Shown: one piece after another, positions 1 through 64,000 of the stretch
Numbering within the stretch: the first letter of the stretch is position 1
How the letters are laid out: every line of letters starts with the position of its first letter
NCBI GenBank assembly: GCA_036679645.1
Contig: JAZDCY010000056.1
Span: 1-64,000 of the forward strand
Direction: 5' to 3'
DNA from: Gemmatimonadota bacterium
Lineage (GTDB): Bacteria; Gemmatimonadota; Gemmatimonadetes; Gemmatimonadales; GWC2-71-9
DNA: 64,000 bases
Notes under the pieces: model-generated
Database searches by the model: none
The model's input: the letters and a program-made list of their open reading frames with translations, nothing else
What the model was told of the DNA's origin: nothing
Made by a program: the position numbers and the translations under genes

Positions 1-96
1 GTCTGCCGCAATACGGCGCATCTCGGCGTCCGTATCTCTTTGTGGCGACCGAGCGCAGGCGGTGAGCGCGGTGAGGAGGACGAGGAGGAATCGCAT
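1..96 (-). CDS. Lipoprotein, N-terminal part (runs off the window)
   Basis: Manual translation from ATG at 96 gives MRFLLVLLTALTACARSPQ..., a signal peptide with an LTAC lipobox. Confidence 0.6.
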   Translation of the reverse strand, partial: MRFLLVLLTALTACARSPQRDTDAEMRRIAAD

Positions 97-107
97 GGGG
101 GGATTAT

Positions 108-195
108 AGACGCACAGACGCGCAGACGCTCAGGTGCTCAGACGCTCAGAGTGCTCAGACGCTCAGGGCGGGCGCGAGACCGCTCTGAGCGTCTG
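108..195. repeat. Octamer tandem repeat (AGACGCTC-like, about 7 copies) with a short inverted copy
   Basis: agacgcac agacgcgc agacgctc aggtgctc agacgctc agagtgctc agacgctc at 108-164; inverted ctgagcgtctg at 185-195. Confidence 0.85.
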
Positions 196-214
196 GTGGG
201 AGCGGGAGCCGAGG

Positions 215-996
215 CTAGCGACGCAGGATGCGCAGACTCCCGTTTACGGTGTTCATGTCCAGGCCGCGGCCCCCGTCACCGATCGTGCCGGAAAAGCGTC
301 TGGGACCAAAGCGGCCGCGTATCGTGAGCGGGAAATCCGTCTCGAGTCCACCGTTGACAGTGCGGCCTTCGACGTCCGCCTCGAAGCCGTCCGGGACGGC
401 AACGGAGATGCTGCCGTTTACAGTGGAGAAATGCAGCGTCCCGGACCAGTCCGCCCGACCCATCGCGACATCGATCGACCCATTGACGGTGCTGGCCTCC
501 GCGTAGCCACTCGTCTCAACGTCCACATCACCGTTCCCACATCACCGTTCACGGTCCCGAGAAACGCATTGCTCTCGAGGCCACGGGCGTCTACATCTCC
601 GTTAACCGTGTAGCCCCGCACCGCCACGCCGGCCGGTACCCGCACTGTCCAATGCACTGCGACATCATTCCGCCGGGTGCTGTTTTCCTCTGGGCCGCCT
701 TGCTCGCATTCGCTGTATCCACCGCGTCGCTGCGGATACAGAGCACAGATCGTCACTCCGTCGCCGTGGGTCACGACCTCGATGTGTACATCCTCTGGGT
801 CGCTCCGATCGGCCCGCTTGGTGGCCGTCACCGCCACTTCACGCCCGGAAGCCCGCAGGACCGTGACGTCACCGTTCACGCCACGAATTTCGATTGCGTC
901 GCCCGGCGCGATCTGGCCGCGCCACATGAAGTCGCGTTCCTGCGCCGCGAGCGACGACGTCAGCGTCACCAGGGCCAGTAGTGTCATTCCGCGCAT
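215..996 (-). pseudogene. DUF4097 beta-strand repeat secreted protein, frameshifted by a 14-bp tandem duplication
   Basis: ORFs 418-1035 and 215-526 both carry TVNG(D/S) repeats; ccacatcaccgttc is duplicated at 523-536 and 537-550, and removing one copy restores GTVNGDVDVETSG. Confidence 0.8.
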
Positions 997-1034
997 GGCA
1001 TTCCCTCGCTGAATCAGTTTCGTCCGAATACGCA

Positions 1035-1883
1035 CTATCGCCTGACCAACCGGATGGAGCCGTCAAACGATTCGAGTTCCACCTGTGCACTGCCGCTGCC
1101 CAGCACGAAAGTGAACCGTCTCCCCGGTCGTGCGTTGCGCAGCTGCACGTTAAAGGCCGGGTCCGGCTCGAACTCGCCGTCGAACGTCGCCACCGAAATG
1201 GTCGCGTTGATCTCCAGCGACACCGCCAAGATGACGTCTCCGTCGTGGGAGGTCAGCCGGTACGTGCCGCCGTCTCGGATCGCACCGCGGTAGAGCAGGT
1301 CGCCGTCCACGGTACTCACGTCCACGTCGGTCGCCTCGATCCCATCCAATGTGATATCTCCATCGATGGTTTCGACGGTTACGTCTCCCGCGATACGCGA
1401 CAGCTCTATTTCTCCGTCTATGGCGTGAATGCGCACGGTCCCGTTGGCCCCGTCGACGCTGATATCTCCCTCGACGGACCCCAGGGAAACCGACCCCGCA
1501 CGGCGCACCCGAATGTCTCCTTCGATACTCTCCGCGCGGAGGTCGCCCTCGACACCGGTGACCTCGATCTCGGCGTAGATCCCGTCGAGCTTCAGTGCCA
1601 TCCCAACCGGGACGGTCAGCTCGTAGTCGACGATCGCCGGCATGCCGAACCGGCGCCGCGCGCGGATCGTGACCACGGACCCGCGGGTCTCGATCTCGAT
1701 CCGATCTCGACTGCCGTGCTCCGCCCGAATGCGCACGACGTTGCGGTCCCATGCCGTCACCACGATCTCACCGGCACGATTGGTGAGGTCGAGGCGCGCA
1801 CCGGCGGGCACCGTGACGGTTGTGTCGGTCTGTTGCGCCATGGAGGCCAACGCCATGAGCGCCAGGGGAATTTGTATGGCCAT
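1035..1883 (-). CDS. DUF4097 family beta-strand repeat protein (secreted)
   Basis: Signal peptide; repeated (S/T)xDG(D/E)I motifs; C-terminal VELESFDGSIRL. Confidence 0.8.
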   Translation of the reverse strand: MAIQIPLALMALASMAQQTDTTVTVPAGARLDLTNRAGEIVVTAWDRNVVRIRAEHGSRDRIEIETRGSVVTIRARRRFGMPAIVDYELTVPVGMALKLDGIYAEIEVTGVEGDLRAESIEGDIRVRRAGSVSLGSVEGDISVDGANGTVRIHAIDGEIELSRIAGDVTVETIDGDITLDGIEATDVDVSTVDGDLLYRGAIRDGGTYRLTSHDGDVILAVSLEINATISVATFDGEFEPDPAFNVQLRNARPGRRFTFVLGSGSAQVELESFDGSIRLVRR

Positions 1884-1900
1884 CTCTCGTCCTCCGTGTG

Positions 1901-2578
1901 CTACAGCGACGCGGACGCGATGTCCGCGGCCCGCCGCAGCAGGGCAAGCTTCGTTTGCATGGTTTCCGCAAGATGCGTGTTCAGGTACGCATCACTCGGC
2001 TCGGCCGCCAGCGCCTCGCGCGCCCGTCGGATAGCCCGGTTGATGATGAGCAAGTTCTCCTCGAGCACACGAACGGTGGTCGAGTCGAGCCGCTCCCGGT
2101 TCTCACCCAGCACCCGCTCCAGATCGGCAACCGCCGCGTCATACGAGATCACGCTGACAAGTCGCCCATCGAACTCGAACGGCGTGGTAACCCGCTCGGT
2201 CACGGACGCGACGCCCCCCGACCCGGGGCCGGCGGTGAACCACACGGAACCGGCGCCGATCGCCAAGAGCGCCAGGGCGGCGGCGGCCAACTGCGGCATC
2301 GTGAACGCCCACTGGCGTCGATGCCGACCCGACCGGCCGACCGGCTGAAAGCCACCCGTGTTCACACCGATTCGCTCGGCGAGCCCCGGCCAGAGATCGA
2401 CCCGCGGTGGGCGATCAGCGACGGCTCCCGCGCGCATGCGTACGCGGCGCAGCGACGCCACGCTCTCGCGGCACGTGTCGCACTCGCCAAGATGCCGCTC
2501 GAGCGCGTCGTGCTCGTCGGGTCGCAGTTCGCCGTCGATATACTCGGACAGCCGTGCCGTCCAGGTATCGCCAGTCAT
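1901..2578 (-). CDS. Zinc-finger (zf-HC2) anti-sigma factor
   Basis: LSEYIDGEL...HLGECDTC (HxxxCxxC), one TM helix; ATGA overlap with the sigma gene. Confidence 0.85.
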   Translation of the reverse strand: MTGDTWTARLSEYIDGELRPDEHDALERHLGECDTCRESVASLRRVRMRAGAVADRPPRVDLWPGLAERIGVNTGGFQPVGRSGRHRRQWAFTMPQLAAAALALLAIGAGSVWFTAGPGSGGVASVTERVTTPFEFDGRLVSVISYDAAVADLERVLGENRERLDSTTVRVLEENLLIINRAIRRAREALAAEPSDAYLNTHLAETMQTKLALLRRAADIASASL

Positions 2579-3162
2579 GACCGTTCTCGCTTCCTTTCAC
2601 GCGGTTCCAGGTGCTTCCGTAACAGCAAGCGCGCCCGGTGGAGCTGCGCTTTCGACGTGCCAGTCGCGATGCCGAGCAACTCGCCGATCTCGTGGTGCTT
2701 GTACCCCTCTACATCGTGCAGCACGAATACCTCCCTGGCCCCATCCGGCAGCCGCCCCATTGCCGCCTCGAAATCGATCGCCAGCTCTGGCCGTGCGGGG
2801 CGTGACGGCTGCGACTCCAGCATCACACTGTCTGCTACCCGCAGCCGTTCCTTCCCCAGTCTCGTTCGCCGCGACAGAATCAGATTCACGGCCAATCGGT
2901 GCAGCCAGGTCCCAAACGCGGCGTCGCCGCGGAACGTGTCGAGCTTCTCCCAAACGCGTACAAAAACGTCCTGCGTCAGCTCGTCCGCGTGCTCTGGCCC
3001 CGTCATGCGACGCGCCAGGCTGTGGATGCGCGCAACATGCGAGCGATACAGCCGCTCGAACGCATACCCGTCCCCGCTGGCCGCGAGCGCTACGTCTACG
3101 GATTCGTCCGGGGCCATAGCGCCTTCGTTGGGGGACACCACCTCGACGGTCGCTTCATTCAT
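2575..3162 (-). CDS. ECF RNA polymerase sigma factor
   Basis: Region 2 (DELTQDVF..W..L..F..AFGTWLHRLAVN) and region 4 (VFVLHDVEGYKHHEIG...GTSKAQLHRAR). Confidence 0.93.
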   Translation of the reverse strand: MNEATVEVVSPNEGAMAPDESVDVALAASGDGYAFERLYRSHVARIHSLARRMTGPEHADELTQDVFVRVWEKLDTFRGDAAFGTWLHRLAVNLILSRRTRLGKERLRVADSVMLESQPSRPARPELAIDFEAAMGRLPDGAREVFVLHDVEGYKHHEIGELLGIATGTSKAQLHRARLLLRKHLEPRERKRERS

Positions 3163-3174
3163 GCCACTGAGTTG

Positions 3175-3200
3175 GACGAGGCAAACCGATCAATGGTTGA
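3175..3200 (-). promoter_or_regulatory. Putative autoregulatory ECF promoter
   Basis: Minus strand TCAACC-N16-CGTC immediately upstream of the sigma ATG. Confidence 0.6.
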
Positions 3201-3206
3201 AACACG

Positions 3207-3974
3207 CTAGGTGCTAAAAACCCAGCCGATATACCACGCATAGATCTGCTCGCCTGCCAGGAAAGCGACGGCCGCGCCAACCGCCAGGAAGATCCCAAAC
3301 GGAACCAGCTTCTTGGTCTTGAGGGAGATCGGGACGAAGATGACGGTCCCGACGAGTGCACCCCCGAAGATCGTGAGGAGTGCGCCTTTCCATCCGACGA
3401 ACGCGCCCACCATAGCGAGCATCTTGATGTCGCCGCCGCCCATCGCCTCCTTCTTCAGCAACTTCTCTCCCAGCCACGCCACGGCGTAGAGCAGAGCGAA
3501 CCCAACAACAGCACCGAGCACCGACTGCAACAGCGTAACCCCTCCGTCGAACAGGCTGAGTCCGAGTCCTAGAGCGAGCCCACCCCAGGTGAACTCATCG
3601 GGGATGATATAGTGTTGTGCGTCCGTGACCGCGATCCCCAGGAGCAGCGAGAGAAAGACGGCACCCCGCACAGCTTCGGGACTGATGCCGTGGTACCATG
3701 CCATCGTGCCCCAGATGGCGGCGACCAGCGCCTCGACCACCGGGTATTGGGCGGAGATGGGCGCCTTGCAGCGCCTACACCGGCCCCGCAGGAGAAGCCA
3801 GCCAAAGATTGGCACGTTGTCGTACCAGGCGATCTGCTGACCGCACGCAGGGCACGCTGAGGGCGGCGAGACCACCGAGAGATCGCGGGGCAATCGGTAG
3901 ACGCACACGTTGAGAAAACTGCCGAGCGCCGCCCCAAGAGCTGCCGCGGCCGGCACGACGAGGTACTCAGGCAC
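3207..3974 (-). CDS. pilD: Type IV prepilin peptidase/N-methyltransferase
   Basis: GSFLNVCVYRLP, two CxxC pairs, MGGGDIKM, VPFGIFL. Confidence 0.93.
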   Translation of the reverse strand: MPEYLVVPAAAALGAALGSFLNVCVYRLPRDLSVVSPPSACPACGQQIAWYDNVPIFGWLLLRGRCRRCKAPISAQYPVVEALVAAIWGTMAWYHGISPEAVRGAVFLSLLLGIAVTDAQHYIIPDEFTWGGLALGLGLSLFDGGVTLLQSVLGAVVGFALLYAVAWLGEKLLKKEAMGGGDIKMLAMVGAFVGWKGALLTIFGGALVGTVIFVPISLKTKKLVPFGIFLAVGAAVAFLAGEQIYAWYIGWVFST

Positions 3975-4731
3975 GGGTCACCTCATGCAGAATGATGCCG
4001 GCGGCCACAGCGACGTTCAGGGACTCGGCGCCGCGTACCAGCGGCACGACCACGCGATGTTCGGCAAGGGAGGCGAGAGCGGCACTCACGCCGGCGCCCT
4101 CGTTCCCGATGATGAGGCCGAGCCGCTCGGGCACGTCGAGACGCGCGAGGGGCGTGCCCTCCGTCACGGCAGCCCACAGGGCGATACGGTGTTGCGCTAC
4201 CCACGCCGCGAGGTCGCTCTCCTGCGCACGGGCAATCGCCAGCCGAAACGAGGCCCCCATGGCGCTCCGCACCACCTTGGGATTGGTCACGTCCGCCGAT
4301 CCCTTGAGCAGCACGACGCCGGCCGCACCGAGCGCGAATCCCGTCCGCAGCAGTGTCCCGACGTTGCCCGGATCCTGGACCCCGTCGAGGATCAGCACGG
4401 GAGCCCGCGGACGGGGCGCGATCGCCACAAGCTCGGTAAGCCGGTGGGTTACCAACGCGAGGACACCTTGTGGGTGCTCTGTGTCGGCGAGGTCGGCGAA
4501 CTCGTCCTCGGGCACTTCCTCGAACGGCACCGCATGCGCGGTGAGATCCGCCAACAACGCGGCTCCCCGGGGCGTGCGCTCCAGCGTCCGCGATACGATG
4601 CTACCGTGCATCTCGACGCCCGCCGCCAGGGCCTCCTCGACGACACGTATCCCCTCTGCCACGGTCATGCCGTGGCGCCGCCGATTTTTCCGGCGTTGTA
4701 GATTCCGCACCATGGACACGAGTGATTTCAT
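3967..4731 (-). CDS. TrmH/SpoU family RNA 2'-O-methyltransferase
   Basis: DGVQDPGNVGTLLRT, IGNEGAG and ESLNVAVAAGI SPOUT motifs. Confidence 0.92.
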   Translation of the reverse strand: MKSLVSMVRNLQRRKNRRRHGMTVAEGIRVVEEALAAGVEMHGSIVSRTLERTPRGAALLADLTAHAVPFEEVPEDEFADLADTEHPQGVLALVTHRLTELVAIAPRPRAPVLILDGVQDPGNVGTLLRTGFALGAAGVVLLKGSADVTNPKVVRSAMGASFRLAIARAQESDLAAWVAQHRIALWAAVTEGTPLARLDVPERLGLIIGNEGAGVSAALASLAEHRVVVPLVRGAESLNVAVAAGIILHEVTRA

Positions 4732-4782
4732 TATGACGCTCCGCGGCCTCAATGATACTGTCGCGCGCGTGTCGGGAAAGCG

Positions 4783-5583
4783 TTGGACGTGCAGATAGCG
4801 CTAACCATTGCCGGTTCCGACTCCGGTGGGGGCGCCGGGATCCAGGCCGATCTCAAGACGTTCCAGCAGTTTGGCGTCTTCGGCACCAGCGTGGTCGTCG
4901 CGGTCACGGCGCAGAACACGCTTCGTGTCACCGGTGTGCACGCGATCCCGGCCGACACGGTGAGGGCACAGGTGGAAGCTCTGGCCGGCGATCTCCCACC
5001 GGCGGCGGTGAAGAGCGGAATGCTGGCGTCCCGCAAGCTGGTCGAATTGGTTGCCGAGCTGCTCACCCGGCACCGTTTCCCCAACTACGTGTGCGATCCC
5101 GTGATGGTAGCCACATCAGGGGACCGGCTGCTGGATCGCGACGCAGAACGTTCGATACGAGAGGCGCTGCTCCCGCTCGCCGCGGTCGTCACCCCGAACC
5201 TCGACGAGGCTGCCGTCCTCGTGGCGCAGCCGGTCGAGACGGTGGATCACATGGAGGATGCCGGCCGGGCGCTGTGCGGAATGGGAGCCGGTGCGGCCCT
5301 CGTGAAGGGCGGCCACCTCGCCGACGGGGACATCGTGGACATCCTGGTCACCACGGAGACCGTGTACAGATACACCCACCCCCGTCTGGACACGACGAGC
5401 ACCCACGGGACCGGATGCACGCTGTCTGCCGCGATCGCCGCTGGGCTCGCGCTGCGGTACGACATCCCGACGGCGGTCGAGCGCGCGCTGGGTTTCGTAC
5501 ATCGCGCCATGGCAAACGCGCCCGGACTCGGCTCGGGTCACGGCCCGCTGAACCATCTCGTCGCCGCAACGGAGGCCGGGTGA
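4783..5583 (+). CDS. thiD: Hydroxymethylpyrimidine/phosphomethylpyrimidine kinase
   Basis: [47 protein letters not shown]. Confidence 0.95.
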
Positions 5584-7046
5584 CCGACAAGGCATCCACT
5601 TTCGACAGACCGCCACGGACCCGCGGCATCTTCTGCAACCGGACCCTCAATCTCCGGGCCGTCCGCGCGATCGGGTACGACATGGACTACACGCTCATCC
5701 ACTACCGCGTGAGCGCATGGGAAGAGCGCGCCTACTCGTACCTCAAACAGAAGCTCTCCGACCTTGGCTGGCCCGTGGACGACCTCGTCTTCGATCCCGA
5801 GTTCATCGTGCGCGGACTGATCATCGACATGGAGACCGGCAACATCGTCAAGGCCAACCGGTTTGGGTACGTGAAGCGGGCCTATCACGGCACGACGCAA
5901 CTCGACTTCGAGACGCAGCGGCGGGCATACGGCGCAACGGTCGTCGATCTGGACGAGCGGCAGCGCTACCGCTTTCTCAACACGCTGTTCGCGCTATCTG
6001 AGGCGTGCATGTACGCACAACTCGTCGACCTGCTCGACGCGCGCGCGCTCCCCGAGGTGCTGGGGTACGGCGATCTCTACTCCCGCGTGCGTCATCACAT
6101 CGACGAGGCGCATATCGAGGGGCTGCTCAAGGGCGAGATCCTTGCCGATCCGGATCGATTCGTCGAGCTCGATCCCGATACGCCGCTGGCCTTACTCGAT
6201 CAGCTAAAGGCGGGCAAGAAGCTCCTGCTGATCACGAACTCGGAGTGGCCGTACACGCGGGTCCTAATGACGCACGCGTTCGACCGCTTCCTGCCGGGAG
6301 ACATGACCTGGCAGGATCTGTTCGACATCGTGGTCGTGCAAGCCAGAAAGCCGGATTTTTTCCTCTCCACGAGTCCCTTGTTCGAGGTCATCAACGAAGC
6401 CGGACAGCTCGAGCCTGCCCGGAAGCTACGATCGGGTGGGGTATTCCTTGGCGGCAATGCAGCGCTAGTCGAGGATCATCTCGGAATCGCGCCGGATCAG
6501 ATCCTCTTTGTCGGCGATCACCTCTTTGCCGACGTGCACGTAACGAAGAACGTCGTGCGCTGGCGCACCGCACTCGTTCTCCGCGAACTCGAGGCGGACC
6601 TCGTGGCCGACGAGGCCTTTGACGAGCGGCGGTTTCGGTTGCAGGAACTGATGACACGCAAGGAGAACCTGGAGTTCGATGCCGCCCAGCTCCGGCTGCG
6701 TCTCCAGCGTCATCGGGACGTGTACGGCGTGCTAGAGGACTCCGTGAAGACTATTGAGACCCAACTGGGCGGCATCCGCGAGCAGGTCTCGGCACTCGAC
6801 GAAGAGATCGCGCCGCTCGCCCATGCGGCGGGCCAGATATCGAATCTCCGGTGGGGATTGCTCATGCGGGCGGGGAACGATAAGAGCCACCTCGCGCGGC
6901 AGGTTGAACGTTACGCTGATATCTACATGTCGCGCGTTTCCAACTTCCTATACCACACACCTTTCATCTACTTGAGGTCGCCGCGAGGGACCCTCCCGCA
7001 CGACGCGGAAGCGACAGCGGCTGACGACACCAACGCGCCGGCGTAG
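5580..7046 (+). CDS. HAD-superfamily (subfamily IG, cN-II type) 5'-nucleotidase
   Basis: IFCNRTLNL, GYDMDYTL, LITNSEW, VGDHLFAD; GTG start overlaps the thiD stop. Confidence 0.9.
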   Translation: MTDKASTFDRPPRTRGIFCNRTLNLRAVRAIGYDMDYTLIHYRVSAWEERAYSYLKQKLSDLGWPVDDLVFDPEFIVRGLIIDMETGNIVKANRFGYVKRAYHGTTQLDFETQRRAYGATVVDLDERQRYRFLNTLFALSEACMYAQLVDLLDARALPEVLGYGDLYSRVRHHIDEAHIEGLLKGEILADPDRFVELDPDTPLALLDQLKAGKKLLLITNSEWPYTRVLMTHAFDRFLPGDMTWQDLFDIVVVQARKPDFFLSTSPLFEVINEAGQLEPARKLRSGGVFLGGNAALVEDHLGIAPDQILFVGDHLFADVHVTKNVVRWRTALVLRELEADLVADEAFDERRFRLQELMTRKENLEFDAAQLRLRLQRHRDVYGVLEDSVKTIETQLGGIREQVSALDEEIAPLAHAAGQISNLRWGLLMRAGNDKSHLARQVERYADIYMSRVSNFLYHTPFIYLRSPRGTLPHDAEATAADDTNAPA

Positions 7047-7065
7047 GGCACCGCGCCATACATTT

Positions 7066-7552
7066 ATGGACCTGCTCCTGATCCGGCACGCCATCGCCGA
7101 AGACCGTGGGGCCTTCGCGGCCACCGGCCGTCCCGACCGCGAACGCCCGCTGTCCGCGCGGGGAGTCACTCCAAGTCGCCGTCCCGGAGTTGGACGCCGT
7201 GAGTACGAGCCCATATTTGCGTGCGCGGCAGACCGCGGACATCGTGGGATGGCGGTACGGAGCGGCAGTCGCCGAAACGGCGACGCTCGAGCCCGGCGCG
7301 CAGCCGGAGGAACTTGCCGCATGGTTGTGCGCGCTGGCGCCGACCCGCTGTGTGGCCGCCGTGGGACACGAGCCCGATCTTTCGGAGTTAGCGGCATGGT
7401 TGGCTACCGGATCTGCTGACCCAGTGTTCTCGTTCAAGAAGGGGGGGGCGTGTCTGCTGAGCTTCGCCGGCCCAATCGCCGCAGCAACCGGAGAACTCCA
7501 GTGGGTTATCAGCCCCAGGCTCCTGCGCCGGCTCGGGACACGGCCGGCATGA
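7066..7552 (+). pseudogene. sixA: SixA-like phosphohistidine phosphatase, frameshifted with an apparent deletion near 7165
   Basis: LLIRHAIAE..RPLSARG in one frame; TSPYLRARQTA, VGHEPDL, FKKGG in another. Confidence 0.75.
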
Positions 7553-8979
7553 AGATCTCCGATCTCTTCGATCTCCCTGTCGAGAAAGCCGTGACGCACA
7601 TCGCGTTTGGCCACCTCGATACCGCCGCGACGGAACTCGCTAACATTGGGAGACCCGGACAAAATGAGGCCTTTCACGATTCCCGCGTCGCTATCCGCCG
7701 CACGCGGAGCGTGCTCCGCGCCTATCGCACGTGGCTCGGGAAAGCGGGCGGGCGGAAGATTCGGCGCCGCCTCGCCGACCTTGCACGCGCCACCAACGCA
7801 GGGCGCGATGCGGAGGTGCAAATCGAATGGCTCGAGACCCGCAGATCGGAGCTGCGCCGTAGTGAACGGGCCGGGCTCAACTGGCTGTTGTGTCGGTTAC
7901 GTGAGGAGAAGCGCGACAGCTACGCGAACGCACGCCAGCAAGTCCGCAACGACTTTGCCAAGGTAAGCGGCGCCGTGCGTATGCTCTTGGGGAAACACGT
8001 TGCCCGTGAGCCCACGTTGTTTCGCTGGGCATTCGGCACTCTGCTCCAGGAACACGCTCAGGATCTTTTTGCGCACCTCACGTCGATCCGCTCCGCCAGC
8101 GACAGGCCCCGCACGCACGAAGCCCGCCTAGCCGGGAAACGCCTGCGCTACCTGCTCGAGCCCATCGCGCCCGCGCTGCAGAAGGGCAAGGGTTCGGTCA
8201 AGCGGCTGAGGGAGTTACAGGATCTGCTCGGCGAGCTGAACGACGCGCACATTCTCGCCGCCACCGTCGCTGCCACGGTGAAGCGGGTCTCGTCGAAGAA
8301 GACACAGCGGATGCACGAACTGGCGCTTGAAGGGAGAGAAGTGGAGCTGGCGCGGGAGCGCCGGCGGGATGAACGCCTTGGCCTCGTGCGCATTGCGCAA
8401 CTCGTGCGCCAGCGGCGCGATGAGCTGTACGAGAGGCTCCAAAGCGACTGGCTTGGCGGACAGGCCAAGGCGCTCGCCGAGGACCTCCGCCAAGAGGGAG
8501 TTGTACTGGCAGCTCGCGGCCACCTGCTTGAGATCGAGCGAAAGTATCTCCTGTCGGCCGTCCCCCCACGCGCCGCCGAAGAGCAGCCGCTCGAGATCAC
8601 CCAAGGCTGGCTGCCGGGCCAACAGCTCCGCGAGCGGCTCCGCCGGTCGCGAGAGAACGGGGCGGACCTGTTCTACCGCACCGTGAAACTCGGATCAGGA
8701 CTCGAGCGAATCGAAGTCGAAGATGAGACCACCTCGGAGATCTTCAGCACGATGTGGCCGCTAACCGCCGGGAGCCGCGTGCTCAAGCGCCGGTACAGGG
8801 TCAGGGAGGGAGAACTGCTTTGGGAGATTGACGAGTTCACCGACCGGGAACTCGTGATCGCCGAGGTGGAGCTCCCGTCCACCAGCACCCAGGTCATCAT
8901 GCCGGAATGGCTAGCCCCTCATGTGGTTAAGGAAGTCACCGGAGACCGGGCCTACGAGAATGTGAACCTGGCGCGCTGA
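7549..8979 (+). CDS. CHAD domain plus C-terminal CYTH domain fusion
   Basis: CHAD motifs HDSRVAIRR, HEARLAGKRLRY, LQDLLGELND; CYTH motifs EIERKY, KRRY, WEIDEF, AEVEL. Confidence 0.88.
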   Translation: MKISDLFDLPVEKAVTHIAFGHLDTAATELANIGRPGQNEAFHDSRVAIRRTRSVLRAYRTWLGKAGGRKIRRRLADLARATNAGRDAEVQIEWLETRRSELRRSERAGLNWLLCRLREEKRDSYANARQQVRNDFAKVSGAVRMLLGKHVAREPTLFRWAFGTLLQEHAQDLFAHLTSIRSASDRPRTHEARLAGKRLRYLLEPIAPALQKGKGSVKRLRELQDLLGELNDAHILAATVAATVKRVSSKKTQRMHELALEGREVELARERRRDERLGLVRIAQLVRQRRDELYERLQSDWLGGQAKALAEDLRQEGVVLAARGHLLEIERKYLLSAVPPRAAEEQPLEITQGWLPGQQLRERLRRSRENGADLFYRTVKLGSGLERIEVEDETTSEIFSTMWPLTAGSRVLKRRYRVREGELLWEIDEFTDRELVIAEVELPSTSTQVIMPEWLAPHVVKEVTGDRAYENVNLAR

Positions 8980-8990
8980 CCGGCTAGCCG

Positions 8991-10616
8991 TCAGCCGGCG
9001 GCGCTTCGCCCCCGACCCCGACCCCGCCCCCCTACGACCCGCAACCCCGCGCGGTCTTTCCCGACGCCCGGCTTCCATGCCACCTCCAACTCGACGTCAA
9101 AGGCCTTTTCGAACAGCTTTGTCTTCCGTCGCGCGTCCCACATCTCGACCTGCGGTTCGCGGTCGGCAATCAACGTGAGGCACACGTTGCGGCGGCGCAC
9201 GTAGCACTGGACCTCGCGGACTACCTGCGTATGACTCCGGTCGAGGGCAACAGCCACCCGCAGAACGCCCGCGAGACGCCGCACCCACGCCCGATCTTCC
9301 GGCGTCAGCCTGGCAAAGTTGTCGTGAGACTGCTTGGGGCTAGCGCGACGATGATAGCGCACGACGTTCGCGATGAGCTCAATCTCGTGGGATGAATAGC
9401 CAGCGAGATCGCTGTGCATGATCAGGTGGTAGGCGTGTTTGTGGTGTTGTGCGTGGTTAACCAGAAACCCGACGTCGTGCGCGAGGGCCGCCGCCTCCAG
9501 CAGGTCGCGCGCCTCGTCGGGCATCCCGAACGGCACGGCGAGCCCGTCGAAGATCTGAAGGGCAAGCCCAGCGATATGCTCGTTGTGCCGCGCGTTGGAC
9601 CGGCACTTCCGGGCGAACTGCCGCACCGCCTCGAGGCGACCGCGACCGGGCTCGTGTCCGGAAGCCGCGCCGCTCTTCCCGAGCATGGCGAGCAGCAGGC
9701 CGTCCCGCACACCACCGTCGTTGACGAGAATCTGCCTGCACCCGAGGTACTTGGCGAGCCGCACGACGACCGCCGCGCCGGCAACGATAATGTCCGCCCG
9801 CTGCGGGGGCAGACCGGCCAGCTGGCACCGGTCCTCGAGCGGCACTTCCATCAGACGTGCCAGCACGCGCTGTGCTTCCGCACGCGTGATCGTGTACCCG
9901 TGTGGGTTCCCCTCGCTGCCCTCCCGCCCGTAACGAACCATCCCCCCCAGGGCTGTGAACGTCCCCCCGCTACCCACGATCAACTCGACCGTGAACGGGG
10001 GTTTTCCGATCCCGCGCTGCAGTGCGCGATCGATCGCCTTGCGTAACGATCGCCAGTCCCGTTTCCGCAACGGGTCCGACCTCACCAGGCGTTCGGTGAG
10101 CCGAACGGCGCCAAGCGGCAGGGACGTGACGAGATCGATCAGATCACCGGCCGAGAGCACCACCTCGAGACTCCCACCACCGATATCGGCGACCGCGACA
10201 GCACGTCCCTCGAGATCGAAGCGCCTTCGTGCGCTTTCGAACGCAAGCTGCGCCTCTTCGCGCGGGCTGATGATCTCGATCGTCACCCCGTGCCGTCGCC
10301 GCGCCTCGCGGCGGAACGCTTCACCGTTTTCCGCCTCGCGGACCGCGCTGGTCGCCACCGCCCGAAGGCGTCGCACCTCGAGACCGTCGGCAATCGCCTT
10401 CATCTTGCCGATGGCGTCGAGCGACCGCTCCATGGTCTCCTCGGCAAGTCGCCCCGTAGAGGTCAGACCCTGGCCCAGGCGGGTCATTGCCCGTTCCTCG
10501 TCGAGCACGCGGTAGGTTCCGCCCGCGTCCGGTTCCGCTACTACCAACCGTATCGAGTTAGTCCCGATATCGATCGCCGCGAGACGCGGCAACTCGCCGG
10601 CTTGCGAGATGGGCAT
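8991..10616 (-). CDS. ppx: Exopolyphosphatase Ppx/GppA with HD domain
   Basis: AAIDIGTNSIRL, ATSAVREA, DIGGGSLE, GVRDG, AALAHDVG. Confidence 0.92.
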   Translation of the reverse strand: MPISQAGELPRLAAIDIGTNSIRLVVAEPDAGGTYRVLDEERAMTRLGQGLTSTGRLAEETMERSLDAIGKMKAIADGLEVRRLRAVATSAVREAENGEAFRREARRRHGVTIEIISPREEAQLAFESARRRFDLEGRAVAVADIGGGSLEVVLSAGDLIDLVTSLPLGAVRLTERLVRSDPLRKRDWRSLRKAIDRALQRGIGKPPFTVELIVGSGGTFTALGGMVRYGREGSEGNPHGYTITRAEAQRVLARLMEVPLEDRCQLAGLPPQRADIIVAGAAVVVRLAKYLGCRQILVNDGGVRDGLLLAMLGKSGAASGHEPGRGRLEAVRQFARKCRSNARHNEHIAGLALQIFDGLAVPFGMPDEARDLLEAAALAHDVGFLVNHAQHHKHAYHLIMHSDLAGYSSHEIELIANVVRYHRRASPKQSHDNFARLTPEDRAWVRRLAGVLRVAVALDRSHTQVVREVQCYVRRRNVCLTLIADREPQVEMWDARRKTKLFEKAFDVELEVAWKPGVGKDRAGLRVVGGRGRGRGRSAAG

Positions 10617-10656
10617 CAATCAGTCCGTAACGGCGCCGACACGCGGTGCGTCACCG

Positions 10657-12126
10657 TCAGCGCAATGCCTGTCCAACAACGCGCTTCGCAAGGCCCGGCG
10701 CAAACCGCGCCCCGGACCCGAGCTGGTTGACGAGCGCGACCGCCTGCGGGTCCACCGGCGCCGGGTACCGCGCAACAAACTGGGTCAGCGAGAGCGACTG
10801 GTCGAGCGACACGATGGACAGGCGGTACGGCTGCACATTCAGGAAACGCGGGTCGGTGAGCTCACGAAAGCTGCCGGCGAAGGCGCCGGTCGCCACCGCA
10901 TAAGAAGACCACCGACTCGCCTCCGAGTATCCGAGGAGGCGAAACACGTTACCGCCGTACTGCACGAACGCCACATGCCCGCGCAGCGTGCCGTTATCCA
11001 CCGTGGCGCTGAAGTCGCCTCTTACCGCGGTCAAACCGTTGATGCGATCTGGTCCGGCTGACCCGGTCACTCCCTCCGCGGCGAAGAACTCACGCGCTGC
11101 CGCGCTCGGGCCTCCCTCACCCGCGACGGTTAGCTGGAGCACGGCGTTCTCATCCGCGCTGACGCCAATGACCGCATCTCGCCGGTTGAGCGTCGTCCAT
11201 CCCGCGGGGAAGTCGAGCCGGAACGCGAGATCGGGATGAAAGAATGCTTCGCCCCGAAAGAATCCATCACGCGGATCGGCCGCGAACACGAGTCCGTCCA
11301 GGCGGCGCAGGTAGCTGTCGCTGTTGACGACCGTGCCGAGCGAATCTGGCGGAAGCTGAGAAATTGCCGCCTCGATACGTCCCCGCCGGTTCTCGGGGTT
11401 GGGATGGGTTGAGAGCCATTCAGGAGTGCTACCGCCGCCGGACGCCTGGCTCACCAGATCCAGCATCGTGAACACCCCGGGCATCTCTCTAGTGTCGAAC
11501 CCGCCGCGTCGCATGTACCGCAACCCCAGGTCGTCCGCCTGGCGCTCGTCATCGCGTCCGAACCTTAGAAAGAGCAATCCGATCCCCGCGCCCGCCATAC
11601 CGGCGTAGTCAGCCAGCTCGGGCTCGAGCACGGCACCCACGACCAATCCCAGCTGTGCGAGTTGCGCCCGGCTCGCCTGGCTCGCCGAGTGGCGCGCCGT
11701 GACATGCCCAATCTCATGCCCGATGACGGCGGCGAGCTGCGCTTCGGATTTGAAGTGCGCGAGGATACCTCGCGTGATATAGATGAACCCTCCCGGCAAC
11801 GCGAACGCGTTGACGACTGGATCATCGACGACTCGGAACGTCCACGGCAGATTGGGCCGTTCCGATCGGGCGGCAAGGCGAGATCCCAACTGCTGGATAT
11901 AGCTTTGCCATGCCGGATCGTCGTACAGGCCCATCTGCGCAACCACCTGCTGGTCGTACTGCCGGCCCAGTTGGATCTCCTTCGCCTCGCTCATGAGCAT
12001 CAACTGCCGCTCGCCGGTGGCCGGATTCACGGCGCACGCGGCGGTCAGCAGCGTCAGAGCGGCTATCGCGGGCAAAACGGTGCGGGCTCGAAGACGACGT
12101 AGTCGGTGCGCTAACTGTGTGGGCAT
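10657..12126 (-). CDS. M48 family metalloprotease lipoprotein
   Basis: CAVNPATG, NAFALPGG, HEIGH, ERQADDLG, STHP; SD GAGGAG upstream. Confidence 0.9.
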   Translation of the reverse strand: MPTQLAHRLRRLRARTVLPAIAALTLLTAACAVNPATGERQLMLMSEAKEIQLGRQYDQQVVAQMGLYDDPAWQSYIQQLGSRLAARSERPNLPWTFRVVDDPVVNAFALPGGFIYITRGILAHFKSEAQLAAVIGHEIGHVTARHSASQASRAQLAQLGLVVGAVLEPELADYAGMAGAGIGLLFLRFGRDDERQADDLGLRYMRRGGFDTREMPGVFTMLDLVSQASGGGSTPEWLSTHPNPENRRGRIEAAISQLPPDSLGTVVNSDSYLRRLDGLVFAADPRDGFFRGEAFFHPDLAFRLDFPAGWTTLNRRDAVIGVSADENAVLQLTVAGEGGPSAAAREFFAAEGVTGSAGPDRINGLTAVRGDFSATVDNGTLRGHVAFVQYGGNVFRLLGYSEASRWSSYAVATGAFAGSFRELTDPRFLNVQPYRLSIVSLDQSLSLTQFVARYPAPVDPQAVALVNQLGSGARFAPGLAKRVVGQALR

Positions 12127-12240
12127 GGGGCTGACTCCTCTCATGCGATACTACTGGCGTCAAGAAAGGTACCCGGCACGCAGTCGCTCCGGACACGCCT
12201 TCTCCTGACAGAACACACGGCGGTTTCTCCGGGTGCCCCA

Positions 12241-12275
12241 CAAGACAACGGGCGCGGTAAGCATACCCGCACCCG
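12241..12275 (-). terminator. Possible intrinsic terminator of the HEAT operon
   Basis: Minus strand cgggtgcgg...ccgcgcccg stem followed by ttgtcttg. Confidence 0.45.
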
Positions 12276-12296
12276 GTGGACGTGTTACCCCTCACG

Positions 12297-13064
12297 CTAT
12301 CGCCCCAACAGGATCTCCTCGAACAGCGCGATGACCCGCGCGTCGTGCGACTGGCCAAGCCAGAACAACGCCTTCCGACGGATACGAGGATCGTCGTGGG
12401 TGCGTGCGATCTCGATCAACGCGGGCACCCCCTGATCGTCATGCAATTGTGAGAGCGCAAAGACGGCCTGTTCTCGAATCTCGAGATCGGCGTCGTCGTC
12501 ATCGACCAGGTCGGCGAGGTCGTCAGTCGCCGCTTCCCCCGCAGCCTGGCCGAGCCAGAACACCGCGCTCTTCCGCGTGGATCGCCGCAACTCTCTGTTC
12601 CGCGCGAGGTCAAGCAACTCCGGCCAGACCTCGATGCTGTCGGCGATCGTGGCGGGGAAGATCGCCTCCTTCCCGCCACGGCTCCCGGGATCACCTGCCA
12701 GGTCCAGCAGATAGCGAGCCGCCTCCGGTGCGGCAACGGTTCCGACGTCGAGCACGTTGCCGCGTGGAGCGCGCCAGCGACCGCCAACGTACGTGTCGAC
12801 ATCAATCACCTCACCGCCGCGCATCGTGAGCACCACGCGCGCCGGACCCGCCTCGCACCAACTCTCCCAGTCGTCTGTACTGCGATGCGTGGTGATGTTC
12901 CGCCCATTCCCACAGACGCCTGGCCGGGTCGCGAAGCTCATGCGGACTTTGCCGTCGCGCATCTCCGCAGCACGGTCCGCAAGACTCTGTCCCGCGAGGG
13001 TCGGAGACAGGACGGTCGGTAGGATCAGGACCGTCAGGAGGGTCGGGAAAAACGGGCCCCTCAT
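12297..13064 (-). CDS. Secreted HEAT-repeat protein
   Basis: Signal peptide; R(K/E)xA(V/L)F(W/A)L(G/S)Q repeats. Confidence 0.82.
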   Translation of the reverse strand: MRGPFFPTLLTVLILPTVLSPTLAGQSLADRAAEMRDGKVRMSFATRPGVCGNGRNITTHRSTDDWESWCEAGPARVVLTMRGGEVIDVDTYVGGRWRAPRGNVLDVGTVAAPEAARYLLDLAGDPGSRGGKEAIFPATIADSIEVWPELLDLARNRELRRSTRKSAVFWLGQAAGEAATDDLADLVDDDDADLEIREQAVFALSQLHDDQGVPALIEIARTHDDPRIRRKALFWLGQSHDARVIALFEEILLGR

Positions 13065-14548
13065 CGGTTGATGATCTCGAGCAGGAAATCCGCCGCACGC
13101 GGGTCGCGTGACTGACCGAGCCAGAAAATTGCCTTGCCACGCAGTTCACGATTGGTCTCGTTGCGACCGATGTCGATTAGTTTGTCGACCGCCGCACTCT
13201 CGCGTCGCTGTGAGTAGACGAACACGAGGTGCTCCTTCATTTCCAGATCGGTCATGCCGTCGTACAGCCCGACGAGATCGTCGATATTGACCGCGTTCAT
13301 CTGACCGGCCCAGAAGAGGGCATTCTTTCGCACGTCGATCGTCTCGTTCTCGTCGAGCGCAATCGACATGATCCAACGTGCGTTCTCCTCCAGGCTCATC
13401 TGGGAGAGCGAGAAGATGATCTTCTCCTTCAGCTCAGCGTCGTCGGTCGACGCGTAGTACTGACGCAGGTACTCCGCATTCTCTTCCGAACGCCGCTGTC
13501 CCAGCCAGAAGATAATGTTTTCCTTGATCTCACTCGGCGTCGCGTCGCGCTCGAGGTGATCACGCAGCGCGCGGCTAGCCGCCGGACTCCGCTGTTGCGA
13601 GAGCGCGAAGACTGCCTTCTCTTGCAATTCCACGTCGCTCGAATTCTGGAGAATCGAGTCCAGCGCAGCCGTCGCCTCCGCCGTGTTCACTTGCGACAAC
13701 CAGAACACGGCCTGCTCGCGCACTTCCTGATCCGGATCTGAGCGGACGACATTGAGCAGGATGCGCGCCGTTTCCGGTGACCGCTTCTGCGATACGAGGA
13801 ACACCGCCTTGCGGCGCAGACAAAGGGACCCCTCATCGCGGCGCTCGAGCACGCGTTGCAGAATCGGAACGGCTTGATCGGCCCGCATCTGCAGCAGCGC
13901 GTTGAGCGCCAGCAGCCGCTCGTCATCGTCATCGTCACAGTCGTCATCCTGGTAGCGGCGCGCACGAGGACCCAGACGTGCGCGGGGTGCAGGTGCCGCG
14001 CGCGGTGCCTGCCTCGCACGCGGTGCCGGAGAGGCCCGGGGCGCCGGTGGCGCGAGTTGCGCCGCACGTGTGGCAATGCGCTCGGCCGCATCCGCGTCGC
14101 CGCGCTGCGCCAACCGACCCCGGATGCGCGCACGCAGGTCCCGCGCGTCGCGCGTCGTTTGCGCATCGGGATAGCGCTCGAGCTGTCCCTCTAGCAACAC
14201 CAGCGCCTGCTTGAGTTGCCCGCTCGTGTCCAGCCGAAACCGCGCGAACGCCTCCCAATAGTGCGCGTCCGCCACGTACCCGGACTCCGCATAGCGCTGC
14301 CGGATTTGCCGGAAGTACCGCGCCGCCGCGCGGTAGTCGCCGTCGTTCAACGCCCGCCGGCCCTCTCGATACAACGAGTCGGCTGGATCCTGCTGTAGCC
14401 AGGGCGCGGGCGCGCTCACCGCCAAATCGGGTTGTGGAGCCGCGGTAGGGCTTCGGCTGAGCTGTCCGGCTAACGGCTGCACGAGCGCCATGAGGGCCAT
14501 GAGGGCCATGAGGGCCACGCCAACCAGAGATACGGTCATGGTTTTCAT
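13061..14548 (-). CDS. Secreted protein with a TPR-like (BamD/YfiO-type) N-terminus and HEAT repeats
   Basis: LYREGRRALNDGDYRAAA TPR-like segment, Pro/Ala/Arg linker, about 8 xxxA(V/I)FWLSQ-like repeats. Confidence 0.82.
   Translation of the reverse strand: MKTMTVSLVGVALMALMALMALVQPLAGQLSRSPTAAPQPDLAVSAPAPWLQQDPADSLYREGRRALNDGDYRAAARYFRQIRQRYAESGYVADAHYWEAFARFRLDTSGQLKQALVLLEGQLERYPDAQTTRDARDLRARIRGRLAQRGDADAAERIATRAAQLAPPAPRASPAPRARQAPRAAPAPRARLGPRARRYQDDDCDDDDDERLLALNALLQMRADQAVPILQRVLERRDEGSLCLRRKAVFLVSQKRSPETARILLNVVRSDPDQEVREQAVFWLSQVNTAEATAALDSILQNSSDVELQEKAVFALSQQRSPAASRALRDHLERDATPSEIKENIIFWLGQRRSEENAEYLRQYYASTDDAELKEKIIFSLSQMSLEENARWIMSIALDENETIDVRKNALFWAGQMNAVNIDDLVGLYDGMTDLEMKEHLVFVYSQRRESAAVDKLIDIGRNETNRELRGKAIFWLGQSRDPRAADFLLEIINR
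14487..14517. repeat. In-frame 9-bp tandem repeat (gccatgagg x3) in a signal peptide
   Basis: Encodes ALMALMALMAL. Confidence 0.85.
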
Positions 14549-15198
14549 TAGAGTGCTCCCTGCGCTGATACCTGCGGCGGCCCGGCGGGAATCGCCGAGC
14601 GCAGCTTCAGCAGGACACCGCGCTGTTCTATGCCTTGATCGATGAATTCGAGGTCGCCCGGGCGATCATCCGAGAACTGTGCGATCTGCGCCAGGATCAG
14701 CTCGACGTCGTCGAGCAACGTCTTGAGAGCCAGATCCCGTGCGATGGGCGAGTCCTGGAGAATACGTGTCTGAAACAGCAGGCGCCGCGCAGGCGGCAGG
14801 TAGTCGGCCTCGGTCAACCTACCGGTTCCAGCTTCCGCTCGAAACACGGTCAAGAACGTCTCGACGTTGCTGAGGTGTTCGCTGGCGACCACCCGATACG
14901 CGACCTGACTCTCGGAAGCCAGCTCAACGTCTGGCGTCCCACCCACAACCATCTCCACGTGCTCGCCGCCCGGTGCGCTAAACCGTCCAATAGCGACCCC
15001 TGCCACTAGTACAGCGGCCGCGGCCGCCGCAACTCGCCACACGGGGAAGTGGATCACGGCCGCCTTGCGGCGCCGGGTAGCCTCACCGCGACGCTCCACC
15101 TCTATCCGCGCCCACATTTCCTCTCTGGGCGTCTCTGGCGGCGCGTGGTATCCCGCCGCCATCTCACGCAGTGCCTGTTCCATCTGTTCCTCGTTCAT
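14548..15198 (-). CDS. Putative membrane anti-sigma factor
   Basis: PPETPREEMWARIE, one TM helix; ATGA overlap with the ECF sigma stop. Confidence 0.7.
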   Translation of the reverse strand: MNEEQMEQALREMAAGYHAPPETPREEMWARIEVERRGEATRRRKAAVIHFPVWRVAAAAAAVLVAGVAIGRFSAPGGEHVEMVVGGTPDVELASESQVAYRVVASEHLSNVETFLTVFRAEAGTGRLTEADYLPPARRLLFQTRILQDSPIARDLALKTLLDDVELILAQIAQFSDDRPGDLEFIDQGIEQRGVLLKLRSAIPAGPPQVSAQGAL

Positions 15199-15755
15199 AC
15201 GGCCCACTCCCCGGCGAACGCCGCCAGTGCGTCGCGGAGTTTGGCCCGCGCGCGGAAGAGTTGTGCCTTGGATGTACCGGTCTTCGTGCCGAGCGCGGCG
15301 CCGATTTCCTCGTGGGTGTAGCCCTCCACGTCGTGCATGACGAACACCATCCGATACTTGTCCGGGAGGCTGTCGATCGCCTCCGTCAACTTCTCTTTGA
15401 GATCCGGGTTCGCGCGCCGTTCCGACGTCGCCATCCGGTCGGCAACCTCGATGTCTGTTTCCCGCGAGCGAAAACGCTTCACCTTGCGTAGTTGGTTCAG
15501 AACGACCGAGGTGGCAATGGCATGCAACCACGTGCTGAACGCCGCCTCGCCGCGGAAATCCGGGAGCCGGTCGAACGCTCGGATGAACGTGTCCTGGGTA
15601 CAATCTTGCGCCAGGTCGTCCTCACCGGTCATGCGGTACGCCAACCGGTACACCCGGTCCACATGACCGTCGTACAGCGCCCGTTCGGCCGTGGGGTCCC
15701 CGTCGATTGCTCGTCGTATCAGCTGTCGTTCGTCCACTGGCCTCCGGGGGCCCAT
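15195..15755 (-). CDS. ECF RNA polymerase sigma factor
   Basis: AQDCTQDTFIRAF..FRGEAAFSTWLH; VFVMHDVEGYTHEEIG..GTSKAQLFRAR. Confidence 0.93.
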   Translation of the reverse strand: MGPRRPVDERQLIRRAIDGDPTAERALYDGHVDRVYRLAYRMTGEDDLAQDCTQDTFIRAFDRLPDFRGEAAFSTWLHAIATSVVLNQLRKVKRFRSRETDIEVADRMATSERRANPDLKEKLTEAIDSLPDKYRMVFVMHDVEGYTHEEIGAALGTKTGTSKAQLFRARAKLRDALAAFAGEWAV

Positions 15756-15775
15756 GCTCTCGGTTCTACTTCTCG

Positions 15776-15802
15776 GACACGGTGTGGCGGGAAAGGGTTA
15801 CA
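15776..15802 (-). promoter_or_regulatory. Putative autoregulatory ECF promoter
   Basis: Minus strand TGTAACC-N16-TGTC upstream of the sigma gene. Confidence 0.55.
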
Positions 15803-15881
15803 CGGAAGGGCGGGAAGGCCGCGATGCGCTCGAGCCTCCCACCTGGCTGCGCTGCGACTCGGGCAGACGACAGGCGGGCTA

Positions 15882-18152
15882 TCAGCCGCGAACTGACCCC
15901 ATCCTGCGGATCATCTGCTCGTCGGCATCGGGACCGAGTATCTGACGCAACGCCTCCTCCAAAATCTCGTCGCGGCCCTCGCGGATGCCCTCGATCGTGG
16001 GCGTGGCGACAACATCCGGCACGATGCCCACCCGCTGGGTCGGTGTCTTATCGGGATAGAACACGCCGATGCCGCTGATCATCGTCCGGATGCCCCCGGG
16101 GAGCGGAATCTGGGATACGTTGCCGTCGGCGCCCGCCGTTGTGCTACCGACCACGATCGCTCGAGGTCCGGCCCGCAGTGCCATCGCAGTGTACTCGGCT
16201 TGACTGATCGAAACCTCGTCCACCAGGATCACCACCTTGCCTGTGTAGGCTGGCGATTGCGGCTGAAGCACGAGCGGCTGCGTCCATGTGAAGGCGCCGG
16301 GACTGTGCACGCTGCCGACAGTGAACCGCACGAAGGGTGTGGGCTCGTCGATCAGGCGCGTGCCTAGCGCAAAGACCACGAACTCGGACGGGTAGTTACG
16401 GATGTCGATCACCAGACCACGCGTCCCAGCCGCCCGCTCGAGATACCCATCGATGTCCTGGAAGCGAATGCTCGACAGCTTGATGTACGCCACATCGTCG
16501 GATAGGAACTGGAACGTATCGCCGGGCCGATCGTGGGTGGTCGACCTTCGGCTGCCACCGACTGTGCGGGCGGCCGTTGTCGTTTGCGCCTGGCCGCGCC
16601 GATAGATCGTGAGCGTGCTCTCGCTGCACGGCCCACGCGGCAGGAAGCGAGCGATATCCCGCAGGCGGGTCGTCTGGTTCGACGCCGCATAGTATGGTGA
16701 CCATGCCGCGATCAGCGAATCGATTGGCTGTGCGTCGATCGCCTCGATGACATCGCCGATCTCGAGCCCCGAGGCCGTTCCCGCTAGCGTGTCGGCAAAG
16801 GCGGTGACCGTCACTCGATGCTCTATCAAGCGGAATTCGACCGGCAAAGAGCACGTCCCCCGCGGTGGCCGAACCTCGAGTTCCGACCAGAGATTAGCGT
16901 GCGTGTCGCGCACGCGCGCGACTAACATCAGCAACTCGAGCCGGTAAGCGTCCCAGTCGGTAGCAGCAACGAAACGCGTGAGGGTCTCCGAGAGCACGGC
17001 CTGCCAATCGTCGTCTATCTGATCGCGGTAGGGGAACCAGTACTCGATGATGTTCCAGTATCTGAGCAGCGCCAGGATGCGATAGCCGGCGTCGGGAGGG
17101 CGTTGGCCCGCGTACGGAAGTTCCCGCTGAAATACCGGATTGCCGACACCACGAGCATGCGATAGGTAGAAGTGCTCGTCACCGGCGAAGCGGCGCGTGT
17201 AGATGTCCTGCAACTGACGCGACAGTGTTGCGCCCAGCAGCTCTTCGTCCCGTATCCAGGCAAGCCGCGGGACGAGGTGTGTCTCGTCCGGGACCTGGGC
17301 ACAGGGATCGCAACTCTCGGGCACGCCAAGGTCGTACACCCACTGCGACAGCGTGCGATGGAGCGCGTCGCGGTCTGGCGCGTCCAGTACGTTCGGCAAC
17401 ACGCGGAACAGCTCGAAGTCCCAGTGCAGTTCACCCGCTGTAACCCGCGGATGATGGTACTTCAGAAAGCCCCAGACCATCCCGAGCACGGCGACCTGCT
17501 CGACCTGTGTGGGGGTGAGTGCTGAGACCGCAATGCCGGAGCCCTCAGCAAACTCTTGATCGGTGTCCAGGATCGTCGTGATGCGCTCCCGCCTGGGCGC
17601 CTCACTGATCGGCCTGCCGTCGACCAAGAGCTGCAGGTCGTCCGCCCAGACTGTTCCCTCACCCACGACCAGCACTCCGAATACGAGCCCTCGCGCGTTC
17701 CCGTCGAGCGGGAGCCTGATCGTGTACTCGGTCCAGTCGGTGGTGCCCTTGGGACCTCGGTCGCTCATGTTGTCGAATTGGACGGATCCGCTCTCGCCGT
17801 CCTCCCGGAGCCACAGTCCGGCATACCCGGTGACGTCCTCGGTGCGCAGAAACCCGCGCAGCTCGACCCACTGGCCGTCGAACTGGATCGGTAGTCCCTT
17901 CGTGATCGTCGTGAAGGTGCGGGCACTCCGCGCATCACGTTGAAGTCGGGCTGCACCGGTGCCGCTGTGCACGACGGTGCTGTCGAAGTGGATGGTTCCG
18001 GGTGGGCCGCCGCCCCAGCCGCTGAGGGTCTCGCCTTCCGGCTGCCGTTCGAAGCGCAGGATGGAATCGAGATCCCCGTTTTGGGCAAGCGCCGAAGAGC
18101 CGGCGAAGGCCTGCAGTGTCAGTATCACGAGAGGGATGATGGAGCGTTTCAT
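15882..18152 (-). CDS. S41 family peptidase with an N-terminal carbohydrate-binding-like domain
   Basis: WGFLKYHHP, VIDIRNYP, SISQAEY, GSTTAGADGNV, QRVGIVPD. Confidence 0.88.
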   Translation of the reverse strand: MKRSIIPLVILTLQAFAGSSALAQNGDLDSILRFERQPEGETLSGWGGGPPGTIHFDSTVVHSGTGAARLQRDARSARTFTTITKGLPIQFDGQWVELRGFLRTEDVTGYAGLWLREDGESGSVQFDNMSDRGPKGTTDWTEYTIRLPLDGNARGLVFGVLVVGEGTVWADDLQLLVDGRPISEAPRRERITTILDTDQEFAEGSGIAVSALTPTQVEQVAVLGMVWGFLKYHHPRVTAGELHWDFELFRVLPNVLDAPDRDALHRTLSQWVYDLGVPESCDPCAQVPDETHLVPRLAWIRDEELLGATLSRQLQDIYTRRFAGDEHFYLSHARGVGNPVFQRELPYAGQRPPDAGYRILALLRYWNIIEYWFPYRDQIDDDWQAVLSETLTRFVAATDWDAYRLELLMLVARVRDTHANLWSELEVRPPRGTCSLPVEFRLIEHRVTVTAFADTLAGTASGLEIGDVIEAIDAQPIDSLIAAWSPYYAASNQTTRLRDIARFLPRGPCSESTLTIYRRGQAQTTTAARTVGGSRRSTTHDRPGDTFQFLSDDVAYIKLSSIRFQDIDGYLERAAGTRGLVIDIRNYPSEFVVFALGTRLIDEPTPFVRFTVGSVHSPGAFTWTQPLVLQPQSPAYTGKVVILVDEVSISQAEYTAMALRAGPRAIVVGSTTAGADGNVSQIPLPGGIRTMISGIGVFYPDKTPTQRVGIVPDVVATPTIEGIREGRDEILEEALRQILGPDADEQMIRRMGSVRG

Positions 18153-18287
18153 ATAACGCGCCTCATGAGGAATGGCTTGGTGCAGGAATCAAGCGCGCAC
18201 GACTGCCTCTAGGGCGTTTCACAACGTGCCATCGAGCCTGCCGCGAATGTAGTACCGCGGGCTGGCAAACGATCGACTCCTCGAACG

Positions 18288-19301
18288 TTATTCGCAGAAG
18301 CGTGCGTCCGGACGACTGGCGCACGTCCGCCACTCACGGAACTCGAACCACTGCTGCCAGTAGTCGAACACCCGCTTCCGCCAAAACAACCCCGCCATCG
18401 GCAGCAGAGCGGTTGACGACTCCTCTCCGGGCCGAGTGAAGATGACCTCCCCGCCGGCGATTTCGGCAGGTGCCGGAGTGTTGAACTGCCAGCGCACGCG
18501 CTCGAGCGCCCCGTGCCCATCGAGGATGAGATGACCCTGAATACTCGGCTTCGACGTGTCTCGCGGGCAGAAGACGATCTCCCGCGACGCTCCCGAGGCC
18601 CAGGCGAGGTTGTGCAGCCGGCCGAAGAGCGTGTCGACGAAATGCGCAGCGTACAACGATTCCAAGTACGGGTACTCCCAGAGATCGTAGCGGGCCAACC
18701 GAAGTCCTTCGTACGGAATCGCGTATCCGCGCTCCGCGATGAGCCGGCTCGCGAGTTCGAAGTATGCCCGACCCGCACCGATCTCACTGGCGGTCAGTCT
18801 GGCGGTGTCGACGAGCCCAAGCTGCTCCGGGCGGACGATCGCTACACTCACCAAGGGCTCCGCCCAGTGCGCTAACGCCCGATCCCGCGAGTACCGCTCG
18901 GCGAGCGCAACCCACACGGCACGGGCAGTGGGGTCCTCCGGCCTCGGGCAGAGCCGCCCCGCCAAGACGGAAATCGGGCGCATCACCTCCGCGAATCGCG
19001 TGAGACGAACCTCGATGCGGCCGTGGGAAACCGCCACTCGCGCGGGAGAGTACCCGATGCGGCGAATCAGGAGGGTGAGAGATGGTACGGGGCCGATCGC
19101 GGCGAAGGCGAACTCGCCTCGCGCGTCCGTCAGTTGACCTGCGAGACGCCGCTCCACCGACCAGAGCTCGACGAGCGCGTCAGGGAGGGGTACGCCGGTC
19201 GGGTCTGTGACCACACCACGTACTTGCGCGAGAGCGGGATCGATACTCGCCGCCCCCAGCAACAGGAGACAGGCGAAAGAACGCACCAATATGATCGTCA
19301 T
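18288..19301 (-). CDS. Secreted protein with a carboxypeptidase-regulatory-like domain
   Basis: Signal peptide, then VRGVVTDPTGVPLPDALVEL..TDARGEF..RRIGY. Confidence 0.7.
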   Translation of the reverse strand: MTIILVRSFACLLLLGAASIDPALAQVRGVVTDPTGVPLPDALVELWSVERRLAGQLTDARGEFAFAAIGPVPSLTLLIRRIGYSPARVAVSHGRIEVRLTRFAEVMRPISVLAGRLCPRPEDPTARAVWVALAERYSRDRALAHWAEPLVSVAIVRPEQLGLVDTARLTASEIGAGRAYFELASRLIAERGYAIPYEGLRLARYDLWEYPYLESLYAAHFVDTLFGRLHNLAWASGASREIVFCPRDTSKPSIQGHLILDGHGALERVRWQFNTPAPAEIAGGEVIFTRPGEESSTALLPMAGLFWRKRVFDYWQQWFEFREWRTCASRPDARFCE

Positions 19302-19439
19302 CGCCCGAGCACCGGAAACGTCACGAACGCGGCACCTCCTCCGGGGCCACACAGGAAAACGTACCACAGGGCGCGTCGCGCCCAGGGGAAAACCCGCGTA
19401 CACGGCACTGCGACTTCCGGAACGCCGAGGCGCGGCACG

Positions 19440-20267
19440 TCAGAGCCCGAGACCAAGCTTCCCAATTACTCCTCGGACAATGATTTCGAGGTCACGAGCC
19501 ACTGCCTCACCCGCCTCAACGACCCCTTCGTGACGAAGGGGTTCCGCCGACATGCCGGCGGCGCGGTTGCTGATTGTGGAAATCCCCAGAACCCGCATCC
19601 CGCGCGCGCGGGCGACGACAACCTCCGGCACCGTGGACATTCCCACAGCATCAGCCCCCAGCCGCTCGAGCATACGGACCTCGGCCGGCGTCTCGTAACT
19701 CGGGCCTAAGACCGCCGCGTAAACCCCCTCCTCGAGAGCAATGCCTTCCTCCAGCGCAATACGCTGCGCCATGGTGCGGAGCATGGGATCGTAGGGCAAA
19801 GACATGTCGGGGAATCGATCTTCAGCCGACCAGACTGGTCCCGACAGGGGGGAGCGAAACATGAAGTTGAGGTGATCCACAATGAGCATCAGCGCCGGAG
19901 GCTCAAACGTCCTGTTGATGCCACCGGCGGCATTCGTGACAATGACCGTCTCGATGCCGAGCTCGGCGAAGGCACGCGCCGGCAACACCACGTCTTCGGG
20001 ATCGTGTCCCTCGTACAGGTGGAGCCGCCCCTTCTGAAGCAGCACCGGAACGTCGTCGATGCGCCCGACAATGAACTCGCCGGCATGGCCGTGCACCGTG
20101 GCCTCTGGCATATCGGGGATGTCGGCGTACGGGATGACGACCGGATCTTCCACCACATCGGCGAGGCCGCCGAGCCCGGACCCGAGCACGATGGCAACGC
20201 GCGGAGCCACGTCCCCCGCGCGCTCGGCAACGACCCTGGCCGAATTCCGCGCGCTGTTCCTAGCCAT
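19440..20267 (-). CDS. punA: Purine-nucleoside phosphorylase (trimeric type)
   Basis: IVLGSGLG, GRLHLYEG, TNAAGGIN, GPSYETPAE, VGMSTVPE. Confidence 0.93.
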   Translation of the reverse strand: MARNSARNSARVVAERAGDVAPRVAIVLGSGLGGLADVVEDPVVIPYADIPDMPEATVHGHAGEFIVGRIDDVPVLLQKGRLHLYEGHDPEDVVLPARAFAELGIETVIVTNAAGGINRTFEPPALMLIVDHLNFMFRSPLSGPVWSAEDRFPDMSLPYDPMLRTMAQRIALEEGIALEEGVYAAVLGPSYETPAEVRMLERLGADAVGMSTVPEVVVARARGMRVLGISTISNRAAGMSAEPLRHEGVVEAGEAVARDLEIIVRGVIGKLGLGL

Positions 20268-20321
20268 TGCGTTTCCCCATCACACCTCCCTGGAGACCCC
20301 GGGAGGCGCCCCCTTCCTCGA

Positions 20322-20347
20322 CAACCCCGGGCTTACGCCCGGGGTTG
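20322..20347. repeat. REP-like perfect hairpin
   Basis: caaccccgggc-ttac-gcccggggttg: 11-bp stem, intergenic. Confidence 0.7.
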
Positions 20348-20396
20348 GGGGAGCACCCTGGCATCGGGCGCAGGGCGCACCGCTTACCGCGCACTC

Positions 20397-21770
20397 TCAC
20401 AGCAGCATGCCGGCCAGGCTGGCGCTCATGAAAGCCGCCAGGTTGCCGCCGATCATTGCTTTGAGTCCGAGTCTCGCGAGATCGCTACGGCGTTCTGGGG
20501 CAATGCCCCCGATGCCGCCGATCTGGATGGCGATGGACGAGAAATTGGCGAAGCCCAGCAGCGCGTACGTCGCGATGACCGTTCCGCGCGGCGAGAGGGT
20601 GTCGCCGCTCATGATTCCAGCCAGCTGCGCGTACGCCACGAACTCGTTCACCACGGTCTTGACACCTATGAGCGAACCGACGGTACCCGCGTCCGCCCAC
20701 GGCACTCCCATCAACCAGGCGAGCGGCGCAAGCGCCCACCCGAAGATCCGCTCGAGTGTGAGGTTCTCGATGCCCACCATCCCGGCGACCCCGCCGACGA
20801 TGAAGTTGAGCATGGCGATCAGCGCAATGAACGCCAGCAACATGGCCCCGACGTTGAGCGCGAGTTGGAGACCCTGTCCCGCACCTGACGCGGCGGCTTC
20901 GATGACGTTGGCGTCCGTGCGCTCGATCTCAATCTTCACGTTGCCACGAGTGACCGGTTCCCCGATTTCGGGAACGAGGATCTTGGAGATGAGCAGGGCT
21001 GCCGGTGCGTTCATCACGCTCGCCGTAAGGAGATGGCCGGCGATGTCCGGGAAGAACGGCGAGAGGAACCCGACGTATGCGGCCATGACGCCACCCGCGA
21101 TGGTCGCGAATCCGCCGACCATGACGGTGTTCAGCTCGGAGTTGGTCATGCGACCGACAAAGGGCTTGATGAGCAGTGGGGCCTCGGTCTGGCCGACGAA
21201 GATGTTGCCGGCGGCAGAGAGCGTTTCTGCCCCCGATGTCCCCAGCGCCCGCTGGATGACCCACGCAAGACCGTGCACGATGCGCTGCATGATTCCGAGG
21301 TAGTACAGCACGGACATGAGCGCCGAGAAGAAGATGATCGTCGGGAGGACGTTGAAGGCGAAGAACGCCCCAACGTCGGCCCACATGCCTGACGAGGACA
21401 GCGGATCGAACGCCGGGTTGGTACCGGTTGTCGTCCCGACCGGGACATTGTTTCCCCGGGCGAGGTTCCCGAAGATGAACGCCGCGCCCTCGGTCGTGAA
21501 GCCCAGGAGCCGCCCAAAGACCGCGTTGGCGCCGCGGAAGAGCGCCTGCCCGACCCCGGTTTTGAGCACCAGAACCCCGAACACGGCCTGGAGCCCCACA
21601 CCGGTAGCGACGAGACGCCAGTTGATACGCGACCGGTTGTTGGACAACAGCCAGGCGATGCCAATCATGGTTCCCAGACCGAGGAGCCCAATGAGTCGCG
21701 CGCCGAACGGGGTGTCGAGTGGCGCACCGGCCGCGGGGCCTACCTGGACCATCCACAGCATGGCCATCAT
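20397..21770 (-). CDS. NupC/CNT family nucleoside transporter
   Basis: VLPTIIFFSAL, NIFVGQTEAPL, GFATIAGGV, GFANFSSIAIQIGG. Confidence 0.93.
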   Translation of the reverse strand: MMAMLWMVQVGPAAGAPLDTPFGARLIGLLGLGTMIGIAWLLSNNRSRINWRLVATGVGLQAVFGVLVLKTGVGQALFRGANAVFGRLLGFTTEGAAFIFGNLARGNNVPVGTTTGTNPAFDPLSSSGMWADVGAFFAFNVLPTIIFFSALMSVLYYLGIMQRIVHGLAWVIQRALGTSGAETLSAAGNIFVGQTEAPLLIKPFVGRMTNSELNTVMVGGFATIAGGVMAAYVGFLSPFFPDIAGHLLTASVMNAPAALLISKILVPEIGEPVTRGNVKIEIERTDANVIEAAASGAGQGLQLALNVGAMLLAFIALIAMLNFIVGGVAGMVGIENLTLERIFGWALAPLAWLMGVPWADAGTVGSLIGVKTVVNEFVAYAQLAGIMSGDTLSPRGTVIATYALLGFANFSSIAIQIGGIGGIAPERRSDLARLGLKAMIGGNLAAFMSASLAGMLL

Positions 21771-23002
21771 GGCATTTCCTCGAGTTCGCTCGTGACGCGG
21801 TCGAGCAGTGCACGTTTCTCGTTGGAAGGGAGGAAGGCATGCTCGCAGGCGTTCTTGACAACCTGGTCCAATGCGTTCCGATCGAAGCCCAAGTGTCTGT
21901 GCGCGGTCCAGAACTCGTCCGAAAGCGTGATCCCGTCCATCAACCGGCTATCGGTGCTCAGGGTCACCGGAATACCCGACTCGAGGTACCGGCGGGCCGG
22001 GTGCTCCTCGGCTGTCGGCACCGTTCGCGTGTGCACGTTGGACGTAATGCACATCTCCAACGGTACCCCCTCGGAACGCACGCGCTGCTCGAGGGCCGGA
22101 TCTTCCTCCAACCGGACCCCATGTCCGATCCGGCGGGTGCGGCAGATGTCCATCGCCTCGCGAATGGAGGCTGGCCCGTCACCCTCACCGGCGTGGCACG
22201 TGACGGCCAGGCCGCTTTCGGCGGCAAATGCAAAGGCTTCGGCGTGGTCTGAGGCCGGGTGCCCCGCTTCGGCACCGGCCAGATCGAACGCCACAACGCC
22301 TCTTGCATGGTACCGCACCGCCGCGCGGGCCATCTCGACCGAAACCTCAGGCGGCAACGTGCGGAGCGCGCAGATGATGAGCCGGGCCGTCACGTCATGG
22401 TCTCGCATACCGCGCTCGAGACCGGCAAGCGGCGCCTCAACCGCCTGTTCGATGGACAGCGCCGGCATGTGGAGTGCCGGGCAATAGCGCACCTCCACGT
22501 AGCGTACGTTCTCACGCGCGACATCCTCCACGAACTCGAACGCGATACGTTCGAGCGCTTCGACCGTTTGCATGACCGAGAGCGTGACCTTGAACCGCGC
22601 AAGGTACTCCTCGAGGTTCTTGGCGTCCTTGACAATCATGTACTCGGTGAGCGTGTCGGGTGCATCAGCCGGCAGGGATACGCCGTACGCAGATGCTAAC
22701 TCGAGCATCGTCTCCGGTCGCAGGCATCCGTCGAGATGCACATGCAACTCGGCCTTGGGCATGCGCGCCACCAGATCTGGAGTAACCGGAGCCCGCCCGG
22801 AGGCAGCCTCCATCACGCGAAACACGGCGCCGCCCTCGACGGCACCGCCCGGTTCGACTGGCTGTCCGCCGCCGTCGGTGACGTAGATGTCACCATTGCG
22901 AAGGGCTCTGGCGAGTCCGGGTTCGAAGGCAAGCACGGCCTCGCGAACGGTCGCACCGGGTGCGAGCGCGATCTTCCGATCGTTGACGGAGACGCCGATC
23001 AC
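21767..23002 (-). CDS. add: Adenosine deaminase with an N-terminal ubiquitin/ThiS-like extension
   Basis: PKAELHVHLDG, YVEVRY, HAGE, RIGHG, STD motifs; about 70 extra N-terminal residues. Confidence 0.88.
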   Translation of the reverse strand: MIGVSVNDRKIALAPGATVREAVLAFEPGLARALRNGDIYVTDGGGQPVEPGGAVEGGAVFRVMEAASGRAPVTPDLVARMPKAELHVHLDGCLRPETMLELASAYGVSLPADAPDTLTEYMIVKDAKNLEEYLARFKVTLSVMQTVEALERIAFEFVEDVARENVRYVEVRYCPALHMPALSIEQAVEAPLAGLERGMRDHDVTARLIICALRTLPPEVSVEMARAAVRYHARGVVAFDLAGAEAGHPASDHAEAFAFAAESGLAVTCHAGEGDGPASIREAMDICRTRRIGHGVRLEEDPALEQRVRSEGVPLEMCITSNVHTRTVPTAEEHPARRYLESGIPVTLSTDSRLMDGITLSDEFWTAHRHLGFDRNALDQVVKNACEHAFLPSNEKRALLDRVTSELEEMP

Positions 23003-26000
23003 CGGCGCTCGACCCAGCGACGGCGCGTTGACACCTCGATGGGTTGTGGCAACCGGCCGATGTACTGAATGAGCGCATCGAGATCGGTGAGACCGGAGCG
23101 TTCCAGCGGCTTGCCGACCAGCATGTCGTACCCGCTGCCCCCCACCGCAAGGAAGTCGGGGACGGCGATCGTCACCGTGTCACGGTCGCGCACGCGCCGA
23201 TTGTCGCGAAAGCGAATATCGCGGACCCGGCGCCCGACCTCACGCCGCAGATCGTACTGGACGGTGATGCCCGAGATGTGAGCGTCGATCCGGTCGCGGC
23301 TCAGCGCGTGCTCGAGCACGGCGCGCAACTCGGCACCCGTCACGCTCACCTTCACCACCTGGTTACCGAACGGCTGCACCTCGAAGAGGTCGCCGTACGT
23401 CGCCCGGCCGGCGGCGAGATCGGCACGGATGCCGCCGTTGTTGATCAGACCCACGTCCGCCCGCGCTGCGTTGCGCAACCCGTCCGCAATTAGATTGCCG
23501 AGCAGGTACTCGCCCCGCTGCCGTTCGCGTGGCAGCGGATACAGAAATCGCGCCACCGGACGCAAGGCGACCCGGTTCGCGATCTCGGCGTAGCGCGCAA
23601 CGGTGGCGGCAACAGCGGAATCCGGTTCCACTGCGTCGGTCCAGACCGTCTCGATCCGCGACCGTACCTCGCGGACCCCGTTCGCGCGCCGCACAAAGTC
23701 CACCACCGCGAGATTGGTCCCGCGGGCGCGCGCCTGCACAATGAGAATGCCGTTGATCACGTGATTCACTTCGGAGTGTGTATGACCGCTCACGATCAGG
23801 TCGATACTGGCCGAGTCGAGCCCGCGCGCCAGGTCCACGACCTCTCCCTGACACTCTGGATTGCAGAGCGCCCCGGAGTGCGTCACGATGAACGTGAAAT
23901 CCGGATTGGCGCGGCGGACCTCGGGCAAAACGCGGTTGACCGACTCCGCGCCATCGCGAAACAGCAGTGTCTGTACGTTCAGCGGATTGGTCGTGGTCGG
24001 GGTCGACTCGGTGATGACCCCTATGACGGCGATCTTCAACCCGTTCCGCTCGATCATCGTCCAGGGAACGGCCCACGCCGGTCGCGCCTCCGGATGGTCC
24101 CGCAGGCGGATATTCGCCGCCAGCCATGCATACTCGGATTCATTGAACCGCGCACGCGCGCTGTCGATCGACCAATCGAACTCATGGTTCCCAATGGCGG
24201 CAGCGTCGTACCCTATTAGGTCGAATATCTCGGTGACCGACCGACCGAACACGAAATTCGAGATCGGCGTTCCCTGCCATTCGTCACCGCCATCGAGCCG
24301 CACGGACGGGCATGCACACTCCGCTGCAAGCGAGTCCATCCAGCCTTTGAGCGCCGCCGCACCGCCAACCTCGCGCCCGCTCGCCCACGACGGTGTATCC
24401 GACTCCAACGCGCCGTGTAGGTCGTTCGTGGCCAACACGCGTAACAGAATCGTATCCCGGACAGGCGCCACCGGAGGGCCAAACACCGCCCGGACGCGAG
24501 CCGCACCCGACGCCGGAATGAGCCGCCACGACGGATCGAAATAGGCGTCGGTTCGCAACGTGTCGGCGTCGCGGATCGCTGCGACGACAAGATCGCGGAT
24601 GTTCTGGCCACGATCGTAGACGACTGGGAGGCCGCCGAGCATATCGAACCCCCCACCCCCGGCCTGTCGATAGCTGTTGAGCGCCAGCGTGAACGTGTCC
24701 GCCGCCATGACGAGTTGTCCCTCGAACGTGAGCTGTCGGATGCGCGAACCGGCCGGACGCGACACATCGATCACATACGACACACCACTCACGATATCGT
24801 AGTTGTAGCCACGGACCGAATCGTTGATGGGATGCGCCGCCGTCGTCGCTCGGAAGTACCTCGCGGACCGCTCGAGGTAGGCGCGCAACGTACCGCCGTC
24901 GATGCGCACGGCCTTGAGCGTATTCTCGTACGGATACATCCCTGCCACGTCACTCAACCGGACTGCATCCGGTCCGAACCCTCCGCGCACGTTGAACGCC
25001 GCCGTCGCCGAGAGCTGCGTTCCCGCGACGCGCCGGAGCACATCATTGATGAAGTCGATGATGGGCGTGTCTTCCGCGCGAGCATACCTGGCACTCCAGT
25101 CACCGACGAGCGTCGCGAGCGGTTGCGTAACCCAGGAACGAACGTCCTCATGCGCACGCGCCAGTCGCCGCTGTACTTGCGGTAGCGGACGAACGTCCGC
25201 GAGCGGAACGCCTTCACCGACGATACGCACGACGCGCCAGGGTTGCCCGGCGTTGCGCGCGAGCCAGATATGCGCGACCGCTAGACTCTGCGCCCAGGGT
25301 TGGGGCTGAATGAAGTGCACGCCATCGATGACGGAATCGTTCATCTCCTGGTGGGAATGACCAACCACCACCAGGTCGGGCGGCACGGAGACGGCGGCGA
25401 GGCGAGCCGCCACGTTCTCCTCACCGACGCCCGTCGTGTCGTAGGACGATCCCGGTCCCATCCCGGAATGGACAGCGACAACCACCAGATCGGCGGCGCT
25501 CCGAACAAGCGGCAAGATCTGCTCCGCTGCCGGGAGGATGCGCCGCACGGCGACACGTCCGGCCACGCGCTGCCGGTCCCACACCATCACGCCGGGCGTC
25601 GTGAAGCCGGTCACGCCAACGCGGACCCCACCACGGGGGAGCACGACATATGGCTGATAGACCAGCGTGTCGCGGGGGAGTCGGCGGATGTTGCCGGATA
25701 CTATGGAGAAGGCGGCCGGCCGATACGCGCGCGCCAGCACATCCAGCCCGAAATTGAATTCATGGTTGCCGGGAGTGATCACATCGTACCCCACCGCGTT
25801 CATCGCGTCGAGCACGGGATGGACACTGGCGGGCTGCTCCACGGCAAAGTAGGTGGCGAATGGGCTGCCCTGGATGAGATCGCCGGCGTCGAGCACCAGG
25901 ACCTCACCCGGATACCGCTGACGCAACGAATCGACAACGGTTGCGGCGCGCGCCAGACCCCACGGGGCTGCGCGATCGTTCACATAATCCCACGCCGTCG

Positions 26001-26115
26001 CGTGGCCGTGGACATCGGTCGTGGCCACGATGACCACGTGCGCCGTGTCTTGCCCGCTTGCCGGCCGGCCAGTGGCCGCCACGAGCGCAATGGGTACGAC
26101 CAACATGCTTCGCAT
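22999..26115 (-). CDS. Secreted tandem metallophosphatase/5'-nucleotidase (CpdB-like plus UshA-like units)
   Basis: Two motif sets: TTDVHG/DAGD/GNHEF/GHSH and TNDLHG/DGGD/GNHEFD/SGHTH, each followed by a 5'-NT C-domain. Confidence 0.9.
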   Translation of the reverse strand: MRSMLVVPIALVAATGRPASGQDTAHVVIVATTDVHGHATAWDYVNDRAAPWGLARAATVVDSLRQRYPGEVLVLDAGDLIQGSPFATYFAVEQPASVHPVLDAMNAVGYDVITPGNHEFNFGLDVLARAYRPAAFSIVSGNIRRLPRDTLVYQPYVVLPRGGVRVGVTGFTTPGVMVWDRQRVAGRVAVRRILPAAEQILPLVRSAADLVVVAVHSGMGPGSSYDTTGVGEENVAARLAAVSVPPDLVVVGHSHQEMNDSVIDGVHFIQPQPWAQSLAVAHIWLARNAGQPWRVVRIVGEGVPLADVRPLPQVQRRLARAHEDVRSWVTQPLATLVGDWSARYARAEDTPIIDFINDVLRRVAGTQLSATAAFNVRGGFGPDAVRLSDVAGMYPYENTLKAVRIDGGTLRAYLERSARYFRATTAAHPINDSVRGYNYDIVSGVSYVIDVSRPAGSRIRQLTFEGQLVMAADTFTLALNSYRQAGGGGFDMLGGLPVVYDRGQNIRDLVVAAIRDADTLRTDAYFDPSWRLIPASGAARVRAVFGPPVAPVRDTILLRVLATNDLHGALESDTPSWASGREVGGAAALKGWMDSLAAECACPSVRLDGGDEWQGTPISNFVFGRSVTEIFDLIGYDAAAIGNHEFDWSIDSARARFNESEYAWLAANIRLRDHPEARPAWAVPWTMIERNGLKIAVIGVITESTPTTTNPLNVQTLLFRDGAESVNRVLPEVRRANPDFTFIVTHSGALCNPECQGEVVDLARGLDSASIDLIVSGHTHSEVNHVINGILIVQARARGTNLAVVDFVRRANGVREVRSRIETVWTDAVEPDSAVAATVARYAEIANRVALRPVARFLYPLPRERQRGEYLLGNLIADGLRNAARADVGLINNGGIRADLAAGRATYGDLFEVQPFGNQVVKVSVTGAELRAVLEHALSRDRIDAHISGITVQYDLRREVGRRVRDIRFRDNRRVRDRDTVTIAVPDFLAVGGSGYDMLVGKPLERSGLTDLDALIQYIGRLPQPIEVSTRRRWVERR

Positions 26116-26182
26116 GAATCACGCAATCTGACCAGGCCGCGACACGCGCGCAAATGCGGGGGCGATTATTATTCGCGGCACG

Positions 26183-26887
26183 ATGAAGTACCACATTCTC
26201 GTGGTTGACGACGAGCCCGATATCACCGCACTCGTTGCCTTTCACCTCGCGAGAGCGGGGTATGGTGTGACGACGGCCGGCGACGGGTCGGAAGCCCTCA
26301 GGGCCGCGCGGGAGCAGCCGCCCGACCTCGTTGTGCTCGACCTCATGCTCCCGGGTCTCTCAGGGTTCGACGTCCTCGAGACCCTGCGCGACCGTCCTGA
26401 AACCAGCAAGGTCGGCGTGCTATTGCTTACCGCCCGCAAGAAAGAGGCAGATCGTATCGAGGGCCTGTCGCTGGGTGCAGACGACTACCTCGTCAAGCCG
26501 TTCTCTACCAAGGAGCTGGTCCTGCGCGTCGGGGCCATCCTGCGTCGCATGTCCGGGCCATCGGTCGCGAAGGGCTCGCGTATCTCCGCCGGGGCATTGT
26601 CCATCGACTTGGCCGGTCACACGGTATGCTACGATCGGGATGTGCTGGATCTCACCGCGACCGAGTTCAGGCTTCTCGTCACGCTGGCCGAGCGCAGGGG
26701 TCGGGTACAGAGTCGCGCGCAGCTCCTCGAGGCCGTTTGGGACGCGAATCCCGAAATCCAGACGCGCACCGTGGACATGCACGTGCAGCGGCTGAGGTCC
26801 AAACTGGGAAAGGCCGCCGATCTCATTGAGACGGTTCGTGGGTTTGGCTATCGCTTCCGACGCGACAGGCAGCGCACGGGACGGTGA
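26183..26887 (+). CDS. OmpR/PhoB family response regulator (PhoB-like)
   Basis: ILVVDDE, LDLMLP, GADDYLVKPF, TRTVDMHVQRLRSKL, ETVRGFGY. Confidence 0.92.
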   Translation: MKYHILVVDDEPDITALVAFHLARAGYGVTTAGDGSEALRAAREQPPDLVVLDLMLPGLSGFDVLETLRDRPETSKVGVLLLTARKKEADRIEGLSLGADDYLVKPFSTKELVLRVGAILRRMSGPSVAKGSRISAGALSIDLAGHTVCYDRDVLDLTATEFRLLVTLAERRGRVQSRAQLLEAVWDANPEIQTRTVDMHVQRLRSKLGKAADLIETVRGFGYRFRRDRQRTGR

Positions 26888-28299
26888 CCTCCCGTGCCCG
26901 GACGCTGCTCGCGATGCTGGCGATCCTCGTCGTGACAGTGCTCATCTCGACGATCGTGGCCGAGCGCGGCTTGCGGCGAGAACTCGTGACCCGGCTGGCA
27001 GACGAGACGCAAATCGATACCGCCGTGTCCGATGCCAAACGCACCGTGTATCTGGCGGCGGTGGTGGCGCTAGCTTTCGGGACGGGAGTGGCCGCCGTCT
27101 CGGGGCACATCATGGGGCGACCACTGCGACAGCTCGCACGCGCCGCACGCCAGCTCGCCAATGGAAGTCCGCCAACATACCCGACGTCGTCGGTACCGGA
27201 GATTCGAGATCTCGTACACGCGTTGAAAACCATGCGGGAGCAGCTCGCCGACCGCATCGCCACCATCGAGACAAATCGCGCGGGGACCAGCGCACTAATC
27301 GAGTCGATGATCGAGGGTGTCGTCGCGGCTGATGCGAGCGGCAGTGTGCTGGTGTGCAACACCGCCATGCGGCGTCTCCTAGAACGGGAATCCGATGCCA
27401 CGCTGCCAAACATCAAGCAGCTTTTCGGTCGCGCCGACACGCGCGCTGTAGTAGACGAGGTACTGGCCGGCCAATCCGTTTCCGGACTCGAGCTGATGCT
27501 AGGCACGCGAACGGTGCTCGTCACCGCGCGCCCGCTCCCCGCAGGAGGTGGCGTCATCTGCGCGCACGACATCACGAACCTGCGGCGACTCGAGAACGTG
27601 CGACGGGATTTTGTCGCCAACGTATCCCACGAGCTGAAAACACCTCTCACCAACATTGCCGGGTACAGTGAAACACTCCTGCACGACCCGGTGGATACAG
27701 AAACCGCGCAACGGTTTCTGCAGGTGATCCACGCGAATACGCAGCGCATGCAGCACCTCGTCGACGACCTGCTCGACCTGGCGAAGCTCGAGTCGGGCGG
27801 CTGGCGTCCCGCACCGCAGCGAGTGGATCTCCGCGAAGGCGCGGCATTGGCGTGGGCACCGCTGGCGGATCGGGCCGGCTCGGTACACGTAAACTTGTCC
27901 CTCACGATGGACAGCGGGTTCGCGCTCGTCGCCGACCCGAGCGCGTTTCATCAGATACTGACGAACCTGTTTGACAACGCCCTGCGCTATAGCAGCGAAG
28001 GGGGGCGGATCGAAGTGATTGGGAACGTGCTGGACCAGGGCACCGAAGTGTTGGTGCGAGACAGCGGGACGGGTATTGCCGCAGAGCACCTCCCCCGGAT
28101 ATTCGAGCGATTCTATCGCGCGGATCCTGCCCGGTCGCGGGCGCAGGGTGGGACGGGTCTCGGTCTTTCCATCGTCAAGCATCTCATGGAGGCGCACAGC
28201 GGCTACGTGGAGGTCCGCAGCGCGTTCGGGCACGGCACCACCGTAAGGCTGTTCTTCCCCCATGATCCTCCCACGCTCGGCCAACCTGATCGTACCTAG
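26884..28299 (+). CDS. PhoR-like sensor histidine kinase (2 TM, HAMP, PAS, HisKA, HATPase)
   Basis: RRDFVANVSHELKTPLT, NLFDNALRY, IFERFYR, GGTGLGLSIVKH. Confidence 0.9.
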   Translation: MTSRARTLLAMLAILVVTVLISTIVAERGLRRELVTRLADETQIDTAVSDAKRTVYLAAVVALAFGTGVAAVSGHIMGRPLRQLARAARQLANGSPPTYPTSSVPEIRDLVHALKTMREQLADRIATIETNRAGTSALIESMIEGVVAADASGSVLVCNTAMRRLLERESDATLPNIKQLFGRADTRAVVDEVLAGQSVSGLELMLGTRTVLVTARPLPAGGGVICAHDITNLRRLENVRRDFVANVSHELKTPLTNIAGYSETLLHDPVDTETAQRFLQVIHANTQRMQHLVDDLLDLAKLESGGWRPAPQRVDLREGAALAWAPLADRAGSVHVNLSLTMDSGFALVADPSAFHQILTNLFDNALRYSSEGGRIEVIGNVLDQGTEVLVRDSGTGIAAEHLPRIFERFYRADPARSRAQGGTGLGLSIVKHLMEAHSGYVEVRSAFGHGTTVRLFFPHDPPTLGQPDRT

Positions 28300-28346
28300 C
28301 GTCGGCGGCCCTCACATGCCTCCCCGGCACGGCGGATAGTCGGACA

Positions 28347-30098
28347 ATGACGCCGCTCGACTGGGGCATCGTCGTCGCCTACCTGGTTTTCGCACTGGGC
28401 GTGGGCGTCGTGTTTCGCCGGCGCGCCGGCCGATCGATAACCGAGTACTTCCTCTCGGGTCGCTCCCTTCCGTGGTGGCTCGCCGGCACGTCGATCGTTG
28501 CGACGATGTTCGCCGCCGACACGCCGCTTGTCGTGGCTGGGCTGGTGGCTAACGACGGGATCGCAGGCGTCTGGTTCATCTGGAACTTCGCCGCCGCACA
28601 CCTCCTTGCCACGTTCTTCTTTGCCCGGCTGTGGCGCCGCGCGGGCGTGGTGACGGACCTCGAACTCGTCGACATCCGCTATTCCGGCACGCCGGCGCGG
28701 ATCTTACGCGGATTCCGCAGCGTGTGGGAAGGCGTCGTGCTGAACTCCATCATCATGGGCTGGGTGATCCTCGCCATGGTGAAAATCCTCGGCGTACTGG
28801 TGGACCTCGATGCCGTCACCGCCACGTTGCGCATCGATCATCTGATCGACGGTCGGTGGTTCGGTATTCTCATCTGCCTCGCGGTCGCGACCGCGTACAC
28901 GGTCCTGTCGGGACTCTGGGGCGTCGTGGTCACGGACATCGTGCAGTTCGTGATCGCCATGGTAGGAGCCATTGCGCTCGCCATCATTGTCGTCCACGAC
29001 GTGGGCGGTGTCGCCGAGTTGAAGCTGCGCCTAGCCGAGCGCTTCGGGTCAGCGGCAGACAGCTACCTCAGCATCGTACCGGACGGAAGCGAGATAGCAC
29101 TCCCCTGGATCACGTTCCTGGCGCTGATAGGCGTGAACTGGTGGGCAACCCGCGACGCGGGCGGCACGAGCTACATGGTACAGCGGATGCTCGCTACCAA
29201 GAACGAGGCGCATAGCTTCCTGGCCGTACTCTGGTTCTGCGTGCTGCACTACATCGTGCGGCCCTGGCCGTGGATCGTGGTCGCGCTCGCCGCGCTCGTG
29301 GTGTTTCCCAACCTCCCCGATCCCGAGTTGGGATACCCCCGGATGATCGTGGCGATGCTCCCCGCAGGACTCCTCGGCCTCATGGTGGCAAGCATGGTGG
29401 CGGCCTTCATGAGCACTATCGACACGCTGCTCAACTGGGGTGTATCGCTCCTCGTCAACGATCTGTACAAACCGTTCGTGCGCCGACGCGCCGCGGAGAC
29501 GCACTACGTGCTCATCTCAAAGCTCCTCATCGTCGGCCTCGTGATCGTAGGCGGTATCGCGGCGTACCTCATGCAGACGATCCGTGGCGCATGGGAGCTG
29601 TTCTTTGGGATGACGGTGGGCATTGGCGGTCTCTACATCATGCGCTGGTGGTGGTGGCGCGTAAACGCGTGGAGCGAGATCGCCGCCTGGGTTGCCACTG
29701 CCACCGTGTACCTCGGCCTGAACTGGCTCGCGCCGGCGCTGGGATTCGGCTGGACGCTGATCATCACCGCGCTCGGGTCCACCGCCTGCTGGATTGGCGT
29801 CGCCCTCCTTACCGCCCCCACTGATCAGGCGGTGCTGCTCGCCTTCTATGAGCGGGTGCGGCCGGGGACCCCGTGGTGGGGACCGATCGCCCGACTGAGC
29901 GGCGTCTCGGTGAAAGCGGTCGGGTGGCACGACGTTGGAGAGTGGCTCGCCGCCCTTGTGGCCCTCTATGCCGCCGTGTTCGGCGTCGGGTGGCTAGTGC
30001 TAGGTGACTGGATCTATGGCGCAACGGCGCTCATGGTCGCCGCGCTCGGGGGGTCGGTCATGATCCGCTCGGTGACGCAGGCGTGGCGAGAGGTCTGA
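28347..30098 (+). CDS. Sodium:solute symporter
   Basis: EYFLSGRSLPWW, ATMFAADTP, VQRML, AAFMST; many TM helices. Confidence 0.9.
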   Translation: MTPLDWGIVVAYLVFALGVGVVFRRRAGRSITEYFLSGRSLPWWLAGTSIVATMFAADTPLVVAGLVANDGIAGVWFIWNFAAAHLLATFFFARLWRRAGVVTDLELVDIRYSGTPARILRGFRSVWEGVVLNSIIMGWVILAMVKILGVLVDLDAVTATLRIDHLIDGRWFGILICLAVATAYTVLSGLWGVVVTDIVQFVIAMVGAIALAIIVVHDVGGVAELKLRLAERFGSAADSYLSIVPDGSEIALPWITFLALIGVNWWATRDAGGTSYMVQRMLATKNEAHSFLAVLWFCVLHYIVRPWPWIVVALAALVVFPNLPDPELGYPRMIVAMLPAGLLGLMVASMVAAFMSTIDTLLNWGVSLLVNDLYKPFVRRRAAETHYVLISKLLIVGLVIVGGIAAYLMQTIRGAWELFFGMTVGIGGLYIMRWWWWRVNAWSEIAAWVATATVYLGLNWLAPALGFGWTLIITALGSTACWIGVALLTAPTDQAVLLAFYERVRPGTPWWGPIARLSGVSVKAVGWHDVGEWLAALVALYAAVFGVGWLVLGDWIYGATALMVAALGGSVMIRSVTQAWREV

Positions 30099-30157
30099 CC
30101 GCGCACCAACGGCCGGATTCGAACGGGTAGGACAAATCGGAGCCGCTCTTGCGACGC

Positions 30158-30910
30158 TCAACGCCAGGTACCGACCTCGACCCTCGGACGCGTGTGTTTG
30201 GCAACGAGTTCCGGATTGGTGAAGAGCTTGATCAAGGCAACGCCGGCGATGAACCCGCCCAGATGAGCCGCGAACGCCACGCCCCCCTCTTGCGCCCCGC
30301 CGATGGCGGGGAGGCCTCCAAGCAATTGCAGAAGGAACCAGTACAGCAACATGAGATAGGCGGGCACGGCCACCGTGAAGATGAGCCCGAAGAAGATCAG
30401 CGTGTGGATGCGCACCCGCGGGTACAGGATCAGATACGCGCCCATGACACCACTCACCGCCCCGGACGCGCCAACCATCGGGACCGCAGATGAGGGACCG
30501 CTCGCAATCTGGGCGACGGCGGCAACCACACCGACGACCAAGTAGAACACCGCGAACCGGGTGTGGCCCATCGAGTCCTCGATGTTGTTCCCGAAGATCC
30601 ACAGAAACCACATGTTGCCGATCAGATGGAACCACCCACCGTGCATGAACATCGACGTAAACACGGTATACCACGGTACACCGGACGTGATCACGCAGAC
30701 GGACTGGGGCCCGACGCGGAACTGCGTTCCTTCAGGCAAGCGTCCCAACAGATCGCCCGGGACGAGCCCCAGCTCGCAGACCGAGCGAGCGAGCGCCGGG
30801 CTGGTCCCTGCTCCCTGAACCAGCAACCACACCGCCAGATTGGCCACTATTATGCCGATCGTCACGATCGGGGTCAGTTCGGTGGGATTCTCGTCGCGAT
30901 AGGGGAACAC
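30158..30910 (-). CDS. Rhomboid intramembrane serine protease
   Basis: SMFMHGGWFHLIGNM, GASGA, AHLGG; GTG start at 30910 (MFPYRDENPT). Confidence 0.9.
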   Translation of the reverse strand: MFPYRDENPTELTPIVTIGIIVANLAVWLLVQGAGTSPALARSVCELGLVPGDLLGRLPEGTQFRVGPQSVCVITSGVPWYTVFTSMFMHGGWFHLIGNMWFLWIFGNNIEDSMGHTRFAVFYLVVGVVAAVAQIASGPSSAVPMVGASGAVSGVMGAYLILYPRVRIHTLIFFGLIFTVAVPAYLMLLYWFLLQLLGGLPAIGGAQEGGVAFAAHLGGFIAGVALIKLFTNPELVAKHTRPRVEVGTWR

Positions 30911-30987
30911 TCGTATCCTCGGTGTCTCGTGATGGTAGCACTCTAACGTGATACGCGACAATTATATGTGCTGCTTTGGGTTTGTGC

Positions 30988-31080
30988 GCGGTGAGCGGTG
31001 AGCGGTGAGCGGTAAGCGGGAACGGACCCACCTCAAGCAGAACCTGCGCACAGCGTACCGCTCACCGCGTACCGTCTCAC
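30988..31080. repeat. Heptamer tandem repeat (GCGGTGA, about 5 copies) with a degenerate inverted array
   Basis: 30988-31022 forward; ccgctca/ccgcgta-type inverted copies at 31051-31080. Confidence 0.85.
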
Positions 31081-31100
31081 TGCCATATTGGCACCAAAAG

Positions 31101-31117
31101 CTGGTACGTCGCTTGCT
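31101..31117 (+). promoter_or_regulatory. Sigma54-type -24/-12 promoter upstream of dnaK
   Basis: CTGGTACGTCGCTTGCT against consensus YTGGCACG-N4-TTGCW (one mismatch). Confidence 0.7.
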
Positions 31118-31173
31118 TCTGGACTAGGATCTGGTTGACATAAGAGCCTGAAAACACCTCAAGGGGAGCAAAT

Positions 31174-33090
31174 ATGGCGCAGAAAGTCATCGGCATCGAC
31201 CTCGGCACGACGAACTCCGTGGTTGCCGTCATGGAGGGTGGCGACCCGGTTGTCATCCCCAATTCCGAGGGCGGCCGGACGACGCCATCGGTGGTGGCTT
31301 TCACCAAGGATGGCGAGCGCCTCGTAGGGCAGGTCGCGAAACGACAGGCAGTCACGAATCCGCAGAACACGATCTTCTCGATCAAGCGGTTCATGGGCCG
31401 CCGGATGAACGAGATCACGGTAGAGAAGAAACGCGTGCCGTACGAGGTGCGTTCGGGGAAGAACGATCTGGCGTCGGTCGAGATCGGCGGCAAGCAGTAC
31501 ACGCCGCCCGAGATCTCGGCAATGATCCTCCAGAAAATGCGGCAGACCGCAGAGGACTATCTCGGCCACAAGGCGGAGAAGGCCGTGGTCACGGTGCCCG
31601 CGTACTTCAACGATTCGCAGCGTCAGGCAACCAAAGACGCCGGCAAGATTGCCGGGCTCGAGGTGCTGCGGATCATCAACGAGCCTACGGCCGCGGCACT
31701 CGCCTACGGTCTGGACAAGAAGAAAGAAGAGAAAATTGCCGTCTTCGATCTCGGAGGCGGCACGTATGACATCTCCGTGCTGGAGCTGGCCGAGGGCGTG
31801 TTCGAGGTCAAGGCCACCAACGGCGATACGCATCTCGGTGGCGACGATTTCGACGAGCGCGTCATCCAGTGGCTGATCGACGAGTTCAAGAGGGACCAGG
31901 GGATAGATCTCTCGAAGGACCCGATGCCACTGCAGCGCCTCAAGGAGGGCGCCGAAAAGGCGAAGATGGAGCTGTCGACGGCATCCCAGACGGAGATCAA
32001 CCTGCCGTTCATTACGGCCGACCAGTCCGGCCCCAAACACCTGAACACGACCCTGACCCGGGCCAAATTCGAGCAACTGGTGGACGACCTCATCCAGCGC
32101 ACGATAGAGCCCATGAAGAAGGCGTTGAACGACGCCGGTCTGCAGCCCGATGCCATCGACGAGGTCATCCTGGTGGGTGGGTCGACCCGGATCCCGAAGG
32201 TCCAGCAGGTCGTGAAGGAGTTCTTTGGTAAGGAGCCGCACAAGGGAGTGAATCCCGACGAGGTCGTGGCCATCGGCGCCGCAATTCAGGGCGGTGTGCT
32301 GGCCGGCGAGGTGAAAGACGTGCTTCTGCTCGATGTGACGCCGTTGTCGCTCGGCATCGAGACTTTGGGCGGCGTAACGACCGTCCTGATCCCTCGCAAC
32401 ACCACGATCCCGACGAAAAAGTCCGAGGTTTTCTCGACCGCGGAAGACAACCAGACCACGGTCGAGATCCACGTGCTCCAGGGCGAGCGGGAGATGGCAA
32501 TAGACAACCGGACCATTGGCCGGTTCCAGCTCACGGGCATTCCGCCCGCTGCGCGCGGCATGCCGCAGGTCGAGGTCGCCTTCGATATCGATGCCAACGG
32601 CATCCTGCACGTTTCGGCGCTGGACAAGACGACCGGCAAGGAACAGAAGATCCGCATCGAGGCGTCGAGCGGACTGTCGGACGCCGAGATCGACAAGATG
32701 GTCACGGAGGCCGAGGCGCATGCAACGGAGGACAAGGGCCGACGCGAGGAGATCGAGCGCCGCAATCGTCTCGACTCGCTGATCTTTCAGGTCGAGAAGG
32801 ACTCGAAGGAGTGGGTCGACCGGCTCGATGACACCAACAAGGAGCGCCTCGACGGCGCTGTGGAGGCCGGAAAACAGGCGCTCCGGGCGGGCGGTGCCGA
32901 GGAGATTGAAAAGGCATTGGAAGAACTGTCGCAGGCCTACTCCGCCGCTGGCGCCTCACTCTATGAAGCGTCGCAGGCACAGGCAGCCGAGCAGCCGGAA
33001 GCCGGTGCTGAGGAGGGTGCCACTGACGAGGCCAAGCCCGACGAGGACGTAGTCGAGGCGGACTACGAGGTGGTAGACGAGGAGAAGTAG
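31174..33090 (+). CDS. dnaK: Chaperone DnaK (Hsp70)
   Basis: [31 protein letters not shown]. Confidence 0.99.
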
Positions 33091-33163
33091 CGACGCCGGA
33101 ACCCCGTCGCGCATCTAGGTTATGTTGAAGAACCATAAACGTTCCAATCGAGCGAGTCGTCAT

Positions 33164-34726
33164 ATGGCTAGGAAGAGAGATTGGATGAAATTCGGCGTCC
33201 TGGTCGCGCTCACGTTCGTACTGGCCGCGACCTTTGCGGGCGCGGGCGATCGTCCCGTGCGGACACCGGTCCAGCAAGAAGCCGCCGCGCTGCAGGTGCT
33301 GGCGACCCCGGCGCCGGCCCCCCTCCCAGAGGTCGCCCAACCCGCCGCCGGCCTGAGCGGGTCATTCAAGGCGGTGGCGGATCTCGTACGGCCCGCGGTC
33401 GTGTTCATCCGCGCCGACGTGATCGAGACGGCGCGTCAGCAGGTCCCGCGCGGATTCGAGGATCTGTTCCCGGATTCCCGAGGCGGACAGCGACTGCGGC
33501 GCGGACAGGGAAGCGGCTTCATTATCTCCGCCGACGGCTACATCATCACCAACAACCACGTCGTCGAGAACGCCTCGAAACTCATGGTTCGACTGTACGA
33601 CAAACGTGAGTTCGAAGCGCGGGTCGTCGGCCGTGATCCATCGACCGACGTGGCCGTGATCAAGATCGACGCGTCCGGACTCCCCGCTGTCTCCCTGGGC
33701 AATTCCGATTCGCTCTCGGTCGGCGAGTGGGTTCTTGCCGTCGGCAACCCGCTGGGCGAGCAGTTCTCGTTCACCGTCACCGCGGGAATCGTGAGCGCCA
33801 AGGGTCGCGTCCTGAGGGGCCTGCCGATCCAGTCCGCATACCGGATTCTCGACTTCATACAAACCGACGCGGTGATCAATCCCGGCAATTCCGGCGGGCC
33901 GCTGGTCAACATCCGCGGTCAGGTGATGGGCGTCAACGCAGCCATTGCCAGTGACAACGGTTTCTATCAGGGCTACGGCTTCGCGATTCCCGCAAACCTC
34001 GTCCGCGCGGTATCGAGCCAACTCATCGCCGACGGCCGCGTAACCCGGGCCATCCTGGGAATTCAGATCAACCCGGTAACGCCAGAGGACGCTGAGTACG
34101 TCGGATTGGACGAGATTCGCGGTGTCCGGGTCGACGACTTCTCGGCCGATGGCCCGGCAGAAGCCGCCGGTATCAGGCGTGGCGACATCATCGTGGAACT
34201 GGACGGTGAGCGGGTGGATTACGTCGGTCAACTACAGCAACTCGTTGGCTTCCGTCACCCCGGCGAAACCGTGAGGGTGACCGTCGTACGACGCGGTGGG
34301 GAACATGTTGACATCCCGGTGCGGCTCAGCGAAGCCCCGAGCGAGGAGACGACGGTCGCCAGTACTGTACCGGCCGAAGAACCTGCTCCGGGCAACCACG
34401 AGACCAAGCTGGGCATCGCCGTGCGGCCCCTCGACGAGGAGACCGCGGGTCGGCAAGCAAGGATAGGGGCGCAAAACACCGGACTCGCGGTAATGAGCGT
34501 AGATCTCAACAGTCCCGCGCGCGACCGTCTGTTCCCGGCACAGCGCGGGCAGCTCGGTGACATCATCACGCACGTGAACGGCGCGCGCGTGCACACCATC
34601 GCGGACCTCGATGCCGCGCTCGGTGAGACCGGCGCGGGAGATCTCATCTCGCTCAGGGTCTTCAACCCGGCCGGGAACCAGGGCAGCGGCATCTCACGAG
34701 TTGTCCGACTGCGGATTGGGCGGTAG
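33164..34726 (+). CDS. Do/DegP (HtrA) serine protease with two PDZ domains
   Basis: GSGFII, TNNHVV, DVAVIK, IQTDAVINPGNSGGPL; start could be 33185. Confidence 0.93.
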   Translation: MARKRDWMKFGVLVALTFVLAATFAGAGDRPVRTPVQQEAAALQVLATPAPAPLPEVAQPAAGLSGSFKAVADLVRPAVVFIRADVIETARQQVPRGFEDLFPDSRGGQRLRRGQGSGFIISADGYIITNNHVVENASKLMVRLYDKREFEARVVGRDPSTDVAVIKIDASGLPAVSLGNSDSLSVGEWVLAVGNPLGEQFSFTVTAGIVSAKGRVLRGLPIQSAYRILDFIQTDAVINPGNSGGPLVNIRGQVMGVNAAIASDNGFYQGYGFAIPANLVRAVSSQLIADGRVTRAILGIQINPVTPEDAEYVGLDEIRGVRVDDFSADGPAEAAGIRRGDIIVELDGERVDYVGQLQQLVGFRHPGETVRVTVVRRGGEHVDIPVRLSEAPSEETTVASTVPAEEPAPGNHETKLGIAVRPLDEETAGRQARIGAQNTGLAVMSVDLNSPARDRLFPAQRGQLGDIITHVNGARVHTIADLDAALGETGAGDLISLRVFNPAGNQGSGISRVVRLRIGR

Positions 34727-34767
34727 ATGAGTCGCTAGTGTAGGTGCAGCAGCGTGCAGCGCTTGCC

Positions 34768-34800
34768 AAGCGCCCCCGATGTGTGGGGGCGCTTTTTTCT
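34768..34800 (+). terminator. Intrinsic terminator
   Basis: aagcgccccc-gatgtgt-gggggcgctt followed by a T tract. Confidence 0.85.
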
Positions 34801-34851
34801 TGCGAAGGCACACGTCGTGGCATCCAAGATTCCGCCGGCGCCACCGCGCAG

Positions 34852-35703
34852 TTAGGGCGGGAGCGCCACCAAAGCCGGCGGCGCGCGGGCCGCAGCGCGC
34901 CGGCGGCGAGGACGGACTCGACGGCGCGGTCCTGCATCAGTATCGGCGGCGCTCCGAGTGAGCGGCGAGTCATGGTACATGATGACGGCCGCAACAGTCA
35001 CACCCTCGCGAGCAAGAACCCTGAGGAACGCTTTGACGCATGCGGGATCGAGCTGGCTGCCGGCGACTCTAAGGAGCTCGCGGATGGCGAGGTCCACCGA
35101 GAGTGCCTTCCGGTACGGCCTGGCAACGGTCATCGCGTCGAACGCGTCTGCGACCGCCACGATGCGCGCACAGAGGGGGATGTCGTCGCCACGCAGACCA
35201 TCCGGATACCCTAGTCCATCAATGCGCTCGTGATGACTGCGAGCGATCTCCAAGATCATCGGGCGATCGCCAGAGACGGGCCCCAAGATTCGCTCACCGA
35301 TGACGGTGTGCTGTTGGATCAGCCGAAATTCGTCGTCGGTGAGAGCTGATTCGCGCGTGAGGACCTCGTCGGGCACCCCAATCTTCCCTATGTCGTGCAA
35401 GGCCGCGGCGAGCTGCAGGTCAGACAGATCATTCTCGGCGAAGCCCAGCTCCCGTGCGATCGCCACCGAGTATGCGCTCACGCGACCGGAGTGTCCGCTC
35501 GTATAGCCATCCCGCGCCCGAAGCGCTTGCTGCAACGCACCAACCGCGCCGCGGTCGGAGACACTGGCTCGCACTGACGACTCGTGGGAGGTTGGGTCAA
35601 ATCGACCCAAGTCGAGCGCAACTGTTGCGACAGCGCCACTCCCCGGAATCCGTATGGCGGCGATCGGCAAAGACTTTTGTGTGCAACGACTTGCAGTGAT
35701 CAA
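34852..35703 (-). CDS. Stand-alone HD-GYP phosphodiesterase (start uncertain)
   Basis: YTSGHSGRV, LHDIGK, HHERIDGLGYPDGL, ARIVAVADAFDAMT..RPYR. Confidence 0.88.
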   Translation of the reverse strand: MITASRCTQKSLPIAAIRIPGSGAVATVALDLGRFDPTSHESSVRASVSDRGAVGALQQALRARDGYTSGHSGRVSAYSVAIARELGFAENDLSDLQLAAALHDIGKIGVPDEVLTRESALTDDEFRLIQQHTVIGERILGPVSGDRPMILEIARSHHERIDGLGYPDGLRGDDIPLCARIVAVADAFDAMTVARPYRKALSVDLAIRELLRVAGSQLDPACVKAFLRVLAREGVTVAAVIMYHDSPLTRSAADTDAGPRRRVRPRRRRAAARAPPALVALPP

Positions 35704-35762
35704 AGCAGCCTCAGCGTGTCAAGACGAGATCCATTCTCTCGGTGAATTCCACCATCCTACGG

Positions 35763-35779
35763 GGCAATGGGTGGGCCAA
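35763..35779 (-). promoter_or_regulatory. Sigma54-type promoter facing the HD-GYP gene
   Basis: Minus strand TTGGCCCACCCATTGCC (GG-N10-GC). Confidence 0.55.
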
Positions 35780-35900
35780 CCAGTTGCGTCACCACAACGC
35801 ATTTTATGACAACGACTTATGGTCCTTTCATCCAGCAAATGGACCTGGTACAAAACGTGCGACCTGGTTCAAACCGGACCAACTTTCGCGGGAGCCCATT

Positions 35901-37241
<1,341 letters not shown>

Positions 37242-37356
37242 TCGCGGAGCGCCTGGTACGGATTGATCCAGGCTGGCGCGAATCGACCCAGAGCCCCCGC
37301 ACTTCGGTGCACAGCTAAGAGTTTGTCGTGAAAGACCTTAGTGAAAGCACCAAGAG

Positions 37357-37372
37357 CGGCACAGTCCCTGCA
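37357..37372 (+). promoter_or_regulatory. Sigma54-type promoter for the lipoprotein-TPR operon
   Basis: CGGCACAGTCCCTGCA (GG-N10-GC). Confidence 0.5.
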
Positions 37373-37471
37373 AACCCTCATTGAGGCACACACCTCGGTG
37401 TCGTTCACTCCAGGGACGGACCGAATGGCCGGGGATCCATTCTTAGACGTGACTGTCCTAGGGGGACCACG

Positions 37472-38164
37472 ATGCGAAAACCAAAGTTGCTCACCGCGCT
37501 GGGGCTTGGCATGCTCATGGCCTGCGCCGAAGCCACCGGCCCGCCGGCCGAAGGGGCAGCCTCTGCACCTCCAACAATGCACGCCCTGCGCTGGAGAGGC
37601 GACGTTGCGCCCTCGTTCCGTGCTGAACGGCGCGACGCGGGCGGACGGGTATTGCCCGCGCCACTGAGCCCGTTGAACGCAGTGAGCGGCAACGGTGGCA
37701 CCGGTTACTCCGTGAGTTTCTGGGCCGTGCGGGGTGAGGCTCGGACGTTGCGCATCGATGTCATGGGCGCCTCGGTTCAAGGACAGTTCCTCGAGATAGC
37801 GGTTCCGGCTGCCGCGTTGGCTTACCGCCCGAACGGAACTCCCTTCGTCGCCGGCGACTCCATCTTCATCACCGTACAGGTCGATGCGTCACAACTAGTA
37901 GTCGACTTCGAGCCATCCGGCCTGGTCTTCAACGAAGGTGATCCGGCGGTTTTGTACGTCTGGTACACCGCAGCCGACGAGGATCTCAATGCCGACGGTG
38001 AGGTGAACGAAGCCGACCTGGCGATCCAGGAGGATCTTCTCGGAATCTCGTACCGTGGGCACGTTGGCGGGTCGTGGGAGCAGGTCTCATCCGACCACGC
38101 GATCGCGTCAAAGCGCTTCGCGCTTCCGCTCGCGCATTTCTCCGGTTACGCGGTCTCCTACTAG
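37472..38164 (+). CDS. Hypothetical lipoprotein
   Basis: LMAC lipobox; beta-rich; ends LAHFSGYAVSY. Confidence 0.75.
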   Translation: MRKPKLLTALGLGMLMACAEATGPPAEGAASAPPTMHALRWRGDVAPSFRAERRDAGGRVLPAPLSPLNAVSGNGGTGYSVSFWAVRGEARTLRIDVMGASVQGQFLEIAVPAAALAYRPNGTPFVAGDSIFITVQVDASQLVVDFEPSGLVFNEGDPAVLYVWYTAADEDLNADGEVNEADLAIQEDLLGISYRGHVGGSWEQVSSDHAIASKRFALPLAHFSGYAVSY

Positions 38165-38167
38165 AAA

Positions 38168-39163
38168 ATGAACGTGAAGGAGTCCCTTCAGATGCTGAAC
38201 CAGGCCCAGAAGCTGGTGGAGACTGGGAGGCACGCCGCGGCGGTGGATCTCTTGCAAGATCGTCCGGAGGAAGAGCTCAATGGGTCCCCCACACTCGCTC
38301 TTCTCTACGGGATCGCTCAGGCAAAGGTCGGGCTGCATGCGTTCGGAGCACACTGGGTGCAGATGGCCCTCGAACGGGCGCGAGAGCGTGGAGATCGGGC
38401 AATCGAAGCCCGAGCGCTCAACGTGTCGGGCGCTATCGCACTCGAGCACGGTGATATCGACCAGGCCGCCGAATGTTTCACTGGCGCACTCGCCGAGGCA
38501 GAGCGCGACGGCGATCACGCCACGGTCGGACGGTGCTCCAACAACCTCGGCATAATCGCCAATATGCGCGGTGACTACGGCCGAGCGGTCGGCTCGTTCA
38601 CTCTGGGCCTTGCGGCCTTCCAACAGGCAGGCCTGCAGGCCGGTATTGCTGAGGCCTTGCACAACCTTGCCATCTCCTACCGAGATCAGGGCGATCTCGA
38701 CAACGCGTTGCGTACCGCAAGCCAGGCGGTGGATGAGGCGGGCGAATCCGGCGACGTCGGGCTCGCAGCCCTAACCCACGGCGGTCGCGCCGAAATCCGC
38801 CTGCTGGCCGGGGACGCCAAGGCTGCGCTGCGCGAGGTCGAGCGTGCGGCCGAGACGCACCGGGACCTCGGCAATGCGGTTGCTGAGGCAGAGGACCTGC
38901 GTGTCCTCGCGGGCGCGCTCGCCGAAACCGGCGAGCCGGCTGAAGCCGAGCGTCTACTCAACGAGGCTATCGAACGCTCAGACAGGCACCGGCGCCCGCT
39001 GCTCGGGGCGCAGGCACGCCGTGACCTCGCCCGGCTCATGCATCGTCTCGGCCGCGGTGCGGAGGCGCGCGAGTTGGCCCGGACCGCTCGTGCCAGTTTC
39101 AGCGCGTTGGGAGCCCGGGTTGAAGCCGAAGCGCTCGACAAGATGATCGACGACTTGGACTAG
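38168..39163 (+). CDS. TPR-repeat protein (MalT-like TPRs)
   Basis: ARALNVSG, RCSNNLG, EALHNLA repeats. Confidence 0.82.
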   Translation: MNVKESLQMLNQAQKLVETGRHAAAVDLLQDRPEEELNGSPTLALLYGIAQAKVGLHAFGAHWVQMALERARERGDRAIEARALNVSGAIALEHGDIDQAAECFTGALAEAERDGDHATVGRCSNNLGIIANMRGDYGRAVGSFTLGLAAFQQAGLQAGIAEALHNLAISYRDQGDLDNALRTASQAVDEAGESGDVGLAALTHGGRAEIRLLAGDAKAALREVERAAETHRDLGNAVAEAEDLRVLAGALAETGEPAEAERLLNEAIERSDRHRRPLLGAQARRDLARLMHRLGRGAEARELARTARASFSALGARVEAEALDKMIDDLD

Positions 39164-39250
39164 TCACGCTTACCGACGGGCGAGACAGCCCGTCCGTCCT
39201 ATCTGGTGGCTGGTCCCCGCCTCTCCTGCACCTTATACTGGGGCCCAGCC

Positions 39251-40867
39251 ATGAGCTTGCCCCTCCTCCGTTGCGCTTTCCTCGTTTCGATTGCCGTCGC
39301 CGGGGCGTGCCGGCAGCCCCCTCCCTGTCCCGGGGAGTGCGACACCGCGGTCGTTGCGGTCGGTGCGGATGCCGACGTGCTCTTGCCTGTCCTCAGCCAG
39401 ACTGACGTCGGCCGAGCCGTCGGCCACCAATTGTTCCTCAAGCTCGCCGACATAGGTCCGAACATGAACACGGTCGGGGACGCCGGCTTCGAGGGGAAAC
39501 TCGCCGATTCGTGGAGGTTCGAGGACTCACTGACGCTCGTCTTCAGGTTGCGCGACGATGCGCGCTGGCACGACGGCGTTCCGGTCACCGCACGCGACGT
39601 GGCGTTCTCGTTCCGTCTCTACCTGGACACAATCGTGAACGCGCCGGCACGACCGCTGCTTAGCCGAATCGCGGGTGTCGAGGCTCTCGACGACCACACC
39701 GTCGCGGTGCGGTTCACACAGTGGTACGCGCAGCAGTTCTACGACGCGACCCATCACGTGTACGTCGTCCCGAGACATCTGCTCGATAGCATTCCGCGAG
39801 ATCGACTTAGGTCGCATCCGTTCCTACGGAATCCCGTTGGGAACGGACCGTACCGTCTGACCCACTGGCGCGCGGGCGAGACCATAGAACTGGGAGCGGA
39901 CACGACGTTCTTTCTTGGCCGTCCCGGCATACAGCGGCTTGTGTGGCGCATCACGCCCGACCCAACGACGTCGCTAACGCAGCTCGTGGCTGGCGAGGTG
40001 GACATTATCCCGGCCATCGTTGGGCAAGACAACATCGCGCGCGCGCAGGAGGCCTCGCACGCACGGCTCGTACCGTATCCGTCGCCTGTCTACATGTTCG
40101 TGGGATTCAATCTGCGGGACCCTGATGACCTCGAGCGGGCGCACCCGCTGTGGGGGGATCGCGCGCTGCGGCGTGCGGTGACCCTCGCGACGAATCGCGG
40201 GGCGATCGTTCGCGCGGTGCTCGGGGAGTGGGGGCGCGTTGCGGGCGGCCCGTTGACCCCGGCGATCAGTATCTGGCACGACGATCTCCGACAGCTACCG
40301 TACGACTCCGCCCGCGCGCACACCATCCTCACCGAACGCGGCTGGACGGACACCGATGGCGACGGCATCCGCGACCGCGACGGCGAGCCGCTCACGTTCG
40401 ATCTCCTGTACCCCAGCTCCTCCCGAATCCGGGAGCAAGCCGCGGTCATTCTGCAGGACCAATTCCGACGGCTGGGCATAGACACCCGGCTCGTAGCCCT
40501 CGAGTTCAACACGTTCCTCGAACGGGCCGAGCGGGGGCATTTCGACGCCCTTCTTGGCGGCTGGCTCGCCGACCCGCCTCCAGGAGCGATCCGCGCATTC
40601 TGGGCCAGTGACGCGGTGCCAGGCTTCAACCCTGGGCGGTACATGAACCCCGTCTTCGATTCGCTCCTCGAACGTGCCATGCAGCACGCCGACCCGACGG
40701 AGGCACAGGTCGTGTGGGACAGCGCGTTGGCGGTGATCAACGAAGACGCACCCGCGATATGGTTGTTTACTCCCACCACTGTGGCCGTTGTCGCTCGGAG
40801 ATTCGAGAATGTGACGGTGCGGCCTGACCTATGGGCGGCGACGATCTGGAAGTGGCGGTTGCGCTGA
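39251..40867 (+). CDS. Peptide ABC transporter substrate-binding lipoprotein (family 5)
   Basis: AGAC lipobox, WHDGVPVTARDVAFS, PVGNGPY. Confidence 0.88.
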   Translation: MSLPLLRCAFLVSIAVAGACRQPPPCPGECDTAVVAVGADADVLLPVLSQTDVGRAVGHQLFLKLADIGPNMNTVGDAGFEGKLADSWRFEDSLTLVFRLRDDARWHDGVPVTARDVAFSFRLYLDTIVNAPARPLLSRIAGVEALDDHTVAVRFTQWYAQQFYDATHHVYVVPRHLLDSIPRDRLRSHPFLRNPVGNGPYRLTHWRAGETIELGADTTFFLGRPGIQRLVWRITPDPTTSLTQLVAGEVDIIPAIVGQDNIARAQEASHARLVPYPSPVYMFVGFNLRDPDDLERAHPLWGDRALRRAVTLATNRGAIVRAVLGEWGRVAGGPLTPAISIWHDDLRQLPYDSARAHTILTERGWTDTDGDGIRDRDGEPLTFDLLYPSSSRIREQAAVILQDQFRRLGIDTRLVALEFNTFLERAERGHFDALLGGWLADPPPGAIRAFWASDAVPGFNPGRYMNPVFDSLLERAMQHADPTEAQVVWDSALAVINEDAPAIWLFTPTTVAVVARRFENVTVRPDLWAATIWKWRLR

Positions 40868-40901
40868 CGGACGAGCTACGGAGTGAGGCGCATGGCCTTG
40901 C

Positions 40902-41204
40902 CTACCCCAACACGAACACCCCAAACAGGAAGAGCAACGCCACGATCACGGCCGACGCGATCATCAGCGGAAGCGTGAACACCATGGTGAAGAGCCGGTG
41001 ATCGGATTTCAGGTGCATGTAGAACATTACGACGAGCGTGAACTTCGTGGCTGATAGGATGATCAGCGCAGGTGCCATGATCGCGGCGAAGGCAGGCACG
41101 TAGAAGATGCCGACTTCGACCACGGTGATTACCGTCAGGATGACGGCAATAGCCAGGTAGGTTGCGACGGTCGGGTGATCGTGCTCCTCGGCCGACGGCT
41201 GCAT
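40902..41204 (-). CDS. Cytochrome c oxidase subunit IV
   Basis: KFTLVVMFYMHLK; three TM helices; operon position. Confidence 0.85.
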   Translation of the reverse strand: MQPSAEEHDHPTVATYLAIAVILTVITVVEVGIFYVPAFAAIMAPALIILSATKFTLVVMFYMHLKSDHRLFTMVFTLPLMIASAVIVALLFLFGVFVLG

Positions 41205-41238
41205 GAGCGAGAATTCCTTAGTCGACGCACGCATTAGC

Positions 41239-41847
41239 TCAGCCTCCCGCCGGGAGCGGGGTCGTCTGGATCAGATAGACGACGGTGAAGATCACAATCC
41301 ACACTACATCCACAAAGTGCCAGTACAAACCCGCTATCTCTACGTTAAGCGCCTTCTCGGGCCCGAGCTTTCCCTGGAACGACCGTACTAGCAGCGTCAA
41401 CAACCAGGTCACGCCAACGAAGACGTGGGCACCGTGAAACCCGGTTAGGGTGAAGAAGGTCGAACCGAAGAGGTTGGTGGTAAACCCGAGTCCCTCGTGC
41501 ACGAATTGGGTGAACTCGTACGCCTGAAACCCAAGAAAGACCGCGCCGAGCAGCGCGGTCATGCCGAGCCACAGACGGCTCTGCAGCCTGTCACCGCGCT
41601 GTACCGCCGCGAGCGCCAGCACCATGCAGAGACTCGACATCAACAGGTCGAACGTGCTGACGGACGTGAGCGGGATATTCAGAATCTCATGCGTCGTTGG
41701 TCCGGAGACACTGCGGCCTTCATACACGAGGTAGGTCGCGATCAACGAGCCGAACAGCAGGCACTCCGAACCGATGAACGTCCAGAAGGCGATCTTGCGG
41801 TTGTCGAGCCCGGTACTCGTGTAGTGCGCGGCGGCGGTCGTCATCAT
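41239..41847 (-). CDS. ctaE: Cytochrome c oxidase subunit III
   Basis: FIGSEC, TGFHGAHV, YWHFVDVVW. Confidence 0.93.
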   Translation of the reverse strand: MMTTAAAHYTSTGLDNRKIAFWTFIGSECLLFGSLIATYLVYEGRSVSGPTTHEILNIPLTSVSTFDLLMSSLCMVLALAAVQRGDRLQSRLWLGMTALLGAVFLGFQAYEFTQFVHEGLGFTTNLFGSTFFTLTGFHGAHVFVGVTWLLTLLVRSFQGKLGPEKALNVEIAGLYWHFVDVVWIVIFTVVYLIQTTPLPAGG

Positions 41848-43688
41848 TACATCTCGAACGGTTCGAAGGCCCAAGCGAAGATACACACGGCCACGATCAG
41901 CCCAGCGGCAACCGCGAGGAGAATGCTCTTGGCCAAGCCCGCCGTCGCCAGCACGATGATGCCGACGGCCGTGAGAACTGGCCAGAACGAACCGCCCGGC
42001 ACGTGGATCGGCTCGGGCGGTTCGTCGGGAATCTCGGAGACGCCGTTCGGCGTCCACAGCGGCAACCGGCTGCGGACTTCCGGTATGACCGAGAAATTGT
42101 AAACCGGAGGCGGCGAGGAAACTGCCCACTCGAGTTTCGGGGAGTTCCACGGGTTCTTGCCGGCGGGCTCACCTTTCCTCAACGTCCTGATCACGTTGAG
42201 CACGAACACGATCATCGCAATCGCGATGATGAAAGTGCCCGCCGTCGAGATTTCGTTGAACCGTGTCACGCCCAGGTCGTCCGGGTACGTGTAGATCCGC
42301 CGCGGCATACCCAGCAGCCCGGAGAAGTGCATGGGGAAGTGCGCCAGGTTGACTCCAATGAACATCAGCCAGAAATGCGTCTTCCCAAGCCCCTCATGCA
42401 TGATGCGCCCGAAGACCTTCGGGAACCAATAGTAGATACCGGCGAACAGGCCCATGATCGAGCCACCGACCAGTACGTAGTGGAAGTGGGCGACGACGAA
42501 GTAAGTGTCGGTTTGCTGCAGATCGGCGGGCGGTGACGCGTGCATGACGCCGGACAACCCACCGATCACGAACATCGCGATGAACCCAATGGAAAACAGC
42601 ATGGGGGTGGCGAAACGGATCTGTCCACCCCACATCGTGGCAATCCAGTTGAAGATCTTGACACCGGTCGGGATGGCGATGAGCATCGTGGTCGCGCCGA
42701 ACACCGAGTCGGCAACCGGACCGAGTCCGCTCGCGAACATGTGGTGCGCCCACACGCCCCACCCCATCACGCCGATGAGCAGCCCCGAATACACAACGAC
42801 TGCGTAGCCGAACAGCGGCTTGCGCGAGAAGACGGGGAGTACGTCCGAGACGATCCCCATGCTAGGGAGAATCAGGATGTAGACCTCGGGATGCCCGAAC
42901 AGCCAGAACAAGTGCTGCCAGAGCACCACGTCTCCGCCTGCAGAGACATTGTAGAAGGTTGTGCCGAACAGACGATCGAACGTGAGGAACACCAGCGCGA
43001 CCGTGATGACCGGAAAAGCCGTCACGATGATGAACTGCGTCACGAACGCCATCCACGTGAACACCGGCATGCGCATCATCTTCATACCCGGCGCGCGCAT
43101 GTTGATGATGGTCGTAATGAAGTTGAACCCTGCGGCTAACGACGCGACGCCCAGGATCTGCAGTCCAATGACCCAGAAATCGATATTGGGTCCGGGTGAA
43201 TACTGACGCGACGTCAGGTTCGCGTACCCGAACCACCCGCCATCGGGCGCGACACTCAGCGAATCGATCCCGAACAGCGGACCGGCGACGAAGCTGAAGT
43301 TCATGAACAGCCCGCCCAGCAGGAATAGCCAGTAGCTGAACGCGTTCAGCCGCGGGAACGCGACGTCGCGCGCGCCGATTTGGAGCGGGATGATGAAATT
43401 GAAGAATGCGGCAGAGAGGGGCATGATGGCCAGAAAGACCATCGTCGTGCCGTGCATCGTGAACAGCTGATTGAAGGTCTCGGCACTGACGAGGCTGTTG
43501 TCCGGACGCGCAAGCTGAAGCCGGATCAACAACGCCTCGAACCCGCCGACCAAAAAGAAGAACACAGCGGTTGCGCCGTACAGTATGCCGATCCGCTTGT
43601 GATCGGTGGTAGTGATCCAACTCCACAAGCCGGTACGGGCCTCGTGCGTGGCGGGGGCCGGCGTGTCGGTGACGGCGGTCGTGGCCAT
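41847..43688 (-). CDS. ctaD: Cytochrome c oxidase subunit I (type A1)
   Basis: TDHKRIG, GHPEVY, WAHHM, AHFHY. Confidence 0.97.
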   Translation of the reverse strand: MATTAVTDTPAPATHEARTGLWSWITTTDHKRIGILYGATAVFFFLVGGFEALLIRLQLARPDNSLVSAETFNQLFTMHGTTMVFLAIMPLSAAFFNFIIPLQIGARDVAFPRLNAFSYWLFLLGGLFMNFSFVAGPLFGIDSLSVAPDGGWFGYANLTSRQYSPGPNIDFWVIGLQILGVASLAAGFNFITTIINMRAPGMKMMRMPVFTWMAFVTQFIIVTAFPVITVALVFLTFDRLFGTTFYNVSAGGDVVLWQHLFWLFGHPEVYILILPSMGIVSDVLPVFSRKPLFGYAVVVYSGLLIGVMGWGVWAHHMFASGLGPVADSVFGATTMLIAIPTGVKIFNWIATMWGGQIRFATPMLFSIGFIAMFVIGGLSGVMHASPPADLQQTDTYFVVAHFHYVLVGGSIMGLFAGIYYWFPKVFGRIMHEGLGKTHFWLMFIGVNLAHFPMHFSGLLGMPRRIYTYPDDLGVTRFNEISTAGTFIIAIAMIVFVLNVIRTLRKGEPAGKNPWNSPKLEWAVSSPPPVYNFSVIPEVRSRLPLWTPNGVSEIPDEPPEPIHVPGGSFWPVLTAVGIIVLATAGLAKSILLAVAAGLIVAVCIFAWAFEPFEM

Positions 43689-43690
43689 GG

Positions 43691-44716
43691 CTAGCGCCTA
43701 CTCTGCAGGTATGCGACGAGCGCCGCGATGTCGTCATCGCTGAGCGGGAACTGCGGCATCTTCGCGCCGGGTTTTTCGCCTTTCGGGTTTCCGATCCATC
43801 GGGCGAGACTGGCGGAATCATTGGGCAGTATCCCGGAGGCGATCGTGGTACGCGCCGCGACGTGCCAAAGTGTCGGGCCGAGCACGCCGCCCACGCCGTC
43901 CATCTGATGGCAGGCAATACACGTACGGAAGAAGAGATCCCGACCCGCCACCTGTTGGGCATCCGAAGAATCGAGCGGAACGGTCGCGCCTTGCTGCGCC
44001 ACCCATGCGTCGAAATCCGTGGACGCATCGACCACCACGCGCATCCGCATGTTAGCGTGCGATTCGCCACAGAACTCCGCGCATTGGCCGGCGAACGTTC
44101 CGACGGAGTCCGGTGTGAAGACCAACCGCGTCACCCGTCCCGGCATGACGTCGCGCTTGCCGTGCAACTTTGGAATCCAAAACGAATGAATGACATCCGC
44201 CGACCGCATGACCAGCTCAATCGGGCGGCCCTGCGGTACGTGCAGCTCATTCGCGGTTGAGATGCCCAGGTCCGCGTACTGAAACTCCCACCACCATTGG
44301 TGTCCGATCACCTCGACCTGGAGCGCGTCGTCCGGCGCCCCGCCGTCGATCTCGAAGATCGTCTGAATAGTGGGAACCGCTATGAAGATGAGAATGGCTG
44401 CGGGCGCCATCGTCCACGCGATCTCGGCCACGGTGTTGCCGTGCACGTGCCTGGGTTCCGGTCGGTCGGGCCGGGCGCGGAAACGCACGATCGTCACGAC
44501 GAGCGCGGCCTCGACAACGACGAAGACGACGACCGCCCACCAGAAGATCTGGGTGAACAGCGCATCGATCGCCCTGCCGCTATCGGCAGTGGGATGCAGG
44601 GTGGATTGCGGGAACGAGTCACCGCTGCATGCAGCGGCGCCTAGCATCAGCGCAACCGGAACTAGAAACCGGAGCGCTCGAGCCGCGCGCTTCCAGGGCT
44701 GGTGTCGAATGACCAT
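43691..44716 (-). CDS. ctaC: Cytochrome c oxidase subunit II with fused cytochrome c (caa3-like)
   Basis: QWWWEF, DVIHSF, CAEFCGESHANM (CuA), CIACH heme motif. Confidence 0.95.
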   Translation of the reverse strand: MVIRHQPWKRAARALRFLVPVALMLGAAACSGDSFPQSTLHPTADSGRAIDALFTQIFWWAVVVFVVVEAALVVTIVRFRARPDRPEPRHVHGNTVAEIAWTMAPAAILIFIAVPTIQTIFEIDGGAPDDALQVEVIGHQWWWEFQYADLGISTANELHVPQGRPIELVMRSADVIHSFWIPKLHGKRDVMPGRVTRLVFTPDSVGTFAGQCAEFCGESHANMRMRVVVDASTDFDAWVAQQGATVPLDSSDAQQVAGRDLFFRTCIACHQMDGVGGVLGPTLWHVAARTTIASGILPNDSASLARWIGNPKGEKPGAKMPQFPLSDDDIAALVAYLQSRR

Positions 44717-44909
44717 GTCCCGTGGTTGCCGTTTGCAAATGCGTCCGGTGGCCGTTTGTGGGCCGCCGGACGCCCGCGTATGGTACTCCGGGGGGGCGTT
44801 GGGGTCAACGCGGCGGGTCCTCTTCGGGGGCGCGGGTACAATCAGTCAAGCTGACCAGAGTCAGATAGGCCACGTCCAACATCCCGTCAACCCACACCTC
44901 GCCCAATGG

Positions 44910-45380
44910 ATGGTCAAGCACCCCGATACAGCCCTGACGTGGCCAGCAGATGTGATCGCCCGTCGGCTCGAGCGCATCCTAGAGGACGGCATTATCACTT
45001 CGGACGAACGCGACGACCTCCAGATACTGCTTGGGCAAGTGACCGGGAGCGATGCCGCGAGCGCGGCGCTCGCAAACCGCGCCTCGGGACTGCCACTCGA
45101 CGAACCCGCACCGACCATCGAATTCGAGGGCCGCGCATTCTGCTTCACCGGCAAGTTCTACTACGGCATGCGCCGGAGCTGCCAAGCGGCTGTCGCCGAT
45201 CGAGGCGGGGAATCGCACTCAGGCGTCACGACGAAAACCGACTATGTCGTGGTAGGACTTCTCGGTAGTCGAGACTGGATCCACGCCGGATGGGGAACCA
45301 AGATCGAGAAGGCAATCGAGTACCGGGACAGCACGGGACTGGCGATTGTCGGTGAAGACCATTGGGCAGCCAGCCTGTGA
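44910..45380 (+). CDS. BRCT-domain protein, probably N-terminally truncated
   Basis: FCFTGKF, RGG, VTTKTDYVVVG, WGTKIEKA, IVGEDHW; the frame is open upstream with no clear start. Confidence 0.7.
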   Translation: MVKHPDTALTWPADVIARRLERILEDGIITSDERDDLQILLGQVTGSDAASAALANRASGLPLDEPAPTIEFEGRAFCFTGKFYYGMRRSCQAAVADRGGESHSGVTTKTDYVVVGLLGSRDWIHAGWGTKIEKAIEYRDSTGLAIVGEDHWAASL

Positions 45381-45476
45381 TCCCTCTTCGCCTACCTCGA
45401 CAGGGAGCGGGTGACGGAAGAAATGGTAGCTTTCGTGGTGCCCCGAACCATCTAGAATCCGCTCAACGCAGGAGTT

Positions 45477-45959
45477 GTGGTGCACCTAGACCTCATCGCC
45501 ATTTGCGATATGGCGAACATCGACGTTGCCGGGAAGTTCAACATCATCGGCGAGTTCAATACCGTTTTTGCGCAGAATCCCCAAGCTGCGAACGTCGACA
45601 TCACGCTCGTAGGTAGGATCATTGCCGAGACCACCGAAATGGCGACCGGGCATCAAATATCGATCGCCTTGATCGACGCGGATGGTACTGAGGTGGCTCG
45701 CCTCCCTAATCAACCCGTCTCATTCAAGAAGGTTCTACCGGGAACATCGGGGAACCTGCGGGCCGACTTTGTCCTCACATTGGCGAGGGCGTCGTTTCCG
45801 CACTACGGGTCATATCGATTCGATGTTCTGATCAATGGCCGACACTTGGGTGGACGTGAGTTCTACGTTCTGAATCCGCAAGCACGGCCCGCCGCCCCCG
45901 AACCACCTCCAGGGCTCCCGGGGTCGGCCGGGCCGCCTGACCTATTGCCTGGTTCGTGA
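45477..45959 (+). CDS. DUF6941-like protein
   Basis: AICD.A...GKFNIIGEF...FPHYGSYRFDVLING. Confidence 0.6.
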   Translation: MVHLDLIAICDMANIDVAGKFNIIGEFNTVFAQNPQAANVDITLVGRIIAETTEMATGHQISIALIDADGTEVARLPNQPVSFKKVLPGTSGNLRADFVLTLARASFPHYGSYRFDVLINGRHLGGREFYVLNPQARPAAPEPPPGLPGSAGPPDLLPGS

Positions 45960-45962
45960 TCT

Positions 45963-46223
45963 TTGGCACGGTCAGCACGGGACTGGTTGGCCATGCTTGA
46001 GGATCGCAAACGCCTGCGATCCTGGCGATACCGTGACTTGCGAGCCGCGCTGACATGTGCGCAGGCAAACCTCGTCTCCGAGAAGGGAAGTCACCGAACC
46101 TACAAGCATGGGGACCACCGTGACCTCGTGACCCTGGTTGACAAGGGGAACGACACCTTACCAATTGGGTACGTCAAGGATGTCGCCAAGCTCCTTCGGG
46201 CAATCGTAGAACAAGAGGCTTAG
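45963..46223 (+). CDS. hicA: HicA family toxin
   Basis: KGSHRTYKH and LPIGYVK motifs; 86 aa; upstream of a HicB-like gene. Confidence 0.75.
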   Translation: MARSARDWLAMLEDRKRLRSWRYRDLRAALTCAQANLVSEKGSHRTYKHGDHRDLVTLVDKGNDTLPIGYVKDVAKLLRAIVEQEA

Positions 46224-46227
46224 GACC

Positions 46228-46548
46228 ATGAAGACCCTTGAAGAGTATCTGGCAATGGATTGGTCTCCGATTACCGACACCGTCCGGGACGGAGACGAGG
46301 TATACGTTCGGCTCCTCGTGCCCGGCGTCCCCGATTTTGTCGTCTACGGCGATAGCGTCACCGAGGTGCAGGATCGCTGGCGCGAAGCTTTTGCCAGCCA
46401 CTTGGCGGGTTATCTAGCTGTGGGGAAAGTGATTCCCGAGCGGTTGGTGATTAAGGAGCTTGTGACCGACCGGTCCGATTCCACCGCTGCGTCGGGAGCA
46501 GGAGAAGCTCAGCCAAGACCGCATCGCGTGGAACTGGTGCCCGCCTAG
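46228..46548 (+). CDS. hicB: HicB family antitoxin, short form
   Basis: KTLEEYL, VPGVP...YGDSVTE, GKVIPE. Confidence 0.75.
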   Translation: MKTLEEYLAMDWSPITDTVRDGDEVYVRLLVPGVPDFVVYGDSVTEVQDRWREAFASHLAGYLAVGKVIPERLVIKELVTDRSDSTAASGAGEAQPRPHRVELVPA

Positions 46549-46908
46549 AGCGCCACCCCAACAACCAATCCTGTCCCCAGGGCCGCGGGCACCAAGGGCG
46601 CAGCTCTTCGTATTTGCTCGTACCACGGAGGATGCGCCGACCGCTGGTACATCGCCGTCAGTGCCGTTTGGATCAGTGCGGTCGCATCAGTGATCGTGAC
46701 ATTGAGGTCCACCATCATTGAGTCCCTGCCGGCCAAGCTTTCCCCCGCACAACAAGTGCAGCGAGTCGGCTAGGTCCAGCCCGGATCTACACTCCACGTT
46801 CTCGGCCGTCAGAGGCCGGACCGCTGCGCCGATCGCCTCGCGGACCATATCGGTCGGATTTCGGGGCCGTGGCTGGACGCTGACGGGCTCGCGAAGTACG
46901 ATTGCACA

Positions 46909-47394
46909 ATGCTCGAGGAAGTGAAGAAGAAGCTCCAGGCCGAGGTCGAGGCGCTCAACCACGAGATCCACGTTACGATCCCGGAGACGCTGAAAAGAGC
47001 GTTGGCAATGGGCGACCTGCGCGAGAACGGCGACTATCACGCCGCCATCGAGCGCCAGGGGTTCGTCATGGCACGTCTTACCCACCTGCGGAGTCGTCTG
47101 GGGAAACTCTCCAGCATCGATCTTTCCCAGGTGCCCAGCGATCGGGTCGGACTGGGATCGACAGTCCGGGTCCGCGACATGGCCACGAAAGCGGAGGAGA
47201 CCTGGGAGCTGGTGATTCCCGATTCGATGGACGTCGACGAGGGACAGATCTCGGTCTCGTCGCCCCTGGGCCGTGGGCTACTGGATAAGAAGGTGGGGGA
47301 GACGGCTACGGTGAAGCTCCCCGCCAGCAAGCGCAAACTCAAGATCCTCGATCTGACTACCTTGCACGACCGGGTCACGCACACCGAGGACTGA
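46909..47394 (+). CDS. greA: GreA/GreB family elongation factor
   Basis: GDLRENGDYHAA, ISVSSPLGRGLL. Confidence 0.88.
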   Translation: MLEEVKKKLQAEVEALNHEIHVTIPETLKRALAMGDLRENGDYHAAIERQGFVMARLTHLRSRLGKLSSIDLSQVPSDRVGLGSTVRVRDMATKAEETWELVIPDSMDVDEGQISVSSPLGRGLLDKKVGETATVKLPASKRKLKILDLTTLHDRVTHTED

Positions 47395-47479
47395 CCGACC
47401 CCGCCCACAGGATTCCCGCGTTGAGCCGAGTGGATCCAATCGACCCCTGCGGAACAACCCGTCACAGACACGAGCGTGC

Positions 47480-48133
47480 ATGCGGGAACACCACCTCGAC
47501 GTACGCCGCACGGCGCGGTACGTGACTCTGGGTCCCACCGACAGCTCGGTGGCGCTCGTATTCGCCTTCCACGGGTACGGCCAACTCGCGGCCACCTTTG
47601 CGACCGCGCTGGCCCCAATCGACGACGGCGCGCGCACGATCGTCGTGCCCGAGGGACTGTCCCGCCATTACCGGGATGCGACATCCGGCGAAGTGGGCGC
47701 AAGCTGGATGACGCGAGAGGACCGGGAGCACGAGATCGGCGATTACGTCGCCTATCTCGATGCGGTGTTTGACGCCGAGTCCGGGGTAACCGATTCACAA
47801 CCGATGGACATCATCGGCTTCTCGCAGGGGTCTGCCACAGCGTGGCGCTGGATTGCCGCTGGCCGCGTGCGTCCCCGCCGTCTGATCGCGTGGGGCGGAG
47901 AGATTCCGCCAGACCTGGACTGGGCGGCGATGGGTGACCGTATCCGTACGGTCGAGGTCACGCTCGTCGCAGGTACTACAGATCAATATGCTACGCCCGA
48001 CCGCATGGCACGTGACGCCGCGACACTCGACGCGCAGGCAGTCCGCCACAGCACGATCACGTTCGACGGCGGTCATCGTCTCGACGCGCGGGTCCTTGGC
48101 GAACTCTTCGCCGCCAGCGACCCGGCTTCCTAG
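47480..48133 (+). CDS. Alpha/beta hydrolase (phospholipase/carboxylesterase)
   Basis: HGYGQ, GFSQG nucleophile elbow, D, GGH. Confidence 0.85.
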   Translation: MREHHLDVRRTARYVTLGPTDSSVALVFAFHGYGQLAATFATALAPIDDGARTIVVPEGLSRHYRDATSGEVGASWMTREDREHEIGDYVAYLDAVFDAESGVTDSQPMDIIGFSQGSATAWRWIAAGRVRPRRLIAWGGEIPPDLDWAAMGDRIRTVEVTLVAGTTDQYATPDRMARDAATLDAQAVRHSTITFDGGHRLDARVLGELFAASDPAS

Positions 48134-48159
48134 GTTTCCTCGACCTCACCCAACACCCA

Positions 48160-49065
48160 ATGGACTACGCACTCTCACTTTCCGAAGTCGCCAAGTCGTT
48201 CGGTACTGTTCGCGCGGTCGACGGCATCACGCTCGACGTACCCACCGGCAGTATCTACGGATTCCTCGGCCCCAACGGTGCGGGCAAGACCACCACGATC
48301 CGGATGATCATGAGCATCCTGTATCCCGACGCAGGCACCGTGACCGTCCTCGGCAACGCCAACCCGGAAGCTGTGAAGGACCGCCTCGGCTATCTGCCGG
48401 AGGAAAAGGGGCTGTACAAGAAGATGCGGACCGGCGAGATCGTGGCCTACTTCGGCAAGCTCAAGGGCATGGATGGACGCACCGCCACCAAGGCCGCCGC
48501 GCGGCTCTTGGCGCAATGGAACCTGGGCGACTATGTCAACAAGACATGCGAGACACTTTCAAAAGGCATGGGACAGAAAGTCCAGATTCTGGCAACGCTC
48601 ATTCACGAGCCCGACCTCGTCATTCTGGACGAACCCTTCTCCGGTCTCGATCCGATCAACGTGGAGATCGTCCGCGAGCTGATTCTCAATCTGAAGCGTG
48701 AGGGCAAGACGGTCATCTTCTCCACCCACGTCATGGAGCAGGCCGAGCAGATCTGTGACTATCTCGTGTTGATCGACAAGGGTAAAGTGGTACTGAACGG
48801 CAGTCTCGCAGAGGTCAAGTCACGCGGTGACCAGGGCATCATCATCGACTACGACGGAGACGGCTCGGTCTTCCGACAGCTCCAAGGCGTGCGCCGCATC
48901 AACGATGCCGGGAAACAGGTGGAGCTGATCCTCGCCGAGGGCACAGACACGCAGGCCATTCTGTCGGCCCTCGTCGGCAAACTCACCATTCGACGTTTCG
49001 ACACGCGGGAGCCGTCATTGCACGAGATCTTCGTGCGCACCATCGGGGGTGCGCCTGATGCGTAA
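48160..49065 (+). CDS. ABC transporter ATP-binding protein (NatA/YhaQ-like)
   Basis: GPNGAGKT, LSKGM, ILDEPFSGLD. Confidence 0.93.
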   Translation: MDYALSLSEVAKSFGTVRAVDGITLDVPTGSIYGFLGPNGAGKTTTIRMIMSILYPDAGTVTVLGNANPEAVKDRLGYLPEEKGLYKKMRTGEIVAYFGKLKGMDGRTATKAAARLLAQWNLGDYVNKTCETLSKGMGQKVQILATLIHEPDLVILDEPFSGLDPINVEIVRELILNLKREGKTVIFSTHVMEQAEQICDYLVLIDKGKVVLNGSLAEVKSRGDQGIIIDYDGDGSVFRQLQGVRRINDAGKQVELILAEGTDTQAILSALVGKLTIRRFDTREPSLHEIFVRTIGGAPDA

Positions 49066-50623
49066 GGTCTTCCTCATCGCGCAGCGCGAGTTCATGGAAA
49101 ACGCGCGTACGAAGAGCTTCTGGATTGGGATCATCATCTTCCCCGTGATGCTCGGTCTGTTCTTCATCGTTCCAGCACTGCTCGACCGGACCAAGAGTGC
49201 ACGACAATACGCCGTTGTCGACGAGAGCGGGTGGCTGCTCGAGGCCGTCGACCAGGAACTGCTCGCGCGAGACATGGTCCTCGTTTTTCGTACGGCGGCC
49301 GAGCGGTACCGGGAGGCCGACTCCGACACCGCGCGCATCGCGCCACCGCTCGCGGGGCTCGCTCCCCAGCTCGCACCGCTCGACGAGACCCAACTCGCAG
49401 CCGCCGCTCGACGACTCGTCGACCCGGCGGACACGACGACCACCGACTCGATCCCCAATCCTCTTCTCGGAACACTCGAACGAGAGCGCGGTGCCATCCT
49501 GGCCTGGTGGCGGAGCCTCGATGCCGACGGCGTGAAGGAGCATGCACCGGGGTCCTTCAGGAAACGGTATGCCCGCGTAACCTACGACGGTGCGATACCG
49601 AGTCTCGATTCACTCGGTCACCTGGTGGCAAACGAGAAGTTGTTCGCCTACTTCGTTATCGGTAGCGATCCGGTCACCGGGAGCGAAGGCTCACGCTACA
49701 TCTCGAACAACCTCACCGACGATGACCTGCCCGAGTGGTTTGGCCGCCTAGCGAGCGCCGAGGTCCGTGCGCAACGCCTGAAACGGGAGCAGATCGACCA
49801 GCGTGTAGCACAATGGATCCAGACTCCCATCCGGTTCGAAGCGCGCAAGGTGTCTGGCGAGGGAGAGGAGGAGGCAGTCGAAAAGCAGGACCAGCTCAGG
49901 CAATGGGTACCCGTCGTGTTCGTCTACCTTCTCTGGATCTCGATCTTCACGATCACGCAAATGCTGATCACCAACACGATCGAGGAGAAATCGAATCGGA
50001 TCATCGAGGTGCTACTCTCTTCGGTTTCACCGGTCGAGTTGATGGCGGGGAAGATTCTGGGCATTGCCATCACCGGGCTGACGATCGTGGGATCGTGGAT
50101 GGTGTTCTTCTATCTCGGAACGAAATACGTGCCGGCGATGCTCGGAGCTCCACCAACCCTGGACCTCAGCGCGTTGGCCTCCGATCCGCTCTACGTCGGC
50201 TCGTTCATCATGTACTTCCTGCTGGGTTACCTCCTCTTTGCCGCCCTGCTCGTGGGGATCGGGTCCGTCTGCACGACATTGAAGGAGGCACAGAACCTCA
50301 TGGGACCCGTGACGCTCCTGCTCATCGTCCCGCTCATGGCGATGGTGCCGATTGGGAAGGACCCGAACGGGACGTTGGCGCAGGTGATGTCGTTCATTCC
50401 GCCGTTCACACCGTTCGTGATGATGAACCGGGCGGCGGCCCCGCCGAGCACACTCGAGTACATCCTGACGACCGCACTGCTGGTCGTCTCGATCGCAGTC
50501 ACTCTATGGGCGGCGGCAAAGGTCTTCCGGATCGGGATCCTGCTCACCGGCAAGCCGCCCAAGATCAAGGAAATCCTGCGCTGGATTCGGGCGCCGATTG
50601 GAGTCATCCCACAGCGGCGCTAA
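49058..50623 (+). CDS. ABC-2 type permease (NatB/YhaP-like)
   Basis: EEKSNRIIEVLLSS, MAGKILG. Confidence 0.88.
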   Translation: MRKVFLIAQREFMENARTKSFWIGIIIFPVMLGLFFIVPALLDRTKSARQYAVVDESGWLLEAVDQELLARDMVLVFRTAAERYREADSDTARIAPPLAGLAPQLAPLDETQLAAAARRLVDPADTTTTDSIPNPLLGTLERERGAILAWWRSLDADGVKEHAPGSFRKRYARVTYDGAIPSLDSLGHLVANEKLFAYFVIGSDPVTGSEGSRYISNNLTDDDLPEWFGRLASAEVRAQRLKREQIDQRVAQWIQTPIRFEARKVSGEGEEEAVEKQDQLRQWVPVVFVYLLWISIFTITQMLITNTIEEKSNRIIEVLLSSVSPVELMAGKILGIAITGLTIVGSWMVFFYLGTKYVPAMLGAPPTLDLSALASDPLYVGSFIMYFLLGYLLFAALLVGIGSVCTTLKEAQNLMGPVTLLLIVPLMAMVPIGKDPNGTLAQVMSFIPPFTPFVMMNRAAAPPSTLEYILTTALLVVSIAVTLWAAAKVFRIGILLTGKPPKIKEILRWIRAPIGVIPQRR

Positions 50624-51202
50624 TGAGGGCTGCTACGGGCGCTGCTGGGGCTCCATGCGGGCAAGTCGTGTCAGGTTCTTGCCGAACCGGATGGCGAGCG
50701 CCACAGACATGACGTTCCGTCGGGATAGAGACGACAATGCCTAGCCATGCGAGTAGCGCGTAACGCGGCAACCGTCCGGCGGCTACGGCCGCCAGGTACC
50801 GGCCCATGGGGTAGCCTTCCGCAAACGCCATCGCCTTGAACGGGAATGCCGGTAGCGGCGACACAGCTGATGCCACCAGAATGACGAAGGGAGCATGCGC
50901 AAAGCGGGCCCGCAGCCAGCCCACGGTCCCTTGCGCGAAGAAAGGCTTGTGTGCGACTCGGGAGATCAGCGGCACGAACACCCGGTGATCGACACATGCG
51001 GGGACGACGGTGCCGACGGTCGCGATCACCGCGGTGGTCCAGACACCGTACCGTGCGCCGTACCAGATGACCACGGGCTCGTGGGGAACGACCGAGAGTG
51101 CCACATTCGAGAGGAACGCGTAGCCGAAGAGGACTACCGGCTCTCCAACAGATCTGCAAGCGCCGCCCGGGTATGCATGACGAGTGTCGGGGGAGAATGC
51201 AT
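50604..51202 (-). pseudogene. DedA/VTT (SNARE-associated) membrane protein, apparently broken
   Basis: VVPHEP, SPLPAFPFK, GRLPRY motifs; no in-frame start near 51140; C-terminus becomes non-hydrophobic after about 50720. Confidence 0.55.
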
Positions 51203-51208
51203 CGGCGG

Positions 51209-51236
51209 TGACGGTTGACAGTTGACGGTTGACGGT
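51209..51236. repeat. Heptamer tandem repeat (TGACGGT x4)
   Basis: tgacggt tgacagt tgacggt tgacggt. Confidence 0.85.
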
Positions 51237-51278
51237 GGTGATGCCACTCTCCTCCGCGTTCCCATTCCCTGAACTGCC

Positions 51279-52253
51279 ATGCCCGATCTGCCGACCCTCG
51301 CCGACCTGCAGCGCACGCGCGACTACCTCCGCGAGCGGGTGCACCTGACACCTCTGCTCAGGACGTCCTCGATTGGCGCCGAGATTGGTGCCGAGCTCTG
51401 GCTCAAGTGCGAGAACCTGCAGAAGACGGGTTCTTTCAAGCCCCGCGGCGTCCTCTCGCAGCTCGCGACGCTCGGAGAAGACGAGCGGTCGCGCGGCGTC
51501 GTCACGATCTCAGCGGGGAACTACGCGCAGGCGCTGGCCTGGGGAGCAACCCGGGCTGGAGTGGCGGCAACAGTGGTCATGCCGGCCAAGGCCTCGCCCA
51601 CCAAAGCAGCCGCAACCCGCGCGTACGGAGCCGAGGTGATCCTGCATGGGACATCCGCCGAGGCATTTCAGAAGGCGCACGACGTGGCAATCGAGCGGAA
51701 CCTCGCCTTCCTACATCCGTTTGACGATCCGGCCCTCGTGGAAGGGACCGCCAGTGTCGGGCTCGAGATCGTCGAGCAGCTTCCCGAGACGAGCGTGGTT
51801 GTGGTCCCCGTCGGTGGTGGCGGGTTGATCTCCGGTATCCTCGCTGCTTTGAGCGAGATCGCGCCGGGCGTCAAAGTCTACGGTGTCGAACCAACAGGAG
51901 CAGCGGCCATGCGTGCGAGCCTGGACGCCGGCCGCCCTGTGCACCTCGACACAGTCTCGTCAATCGCGGACGGCCTCGCCCCGCCCATGGCCGGGGACGT
52001 CACCTACGACTACGTGTCCCGCTACGCCGCGGACGTCGTCCTCGTCACCGATGACGAGATTCGCGCGGCCATGCCGTGGATCTACGGGCGGGCCAAGTTG
52101 GTGGTGGAGCCCTCGGGGGCGGCGGGCGTCGCAGCTCTCCTGGCGGGGAAGATTCCCCTTCGTCCCGCCGATCGGGTGGTTGCAGTGCTGAGCGGCGGGA
52201 ACGTCGAGCTGGACCGCCTGCCCGATCTCCTGGCGAAAGGAGTCCGCGAGTAA
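51279..52253 (+). CDS. Threonine/serine dehydratase (PLP, catalytic domain only)
   Basis: KCENLQKTGSFKPRG, SAGN, VGGGGLISG, LSGGN. Confidence 0.9.
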   Translation: MPDLPTLADLQRTRDYLRERVHLTPLLRTSSIGAEIGAELWLKCENLQKTGSFKPRGVLSQLATLGEDERSRGVVTISAGNYAQALAWGATRAGVAATVVMPAKASPTKAAATRAYGAEVILHGTSAEAFQKAHDVAIERNLAFLHPFDDPALVEGTASVGLEIVEQLPETSVVVVPVGGGGLISGILAALSEIAPGVKVYGVEPTGAAAMRASLDAGRPVHLDTVSSIADGLAPPMAGDVTYDYVSRYAADVVLVTDDEIRAAMPWIYGRAKLVVEPSGAAGVAALLAGKIPLRPADRVVAVLSGGNVELDRLPDLLAKGVRE

Positions 52254-52279
52254 ACTCGCGGCTCGGCGGTTTTCCACGG

Positions 52280-52489
52280 TCAATCGGTCAGGGCGATCTT
52301 GCCGGCGATGGTGTGTTTCAGACCGACCTGCGAGATCTCGAGTGTCACGTTGGCCTCGAGCGTCTCCGTGCCGTCGATCGTCCCCTCCGTGAGGGCGTCC
52401 CGCACCGCCTTCTCGATCTCTCGCTGGGATGTGACCCCAACATTCTTCAGGAACTTCCTGAGCTGGACATTCAGCACCTCTTCTTTCAT
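52280..52489 (-). CDS. Small conserved protein (DUF6494-like)
   Basis: RKFLKNVGVTSQREIEKAV; AGGAGG SD. Confidence 0.7.
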   Translation of the reverse strand: MKEEVLNVQLRKFLKNVGVTSQREIEKAVRDALTEGTIDGTETLEANVTLEISQVGLKHTIAGKIALTD

Positions 52490-52556
52490 CACGCCTCCTT
52501 TGCGTACAGAAGGCTGAGTACCTTCAGCACCTTCCGTCAACCCACGCGGAGCCGCC

Positions 52557-53927
52557 GTGACCCCAGTTGCACCCATCCGCGAGACGACGCGGGCCCTCGT
52601 TCGGCTGGCTCTGCCGGTCGTGGCCGTGCAGGTCGGCATGATGTCGATGGGGGTCGTCGATACCATCATGGTGGGTCACGTCTCCGCCGCTGACTTGGCC
52701 GCGGTCGCGCTGGGGAATCTCTATTTCTTTACAACGTCGATCTTCGGCGTCGGTGTCCTGATGGCCCTCGATCCGGTCGTGGCTCAGGGTGTGGGGGCCG
52801 GCGATGACGCCACGATTGCACGCGCCGTCCAGCGCGGCCTCATCGTAGCCGTGGGGCTTGCCATTTTCACGTCGCTGCTGCTCGCACCGGCTGCACCGCT
52901 GCTCCACGTGCTCCGCCAACCCGACGACGTCGTTCCCATCGCCGGCCGGTATGCCCTAACGCTGATCCCCAGCATGCTGCCGTTCTTTGCGTTCGTCGTG
53001 TTCCGCCAGACCCTCCAGGCAATGAAATGGGTCGCTCCCCTCGTGATCGCCACGGTCGCGGCGAACATCGGGAATGTCGTCTTCAACTGGGTACTCGTCT
53101 TTGGCAAGCTCGGGTTCCCGGCGATGGGCGCGGTCGGGAGCGGCTGGGCAACCAGTCTCAGCCGATGGCTGATGGCGTTGGGTCTGCTGGCACTCGCGTG
53201 GCGCCGGATCGTGCCGTTCGTTCTTCCGTTCCGCCGCGAGGCCCTAGCCTGGGCGCCGCTAGCCCGCATGCTGAAGCTGGGCGCGCCCATAGGCGTTCAG
53301 CACCAACTCGAGTTCGGTGCCTTCGGCGTAACCGCCCTGCTGATGGGAATGCTGGGAACGATCGAGATGGCGGCCCATCAGGTGGCCCTCAGCATCGCGT
53401 CGCTCACTTTCATGGTCCCGCTCGGCATCGGCGCCGCTGGCGCCGTGCTGGTAGGCCAGGCCATTGGACGGGATGACGCGGCAGCCGCCCGCCGCGCCGC
53501 GGGAGTCTCGCTTGCACTGGGAGCCACCTTCATGGTATTGAGCGCCGCCGTCATGCTGACGTTCCCGGGAGCCATTGCCCGCCTGTATACCGAGGAGCGC
53601 CCGGTCATTCTGCTGGCAGCATCGTTGATCCCAATTGCCGGGATGTTCCAGGTGTTCGACGGGACGCAGGTCGTGGCTGCCGGGGTGCTGCGCGGCGCGG
53701 GCGACACGAGGGCTCCTATGGTGATCACGCTGATAGGGTTTTGGATGATCGGGCTACCGGTGAGCGCGCTGCTGGGATTCGGTACGCGGGCGGGACCGCG
53801 CGGGTTGTGGTGGGGCCTCGTCGTGGGACTCGGGGCCGTGGCCGCTTTCCTCCTCGCCCGGGTCCGGTCGCGTTTCCGGCGAGATCTGCGGCGAGTGATC
53901 ATCGACGAGGAGCCCGAAACGGCGTGA
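52557..53927 (+). CDS. MATE family efflux transporter (NorM-like)
   Basis: VDTIMVG, AAHQVA, FQVFDG, LRGAGDT. Confidence 0.92.
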   Translation: MTPVAPIRETTRALVRLALPVVAVQVGMMSMGVVDTIMVGHVSAADLAAVALGNLYFFTTSIFGVGVLMALDPVVAQGVGAGDDATIARAVQRGLIVAVGLAIFTSLLLAPAAPLLHVLRQPDDVVPIAGRYALTLIPSMLPFFAFVVFRQTLQAMKWVAPLVIATVAANIGNVVFNWVLVFGKLGFPAMGAVGSGWATSLSRWLMALGLLALAWRRIVPFVLPFRREALAWAPLARMLKLGAPIGVQHQLEFGAFGVTALLMGMLGTIEMAAHQVALSIASLTFMVPLGIGAAGAVLVGQAIGRDDAAAARRAAGVSLALGATFMVLSAAVMLTFPGAIARLYTEERPVILLAASLIPIAGMFQVFDGTQVVAAGVLRGAGDTRAPMVITLIGFWMIGLPVSALLGFGTRAGPRGLWWGLVVGLGAVAAFLLARVRSRFRRDLRRVIIDEEPETA

Positions 53928-53943
53928 GAGGAGTACCTTTGCC

Positions 53944-54384
53944 ATGATGCGAGTGACCACACTGCAGCGCTGTGGCGAGACTGCCCTCATGGTGGTCGCG
54001 CTCGTCCTCGCCGGCTGCGGTGAGCCGCTGTTCCGCGAGACCGCTCAGGCGCTCGTTCAGGGCACGGTGAGCGCGTCCGCGGGGTTTCCGGCCAACGGCG
54101 CGACCGTCGTCTTCGACGTGACCCGTGGTTCCGACGCGACGCCACTCGGTGTCGAGACTGCGACGGCCGACGCGCTCGGGCGTTATTCGGTCGTGCTTGC
54201 CGTTTTCGCCGAGCCGTTTGACGGCAACATGACCGTACGGGCGTCGTGGGAACTGGGGGGCACGCGCCAGGAGGCCACCATCACGAACATCACGGTGCCG
54301 TTCCGGCGACCGGCAGACGGCATCGAGACGACACGGGTCGACATTGTCCTTGCACCGGTCTCCACACAGGCCTCGCGTCAGTAG
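53944..54384 (+). CDS. Hypothetical lipoprotein
   Basis: LAGC lipobox, beta-sandwich-like; GAGGAG SD. Confidence 0.7.
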   Translation: MMRVTTLQRCGETALMVVALVLAGCGEPLFRETAQALVQGTVSASAGFPANGATVVFDVTRGSDATPLGVETATADALGRYSVVLAVFAEPFDGNMTVRASWELGGTRQEATITNITVPFRRPADGIETTRVDIVLAPVSTQASRQ

Positions 54385-54503
54385 GGTGTGGAATCACGCA
54401 ACGTGGCGGACCATGAACCGCGAGTGCGACGAGCGGCGGTGACCCGCCTCGTCGCGAGCAAGAGGTTGCGGCGGTGGGTACCGCTGCCGCGAACGACAAG
54501 CGA

Positions 54504-54543
54504 GCGACCGTGGCGGAATTGGTATACGCGCAGGATTTAGGAT
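54504..54543 (+). repeat. Duplicated 5' half of tRNA-Leu (att site, left island boundary)
   Basis: 40 bp identical to 58387-58426, then a degenerate continuation (ctgtggggt). Confidence 0.92.
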
Positions 54544-54669
54544 TCTGCTGTGGGGTAAACCGTCCTCGTCACTACCGGACACCAAGTGACACAATGGACC
54601 ACAGTTACACCCGCATTGGCACCAGTCGAGAACAGCCCGTTTTTCCGTGTCTTACCTCTCGTGTGCGCC

Positions 54670-54692
54670 AGTTCATGGACAGAACGTGGACA
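54670..54692 (+). repeat. 23-bp direct repeat copy 1 (integrase arm-site-like)
   Basis: agttcatggacagaacgtggaca, identical to 58286-58308. Confidence 0.85.
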
Positions 54693-55170
54693 GTGGCCTG
54701 GCAGCTCGGCCGGCGGTCGTTGCAACCGCAGGACGTGGCCGAGTGGGGGAACGGGGTCTATCTTCGCGCAACGGAGAGCTTGGGCTCGTCCGCCAACGCC
54801 AGGAACCGCGTCGATAGAACTGGCCGGGCAGTTGGCGGGCGCCACGTGCCTAACCTCTGGGAACGAGGTCAATGTGATCCACGACGTGGGGCGCTATCAC
54901 ATCGTTGACCCGCGCACGAAAGCCCGTGAAATGGCGACGGGCCTTGTTTGGAGCGAGTTGGTCCCACGAACCCCACCGCGGGGACGAGGCACTCGTGTAC
55001 TCGACGAGCAGCCGCCGTCTCTTACGACCCGTGAGCTTTAGCGGGCGTGTCAAAGAGGCAAGCGACCCCGCAACGTCGCCCCAATCGGCGATGAGCCTCT
55101 TGAGAAATCGGGTTTGATCAGCACGGGTGGGTTTGGATTCTGGGGCGGCGCAATCGGGGCCGGGCTGCTA

Positions 55171-56553
55171 TCAGCGATCCCGCGCGGTCAGCGAGCCTTC
55201 TTTGTGCTGTTTCGGCCAGTAGCGAACGCTCTGCAAGTACTCAGTCGATTCTGCATGCTCCGTGAATTCAAGGAGGTTGCCGAGCTTGGATGTAAGCGCT
55301 GCACGCACCTCACTTGAGCTCGCGAAGAAGAATTCCTTGCGTGCGTTGGCGTGGTTGACTCGCTGATCGGCAAAGTGTTGGTGCAATTCGGATTCGAGGG
55401 TGACGGCATCTTCGGAGAAGAACAGGCAGTGTACATCAAAGCGGAAAGGAACCGATGCACCACTCAGTTCATTGATTCTGTCGAGTGGCTCCAGGCGGCG
55501 GGTTAGGCCGATCTTGACGACGTTGATACCAAACGCGCCCCGGTTCGAAATTACATACACGTAGCCAGCTCTGATGTTAGCCGCCCTGTAATCATTTCGA
55601 GCAATCGCTTCATCGAGATCAGCAAGTCTTTGCTCCAATTCAGCGTCTGATGATCCGCTGCTCTTGAGAGCTTCAAGTGTATTCAAAATGTGGCTGCGCT
55701 CTTTGTCGAGCTTTTCTCGTTCTGCCGTAAGTTCGGCCTGGACCCTCCGCTCCTCGCGGAGGCGCGCGCGCTCTTCACGTGCCTCTTCGCGTTCTTCCTG
55801 CTTCTTCATTAGGTAATCAGCAGTCAATTCGATCTCTTCGACACGTAACGCATGGAATTCGTCGCTGATGTGCATTTGCATCATTTTCCCGAGTTTCATG
55901 ATCGCGGCCCGCGATGCTTCGACCCGCCGCTTCGCCGTGACGACGTTGCCGGCTCGAAGCGAACGCAAGCTATTGTCCACTTCTGCGTTGTACGCGCGTA
56001 ACATTAGCTTGGCGAGGTCATTGGACATCCTGCGGCCTTTGGCAAGCGAATTGTCGAAGGTGAACATGTTCGACCTTTCGATTGCGTGCTTGGCCTTGAC
56101 GAGAGTTGCGATGCGTGTGCCTAGATTCTTGAGCCGATCTTTGTACGCGTCTGCATTCTCAAGCGGGTGGTGGTATCGGTAAATTCCGACTTCTTGAAGT
56201 ACCCATTCGTCGTCAAGCACGACGACTTCACTTGGTGATAAAGTCGCATCAAGCTGAGCCCGCAGTGCGACATTCTCCGCTTCAAGTAACGCGATCCTTC
56301 GTTCGGCATCGCGGGGCACAGAGTCCCCTGAGTGCCCCTCCCCAGTCGCGGACGAAGCGCTCCCTTCCCCAGTGTCGCCCTCCACATGAACCGAGCTCTC
56401 GTCGCTGCTCGAGTCGGTGGATAGCCAAAGTCGCCAGCCCTCAGGTGGATCAGGCCAAGTAGGATCCGGTGTCCACCCCTTTGGCGGCGTCCAGCCGCTG
56501 GGAGGCTTGGGCCAGCCGGGTGGCGGATTGAAGACGATGCGCTCGTCCGTCAT
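55171..56553 (-). CDS. DUF4041 plus GIY-YIG (T5orf172/MUG113) nuclease, SNIPE-like
   Basis: KLMLRAYNAE..KKQEEREE (DUF4041 and coiled coil); AGYVYVISN.GAFG..VVKIGLTRR..SVPFRFDVH..RKEFF; Pro/Trp-rich N-terminus. Confidence 0.88.
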   Translation of the reverse strand: MTDERIVFNPPPGWPKPPSGWTPPKGWTPDPTWPDPPEGWRLWLSTDSSSDESSVHVEGDTGEGSASSATGEGHSGDSVPRDAERRIALLEAENVALRAQLDATLSPSEVVVLDDEWVLQEVGIYRYHHPLENADAYKDRLKNLGTRIATLVKAKHAIERSNMFTFDNSLAKGRRMSNDLAKLMLRAYNAEVDNSLRSLRAGNVVTAKRRVEASRAAIMKLGKMMQMHISDEFHALRVEEIELTADYLMKKQEEREEAREERARLREERRVQAELTAEREKLDKERSHILNTLEALKSSGSSDAELEQRLADLDEAIARNDYRAANIRAGYVYVISNRGAFGINVVKIGLTRRLEPLDRINELSGASVPFRFDVHCLFFSEDAVTLESELHQHFADQRVNHANARKEFFFASSSEVRAALTSKLGNLLEFTEHAESTEYLQSVRYWPKQHKEGSLTARDR

Positions 56554-57812
56554 GAGCGGCGGATTCCCGAAACATCAGCAGCGACGAGGTCAAACGGATT
56601 CTTGGAGACAGCTGCACCAAGGTGACCAAGAGTAGCAGCGGGAACGACGCTCGAAAGATTGAACTCAAGGAACGAATCACGTTCTCCTCCGACCGCCACG
56701 AACGGGATGTACGTCTCCCTGCCAGTCGCCGGGTCGATCGTCTCCGTCCCGACCTCCAACGAGATCGTTTTGATTAGGCTGCGACGGTCTGCCTCGAACA
56801 CCTCATGCAACGACCGAAGCGCGATCTGATGCACCGCGGCTGAATACCGTTCCTTGCACGCTTTCTGTGGTAACGATGTCGAGGTGATTTCATCTGAAGA
56901 TTTGTTGTACTTATAGGCGCGCGTGTCAGGCACTTTGTCAGGGCCAGGTACCAACACGCGCAGCCGCAGCTCAGCCGCAGCGGCATCGAACTCAAAATCG
57001 TGTCGAATCGGAAAATGCGCCGGGTACACCGAGTTGGATAAGACGATTGCCACGTACTCTTGAACCGCCTCAACGGCTCCGTAACCGAGATTGGCGATTA
57101 AAGTATCGATCGCCTGGTTGTGCGCCACGGCCTCTGCCTCACGCGCTGAGCATTCTTCTGCGTATCGCGCCCGCTCTGCCTCAAGTGTCGAAACACGTTG
57201 AGCCTCCGTTTCAGCGTGCCCACTTGCTTCGGCCTTGCGGGCCGATTCGACTTGAACCAACTCGGACTTCCATCTAGCTACGGCGCGCTTGTGAGCGGAA
57301 GTGGCTTCGGCGACCGCCTTCTCATGCTTCTTTTTGCCAAGCAACCGTCGGAGTCCCTTGGGTGCGGGAGGCGGCGTAAATATCGGCTCCGGTGGATCGG
57401 CTTGAGGATTGGGTGGTGGCGTGGGTACCTCGAGGTCGCCGCGGTCGAACGGTGGGTGCTCGGCGACGGTGCGCAGCGTGTCCAAGTCCACGTAGTCATC
57501 TATATCGAGAGTCGCGGCAAGCAACGAATCAATATCGTGATACACTTGGGATAGTTCGAGGTTTTTTTTCTCAACCTCCGCCTCCATCGCGGCAACGTGT
57601 GCTTCTTGAGCTGCTTTGGCGAGTCGTTTTTGTTCTGCCGCATCGGCACGAGTTAACTGAGCAGCTGCACGTTCTTCCGCCTTTCGGGCACGTTCAGCTT
57701 CGGCGCTCGCGGCCTTGCGCGCGCGCTCGGCTTCCCGCTCTGCCCGAGCTTGCTCTCGGTCAGCGAGCTTTGCTTGATGCTGAAGTTCAGCGAAGAAACC
57801 GCGTCGTGCCAT
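56550..57812 (-). CDS. Coiled-coil protein resembling the N-terminal part of long Mrr-type restriction proteins, without a nuclease domain
   Basis: AVQEYVAIVLSNSVYP, QIALRSLHEVFEAD, IDPATG, LGAAVSKNP; ATGA overlap with the nuclease gene. Confidence 0.7.
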   Translation of the reverse strand: MARRGFFAELQHQAKLADREQARAEREAERARKAASAEAERARKAEERAAAQLTRADAAEQKRLAKAAQEAHVAAMEAEVEKKNLELSQVYHDIDSLLAATLDIDDYVDLDTLRTVAEHPPFDRGDLEVPTPPPNPQADPPEPIFTPPPAPKGLRRLLGKKKHEKAVAEATSAHKRAVARWKSELVQVESARKAEASGHAETEAQRVSTLEAERARYAEECSAREAEAVAHNQAIDTLIANLGYGAVEAVQEYVAIVLSNSVYPAHFPIRHDFEFDAAAAELRLRVLVPGPDKVPDTRAYKYNKSSDEITSTSLPQKACKERYSAAVHQIALRSLHEVFEADRRSLIKTISLEVGTETIDPATGRETYIPFVAVGGERDSFLEFNLSSVVPAATLGHLGAAVSKNPFDLVAADVSGIRRS

Positions 57813-58067
57813 CCTTGACCCTTGCTGCGGACTTTAAGATGCGAGCACCCAACCGAGATAGGATGCGATCTTGTCCGGGCCGGCGCCAGGGCATTTCTGG
57901 GGCATGGCATGTTGTTTTTGGGACATCCGGCTGGGAGACTCAACTACCGACCCCATGGGACCCTTGGCGAACGCCTCGGCGTCGTGGCTTGTGACAGTTT
58001 CTGACAGTTCTGGCGGCGGGGCCACACGGCTCGCCATCACGCCCCGCCGCCTTCATCTTTCCCCTCC

Positions 58068-58240
58068 ATGGCGGACTCGCTGGATCGTCTCACTTCGGCG
58101 CTGGCCGACCGCTACCGCATTGATCGCGAACTCGGTAGCGGTGGTATGGCGACCGTCTATCTCGCTGAGGACCTCAAGCACGAGCACCACGTTACGCCAA
58201 GGTGTTGAAGCCCAACCTTCCCCATGCCGTCGGCATCGTC
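58068..58240 (+). pseudogene. Ser/Thr protein kinase N-terminal remnant
   Basis: MADSLDRLTSALADRYRIDRELGSGGMATVYLAEDLKH, then a frameshift to KVLKP; stop at 58208. Confidence 0.82.
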
Positions 58241-58285
58241 AACGAGAGCGACCTAGCGGAGGGTGTGGCGAAGCTTGCAGCCGCG

Positions 58286-58308
58286 AGTTCATGGACAGAA
58301 CGTGGACA
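58286..58308 (+). repeat. 23-bp direct repeat copy 2
   Basis: Identical to 54670-54692. Confidence 0.85.
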
Positions 58309-58386
58309 ATCGGGCGTCGCGGAGGGGTGAGCGTGCAAACGCCGGAGTACAGTAAGTCGGTATGTTGCAATAGAATGTGTAATCAC

Positions 58387-58468
58387 GCGACCGTGGCGGA
58401 ATTGGTATACGCGCAGGATTTAGGATCCTGTGGGGTCACCCATGAGGGTTCGAGTCCCTCCGGTCGCA
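58387..58468 (+). tRNA. tRNA-Leu (anticodon TAG)
   Basis: Acceptor gcgaccg/cggtcgc, anticodon arm cagga-tttagga-tcctg, long variable arm, GGTTCGAGT T-loop; no encoded CCA. Confidence 0.96.
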
Positions 58469-58482
58469 TCGTTCCCCTGATA

Positions 58483-59844
58483 GTGCTCGCCGGCCTCCTA
58501 GCTGCGGGCGGATGCGGCGACGCCGCCGCGGGCCCCGAACCTCCGCGCGCCGTGCTGATCTCACCCGATACGCTACGCCTCTCCATTGGTGACACCGGGC
58601 AGCTCACGGTCACGATCGCCGACCTCTCCGGGAATCCGCTCGACAGCGCCGAGGTCACGTGGACCTCCGTGAATCCCACAGTGGTCACCGTGGACTCCGC
58701 AGGCGAAGTGGCGGCCGTGGGGCTGGGTCTCACGCACGTCATCGCCGTCTCCGCCGGGTTCGTCGATTCCGCCGTCGTGCGCACCGGGCTAGCCTTCACT
58801 CAGATCACCGCGGGAGATGCCCACACGTGCGGGTTGGTGCCGGGCGGCGCGGCCTTTTGCTGGGGCGACGGACGTGCCGGACAGCTGGGGAACGGAGGCA
58901 CCGAGGCGAGCGCCGCGCCCGGGCGCGTGACGGCGGGAGCCGTTTTCACGGCGGTGACCGCCGGCGCGACCCACACGTGTGCACTCCAGGAGAACGGCAC
59001 ACCTCATTGCTGGGGTCAGGGGAGCCTTGGGCAACGGGGCGACGGGACGACCAACGCTGTGTCGCTCCCAACGCCAGTTGCGACCAACCTGGTTTTCCAG
59101 TCGCTGAGCGCGGGCTGGAACCATACCTGCGGCATCACCACCAGCAGCCGTCTGTACTGCTGGGGATCCAACCTGTTCGGCCAGCTGGGAGACGGTGGCT
59201 TCGTTCTGCAGCTGACCCCGGACAGCGCGGTCACGGCCGATCGGTTCACCGATGTGCGGGCCGGCCGGAACCACACCTGCGCCGTGAGCCTCGACGGTCA
59301 GGCCTATTGCTGGGGCCGTAACGACGAGGGACAGCTCGGCTTGGGATCGACCTCGGCACCGGTACCCATTCCAACACCGCTACCGAGTGCTCTCACGTTC
59401 CGCACCATCGTGGCGGCCGACGGCACCTATTCATGCGGGCTCTGGCTTACCCGCCGGCTGCTGTGCTGGGGTCGCGGCAACGATGGCCAACTGGGCACGG
59501 GTACGACCGTCGAGCGCGATTCTCTGGTGGTAATCGACTTCACGATCCCGTTTGCCGCCGTCGATGCCGGCACCACTCACACCTGCGGCACCACGACCGA
59601 ATTCCAGACGTACTGCTGGGGGACGTCACGACTGGGTCTCCCCGGCGCGACGCGCAGCAACGTTCCGTTGCGCATCCCCATTGCACTCACCACGATCACA
59701 ACCGGCACGTTCCACACCTGTGGCCTGTCGGGCGAGCCCGGACAGGCCTACTGCTGGGGCGGGAACAACCGGGGTCAGTTGGGGACCGGGTCGGCCGCGC
59801 CGAGCGATGTTCCGGAACTCGTGGCGCAGCAGATTCGGTTCTAG
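58483..59844 (+). CDS. Lipoprotein with an Ig-like domain and RCC1 beta-propeller repeats (start uncertain)
   Basis: AGGC lipobox, VTWTSVNPTVVTV Ig-like segment, repeated HTC..CWG...GQLG. Confidence 0.85.
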   Translation: MLAGLLAAGGCGDAAAGPEPPRAVLISPDTLRLSIGDTGQLTVTIADLSGNPLDSAEVTWTSVNPTVVTVDSAGEVAAVGLGLTHVIAVSAGFVDSAVVRTGLAFTQITAGDAHTCGLVPGGAAFCWGDGRAGQLGNGGTEASAAPGRVTAGAVFTAVTAGATHTCALQENGTPHCWGQGSLGQRGDGTTNAVSLPTPVATNLVFQSLSAGWNHTCGITTSSRLYCWGSNLFGQLGDGGFVLQLTPDSAVTADRFTDVRAGRNHTCAVSLDGQAYCWGRNDEGQLGLGSTSAPVPIPTPLPSALTFRTIVAADGTYSCGLWLTRRLLCWGRGNDGQLGTGTTVERDSLVVIDFTIPFAAVDAGTTHTCGTTTEFQTYCWGTSRLGLPGATRSNVPLRIPIALTTITTGTFHTCGLSGEPGQAYCWGGNNRGQLGTGSAAPSDVPELVAQQIRF

Positions 59845-59910
59845 GTGCCCTGCAAGGCACTTCCACTTCCAGTTAGGTTTCAGGCCGGGTTCACTTCAGC
59901 AGACGGTTAC

Positions 59911-61161
59911 GTGGTGACGGATATTCTGATTACGAGAGCCGGTGAGGAACCGGGGGCCGCGAGCTTCAAGATCGAGGTCCCCGCGGAGCGCGTGCAACAG
60001 TTCGAGCACACCGCGGCCTCGGCGTTTGCCAAACGGGCACGCCTCCCCGGATTCCGGAAGGGCAAGGCCCCGTTGGCGGTGGTGCGCAAGCGGTTTCACG
60101 ACGCAATTCGCGAGCAGGTTGTGCGAGACGTCGTCGGGGAGAGCTGGAAGGCGACGCTGGATCAAGAATCTCTCGAGCCCATTGCGGACCCGCGGGTGCA
60201 TGACCTGAAGTTTGAGGCTGGGTCATCGCTCACATTCGAGTTCCACGTTGAGCTCAAACCAGACGTTGCGGTCGGGCGCGTAGGCGGGTTCACTGTAACC
60301 CGGCAGCCACGCGCGGTGACCGACGAGATGGTCGATCACCACCTGGAGGAACTCCGTCGGCAGCGGGCACCCTGGGTCCCTGTCGAGGGGCGCCCGGCCG
60401 CGACGGGCGAGATGGTGAGTGTCACGCTGGCAACGCTTTCGGATGACGAGCCGGACGAGGCGAAGCCCTACCAGATCGTGCTAGGAGAGGATCAGGCAAT
60501 CCCGGATGTCGAGCGGCTCATCGGTACGCTCGAGCCCGGCGGGACCACCGATGGCGATGTGACGTTCCCCGACGATTTCCCCGACGAGAGTAAGCGGGGT
60601 CAGACGCGCCAAGTGCGTATCGTGCTACAGGAGGTCAAGCGACGCGATCTGCCCGACCTCGACGGCGCGTTCGCCGGCGAGGTAGGTGACTTCGACGACC
60701 TGGCTGCCCTCCGTACCGCCGTGCGCGAGGACATCGAGGCAGAGGCCCGTCGCGAGGCAGACGCCCACGTTCGCAAGCAACTCGTCGAGCAACTCGTGGC
60801 AGCCAACGACATCCCTGCCCCACGTCCACTGGTCGATCGGCTGCTGCACGCCTATCGTGAGGCCTACAGTATTCCCGACGAGACCCTCGAGCAGTTCTTC
60901 ACCGAGTTCCGTCCAATCGCGGAAGCCCAGGTGAAACGGGATCTGCTGCTCGACCAGATCGTCGCACAAGAGCATCTCCGCGCGTCGGAAGAAGAGCTGG
61001 ATTCGCGTATCGCCGAGATCGCGGAACGGCGCAACGCCGAGCCGGGTGAGGTGTACGCCCAATTGCAAAAGGCCAAGCGTCTCAAGGCACTGGAACAGAC
61101 GATCACCGAAGACAAGGTCTTCGATTTCCTGCTATCACAGTCCACGGTGACCGAGAGCTGA
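59911..61161 (+). CDS. tig: Trigger factor
   Basis: LPGFRKGKAP ribosome-binding motif, VTFPDDF; lies before clpP-clpX. Confidence 0.93.
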   Translation: MVTDILITRAGEEPGAASFKIEVPAERVQQFEHTAASAFAKRARLPGFRKGKAPLAVVRKRFHDAIREQVVRDVVGESWKATLDQESLEPIADPRVHDLKFEAGSSLTFEFHVELKPDVAVGRVGGFTVTRQPRAVTDEMVDHHLEELRRQRAPWVPVEGRPAATGEMVSVTLATLSDDEPDEAKPYQIVLGEDQAIPDVERLIGTLEPGGTTDGDVTFPDDFPDESKRGQTRQVRIVLQEVKRRDLPDLDGAFAGEVGDFDDLAALRTAVREDIEAEARREADAHVRKQLVEQLVAANDIPAPRPLVDRLLHAYREAYSIPDETLEQFFTEFRPIAEAQVKRDLLLDQIVAQEHLRASEEELDSRIAEIAERRNAEPGEVYAQLQKAKRLKALEQTITEDKVFDFLLSQSTVTES

Positions 61162-61167
61162 GGAGCC

Positions 61168-61782
61168 ATGTCCCCGATCTACCCCCCGTACATCATCGAA
61201 CGCTCCAGCCGCGGTGAACGGTCGTACGATATCTTCTCGCGACTGCTCATGGACCGGATCGTGTTCATGGGCGCGCCGATAAGCGACGATGTCGCCAACA
61301 TCGTCATTGCGCAGTTGCTGTTTCTCGAGGCGGACAACGACGAGCGAGACGTCTACCTCTATATCAACTCTCCGGGCGGGATCGTGTCGGCGGGTATGGC
61401 AATTTACGACACGATGCAATTCATGAAGGCGCCGGTGAACACGATCTGTATGGGGATGGCGGCGTCGATGGGCTCGTTCCTCCTCGCGGCCGGCACCAAG
61501 GGCAAGCGAGCGTCTCTTCCCCACGCGCGCATCATGATGCATCAGCCCTCGGGCGGGGCGCAGGGCTCCGCCGCCGACATCGAGATCCAGGCCCGGGAGA
61601 TTCTCTATCTGCGCCAGAAACTCAACGAACTCTACGCGACGCACACCGGTCAGACGACCGAAAAAATCGAGCAGGACATCGACCGAGATCGCTTCATGTC
61701 CGCCGAGGAAGCTGTAGAGTACGGCATCATCGACAAGGTAATCCAGCACAAGACCGATGCGGACGGCAAGAAGACTTCTTGA
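61168..61782 (+). CDS. clpP: ATP-dependent Clp protease proteolytic subunit
   Basis: [27 protein letters not shown]. Confidence 0.98.
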
Positions 61783-61832
61783 CGGGCTGCCGTTGAGGGT
61801 CCCATCTTAGCGGAGGGAACCCAAACAGACCG

Positions 61833-63077
61833 ATGGCGAGCGACAAGCATCTCCGCTGCTCTTTTTGCGGCAAGTCCAAAGACTCCGTCCGAAAGTTCAT
61901 TTCGGGCCCGTCGGTCTATATCTGCAACGAGTGCATCGCGCTCTGTAACGAGATTCTCGCCGAAGACGAAGAACGGGAGGTCGCCGAAGCAATCACGCAG
62001 GTCCCGACCCCTGCCGAGGTCAAGGACGTTCTAGACCAGTACGTGATCGGGCAGGATCGGGCCAAGCGGACGTTGTCCGTTTCGGTCTACACCCACTCCA
62101 AGCGCATCAACTCGCAATCGCTGCGCGACGACGACGTCGAACTCGAGAAGTCGAACATCTTGCTGCTCGGCCCGACCGGTGTGGGAAAGACGCTGCTCGC
62201 GCAGACGCTGGCGCGGCTCTTGGACGTGCCGTTCACTATCGCCGATGCCACGACGCTGACAGAGGCGGGCTATGTCGGGGAGGATGTCGAGAACATTCTC
62301 GTGCGGCTCTTGCAGGCGGGCGACTTCAATGTCACCGAGTGCGAACACGGTATTGTCTATATCGACGAACTCGACAAGGTAGCGCGAAAGAGCGAGAACC
62401 CGAGCATCACACGAGACGTCTCGGGAGAGGGCGTTCAGCAGGCCCTGCTCAAGATCCTCGAGGGTACGGTCGCGTCGGTGCCGCCACAGGGGGGCCGCAA
62501 GCATCCGCAGCAGGAGTACATCCAAATCAACACGCGGGACATCCTGTTCATATGTGGCGGGGCGTTCGACGGGCTAGACAAGATCATCGAGGCCCGCACC
62601 GGACGTCGGCAGATCGGGTTCTCGAAGGAAGAAGTCGAGACCGGTAAGGCCCAGGCGCTGCAGCAGAACCCCTATCTCGACGTCGAGCCCGACGATCTCC
62701 TCCGCTACGGCCTCATACCCGAGCTGGTCGGCCGGCTTCCCGTCATCTGTTCGCTCGATTCGCTCGACGAGGATTCGCTCGTGCGCATCCTTGTCGAGCC
62801 CAAGAATGCGCTCACCAAGCAGTATCACAAACTGTTCGAACTCGAGAACGTCGGCCTCACGTTCGAGCCCGACGCGCTGCGCGCCGTCGCCGCTCGGGCC
62901 ATCAAGCGCGGTACGGGCGCTCGGGGCCTGCGCGCCATTCTCGAGGACATGATGACGGACATCATGTTCGACCTACCCGACCGTACTGACGTACGGGAGG
63001 TGGTGATCACGCGCGAATGTGTCACCGAGGGTCGTACGCCGCTCCTCGTGACGGAACCGCACAAGAAGGAAGCCTGA
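61833..63077 (+). CDS. clpX: Clp protease ATP-binding subunit
   Basis: CSFCGK zinc finger, [25 protein letters not shown] and IGF loops. Confidence 0.98.
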
Positions 63078-63676
63078 CACCCGTCACGTTCGTCGGAAGC
63101 TACCCCACTGCCGACTTCCGCCTCGCCCCTCCAATGCCGGAGCTTGCCATTGTCGGCCGATCCAACGTCGGGAAGTCGTCGCTGCTAAACGCGCTCGTCG
63201 GTCGCAGGGCCCTCGCGCGGACCAGCCAGACGCCGGGCAAGACGCAGATGTGCACCGTCTACGACGTGGGCGACGGCTCGTATCTCGTGGACCTGCCCGG
63301 GTACGGCTACGCCCAGGCATCTCGCGAGGCGCGCGCAGGGTTCCGCACGTTGCTGAACAGTTATCTCACGACGCGGGAGCCCCTGGCCGGAGTCATGTGG
63401 CTCCTCGATATGCGGCGCGACCCGTCGACGCAGGACCTTGCGATGGGCGACCTGCTTGCGACTCGCGGCGTGCCGGTCCTGGTCGTGCTCACGAAATCCG
63501 ACAAGGTCCCCCGCGCGGGCCGGCGCGACCGGACCGATGCCATTGCGGATCAGGTCGGCGTCCCCGGAGATCAATGCGTGGTGACCTCGGCCCACCGGAA
63601 AGAGGGAATTGACGCGCTACGAGCGTCGGTGGCGGACCTGCTGTCCCGGGCCGACACTTTGCCGGGGACGCGATGA
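63074..63676 (+). CDS. engB: Ribosome biogenesis GTPase EngB/YihA (start uncertain, possibly CTG)
   Basis: [24 protein letters not shown]. Confidence 0.92.
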
Positions 63677-64000
63677 ACAAGGCCCCAGACGCCGTGCTTG
63701 TGATGCTCCTGACCGCCATGCCGCTCACCGCCGCCGCGCAGGACTCCACGCGTGCCCTCGCCGAGGACATCCCGCCGGCGGGGTACGGGACGCTGCATCG
63801 GGAAGACATCGATCTGCGCCTTCAGGTGGGTGACATTCAGGTCACGATGCTCCCGTTGGACGAACGCGTGATCCGTCTGCTCTCCCAGGACTCGTACAGC
63901 GCGCTCGCCAGCCTCAAGAGGTTCAAGGCAGATACGATTGCCAAGGCGGCCCGGATGTACGGCGTCCGCCAGCCCACCCTGTTCGTTGTGACGTTTTTTG
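63673..64000 (+). CDS. Secreted hypothetical protein, partial
   Basis: ATGA overlap with the engB stop; [23 protein letters not shown] signal peptide; open to the window end. Confidence 0.7.
   Translation, partial: MNKAPDAVLVMLLTAMPLTAAAQDSTRALAEDIPPAGYGTLHREDIDLRLQVGDIQVTMLPLDERVIRLLSQDSYSALASLKRFKADTIAKAARMYGVRQPTLFVVTFF

What the first reader, a model, noticed from the sequence alone, without database searches (positions are those of the whole stretch)
54504..58468. Island integrated at the 5' end of tRNA-Leu rather than the usual 3' end
Seen: the first 40 nt of tRNA-Leu(TAG), through the anticodon loop, are duplicated 3.9 kb upstream of the intact gene. Known: tRNA-targeting integrases normally duplicate the 3' part and leave the element downstream. 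Inference: this element restored the 5' half, so the intact tRNA now depends on island-side sequence for its leader and promoter. No integrase is present, so the island is decayed or mobilised in trans.
Basis: partly seen in the sequence, partly recalled or inferred. Interest (0 to 1): 0.7.

Follow-up and report, generated by a model that had tools for sequence, protein, structure and literature searches.

The report
Decayed island rebuilding tRNA-Leu front half
A 3.9-kb leftover of a mobile element sits inside this bacterium's only leucine (TAG) tRNA gene the less common way round, supplying a new front half of the gene and likely a new promoter while carrying a predicted anti-phage gene pair; the arrangement is real but is already known, even at this same tRNA.

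Summary
Confirmed. Window 54504-54543 copies nt 1-40 of the genome's only tRNA-Leu(TAG) (58387-58468), 3,883 bp upstream. Both same-genus relatives have one intact gene, and its leader matches the DNA before the fragment, not before the intact copy. The fragment is therefore the native 5' end and the working gene is a hybrid.

Correction: 22 codons of a tyrosine-integrase tail survive at 58235-58300 (best hit of 103,271 genome frames), fused to a host kinase fragment, so the island is decayed. Arm-type repeats and a candidate -10 box flank the junction. The cargo is a SNIPE/PD-lambda-1 homologue plus a nuclease-less Mrr-like partner.

The same 5'-type scar occurs in 15 of 251 family relatives and in several other phyla. 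Its integrases are not one clade (AU p=0.0006), and 16 of 23 element leaders carry a -10 motif.

The class is published: Islander lists 159 of 3,919 islands, and pelagiphage HTVC011P does this at tRNA-Leu(TAG). This scan noted it at least eight times on other DNA. New member of a known kind; interest 0.3.

The parts
54382..54387 (+). Candidate native -10 hexamer in front of the host leader unit (inferred; now cut off from the working tRNA)
   Evidence: TAnnnT at the matching place before the leader in G001 and G002; no transcript data
54398..54503 (+). Native host leader of tRNA-Leu(TAG): genus-level structured unit that begins like the tRNA 5' end
   Evidence: 74-78% identical to the DNA before the intact tRNA in G001 and G002; alignment score far above shuffles; fold z -2.6; no Rfam match
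54504..54556 (+). attL: displaced native 5' part of tRNA-Leu(TAG); exact for nt 1-40, damaged similarity to nt 50; crossover inferred in the anticodon loop, 54536-54542
   Evidence: not called a tRNA by ARAGORN or Rfam
54666..54692 (+). Left copy of a 27-nt internal direct repeat (23 nt exact), likely integrase arm-type sites
   Evidence: similar 22-24-nt end repeats in integrase-bearing 5'-type elements L133, L140, L172, at like offsets in L140 and L172
55171..56553 (-). SNIPE / PD-lambda-1 homologue (DUF4041 + T5orf172/GIY-YIG), 460 aa, Pro/Trp-rich N-terminus, no transmembrane helix by hydropathy
   Evidence: Pfam; PADLOC PD-Lambda-1 E 5e-101; hydropathy
56550..57812 (-). 420-aa coiled-coil + alpha/beta protein resembling the N-terminal part of type IV (Mrr-like) restriction enzymes, without the C-terminal part; overlaps the SNIPE homologue by 4 nt
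   Evidence: PADLOC mREase_IV profile 19-378 of 544, E 3e-32; adjacent to the SNIPE homologue in 54 of 55 metagenome loci with room; model pLDDT 91, no PDB fold match
58068..58234 (+). Frameshifted 5' fragment of a host-type Ser/Thr kinase gene, fused to the integrase tail
   Evidence: 70-83% DNA identity to many kinase paralogues in the same genome, with a 1-nt gap near 58196
58235..58300 (+). Remnant of a tyrosine integrase C-terminal helix (22 codons); the frame ends at the stop 58328-58330
   Evidence: best-scoring of 103,271 six-frame segments of the genome with an HMM of related integrase tails, E 0.008
58282..58308 (+). Right copy of the 27-nt repeat, likely arm-type sites
58371..58376 (+). 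Candidate element-borne -10 box (5 of 6 to the sigma-70 consensus), 10 nt before the restored tRNA; no recognisable -35
   Evidence: the full two-hexamer scan found nothing
58387..58468 (+). attR: restored hybrid tRNA-Leu(TAG), element-side 5' half + host 3' half; crossover inferred at 58419-58425; only Leu(TAG) gene in the assembly
   Evidence: sequence just 3' of it continues as in G002
58471..61161 (+). Host flank: RCC1-repeat lipoprotein and trigger factor (then clpP, clpX), syntenic with G001 and G002

Best explanation
This is the decayed remnant of an integrative element that was likely inserted by its own tyrosine integrase at the anticodon loop of tRNA-Leu(TAG); it carries the 5' half of the tRNA and a likely promoter in place of the usual 3' half, so the element lies upstream of a rebuilt gene. 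Shown: the duplicated 5' half, the native leader stranded on the left, the hybrid intact gene on the right, foreign GC, and an integrase tail where intact relatives have their integrase. Inferred steps: (1) recombination between attP (arm repeats - integrase end - promoter - tRNA nt 1-40) and attB in the 7-nt loop; (2) the tRNA is now transcribed from the element's -10 box; (3) a later rearrangement replaced most of the integrase with a kinase fragment, so the islet can no longer excise itself; (4) it persists because its right end feeds an essential single-copy tRNA and because its SNIPE-like gene pair likely gives phage defence.
For: Exact 40-nt duplication ending just past the loop. Empty-site layout leader-tRNA-RCC1-tig in 2 of 2 same-genus genomes; the leader matches the left side only. 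GC 0.585 against 0.634/0.643 on the flanks. SNIPE-like gene not found in G001 or G002 with this query. Integrase tail is the top genome-wide hit. Among 5'-type elements with both ends, all 8 with an integrase or remnant detected have it co-oriented and ending at the restored tRNA: L042, L133, L140, L143, L145, L146, L168, L172. Of 83 pattern matches in genome contigs, 73 are 5' fragments; 16 have an intact copy downstream and 0 upstream. 15 of 19 multi-copy family genomes hold such a fragment. TAnnnT lies 6-18 nt before the restored tRNA in 16 of 23 element leaders; shuffles gave mean 4.0, maximum 9 of 1,000, and a shifted window gave 1 of 23. Published precedent at this isoacceptor.
Against: No same-species empty allele and no excision junction: no joints are listed in X1 or X2 at 95% likeness. 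Unitigs collapse the 40-nt repeat, so they cannot themselves phase the two junctions. The integrase remnant is only 22 codons at E 0.008, the profile subfamily was chosen after I saw the resemblance, and a broader integrase-tail profile did not detect it. The promoter is a motif match only: no -35, the two-hexamer scan found 0, 7 of 23 element leaders lack the motif, and the spacing window was set after seeing the sequences. In 10 of the 18 other complete elements no integrase was detected.
Confidence: 0.88

Rival explanations
1. tRNA-dependent lysogeny type: the element broke the host tRNA through a short core and brought a complete tRNA of its own.
For: The element does disrupt the only Leu(TAG) gene, and this mode exists at Leu(TAG) in pelagiphage HTVC025P and in actinophages.
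Against: The shared block is 40 nt, not about 10. The intact tRNA's 3' end runs straight into host sequence that matches G002 and leads to RCC1-tig. No orphan 3' half exists elsewhere in the genome.
Confidence: 0.02
2. Never autonomous: a mini-cassette mobilised in trans by an integrase encoded elsewhere, with the 'integrase tail' a chance match.
For: Both att ends and the arm repeats are near-perfect. 10 of 18 other complete elements show no integrase. The genome has other tRNA-linked integrases.
Against: The tail sits where intact elements end their integrase and is the top genome-wide hit. No member of that integrase subfamily was found in G000 at E 1e-15. The 27-nt arm repeat was seen nowhere else in the genome among the BLAST hits printed. 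Present-day trans-mobilisation by an incoming helper remains possible and is compatible with the best explanation.
Confidence: 0.06
3. Assembly artefact, or a free 3.9-kb circle stitched in at the 40-nt repeat.
For: In X1 the repeat is its own unitig, and the island unitig starts and ends in it, a graph that an empty site plus a circle would also give.
Against: Island depth equals chromosome depth within 4-8% (93 against 97-101). The segment encodes no replication gene. The same layout recurs on single contigs in 8 family genomes.
Confidence: 0.03
4. Local tandem duplication of the tRNA 5' region followed by unrelated gene insertion, with no site-specific recombinase.
For: This genome has tandem tRNA-5'-derived repeats upstream of tRNA-Pro and tRNA-Met.
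Against: The duplication has 0 nt of upstream identity and stops at the recombination-typical loop. Arm repeats and the integrase tail are present, and 3'-type islands at this tRNA start at the same loop.
Confidence: 0.01

Closest known systems
Genomic islands with a 5' tDNA fragment, anticodon-centred site A (Islander, PMC4383910: 159 of 3,919; first case Zhao & Williams 2002, seen here only as a citation in PMC6563490)
   Same: 5' fragment upstream of and co-oriented with the intact tRNA; length above 2 kb; crossover at the anticodon loop; tyrosine-integrase ancestry.
   Different: No integrase ORF left, so Islander's integrase filter would reject it; an uncultured Gemmatimonadota host (taxon inferred from titled records of matching family elements).
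Pelagiphage HTVC011P integration in SAR11 tRNA-Leu(TAG) (bioRxiv 10.1101/410191)
   Same: Same isoacceptor; host gene split in the middle and complemented by a phage-borne 5' part lying downstream of the integrase; metagenome attR fragments in that paper join integrase, tRNA-Leu and trigger factor.
   Different: An active prophage that also carries a whole extra tRNA-Leu; here a 3.9-kb non-phage remnant with defence-like cargo.
tRNA-dependent lysogeny (PMC10865867)
   Same: An essential single-copy tRNA is interrupted and the element supplies tRNA sequence and a promoter.
   Different: There the core is about 10 bp, no tRNA is rebuilt at the junction, and a separate full tRNA complements; here the gene is rebuilt at attR.
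SNIPE / PD-lambda-1 anti-phage nuclease (bioRxiv 10.1101/2025.11.03.685801), cargo only
   Same: DUF4041 + GIY-YIG/T5orf172 architecture; PADLOC E 5e-101.
   Different: No transmembrane helix (34% of homologues lack one, per the preprint); Pro/Trp-rich N-terminus; constant upstream Mrr-N-like partner, which the passages I read do not mention ('Mrr' 0 occurrences).

Membership tests
tRNA-targeting island with 5' fragment (Islander class) | Cognate tRNA fragment co-oriented with the intact gene, 5' fragment upstream | tested here: met
tRNA-targeting island with 5' fragment (Islander class) | Length 2-200 kb | tested here: met
   3,883 bp
tRNA-targeting island with 5' fragment (Islander class) | Tyrosine integrase ORF in or overlapping the island | tested here: not met
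   no PF00589 hit on C53; only a 22-codon tail. Filed as a decayed relic of the class, not as an Islander-callable island
tRNA-targeting island with 5' fragment (Islander class) | Empty site in relatives | tested here: met
   2 of 2 same-genus genomes; no same-species strain available
tRNA-targeting island with 5' fragment (Islander class) | Crossover in the anticodon loop (site A) | tested here: inconclusive
   identity ends at nt 39-40 in 18 of 19 complete elements, but the cut site is inferred from the end of identity only
tRNA-targeting island with 5' fragment (Islander class) | Excision / circular form | tested here: inconclusive
   no joints in contigs of X1 or X2; contigs collapse the repeat and drop rare forms
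tRNA-targeting island with 5' fragment (Islander class) | Element supplies the working tRNA promoter | not testable with these tools
   motif support only; no RNA holder listed
tRNA-dependent lysogeny | Short core, tRNA not rebuilt at the junction, separate full element tRNA | tested here: not met
   40-nt block, hybrid gene continuous with host 3' flank, one tRNA only
Prophage or ICE | Virion or conjugation genes | tested here: not met
   only two long ORFs in the island, neither of those kinds; PHROGs not scanned
SNIPE / PD-lambda-1 | DUF4041 followed by a GIY-YIG-type nuclease domain | tested here: met
SNIPE / PD-lambda-1 | N-terminal membrane anchor | tested here: not met
   peak 19-residue hydropathy 1.05; 0 of 36 paired homologues above 1.8 in the first 120 residues as extracted, some of them N-terminally truncated; the preprint allows anchor-less homologues
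SNIPE / PD-lambda-1 | Anti-phage activity | not testable with these tools
   needs an assay

The most novel reading that the evidence does not exclude
Front-half restoration is a repeatedly re-invented strategy rather than a rare accident. Unrelated integrase lineages flip onto the same anticodon-loop site by capturing the host's promoter plus tRNA 5' half into attP. At tRNA-Leu(TAG) of Gemmatimonadales and other little-cultured phyla these elements approach the classical orientation in frequency, stack in tandem, and after losing their integrase persist as promoter-donating defence islets in front of tig-clpP-clpX. This one carries an undescribed two-gene, anchor-less SNIPE system.
Probability: 0.45. 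Interest if true: 0.5.

Novelty: new member of a known kind. Interest (0 to 1): 0.3.

Why it matters
The single locus is an ordinary, decayed example of a minority class.

The comparative set adds three things. (1) 73 precisely cut 5' scars at one isoacceptor across several phyla, with polyphyletic integrases, make the origin of reversed att sites testable. (2) The data give motif-level support that such elements bring the promoter of an essential tRNA. (3) Integrase-requiring island finders will miss these relics, and with them defence cargo such as the conserved SNIPE-plus-partner pair.

Tried and rejected
- Two-hexamer promoter and terminator scan of 53900-60000: 0 sites.
- Rfam on 53900-58700: only the tRNA.
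- A broad integrase-tail HMM missed the remnant, and so did tblastn with one family integrase; only the subfamily HMM found it.
- Sequencing runs: no RNA holder listed. X3 and X4 showed only short pieces over the island. X2 holds a relative (about 88-90% over long flank contigs) with only partial pieces of the cargo genes, so it neither shows nor excludes the island. No empty-site or circle joint was listed.
- Viral contigs pattern scan: 12 loci. 10 are intact tRNAs, mostly in phage tRNA clusters; one (L095) has an integrase pointing at the 5' end of an intact tRNA; one (L102) is a 5' fragment.
- 3'-end pattern scan: 15 of 154 matching genomes have 2 or more hits. They were not individually verified and some are duplicates or other tRNAs, so the 5':3' ratio is only rough. 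3'-type junctions at this tRNA were seen in G014, G017, G053 and, by integrase position, G176.
- Four of 19 multi-copy family genomes were rejected as 5'-type: G021 duplicate contig, G070 other isoacceptor, G110 two intact copies, G354 contig end.
- The partner protein got no Pfam, NCBIfam or PDB fold match; Atlas neighbours are mostly unnamed. No complex prediction was run.
- Group I intron considered and rejected: the fragments end at or after the last loop base, and no 3' exon follows.
- Papers not held: Zhao & Williams 2002, Williams 2002, TIGER. PMC12884075 and 10.1101/2022.07.05.498093: passages read, nothing bearing on the question.
Full report
OBSERVATION. ARAGORN and Rfam place tRNA-Leu(TAG) at 58387-58468; it is the only Leu(TAG) among 50 tRNA genes of the 92.7%-complete assembly. 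Its first 40 nt recur exactly at 54504-54543, 3,883 bp upstream on the same strand; the first mismatch is at nt 41. A gapped match extends to nt 50. Chance expectation for the 40-mer is about 1e-16. The segment between has GC 0.585, against 0.634 and 0.643 on the flanks. In run X1, probably the source sample and so not independent, three unitigs tile the region without differences at depths 101, 93 and 97. The repeat itself collapses to a 40-nt unitig, so these contigs cannot phase the junctions.

WHICH COPY IS NATIVE. Both same-genus genomes carry one intact tRNA followed by RCC1-tig-clpP-clpX. Their upstream 100 nt match window 54402-54503 at 74-78%. Local alignment scores of the window's left leader against them are 77 and 54 (500-shuffle maxima 33 and 28); the leader of the intact copy scores 17 and 15, at shuffle level. 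So the left copy is the native 5' end. The intact gene is element 5' half plus host 3' half, and its 3' flank continues as in G002. Gene content further upstream differs between the three genomes, and the lipoprotein was not found in the fetched loci. The SNIPE-like cargo gene was not found in G001 or G002 with this query (0 of 2).

ANATOMY. Inside lie two overlapping minus-strand genes: a PD-lambda-1/SNIPE homologue (PADLOC E 5e-101; DUF4041 + T5orf172) and a 420-aa protein matching positions 19-378 of a 544-position type IV restriction profile. They are adjacent in 54 of the 55 metagenome loci that had room, out of 80 fetched. At the right end a frameshifted piece of a host-type kinase gene runs into 22 codons that match the C-terminal helix of a Gemmatimonadales integrase subfamily. 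With an HMM of those tails, built from the 30 loci, this is the best of 103,271 six-frame segments of the genome (18.4 bits, E 0.008; next 13.9 bits). A broader profile missed it, and I chose the subfamily after noticing the resemblance, so this is good but not decisive evidence. A 27-nt direct repeat (23 exact) lies 126 nt inside the left end and 101 nt before the tRNA. Three integrase-bearing relatives show 22-24-nt end repeats, two at like offsets; the other 15 elements share only 8-13 nt. Reading these as arm-type sites rests on general knowledge of lambda-type integrases.

RECURRENCE. In 400 family genomes plus this one, 252 match a 5'-half pattern, and 19 relatives have two or more copies. 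I fetched all 19; 15 hold 5' fragments, 8 with the intact gene downstream on the same contig, and one has two stacked fragments. A scan of genome contigs for the 5' half followed by non-tRNA bases gave 83 matches: 8 intact variants, 2 too short to judge, and 73 fragments, titled among others Planctomycetota, Nitrospirota, Acidobacteriota, Verrucomicrobiota, Zixibacteria and Gemmatimonadota. 16 have an intact copy downstream within the fetched flank and none upstream. In 18 of 19 complete elements identity stops at nt 39-40. Eight of the 18 other complete elements retain an integrase or remnant, always co-oriented and ending at the restored tRNA. Classical 3'-type islands use the same loop in G014, G017 and G053. 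The same integrase subfamily also shows 5' geometry at other tRNAs in 5 loci; 5' fragments were confirmed in 3 (SeC twice, Lys-TTT), and none was seen in the short contig stretches of the other 2. A 33-protein tree needs 6 label changes, and an AU test rejects one clade for the 12 5'-geometry integrases (p 0.00056). Several labels rest on gene geometry only, and two long branches are unsure.

PROMOTER. TAnnnT lies 6-18 nt before the tRNA in 16 of 23 element-side leaders (window included; one junction was dropped for too little flank), in 16 of 19 left leaders and in 20 of 26 single-copy loci. Shuffle means are 4.0, 3.4 and 1.9; windows shifted by 30 nt give 1 of 23, 2 of 19 and 1 of 26. In L133, L145 and L167 the element leader is nearly a copy of the left leader (17-21 nt of continued identity). 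This fits capture of the host promoter, but also tandem insertion of like elements. In the window the candidate is at 58371, with no -35 and no hit in the strict scan. The spacing window was chosen after inspection and kin are not independent. No transcript data exist.

MECHANISM. The most likely history (0.88) is integrase-mediated insertion at the anticodon loop with an attP holding promoter plus 5' half, then loss of most of the integrase, leaving a locked defence islet whose right end serves an essential gene. The duplication, native leader, hybrid gene, cargo and remnant position are shown. The crossover point, promoter use, order of decay and defence function are inferred.

WHAT IS KNOWN. 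Islander (PMC4383910; parts 1-2 of 3 read) accepts this configuration and counts 159 of 3,919 islands with a 5' fragment. PMC6563490 (passages)' recombination considerably less frequent and cites Zhao & Williams 2002, which I could not open. The pelagiphage preprint 10.1101/410191 (passages and section 11; figures and supplements, which hold the att sequences, not seen) reports 5' complementation for several phages, including HTVC011P at tRNA-Leu(TAG), and metagenome attR fragments next to trigger factor. tRNA-dependent lysogeny (PMC10865867, passages) differs in not rebuilding the gene. The SNIPE preprint (passages) mentions anchor-less homologues, and I saw no partner gene in those passages. 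Searches listed no paper on 5'-type islands in Gemmatimonadota or on polyphyly of their integrases; the library lacks most subscription journals. This scan's earlier notes describe the same class at eight other loci (unchecked AI notes).

VERDICT. It is a new, decayed member of a known kind; interest 0.3.

Noticed in passing
window 55171-57812 (-); L219-L298: The SNIPE/PD-lambda-1 homologue without a membrane anchor (Pro/Trp-rich N-terminus in 21 of 36 extracted homologues) is paired with a nuclease-less Mrr-N-like coiled-coil protein in 54 of 55 loci, often with a 4-nt overlap; possibly an undescribed two-component defence system.
   Followed up: partly
G000:C7:3955-4480 (L306), G000:C9:139426-139620; window 54398-54503; L041 11912-12235: Tandem repeats upstream of tRNAs built from tRNA 5' pieces. 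Before tRNA-Pro(GGG) there are about 164-nt units of promoter-like sequence + tRNA nt 1-21 + about 100-nt GC-rich insert + tRNA nt 24-41. Similar shorter units precede tRNA-Met, and a unit starting like tRNA-Leu occurs once in the window and G001 and four times in G002. They look like miniature 5'-type cassettes or upstream tRNA-linked repeats.
   Followed up: partly
window 54382-54410 versus 58371-58400: The sequence from the candidate native -10 box into the leader unit closely mirrors the element-side -10 box into the tRNA, hinting that the 'native' leader may itself derive from an older duplication or insertion.
   Followed up: no
window 58471-58520: The RCC1 lipoprotein gene lacks the ATG and charged N-region seen in G001 and G002. 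Its frame is open through the whole tRNA, so it may start inside the tRNA gene, use a weak start, or be damaged.
   Followed up: partly
G000:C7:187426-187478: Exact copy of tRNA-Lys(CTT) nt 3-55, 8.3 kb downstream of the intact gene on the same strand and lacking both ends; it fits neither standard island configuration.
   Followed up: no
L299, L300, L301: 5'-type islands at tRNA-SeC (two stacked fragments in G157) and tRNA-Lys(TTT) in the same family, driven by the same integrase subfamily that elsewhere makes 3'-type islands.
   Followed up: partly
G000 contigs C4, C7, C8, C9, C24 and others: The genome holds dozens of paralogous Ser/Thr kinase genes with near-identical N-termini, often clustered.
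   Followed up: no
L138 1154 (-): A 5' tRNA-Leu(TAG) fragment followed within about 15 nt by the start of another tRNA-like sequence.
   Followed up: no

Follow-up and report, generated by a model that had tools for sequence, protein, structure and literature searches.

A nuclease-less Mrr-type module encoded next to a SNIPE-family nuclease without a membrane helix: a candidate two-component SNIPE

SNIPE (PD-lambda-1) of E. coli is described, in the accessible portions of the reports on it, as a single membrane-anchored protein in which DUF4041, a coiled coil and a C-terminal GIY-YIG nuclease follow one another (PMC9519451, PMC13190303). It cuts phage DNA as it enters the cell (bioRxiv 10.1101/2025.11.03.685801), and its DUF4041 domain engages tape measure proteins (PMC13190303). 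Without its TM helix the protein was found at the nucleoid, cleaved host DNA and could not be cloned, and the same preprint states as open how the chromosome is avoided and how the nuclease is switched on at the injection site (bioRxiv 10.1101/2025.11.03.685801). A TM helix is present in 66% of SNIPE homologues, the prototype included (PMC13190303), and 34% of 474 homologues are TM-less, being DivIVA-like, PH-domain or other proteins (Saxton 2026, PMC13190303). Zorya and Kiwa likewise combine a membrane-side component with a separate DNA-acting effector (bioRxiv 10.1101/2025.11.03.685801, PMC13434031, in the parts available). A further family to be considered here comprises the long Mrr proteins (PADLOC mREase_IV PDLC03663), which consist of an N-terminal module joined to PF04471 and in some cases also to TerD. 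Since E. coli Mrr has a winged helix in place of this module (PMC12707154, as far as its accessible text goes) and no study of the module was found in the literature searched, methyl-directed restriction is only a label for the PDLC03663 family.

The window, i.e. the whole 64,000-nt stretch of a Gemmatimonadota genome that was analysed, contains a 3.8-kb insert at a tRNA-Leu gene, which carries two genes termed gene 1 and gene 2 here (Table 1). In a second genome of the same genus (G875) the site is empty, with the left flank directly joined to the tRNA and the next gene, and GC3 is 0.58 and 0.62 in the pair compared to 0.74–0.81 in five host genes; the insert is therefore a foreign acquisition. 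Neither an integrase nor a sigma-70 promoter or terminator pattern was found in the insert, and four short ORFs and a 44-aa stretch gave no Pfam hit, so that the statement of an earlier note on this DNA, that the pair is the only intact cargo of a tRNA island, holds as far as Pfam analysis of the remaining short ORFs can tell. The overlap by ATGA described there was found as well, with both ORFs on the minus strand. The kinase fragment, in which 44 aa are without Pfam hit, has many similar copies elsewhere in the genome. Within the host phylum, the gene 2 family occurs in 4 of 251 genomes, the paired form in this genome only.

Table 1. Features of the insert and its boundaries, in positions of the window
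Feature	Position	Strand	Basis
Gene 1 (partner, 420 aa)	56550..57812	-	ORF; homology to the pre-nuclease part of long Mrr proteins
Gene 1, arrangement: helices 6-95, Pro-rich linker, amphipathic basic segment 151-162, helix 160-243, alpha/beta domain ~245-410; without nuclease domain			
Predicted membrane-binding amphipathic segment PKGLRRLLGKKK, gene 1 codons 151-162	57327..57362	-	
Gene 2 (SNIPE/PD-lambda-1 family nuclease, 460 aa)	55171..56553	-	Pfam and PADLOC
Gene 2, order: Pro/Trp repeat, acidic linker, short coiled coil, DUF4041 182-237, coiled coil, GIY-YIG/T5orf172 330-420			
Pro/Trp repeat of gene 2, residues 8-44	56422..56532	-	
ATGA stop/start overlap of gene 1 and gene 2	56550..56553	-	
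Left attachment site (copy of 44 nt from the 5' end of tRNA-Leu)	54504..54547	+	
tRNA-Leu(TAG), whole; right boundary of the insert	58387..58468	+	
Remnant (5' part) of a broken Ser/Thr kinase gene of host type	58072..58235	+	recognisable motif

The reading of gene 2 as a protein of SNIPE architecture could be confirmed, with Pfam matches to DUF4041, T5orf172 and MUG113 and a match of residues 90–450 to the PADLOC profile PD-Lambda-1 (E 5e-101). Residues Y331, Y333, K347, G349, R359, E362, E387 and N403 are invariant in 48 clade members, all from Y333 onwards being common to enterobacterial TM-bearing homologues, and from its position E387 would correspond to E414 of E. coli SNIPE. Gene 2 differs from the E. 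coli protein in its N-terminus, which does begin with the Pro/Trp repeat given in the earlier note, in its place behind a second gene and in the absence of a TM helix, the latter because its best 19-residue Kyte-Doolittle window reaches only 1.05; none of 105 dereplicated partnered SNIPE N-termini reaches 1.6. The Trp-rich repeat was detected in 43 of the 64 partnered genes of genome pairs and in 96 of the 105 dereplicated partnered proteins, and it is missing from the Nocardia and Mycolicibacterium pairs, so it is common in the clade but dispensable for pairing. That the repeat defines the pair was rejected, since it is absent from some pairs and present in a lone close relative, L084, which also carries the Phe-Gly-Lys/Arg motif discussed below. 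A PDB sequence search with gene 2 gave no match, nor did the ESM Atlas for the repeat at 0.9 or higher.

Gene 1 matches no Pfam family at E<=1, Mrr_cat included. Its match to PDLC03663 (E 3e-32) covers only profile positions 19–378 of 544, a full-length relative covers positions 19–536, and Mrr_cat follows the shared part in all seven long relatives scanned, which agrees with the earlier recognition of its C-terminal domain as the part preceding the nuclease in long Mrr proteins. By this comparison, gene 1 is the N-terminal module of such proteins, sharing their helices, Pro linker, amphipathic segment and alpha/beta domain but lacking their Mrr_cat. The AlphaFold2 model (pLDDT 91, pTM 0.74, 64 sequences in the alignment) displays two long helices separated by a Pro-rich linker and followed by the alpha/beta domain, and together with the segment score it bears out the coiled coils, Pro tract and basic amphipathic segment that had been read from the letters. 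The top-scoring amphipathic-basic 11-mer of gene 1 lies at PKGLRRLLGKKK, where the second long helix begins, and follows the pattern Gly-Leu-x-x-x-Phe/Leu-Gly-Lys-Lys. A relaxed pattern finds a segment of this type in 62 of the 64 aligned members of the family, Mrr fusions included, and a strict one in 37 of 64; the segment is ancestral and common to the Mrr-fused forms. The structure search that had been proposed for both proteins was run for gene 1, where Foldseek returned no match at E<=0.001 and all VIA-align hits had Z <8 (type-II KH, ring-building-motif, CDF C-terminal and OsmC-like folds), the second of the models used having been folded without alignment (pLDDT 58.5); none of the solved folds is a clear counterpart. 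A PDB sequence search with gene 1 gave a single coiled-coil match (E 0.009), the ESM Atlas only unnamed clusters for its domain, NCBIfam and PHROGs no name, and 50,697 phage records no match. The module has at least 1731 relatives, and across several phyla the length of about 420 residues and the end point of gene 1 are preserved at 39% to 79% identity. The module is also found in proteins with Mrr plus TerD and behind a DEDDh exonuclease in P0123, a single sequence without gene context.

Conservation of the pair was surveyed from both genes. From 81 gene 1 relatives in GTDB genomes 80 were kept, of which 69 are short forms, 66 of them with downstream DNA (missing for L007, L024 and L032); L067 and L078 were left out of the counts as open or fragment. 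A SNIPE sequence lies directly downstream in 65 of these 66, comprising 64 full matches and one partial match near a contig end, leaving L022 as the single evaluable short form without SNIPE, while none of nine complete Mrr-fused long forms (529–546 aa) has a SNIPE in its locus. Viewed from gene 2, gene 1 is located upstream in 74 of 74 evaluable close relatives (taken from the 80 best among at least 571 metagenome relatives) and in 0 of 79 more distant viral SNIPEs at 36–49% identity (from the 80 best among at least 589); loci with <300 nt upstream, six from metagenomes and one viral, had been left out. The pairing is thus kept in other genomes, and both the proposed two-gene unit and the absence of Mrr where SNIPE is present are supported. 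Of the 64 genome pairs, 58 are spaced within 20 nt and 45 share the 4-nt overlap, which recurs in 66 of 74 metagenome pairs. By record title, the genome pairs belong to Actinomycetota, Proteobacteria, Nitrospirota, Planctomycetota and others. No conserved third gene was seen among 120 neighbours scanned; an integrase, transposase or defence-type neighbour is present at 10 of 24 partnered loci, judged by eye from Pfam names without background control. We regard the nuclease-less module and the TM-less SNIPE as a conserved two-gene unit, mutually exclusive with the Mrr fusion. The dependency is one-way: the partner is sometimes alone (nuclease-less modules without SNIPE are L022, L096 and L102–L104), but this nuclease clade was never found alone. 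Gene 2 matches were found in 199 plasmid records and gene 1 matches in 20, and among the matches listed (40 of the 199, all 20 of the 20) a Kocuria rosea plasmid (NZ_CP126484), from a cultured organism, carries the only short form beside a SNIPE (WP_284563924.1 and WP_284563923.1).

In a midpoint-rooted tree, the partnered SNIPEs group together as a single clade (support 0.997) that lies within the TM-less SNIPEs of actinobacteria, and distances of gene 1 and gene 2 correlate (rho 0.50, reached in 0 of 2000 permutations, 21 pairs). Outside this clade stands a single planctomycete locus, L316, in which a nuclease-less module is followed by an overlapping gene for a TM-less SNIPE with a Cys-rich N-terminus. 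This SNIPE is nested among TM-bearing SNIPEs, and the nearest kin of its module, at 44–50% identity, are mostly Mrr fusions. A single clade for all pairs was rejected with delta logL 244 for SNIPE (57 of 107 rows) and with delta logL 63 and p-AU 1e-4 for gene 1 (61 rows), where it should be noted that the 2000 replicates were flagged by the program as too few and that the gene 1 constraint also includes one long-branch member. Pairing may accordingly have arisen a second time, independently, although a single locus could be due to chance. L316 repeats three features, namely the lost nuclease, the lost anchor and the overlapping genes. The locus follows genes resembling a phage tail cluster (prophage), as judged by eye from the ORFs.

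The missing hydrophobic segment of gene 2, on which the earlier note had drawn, is real but not special. The lack of a TM helix is not itself new, given that 34% of SNIPE homologues share it, and it fails to explain the partner, because most lone Gram-positive SNIPEs are also TM-less. SNIPE matches in 401 Actinomycetota genomes amount to 12, three of them partnered (one comes from the centre genome, which had been selected because it has the pair) and nine TM-less and alone, so that the rule of a missing TM helix implying a partner was discarded. A TM helix is present in 23 lone full-length SNIPEs of Gram-negative samples. The lone TM-less SNIPEs of this survey are single genes that mostly carry a short amphipathic motif, DUF2510 or DUF4429, which the partnered clade lacks. 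Among 149 dereplicated proteins, a hydrophobic-Phe-Gly-Lys/Arg stretch precedes the coiled coil in 30 of the 36 SNIPEs that are lone and TM-less, where shuffling predicts 12.6, and in 4 of 105 partnered N-termini (3.0 expected); these 105 sequences are not 105 tests, as the main clade represents a single evolutionary event. Gene 1 in turn carries a segment similar to this motif. In the holdout, from which the fragmentary SNIPEs L290, L302, L306 and L356 were left out, the fixed pattern was present in 3 of 7 new lone TM-less proteins, one of them incidental, and in 0 of 3 new partnered SNIPEs (L309, L316, L337). The complementary pattern, with the motif either in the lone SNIPE or in gene 1, is therefore suggestive and not settled, because the Phe-Gly-Lys/Arg pattern was written after viewing these sequences and holdout support is only partial. 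The gene 1 segment, moreover, need not serve SNIPE, since it is also present in Mrr-fused forms. Partnered N-termini are Phe-poor in composition, and three lone TM-less plasmid proteins (L360–L362) start, by eye, with a similar helix.

We propose a model, given roughly even chances, in which the pair acts as a two-component SNIPE with gene 1 peripherally attached to the membrane, where it would bind and tether gene 2. Gene 1 is predicted to reside on the inner membrane face via its amphipathic basic segment; a short helix of this kind suffices as anchor in MinD (residues 254–270; 10.1101/2023.08.29.555414, accessible part), and by analogy the segments of gene 1 and of lone SNIPEs may bind the membrane. 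By direct binding, gene 1 would hold the anchor-less nuclease away from the chromosome and position it at entry sites, where phage DNA could be cut during injection. Some restraint of the partnered SNIPE is to be expected, because its nuclease is intact, no anchor was detected and it was never seen alone. Membrane association of gene 1, contact between the two proteins and defence by the pair are all inferred here. A rather unlikely alternative, by our judgement, is that gene 1 restrains a soluble nuclease by inhibition, in the manner of a toxin-antitoxin or sensor-effector pair, and frees it upon encounter of a phage product, leading to abortive infection. The one-way dependency, the gene order with the partner first and a 4-nt overlap, the toxicity of SNIPE without its anchor and the fusion of the module to Mrr, Mrr plus TerD or a DEDDh exonuclease, as expected for a portable sensor or regulator, would all fit such release; it leaves unexplained, however, why the nuclease lacks the motif in just those cases in which its partner has one, and DUF4041, which contacts tape measure proteins in SNIPE, is fully retained in gene 2. 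Taken together, tethering and release make it probable that the pair is one functional unit.

With still lower probability, gene 2 localises itself through its Pro/Trp repeat or coiled coil and acts as an ordinary SNIPE, leaving gene 1 as an accessory adaptor that improves phage range, for example through contact with a host channel or a tape measure protein. Lone TM-less SNIPEs are indeed common, and a Trp-rich repeat as widespread as that of the partnered proteins could itself localise gene 2, but the Nocardia and Mycolicibacterium partners keep gene 1 while having neither repeat nor TM helix nor motif, and members of the clade were found alone in 0 of 74 cases. If this accessory function is counted as well, we consider it very likely that the two genes function together. 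Least probable in our view, and a weak candidate altogether, is a cassette of two independent genes in which gene 1, a degenerate Mrr, either has a function of its own or none. Defence genes do cluster, nuclease-less modules are also found alone, and one gene of the pair is frameshifted at four loci (L025, L027, L037, L062). Against this stand the conserved length and end of gene 1 across several phyla, the kept overlap, the lack of a conserved third gene and the apparent double origin of the pairing.

PADLOC 2.0 matches the two genes to PD-Lambda-1 and mREase_IV separately and contains no multi-gene system shared by them, so that the pair is not already catalogued there. The words "Mrr" and "two-gene" do not occur in the Nature SNIPE text (PMC13190303) and its five supplements, and the pair was not found as a system in the literature searched, which covered few subscription journals and included the accessible parts of PMC7159879 and 10.1101/2024.10.22.618286. 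PD-T2-1 and Avs8 were rejected as the same system from their descriptions (PMC12236752, available portion). In comparison to Zorya and Kiwa, gene 1 has no homology to their membrane proteins in PADLOC, and TM helices are absent from both genes. The two-gene SNIPE variant is thus apparently undescribed in print.

With nuclease and likely anchor or restraint residing on separate genes, the control of SNIPE becomes accessible by simple gene combinations. PD-lambda-1 calls in Actinomycetota and other phyla may miss a required second gene. The pair also draws attention to a module that is widespread but unstudied and is entered in defence catalogues under type IV restriction because of the Mrr domain alone. 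Tentatively, the gene 1 module could represent a portable platform for membrane tethering and sensing of phage entry that recruits interchangeable nucleases. On this reading, which we take to be less likely than not, Mrr, Mrr-TerD and a DEDDh exonuclease would be recruited in cis and SNIPE in trans, the latter captured at least twice with loss of its own anchor. Were this the case, the widespread long "type IV restriction enzymes" would be SNIPE-like nucleases of the entry site and not methyl-directed. As regards occurrence of the insert itself, run X1, which probably represents the source sample, contains a contig of 3903 nt identical to positions 54514–58416, and run X2 of another study contains a contig that is about 96% alike over the junction of gene 1 and gene 2.

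Among lone SNIPE genes, which lack the gene-1 partner, many of those without a TM helix (the loci meant here are L085-L092, L199-L278, L349 and L360-L362) encode a short amphipathic basic motif, placed either at the start of the protein or ahead of the coiled coil. This motif may account for part of the 34% of SNIPE homologues that are devoid of a TM helix; a term search of the supplements of the SNIPE paper (PMC13190303) returned 0 occurrences of the word 'amphipathic'. SNIPE-like genes were additionally observed in tandem, 1-5 kb apart, on three contigs (G496:C2, G586:C9 and G1174:C9), and one Planctomycete contig (G1281:C33; L309, L334) carries the gene pair twice, with 26 kb between the copies.

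The module homologous to gene 1 is also found in other contexts. At a Planctomycete locus (L316 / L336:5011-8812), a nuclease-less module and a TM-less SNIPE close a phage-like tail cluster, adjoined by a divergently oriented HsdR N-terminal-like gene, and this combination is independent of the main gene pair. Its module is 86% identical to that of P0123, a single 577-aa sequence in which a DEDDh exonuclease precedes the module in one fusion. The nuclease-less modules of L102, L103 and L104, which occur without SNIPE, constitute a clade of their own that looks domesticated, with an MpaB/Lcp-type oxygenase gene upstream in all three loci and a metallophosphoesterase gene following the module in L102 and L103. 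The module can also be fused to both Mrr and TerD (705-716 aa; L107, L110). Long Mrr forms on plasmids lie directly 3' of AAA or DEAD/DEAH helicase genes in 3/3 regions inspected (L338, L339, L340).

Coordinates of modules in related loci and of further features of the window
Feature	Location	Positions
Nuclease-less module	L102	1489-2634
Nuclease-less module	L103	661-1968
Module + Mrr + TerD fusion	L107	1405-3522
Module + Mrr + TerD fusion	L110	1033-3183
27-nt direct repeat (96%)	window	54666-54692 and 58282-58308
Adjacent small ORFs, 86 and 106 aa	window	45963-46548

In the window itself, the copies of the direct repeat are located about 80-120 nt inward of either end of the tRNA-Leu insert and are possibly the ends of the element. 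From their motifs, we take the two small ORFs to resemble a HicA/HicB-type toxin-antitoxin pair, and the ORF ahead of them, near 44700-45380, is presumably BRCT-like on the same kind of evidence.
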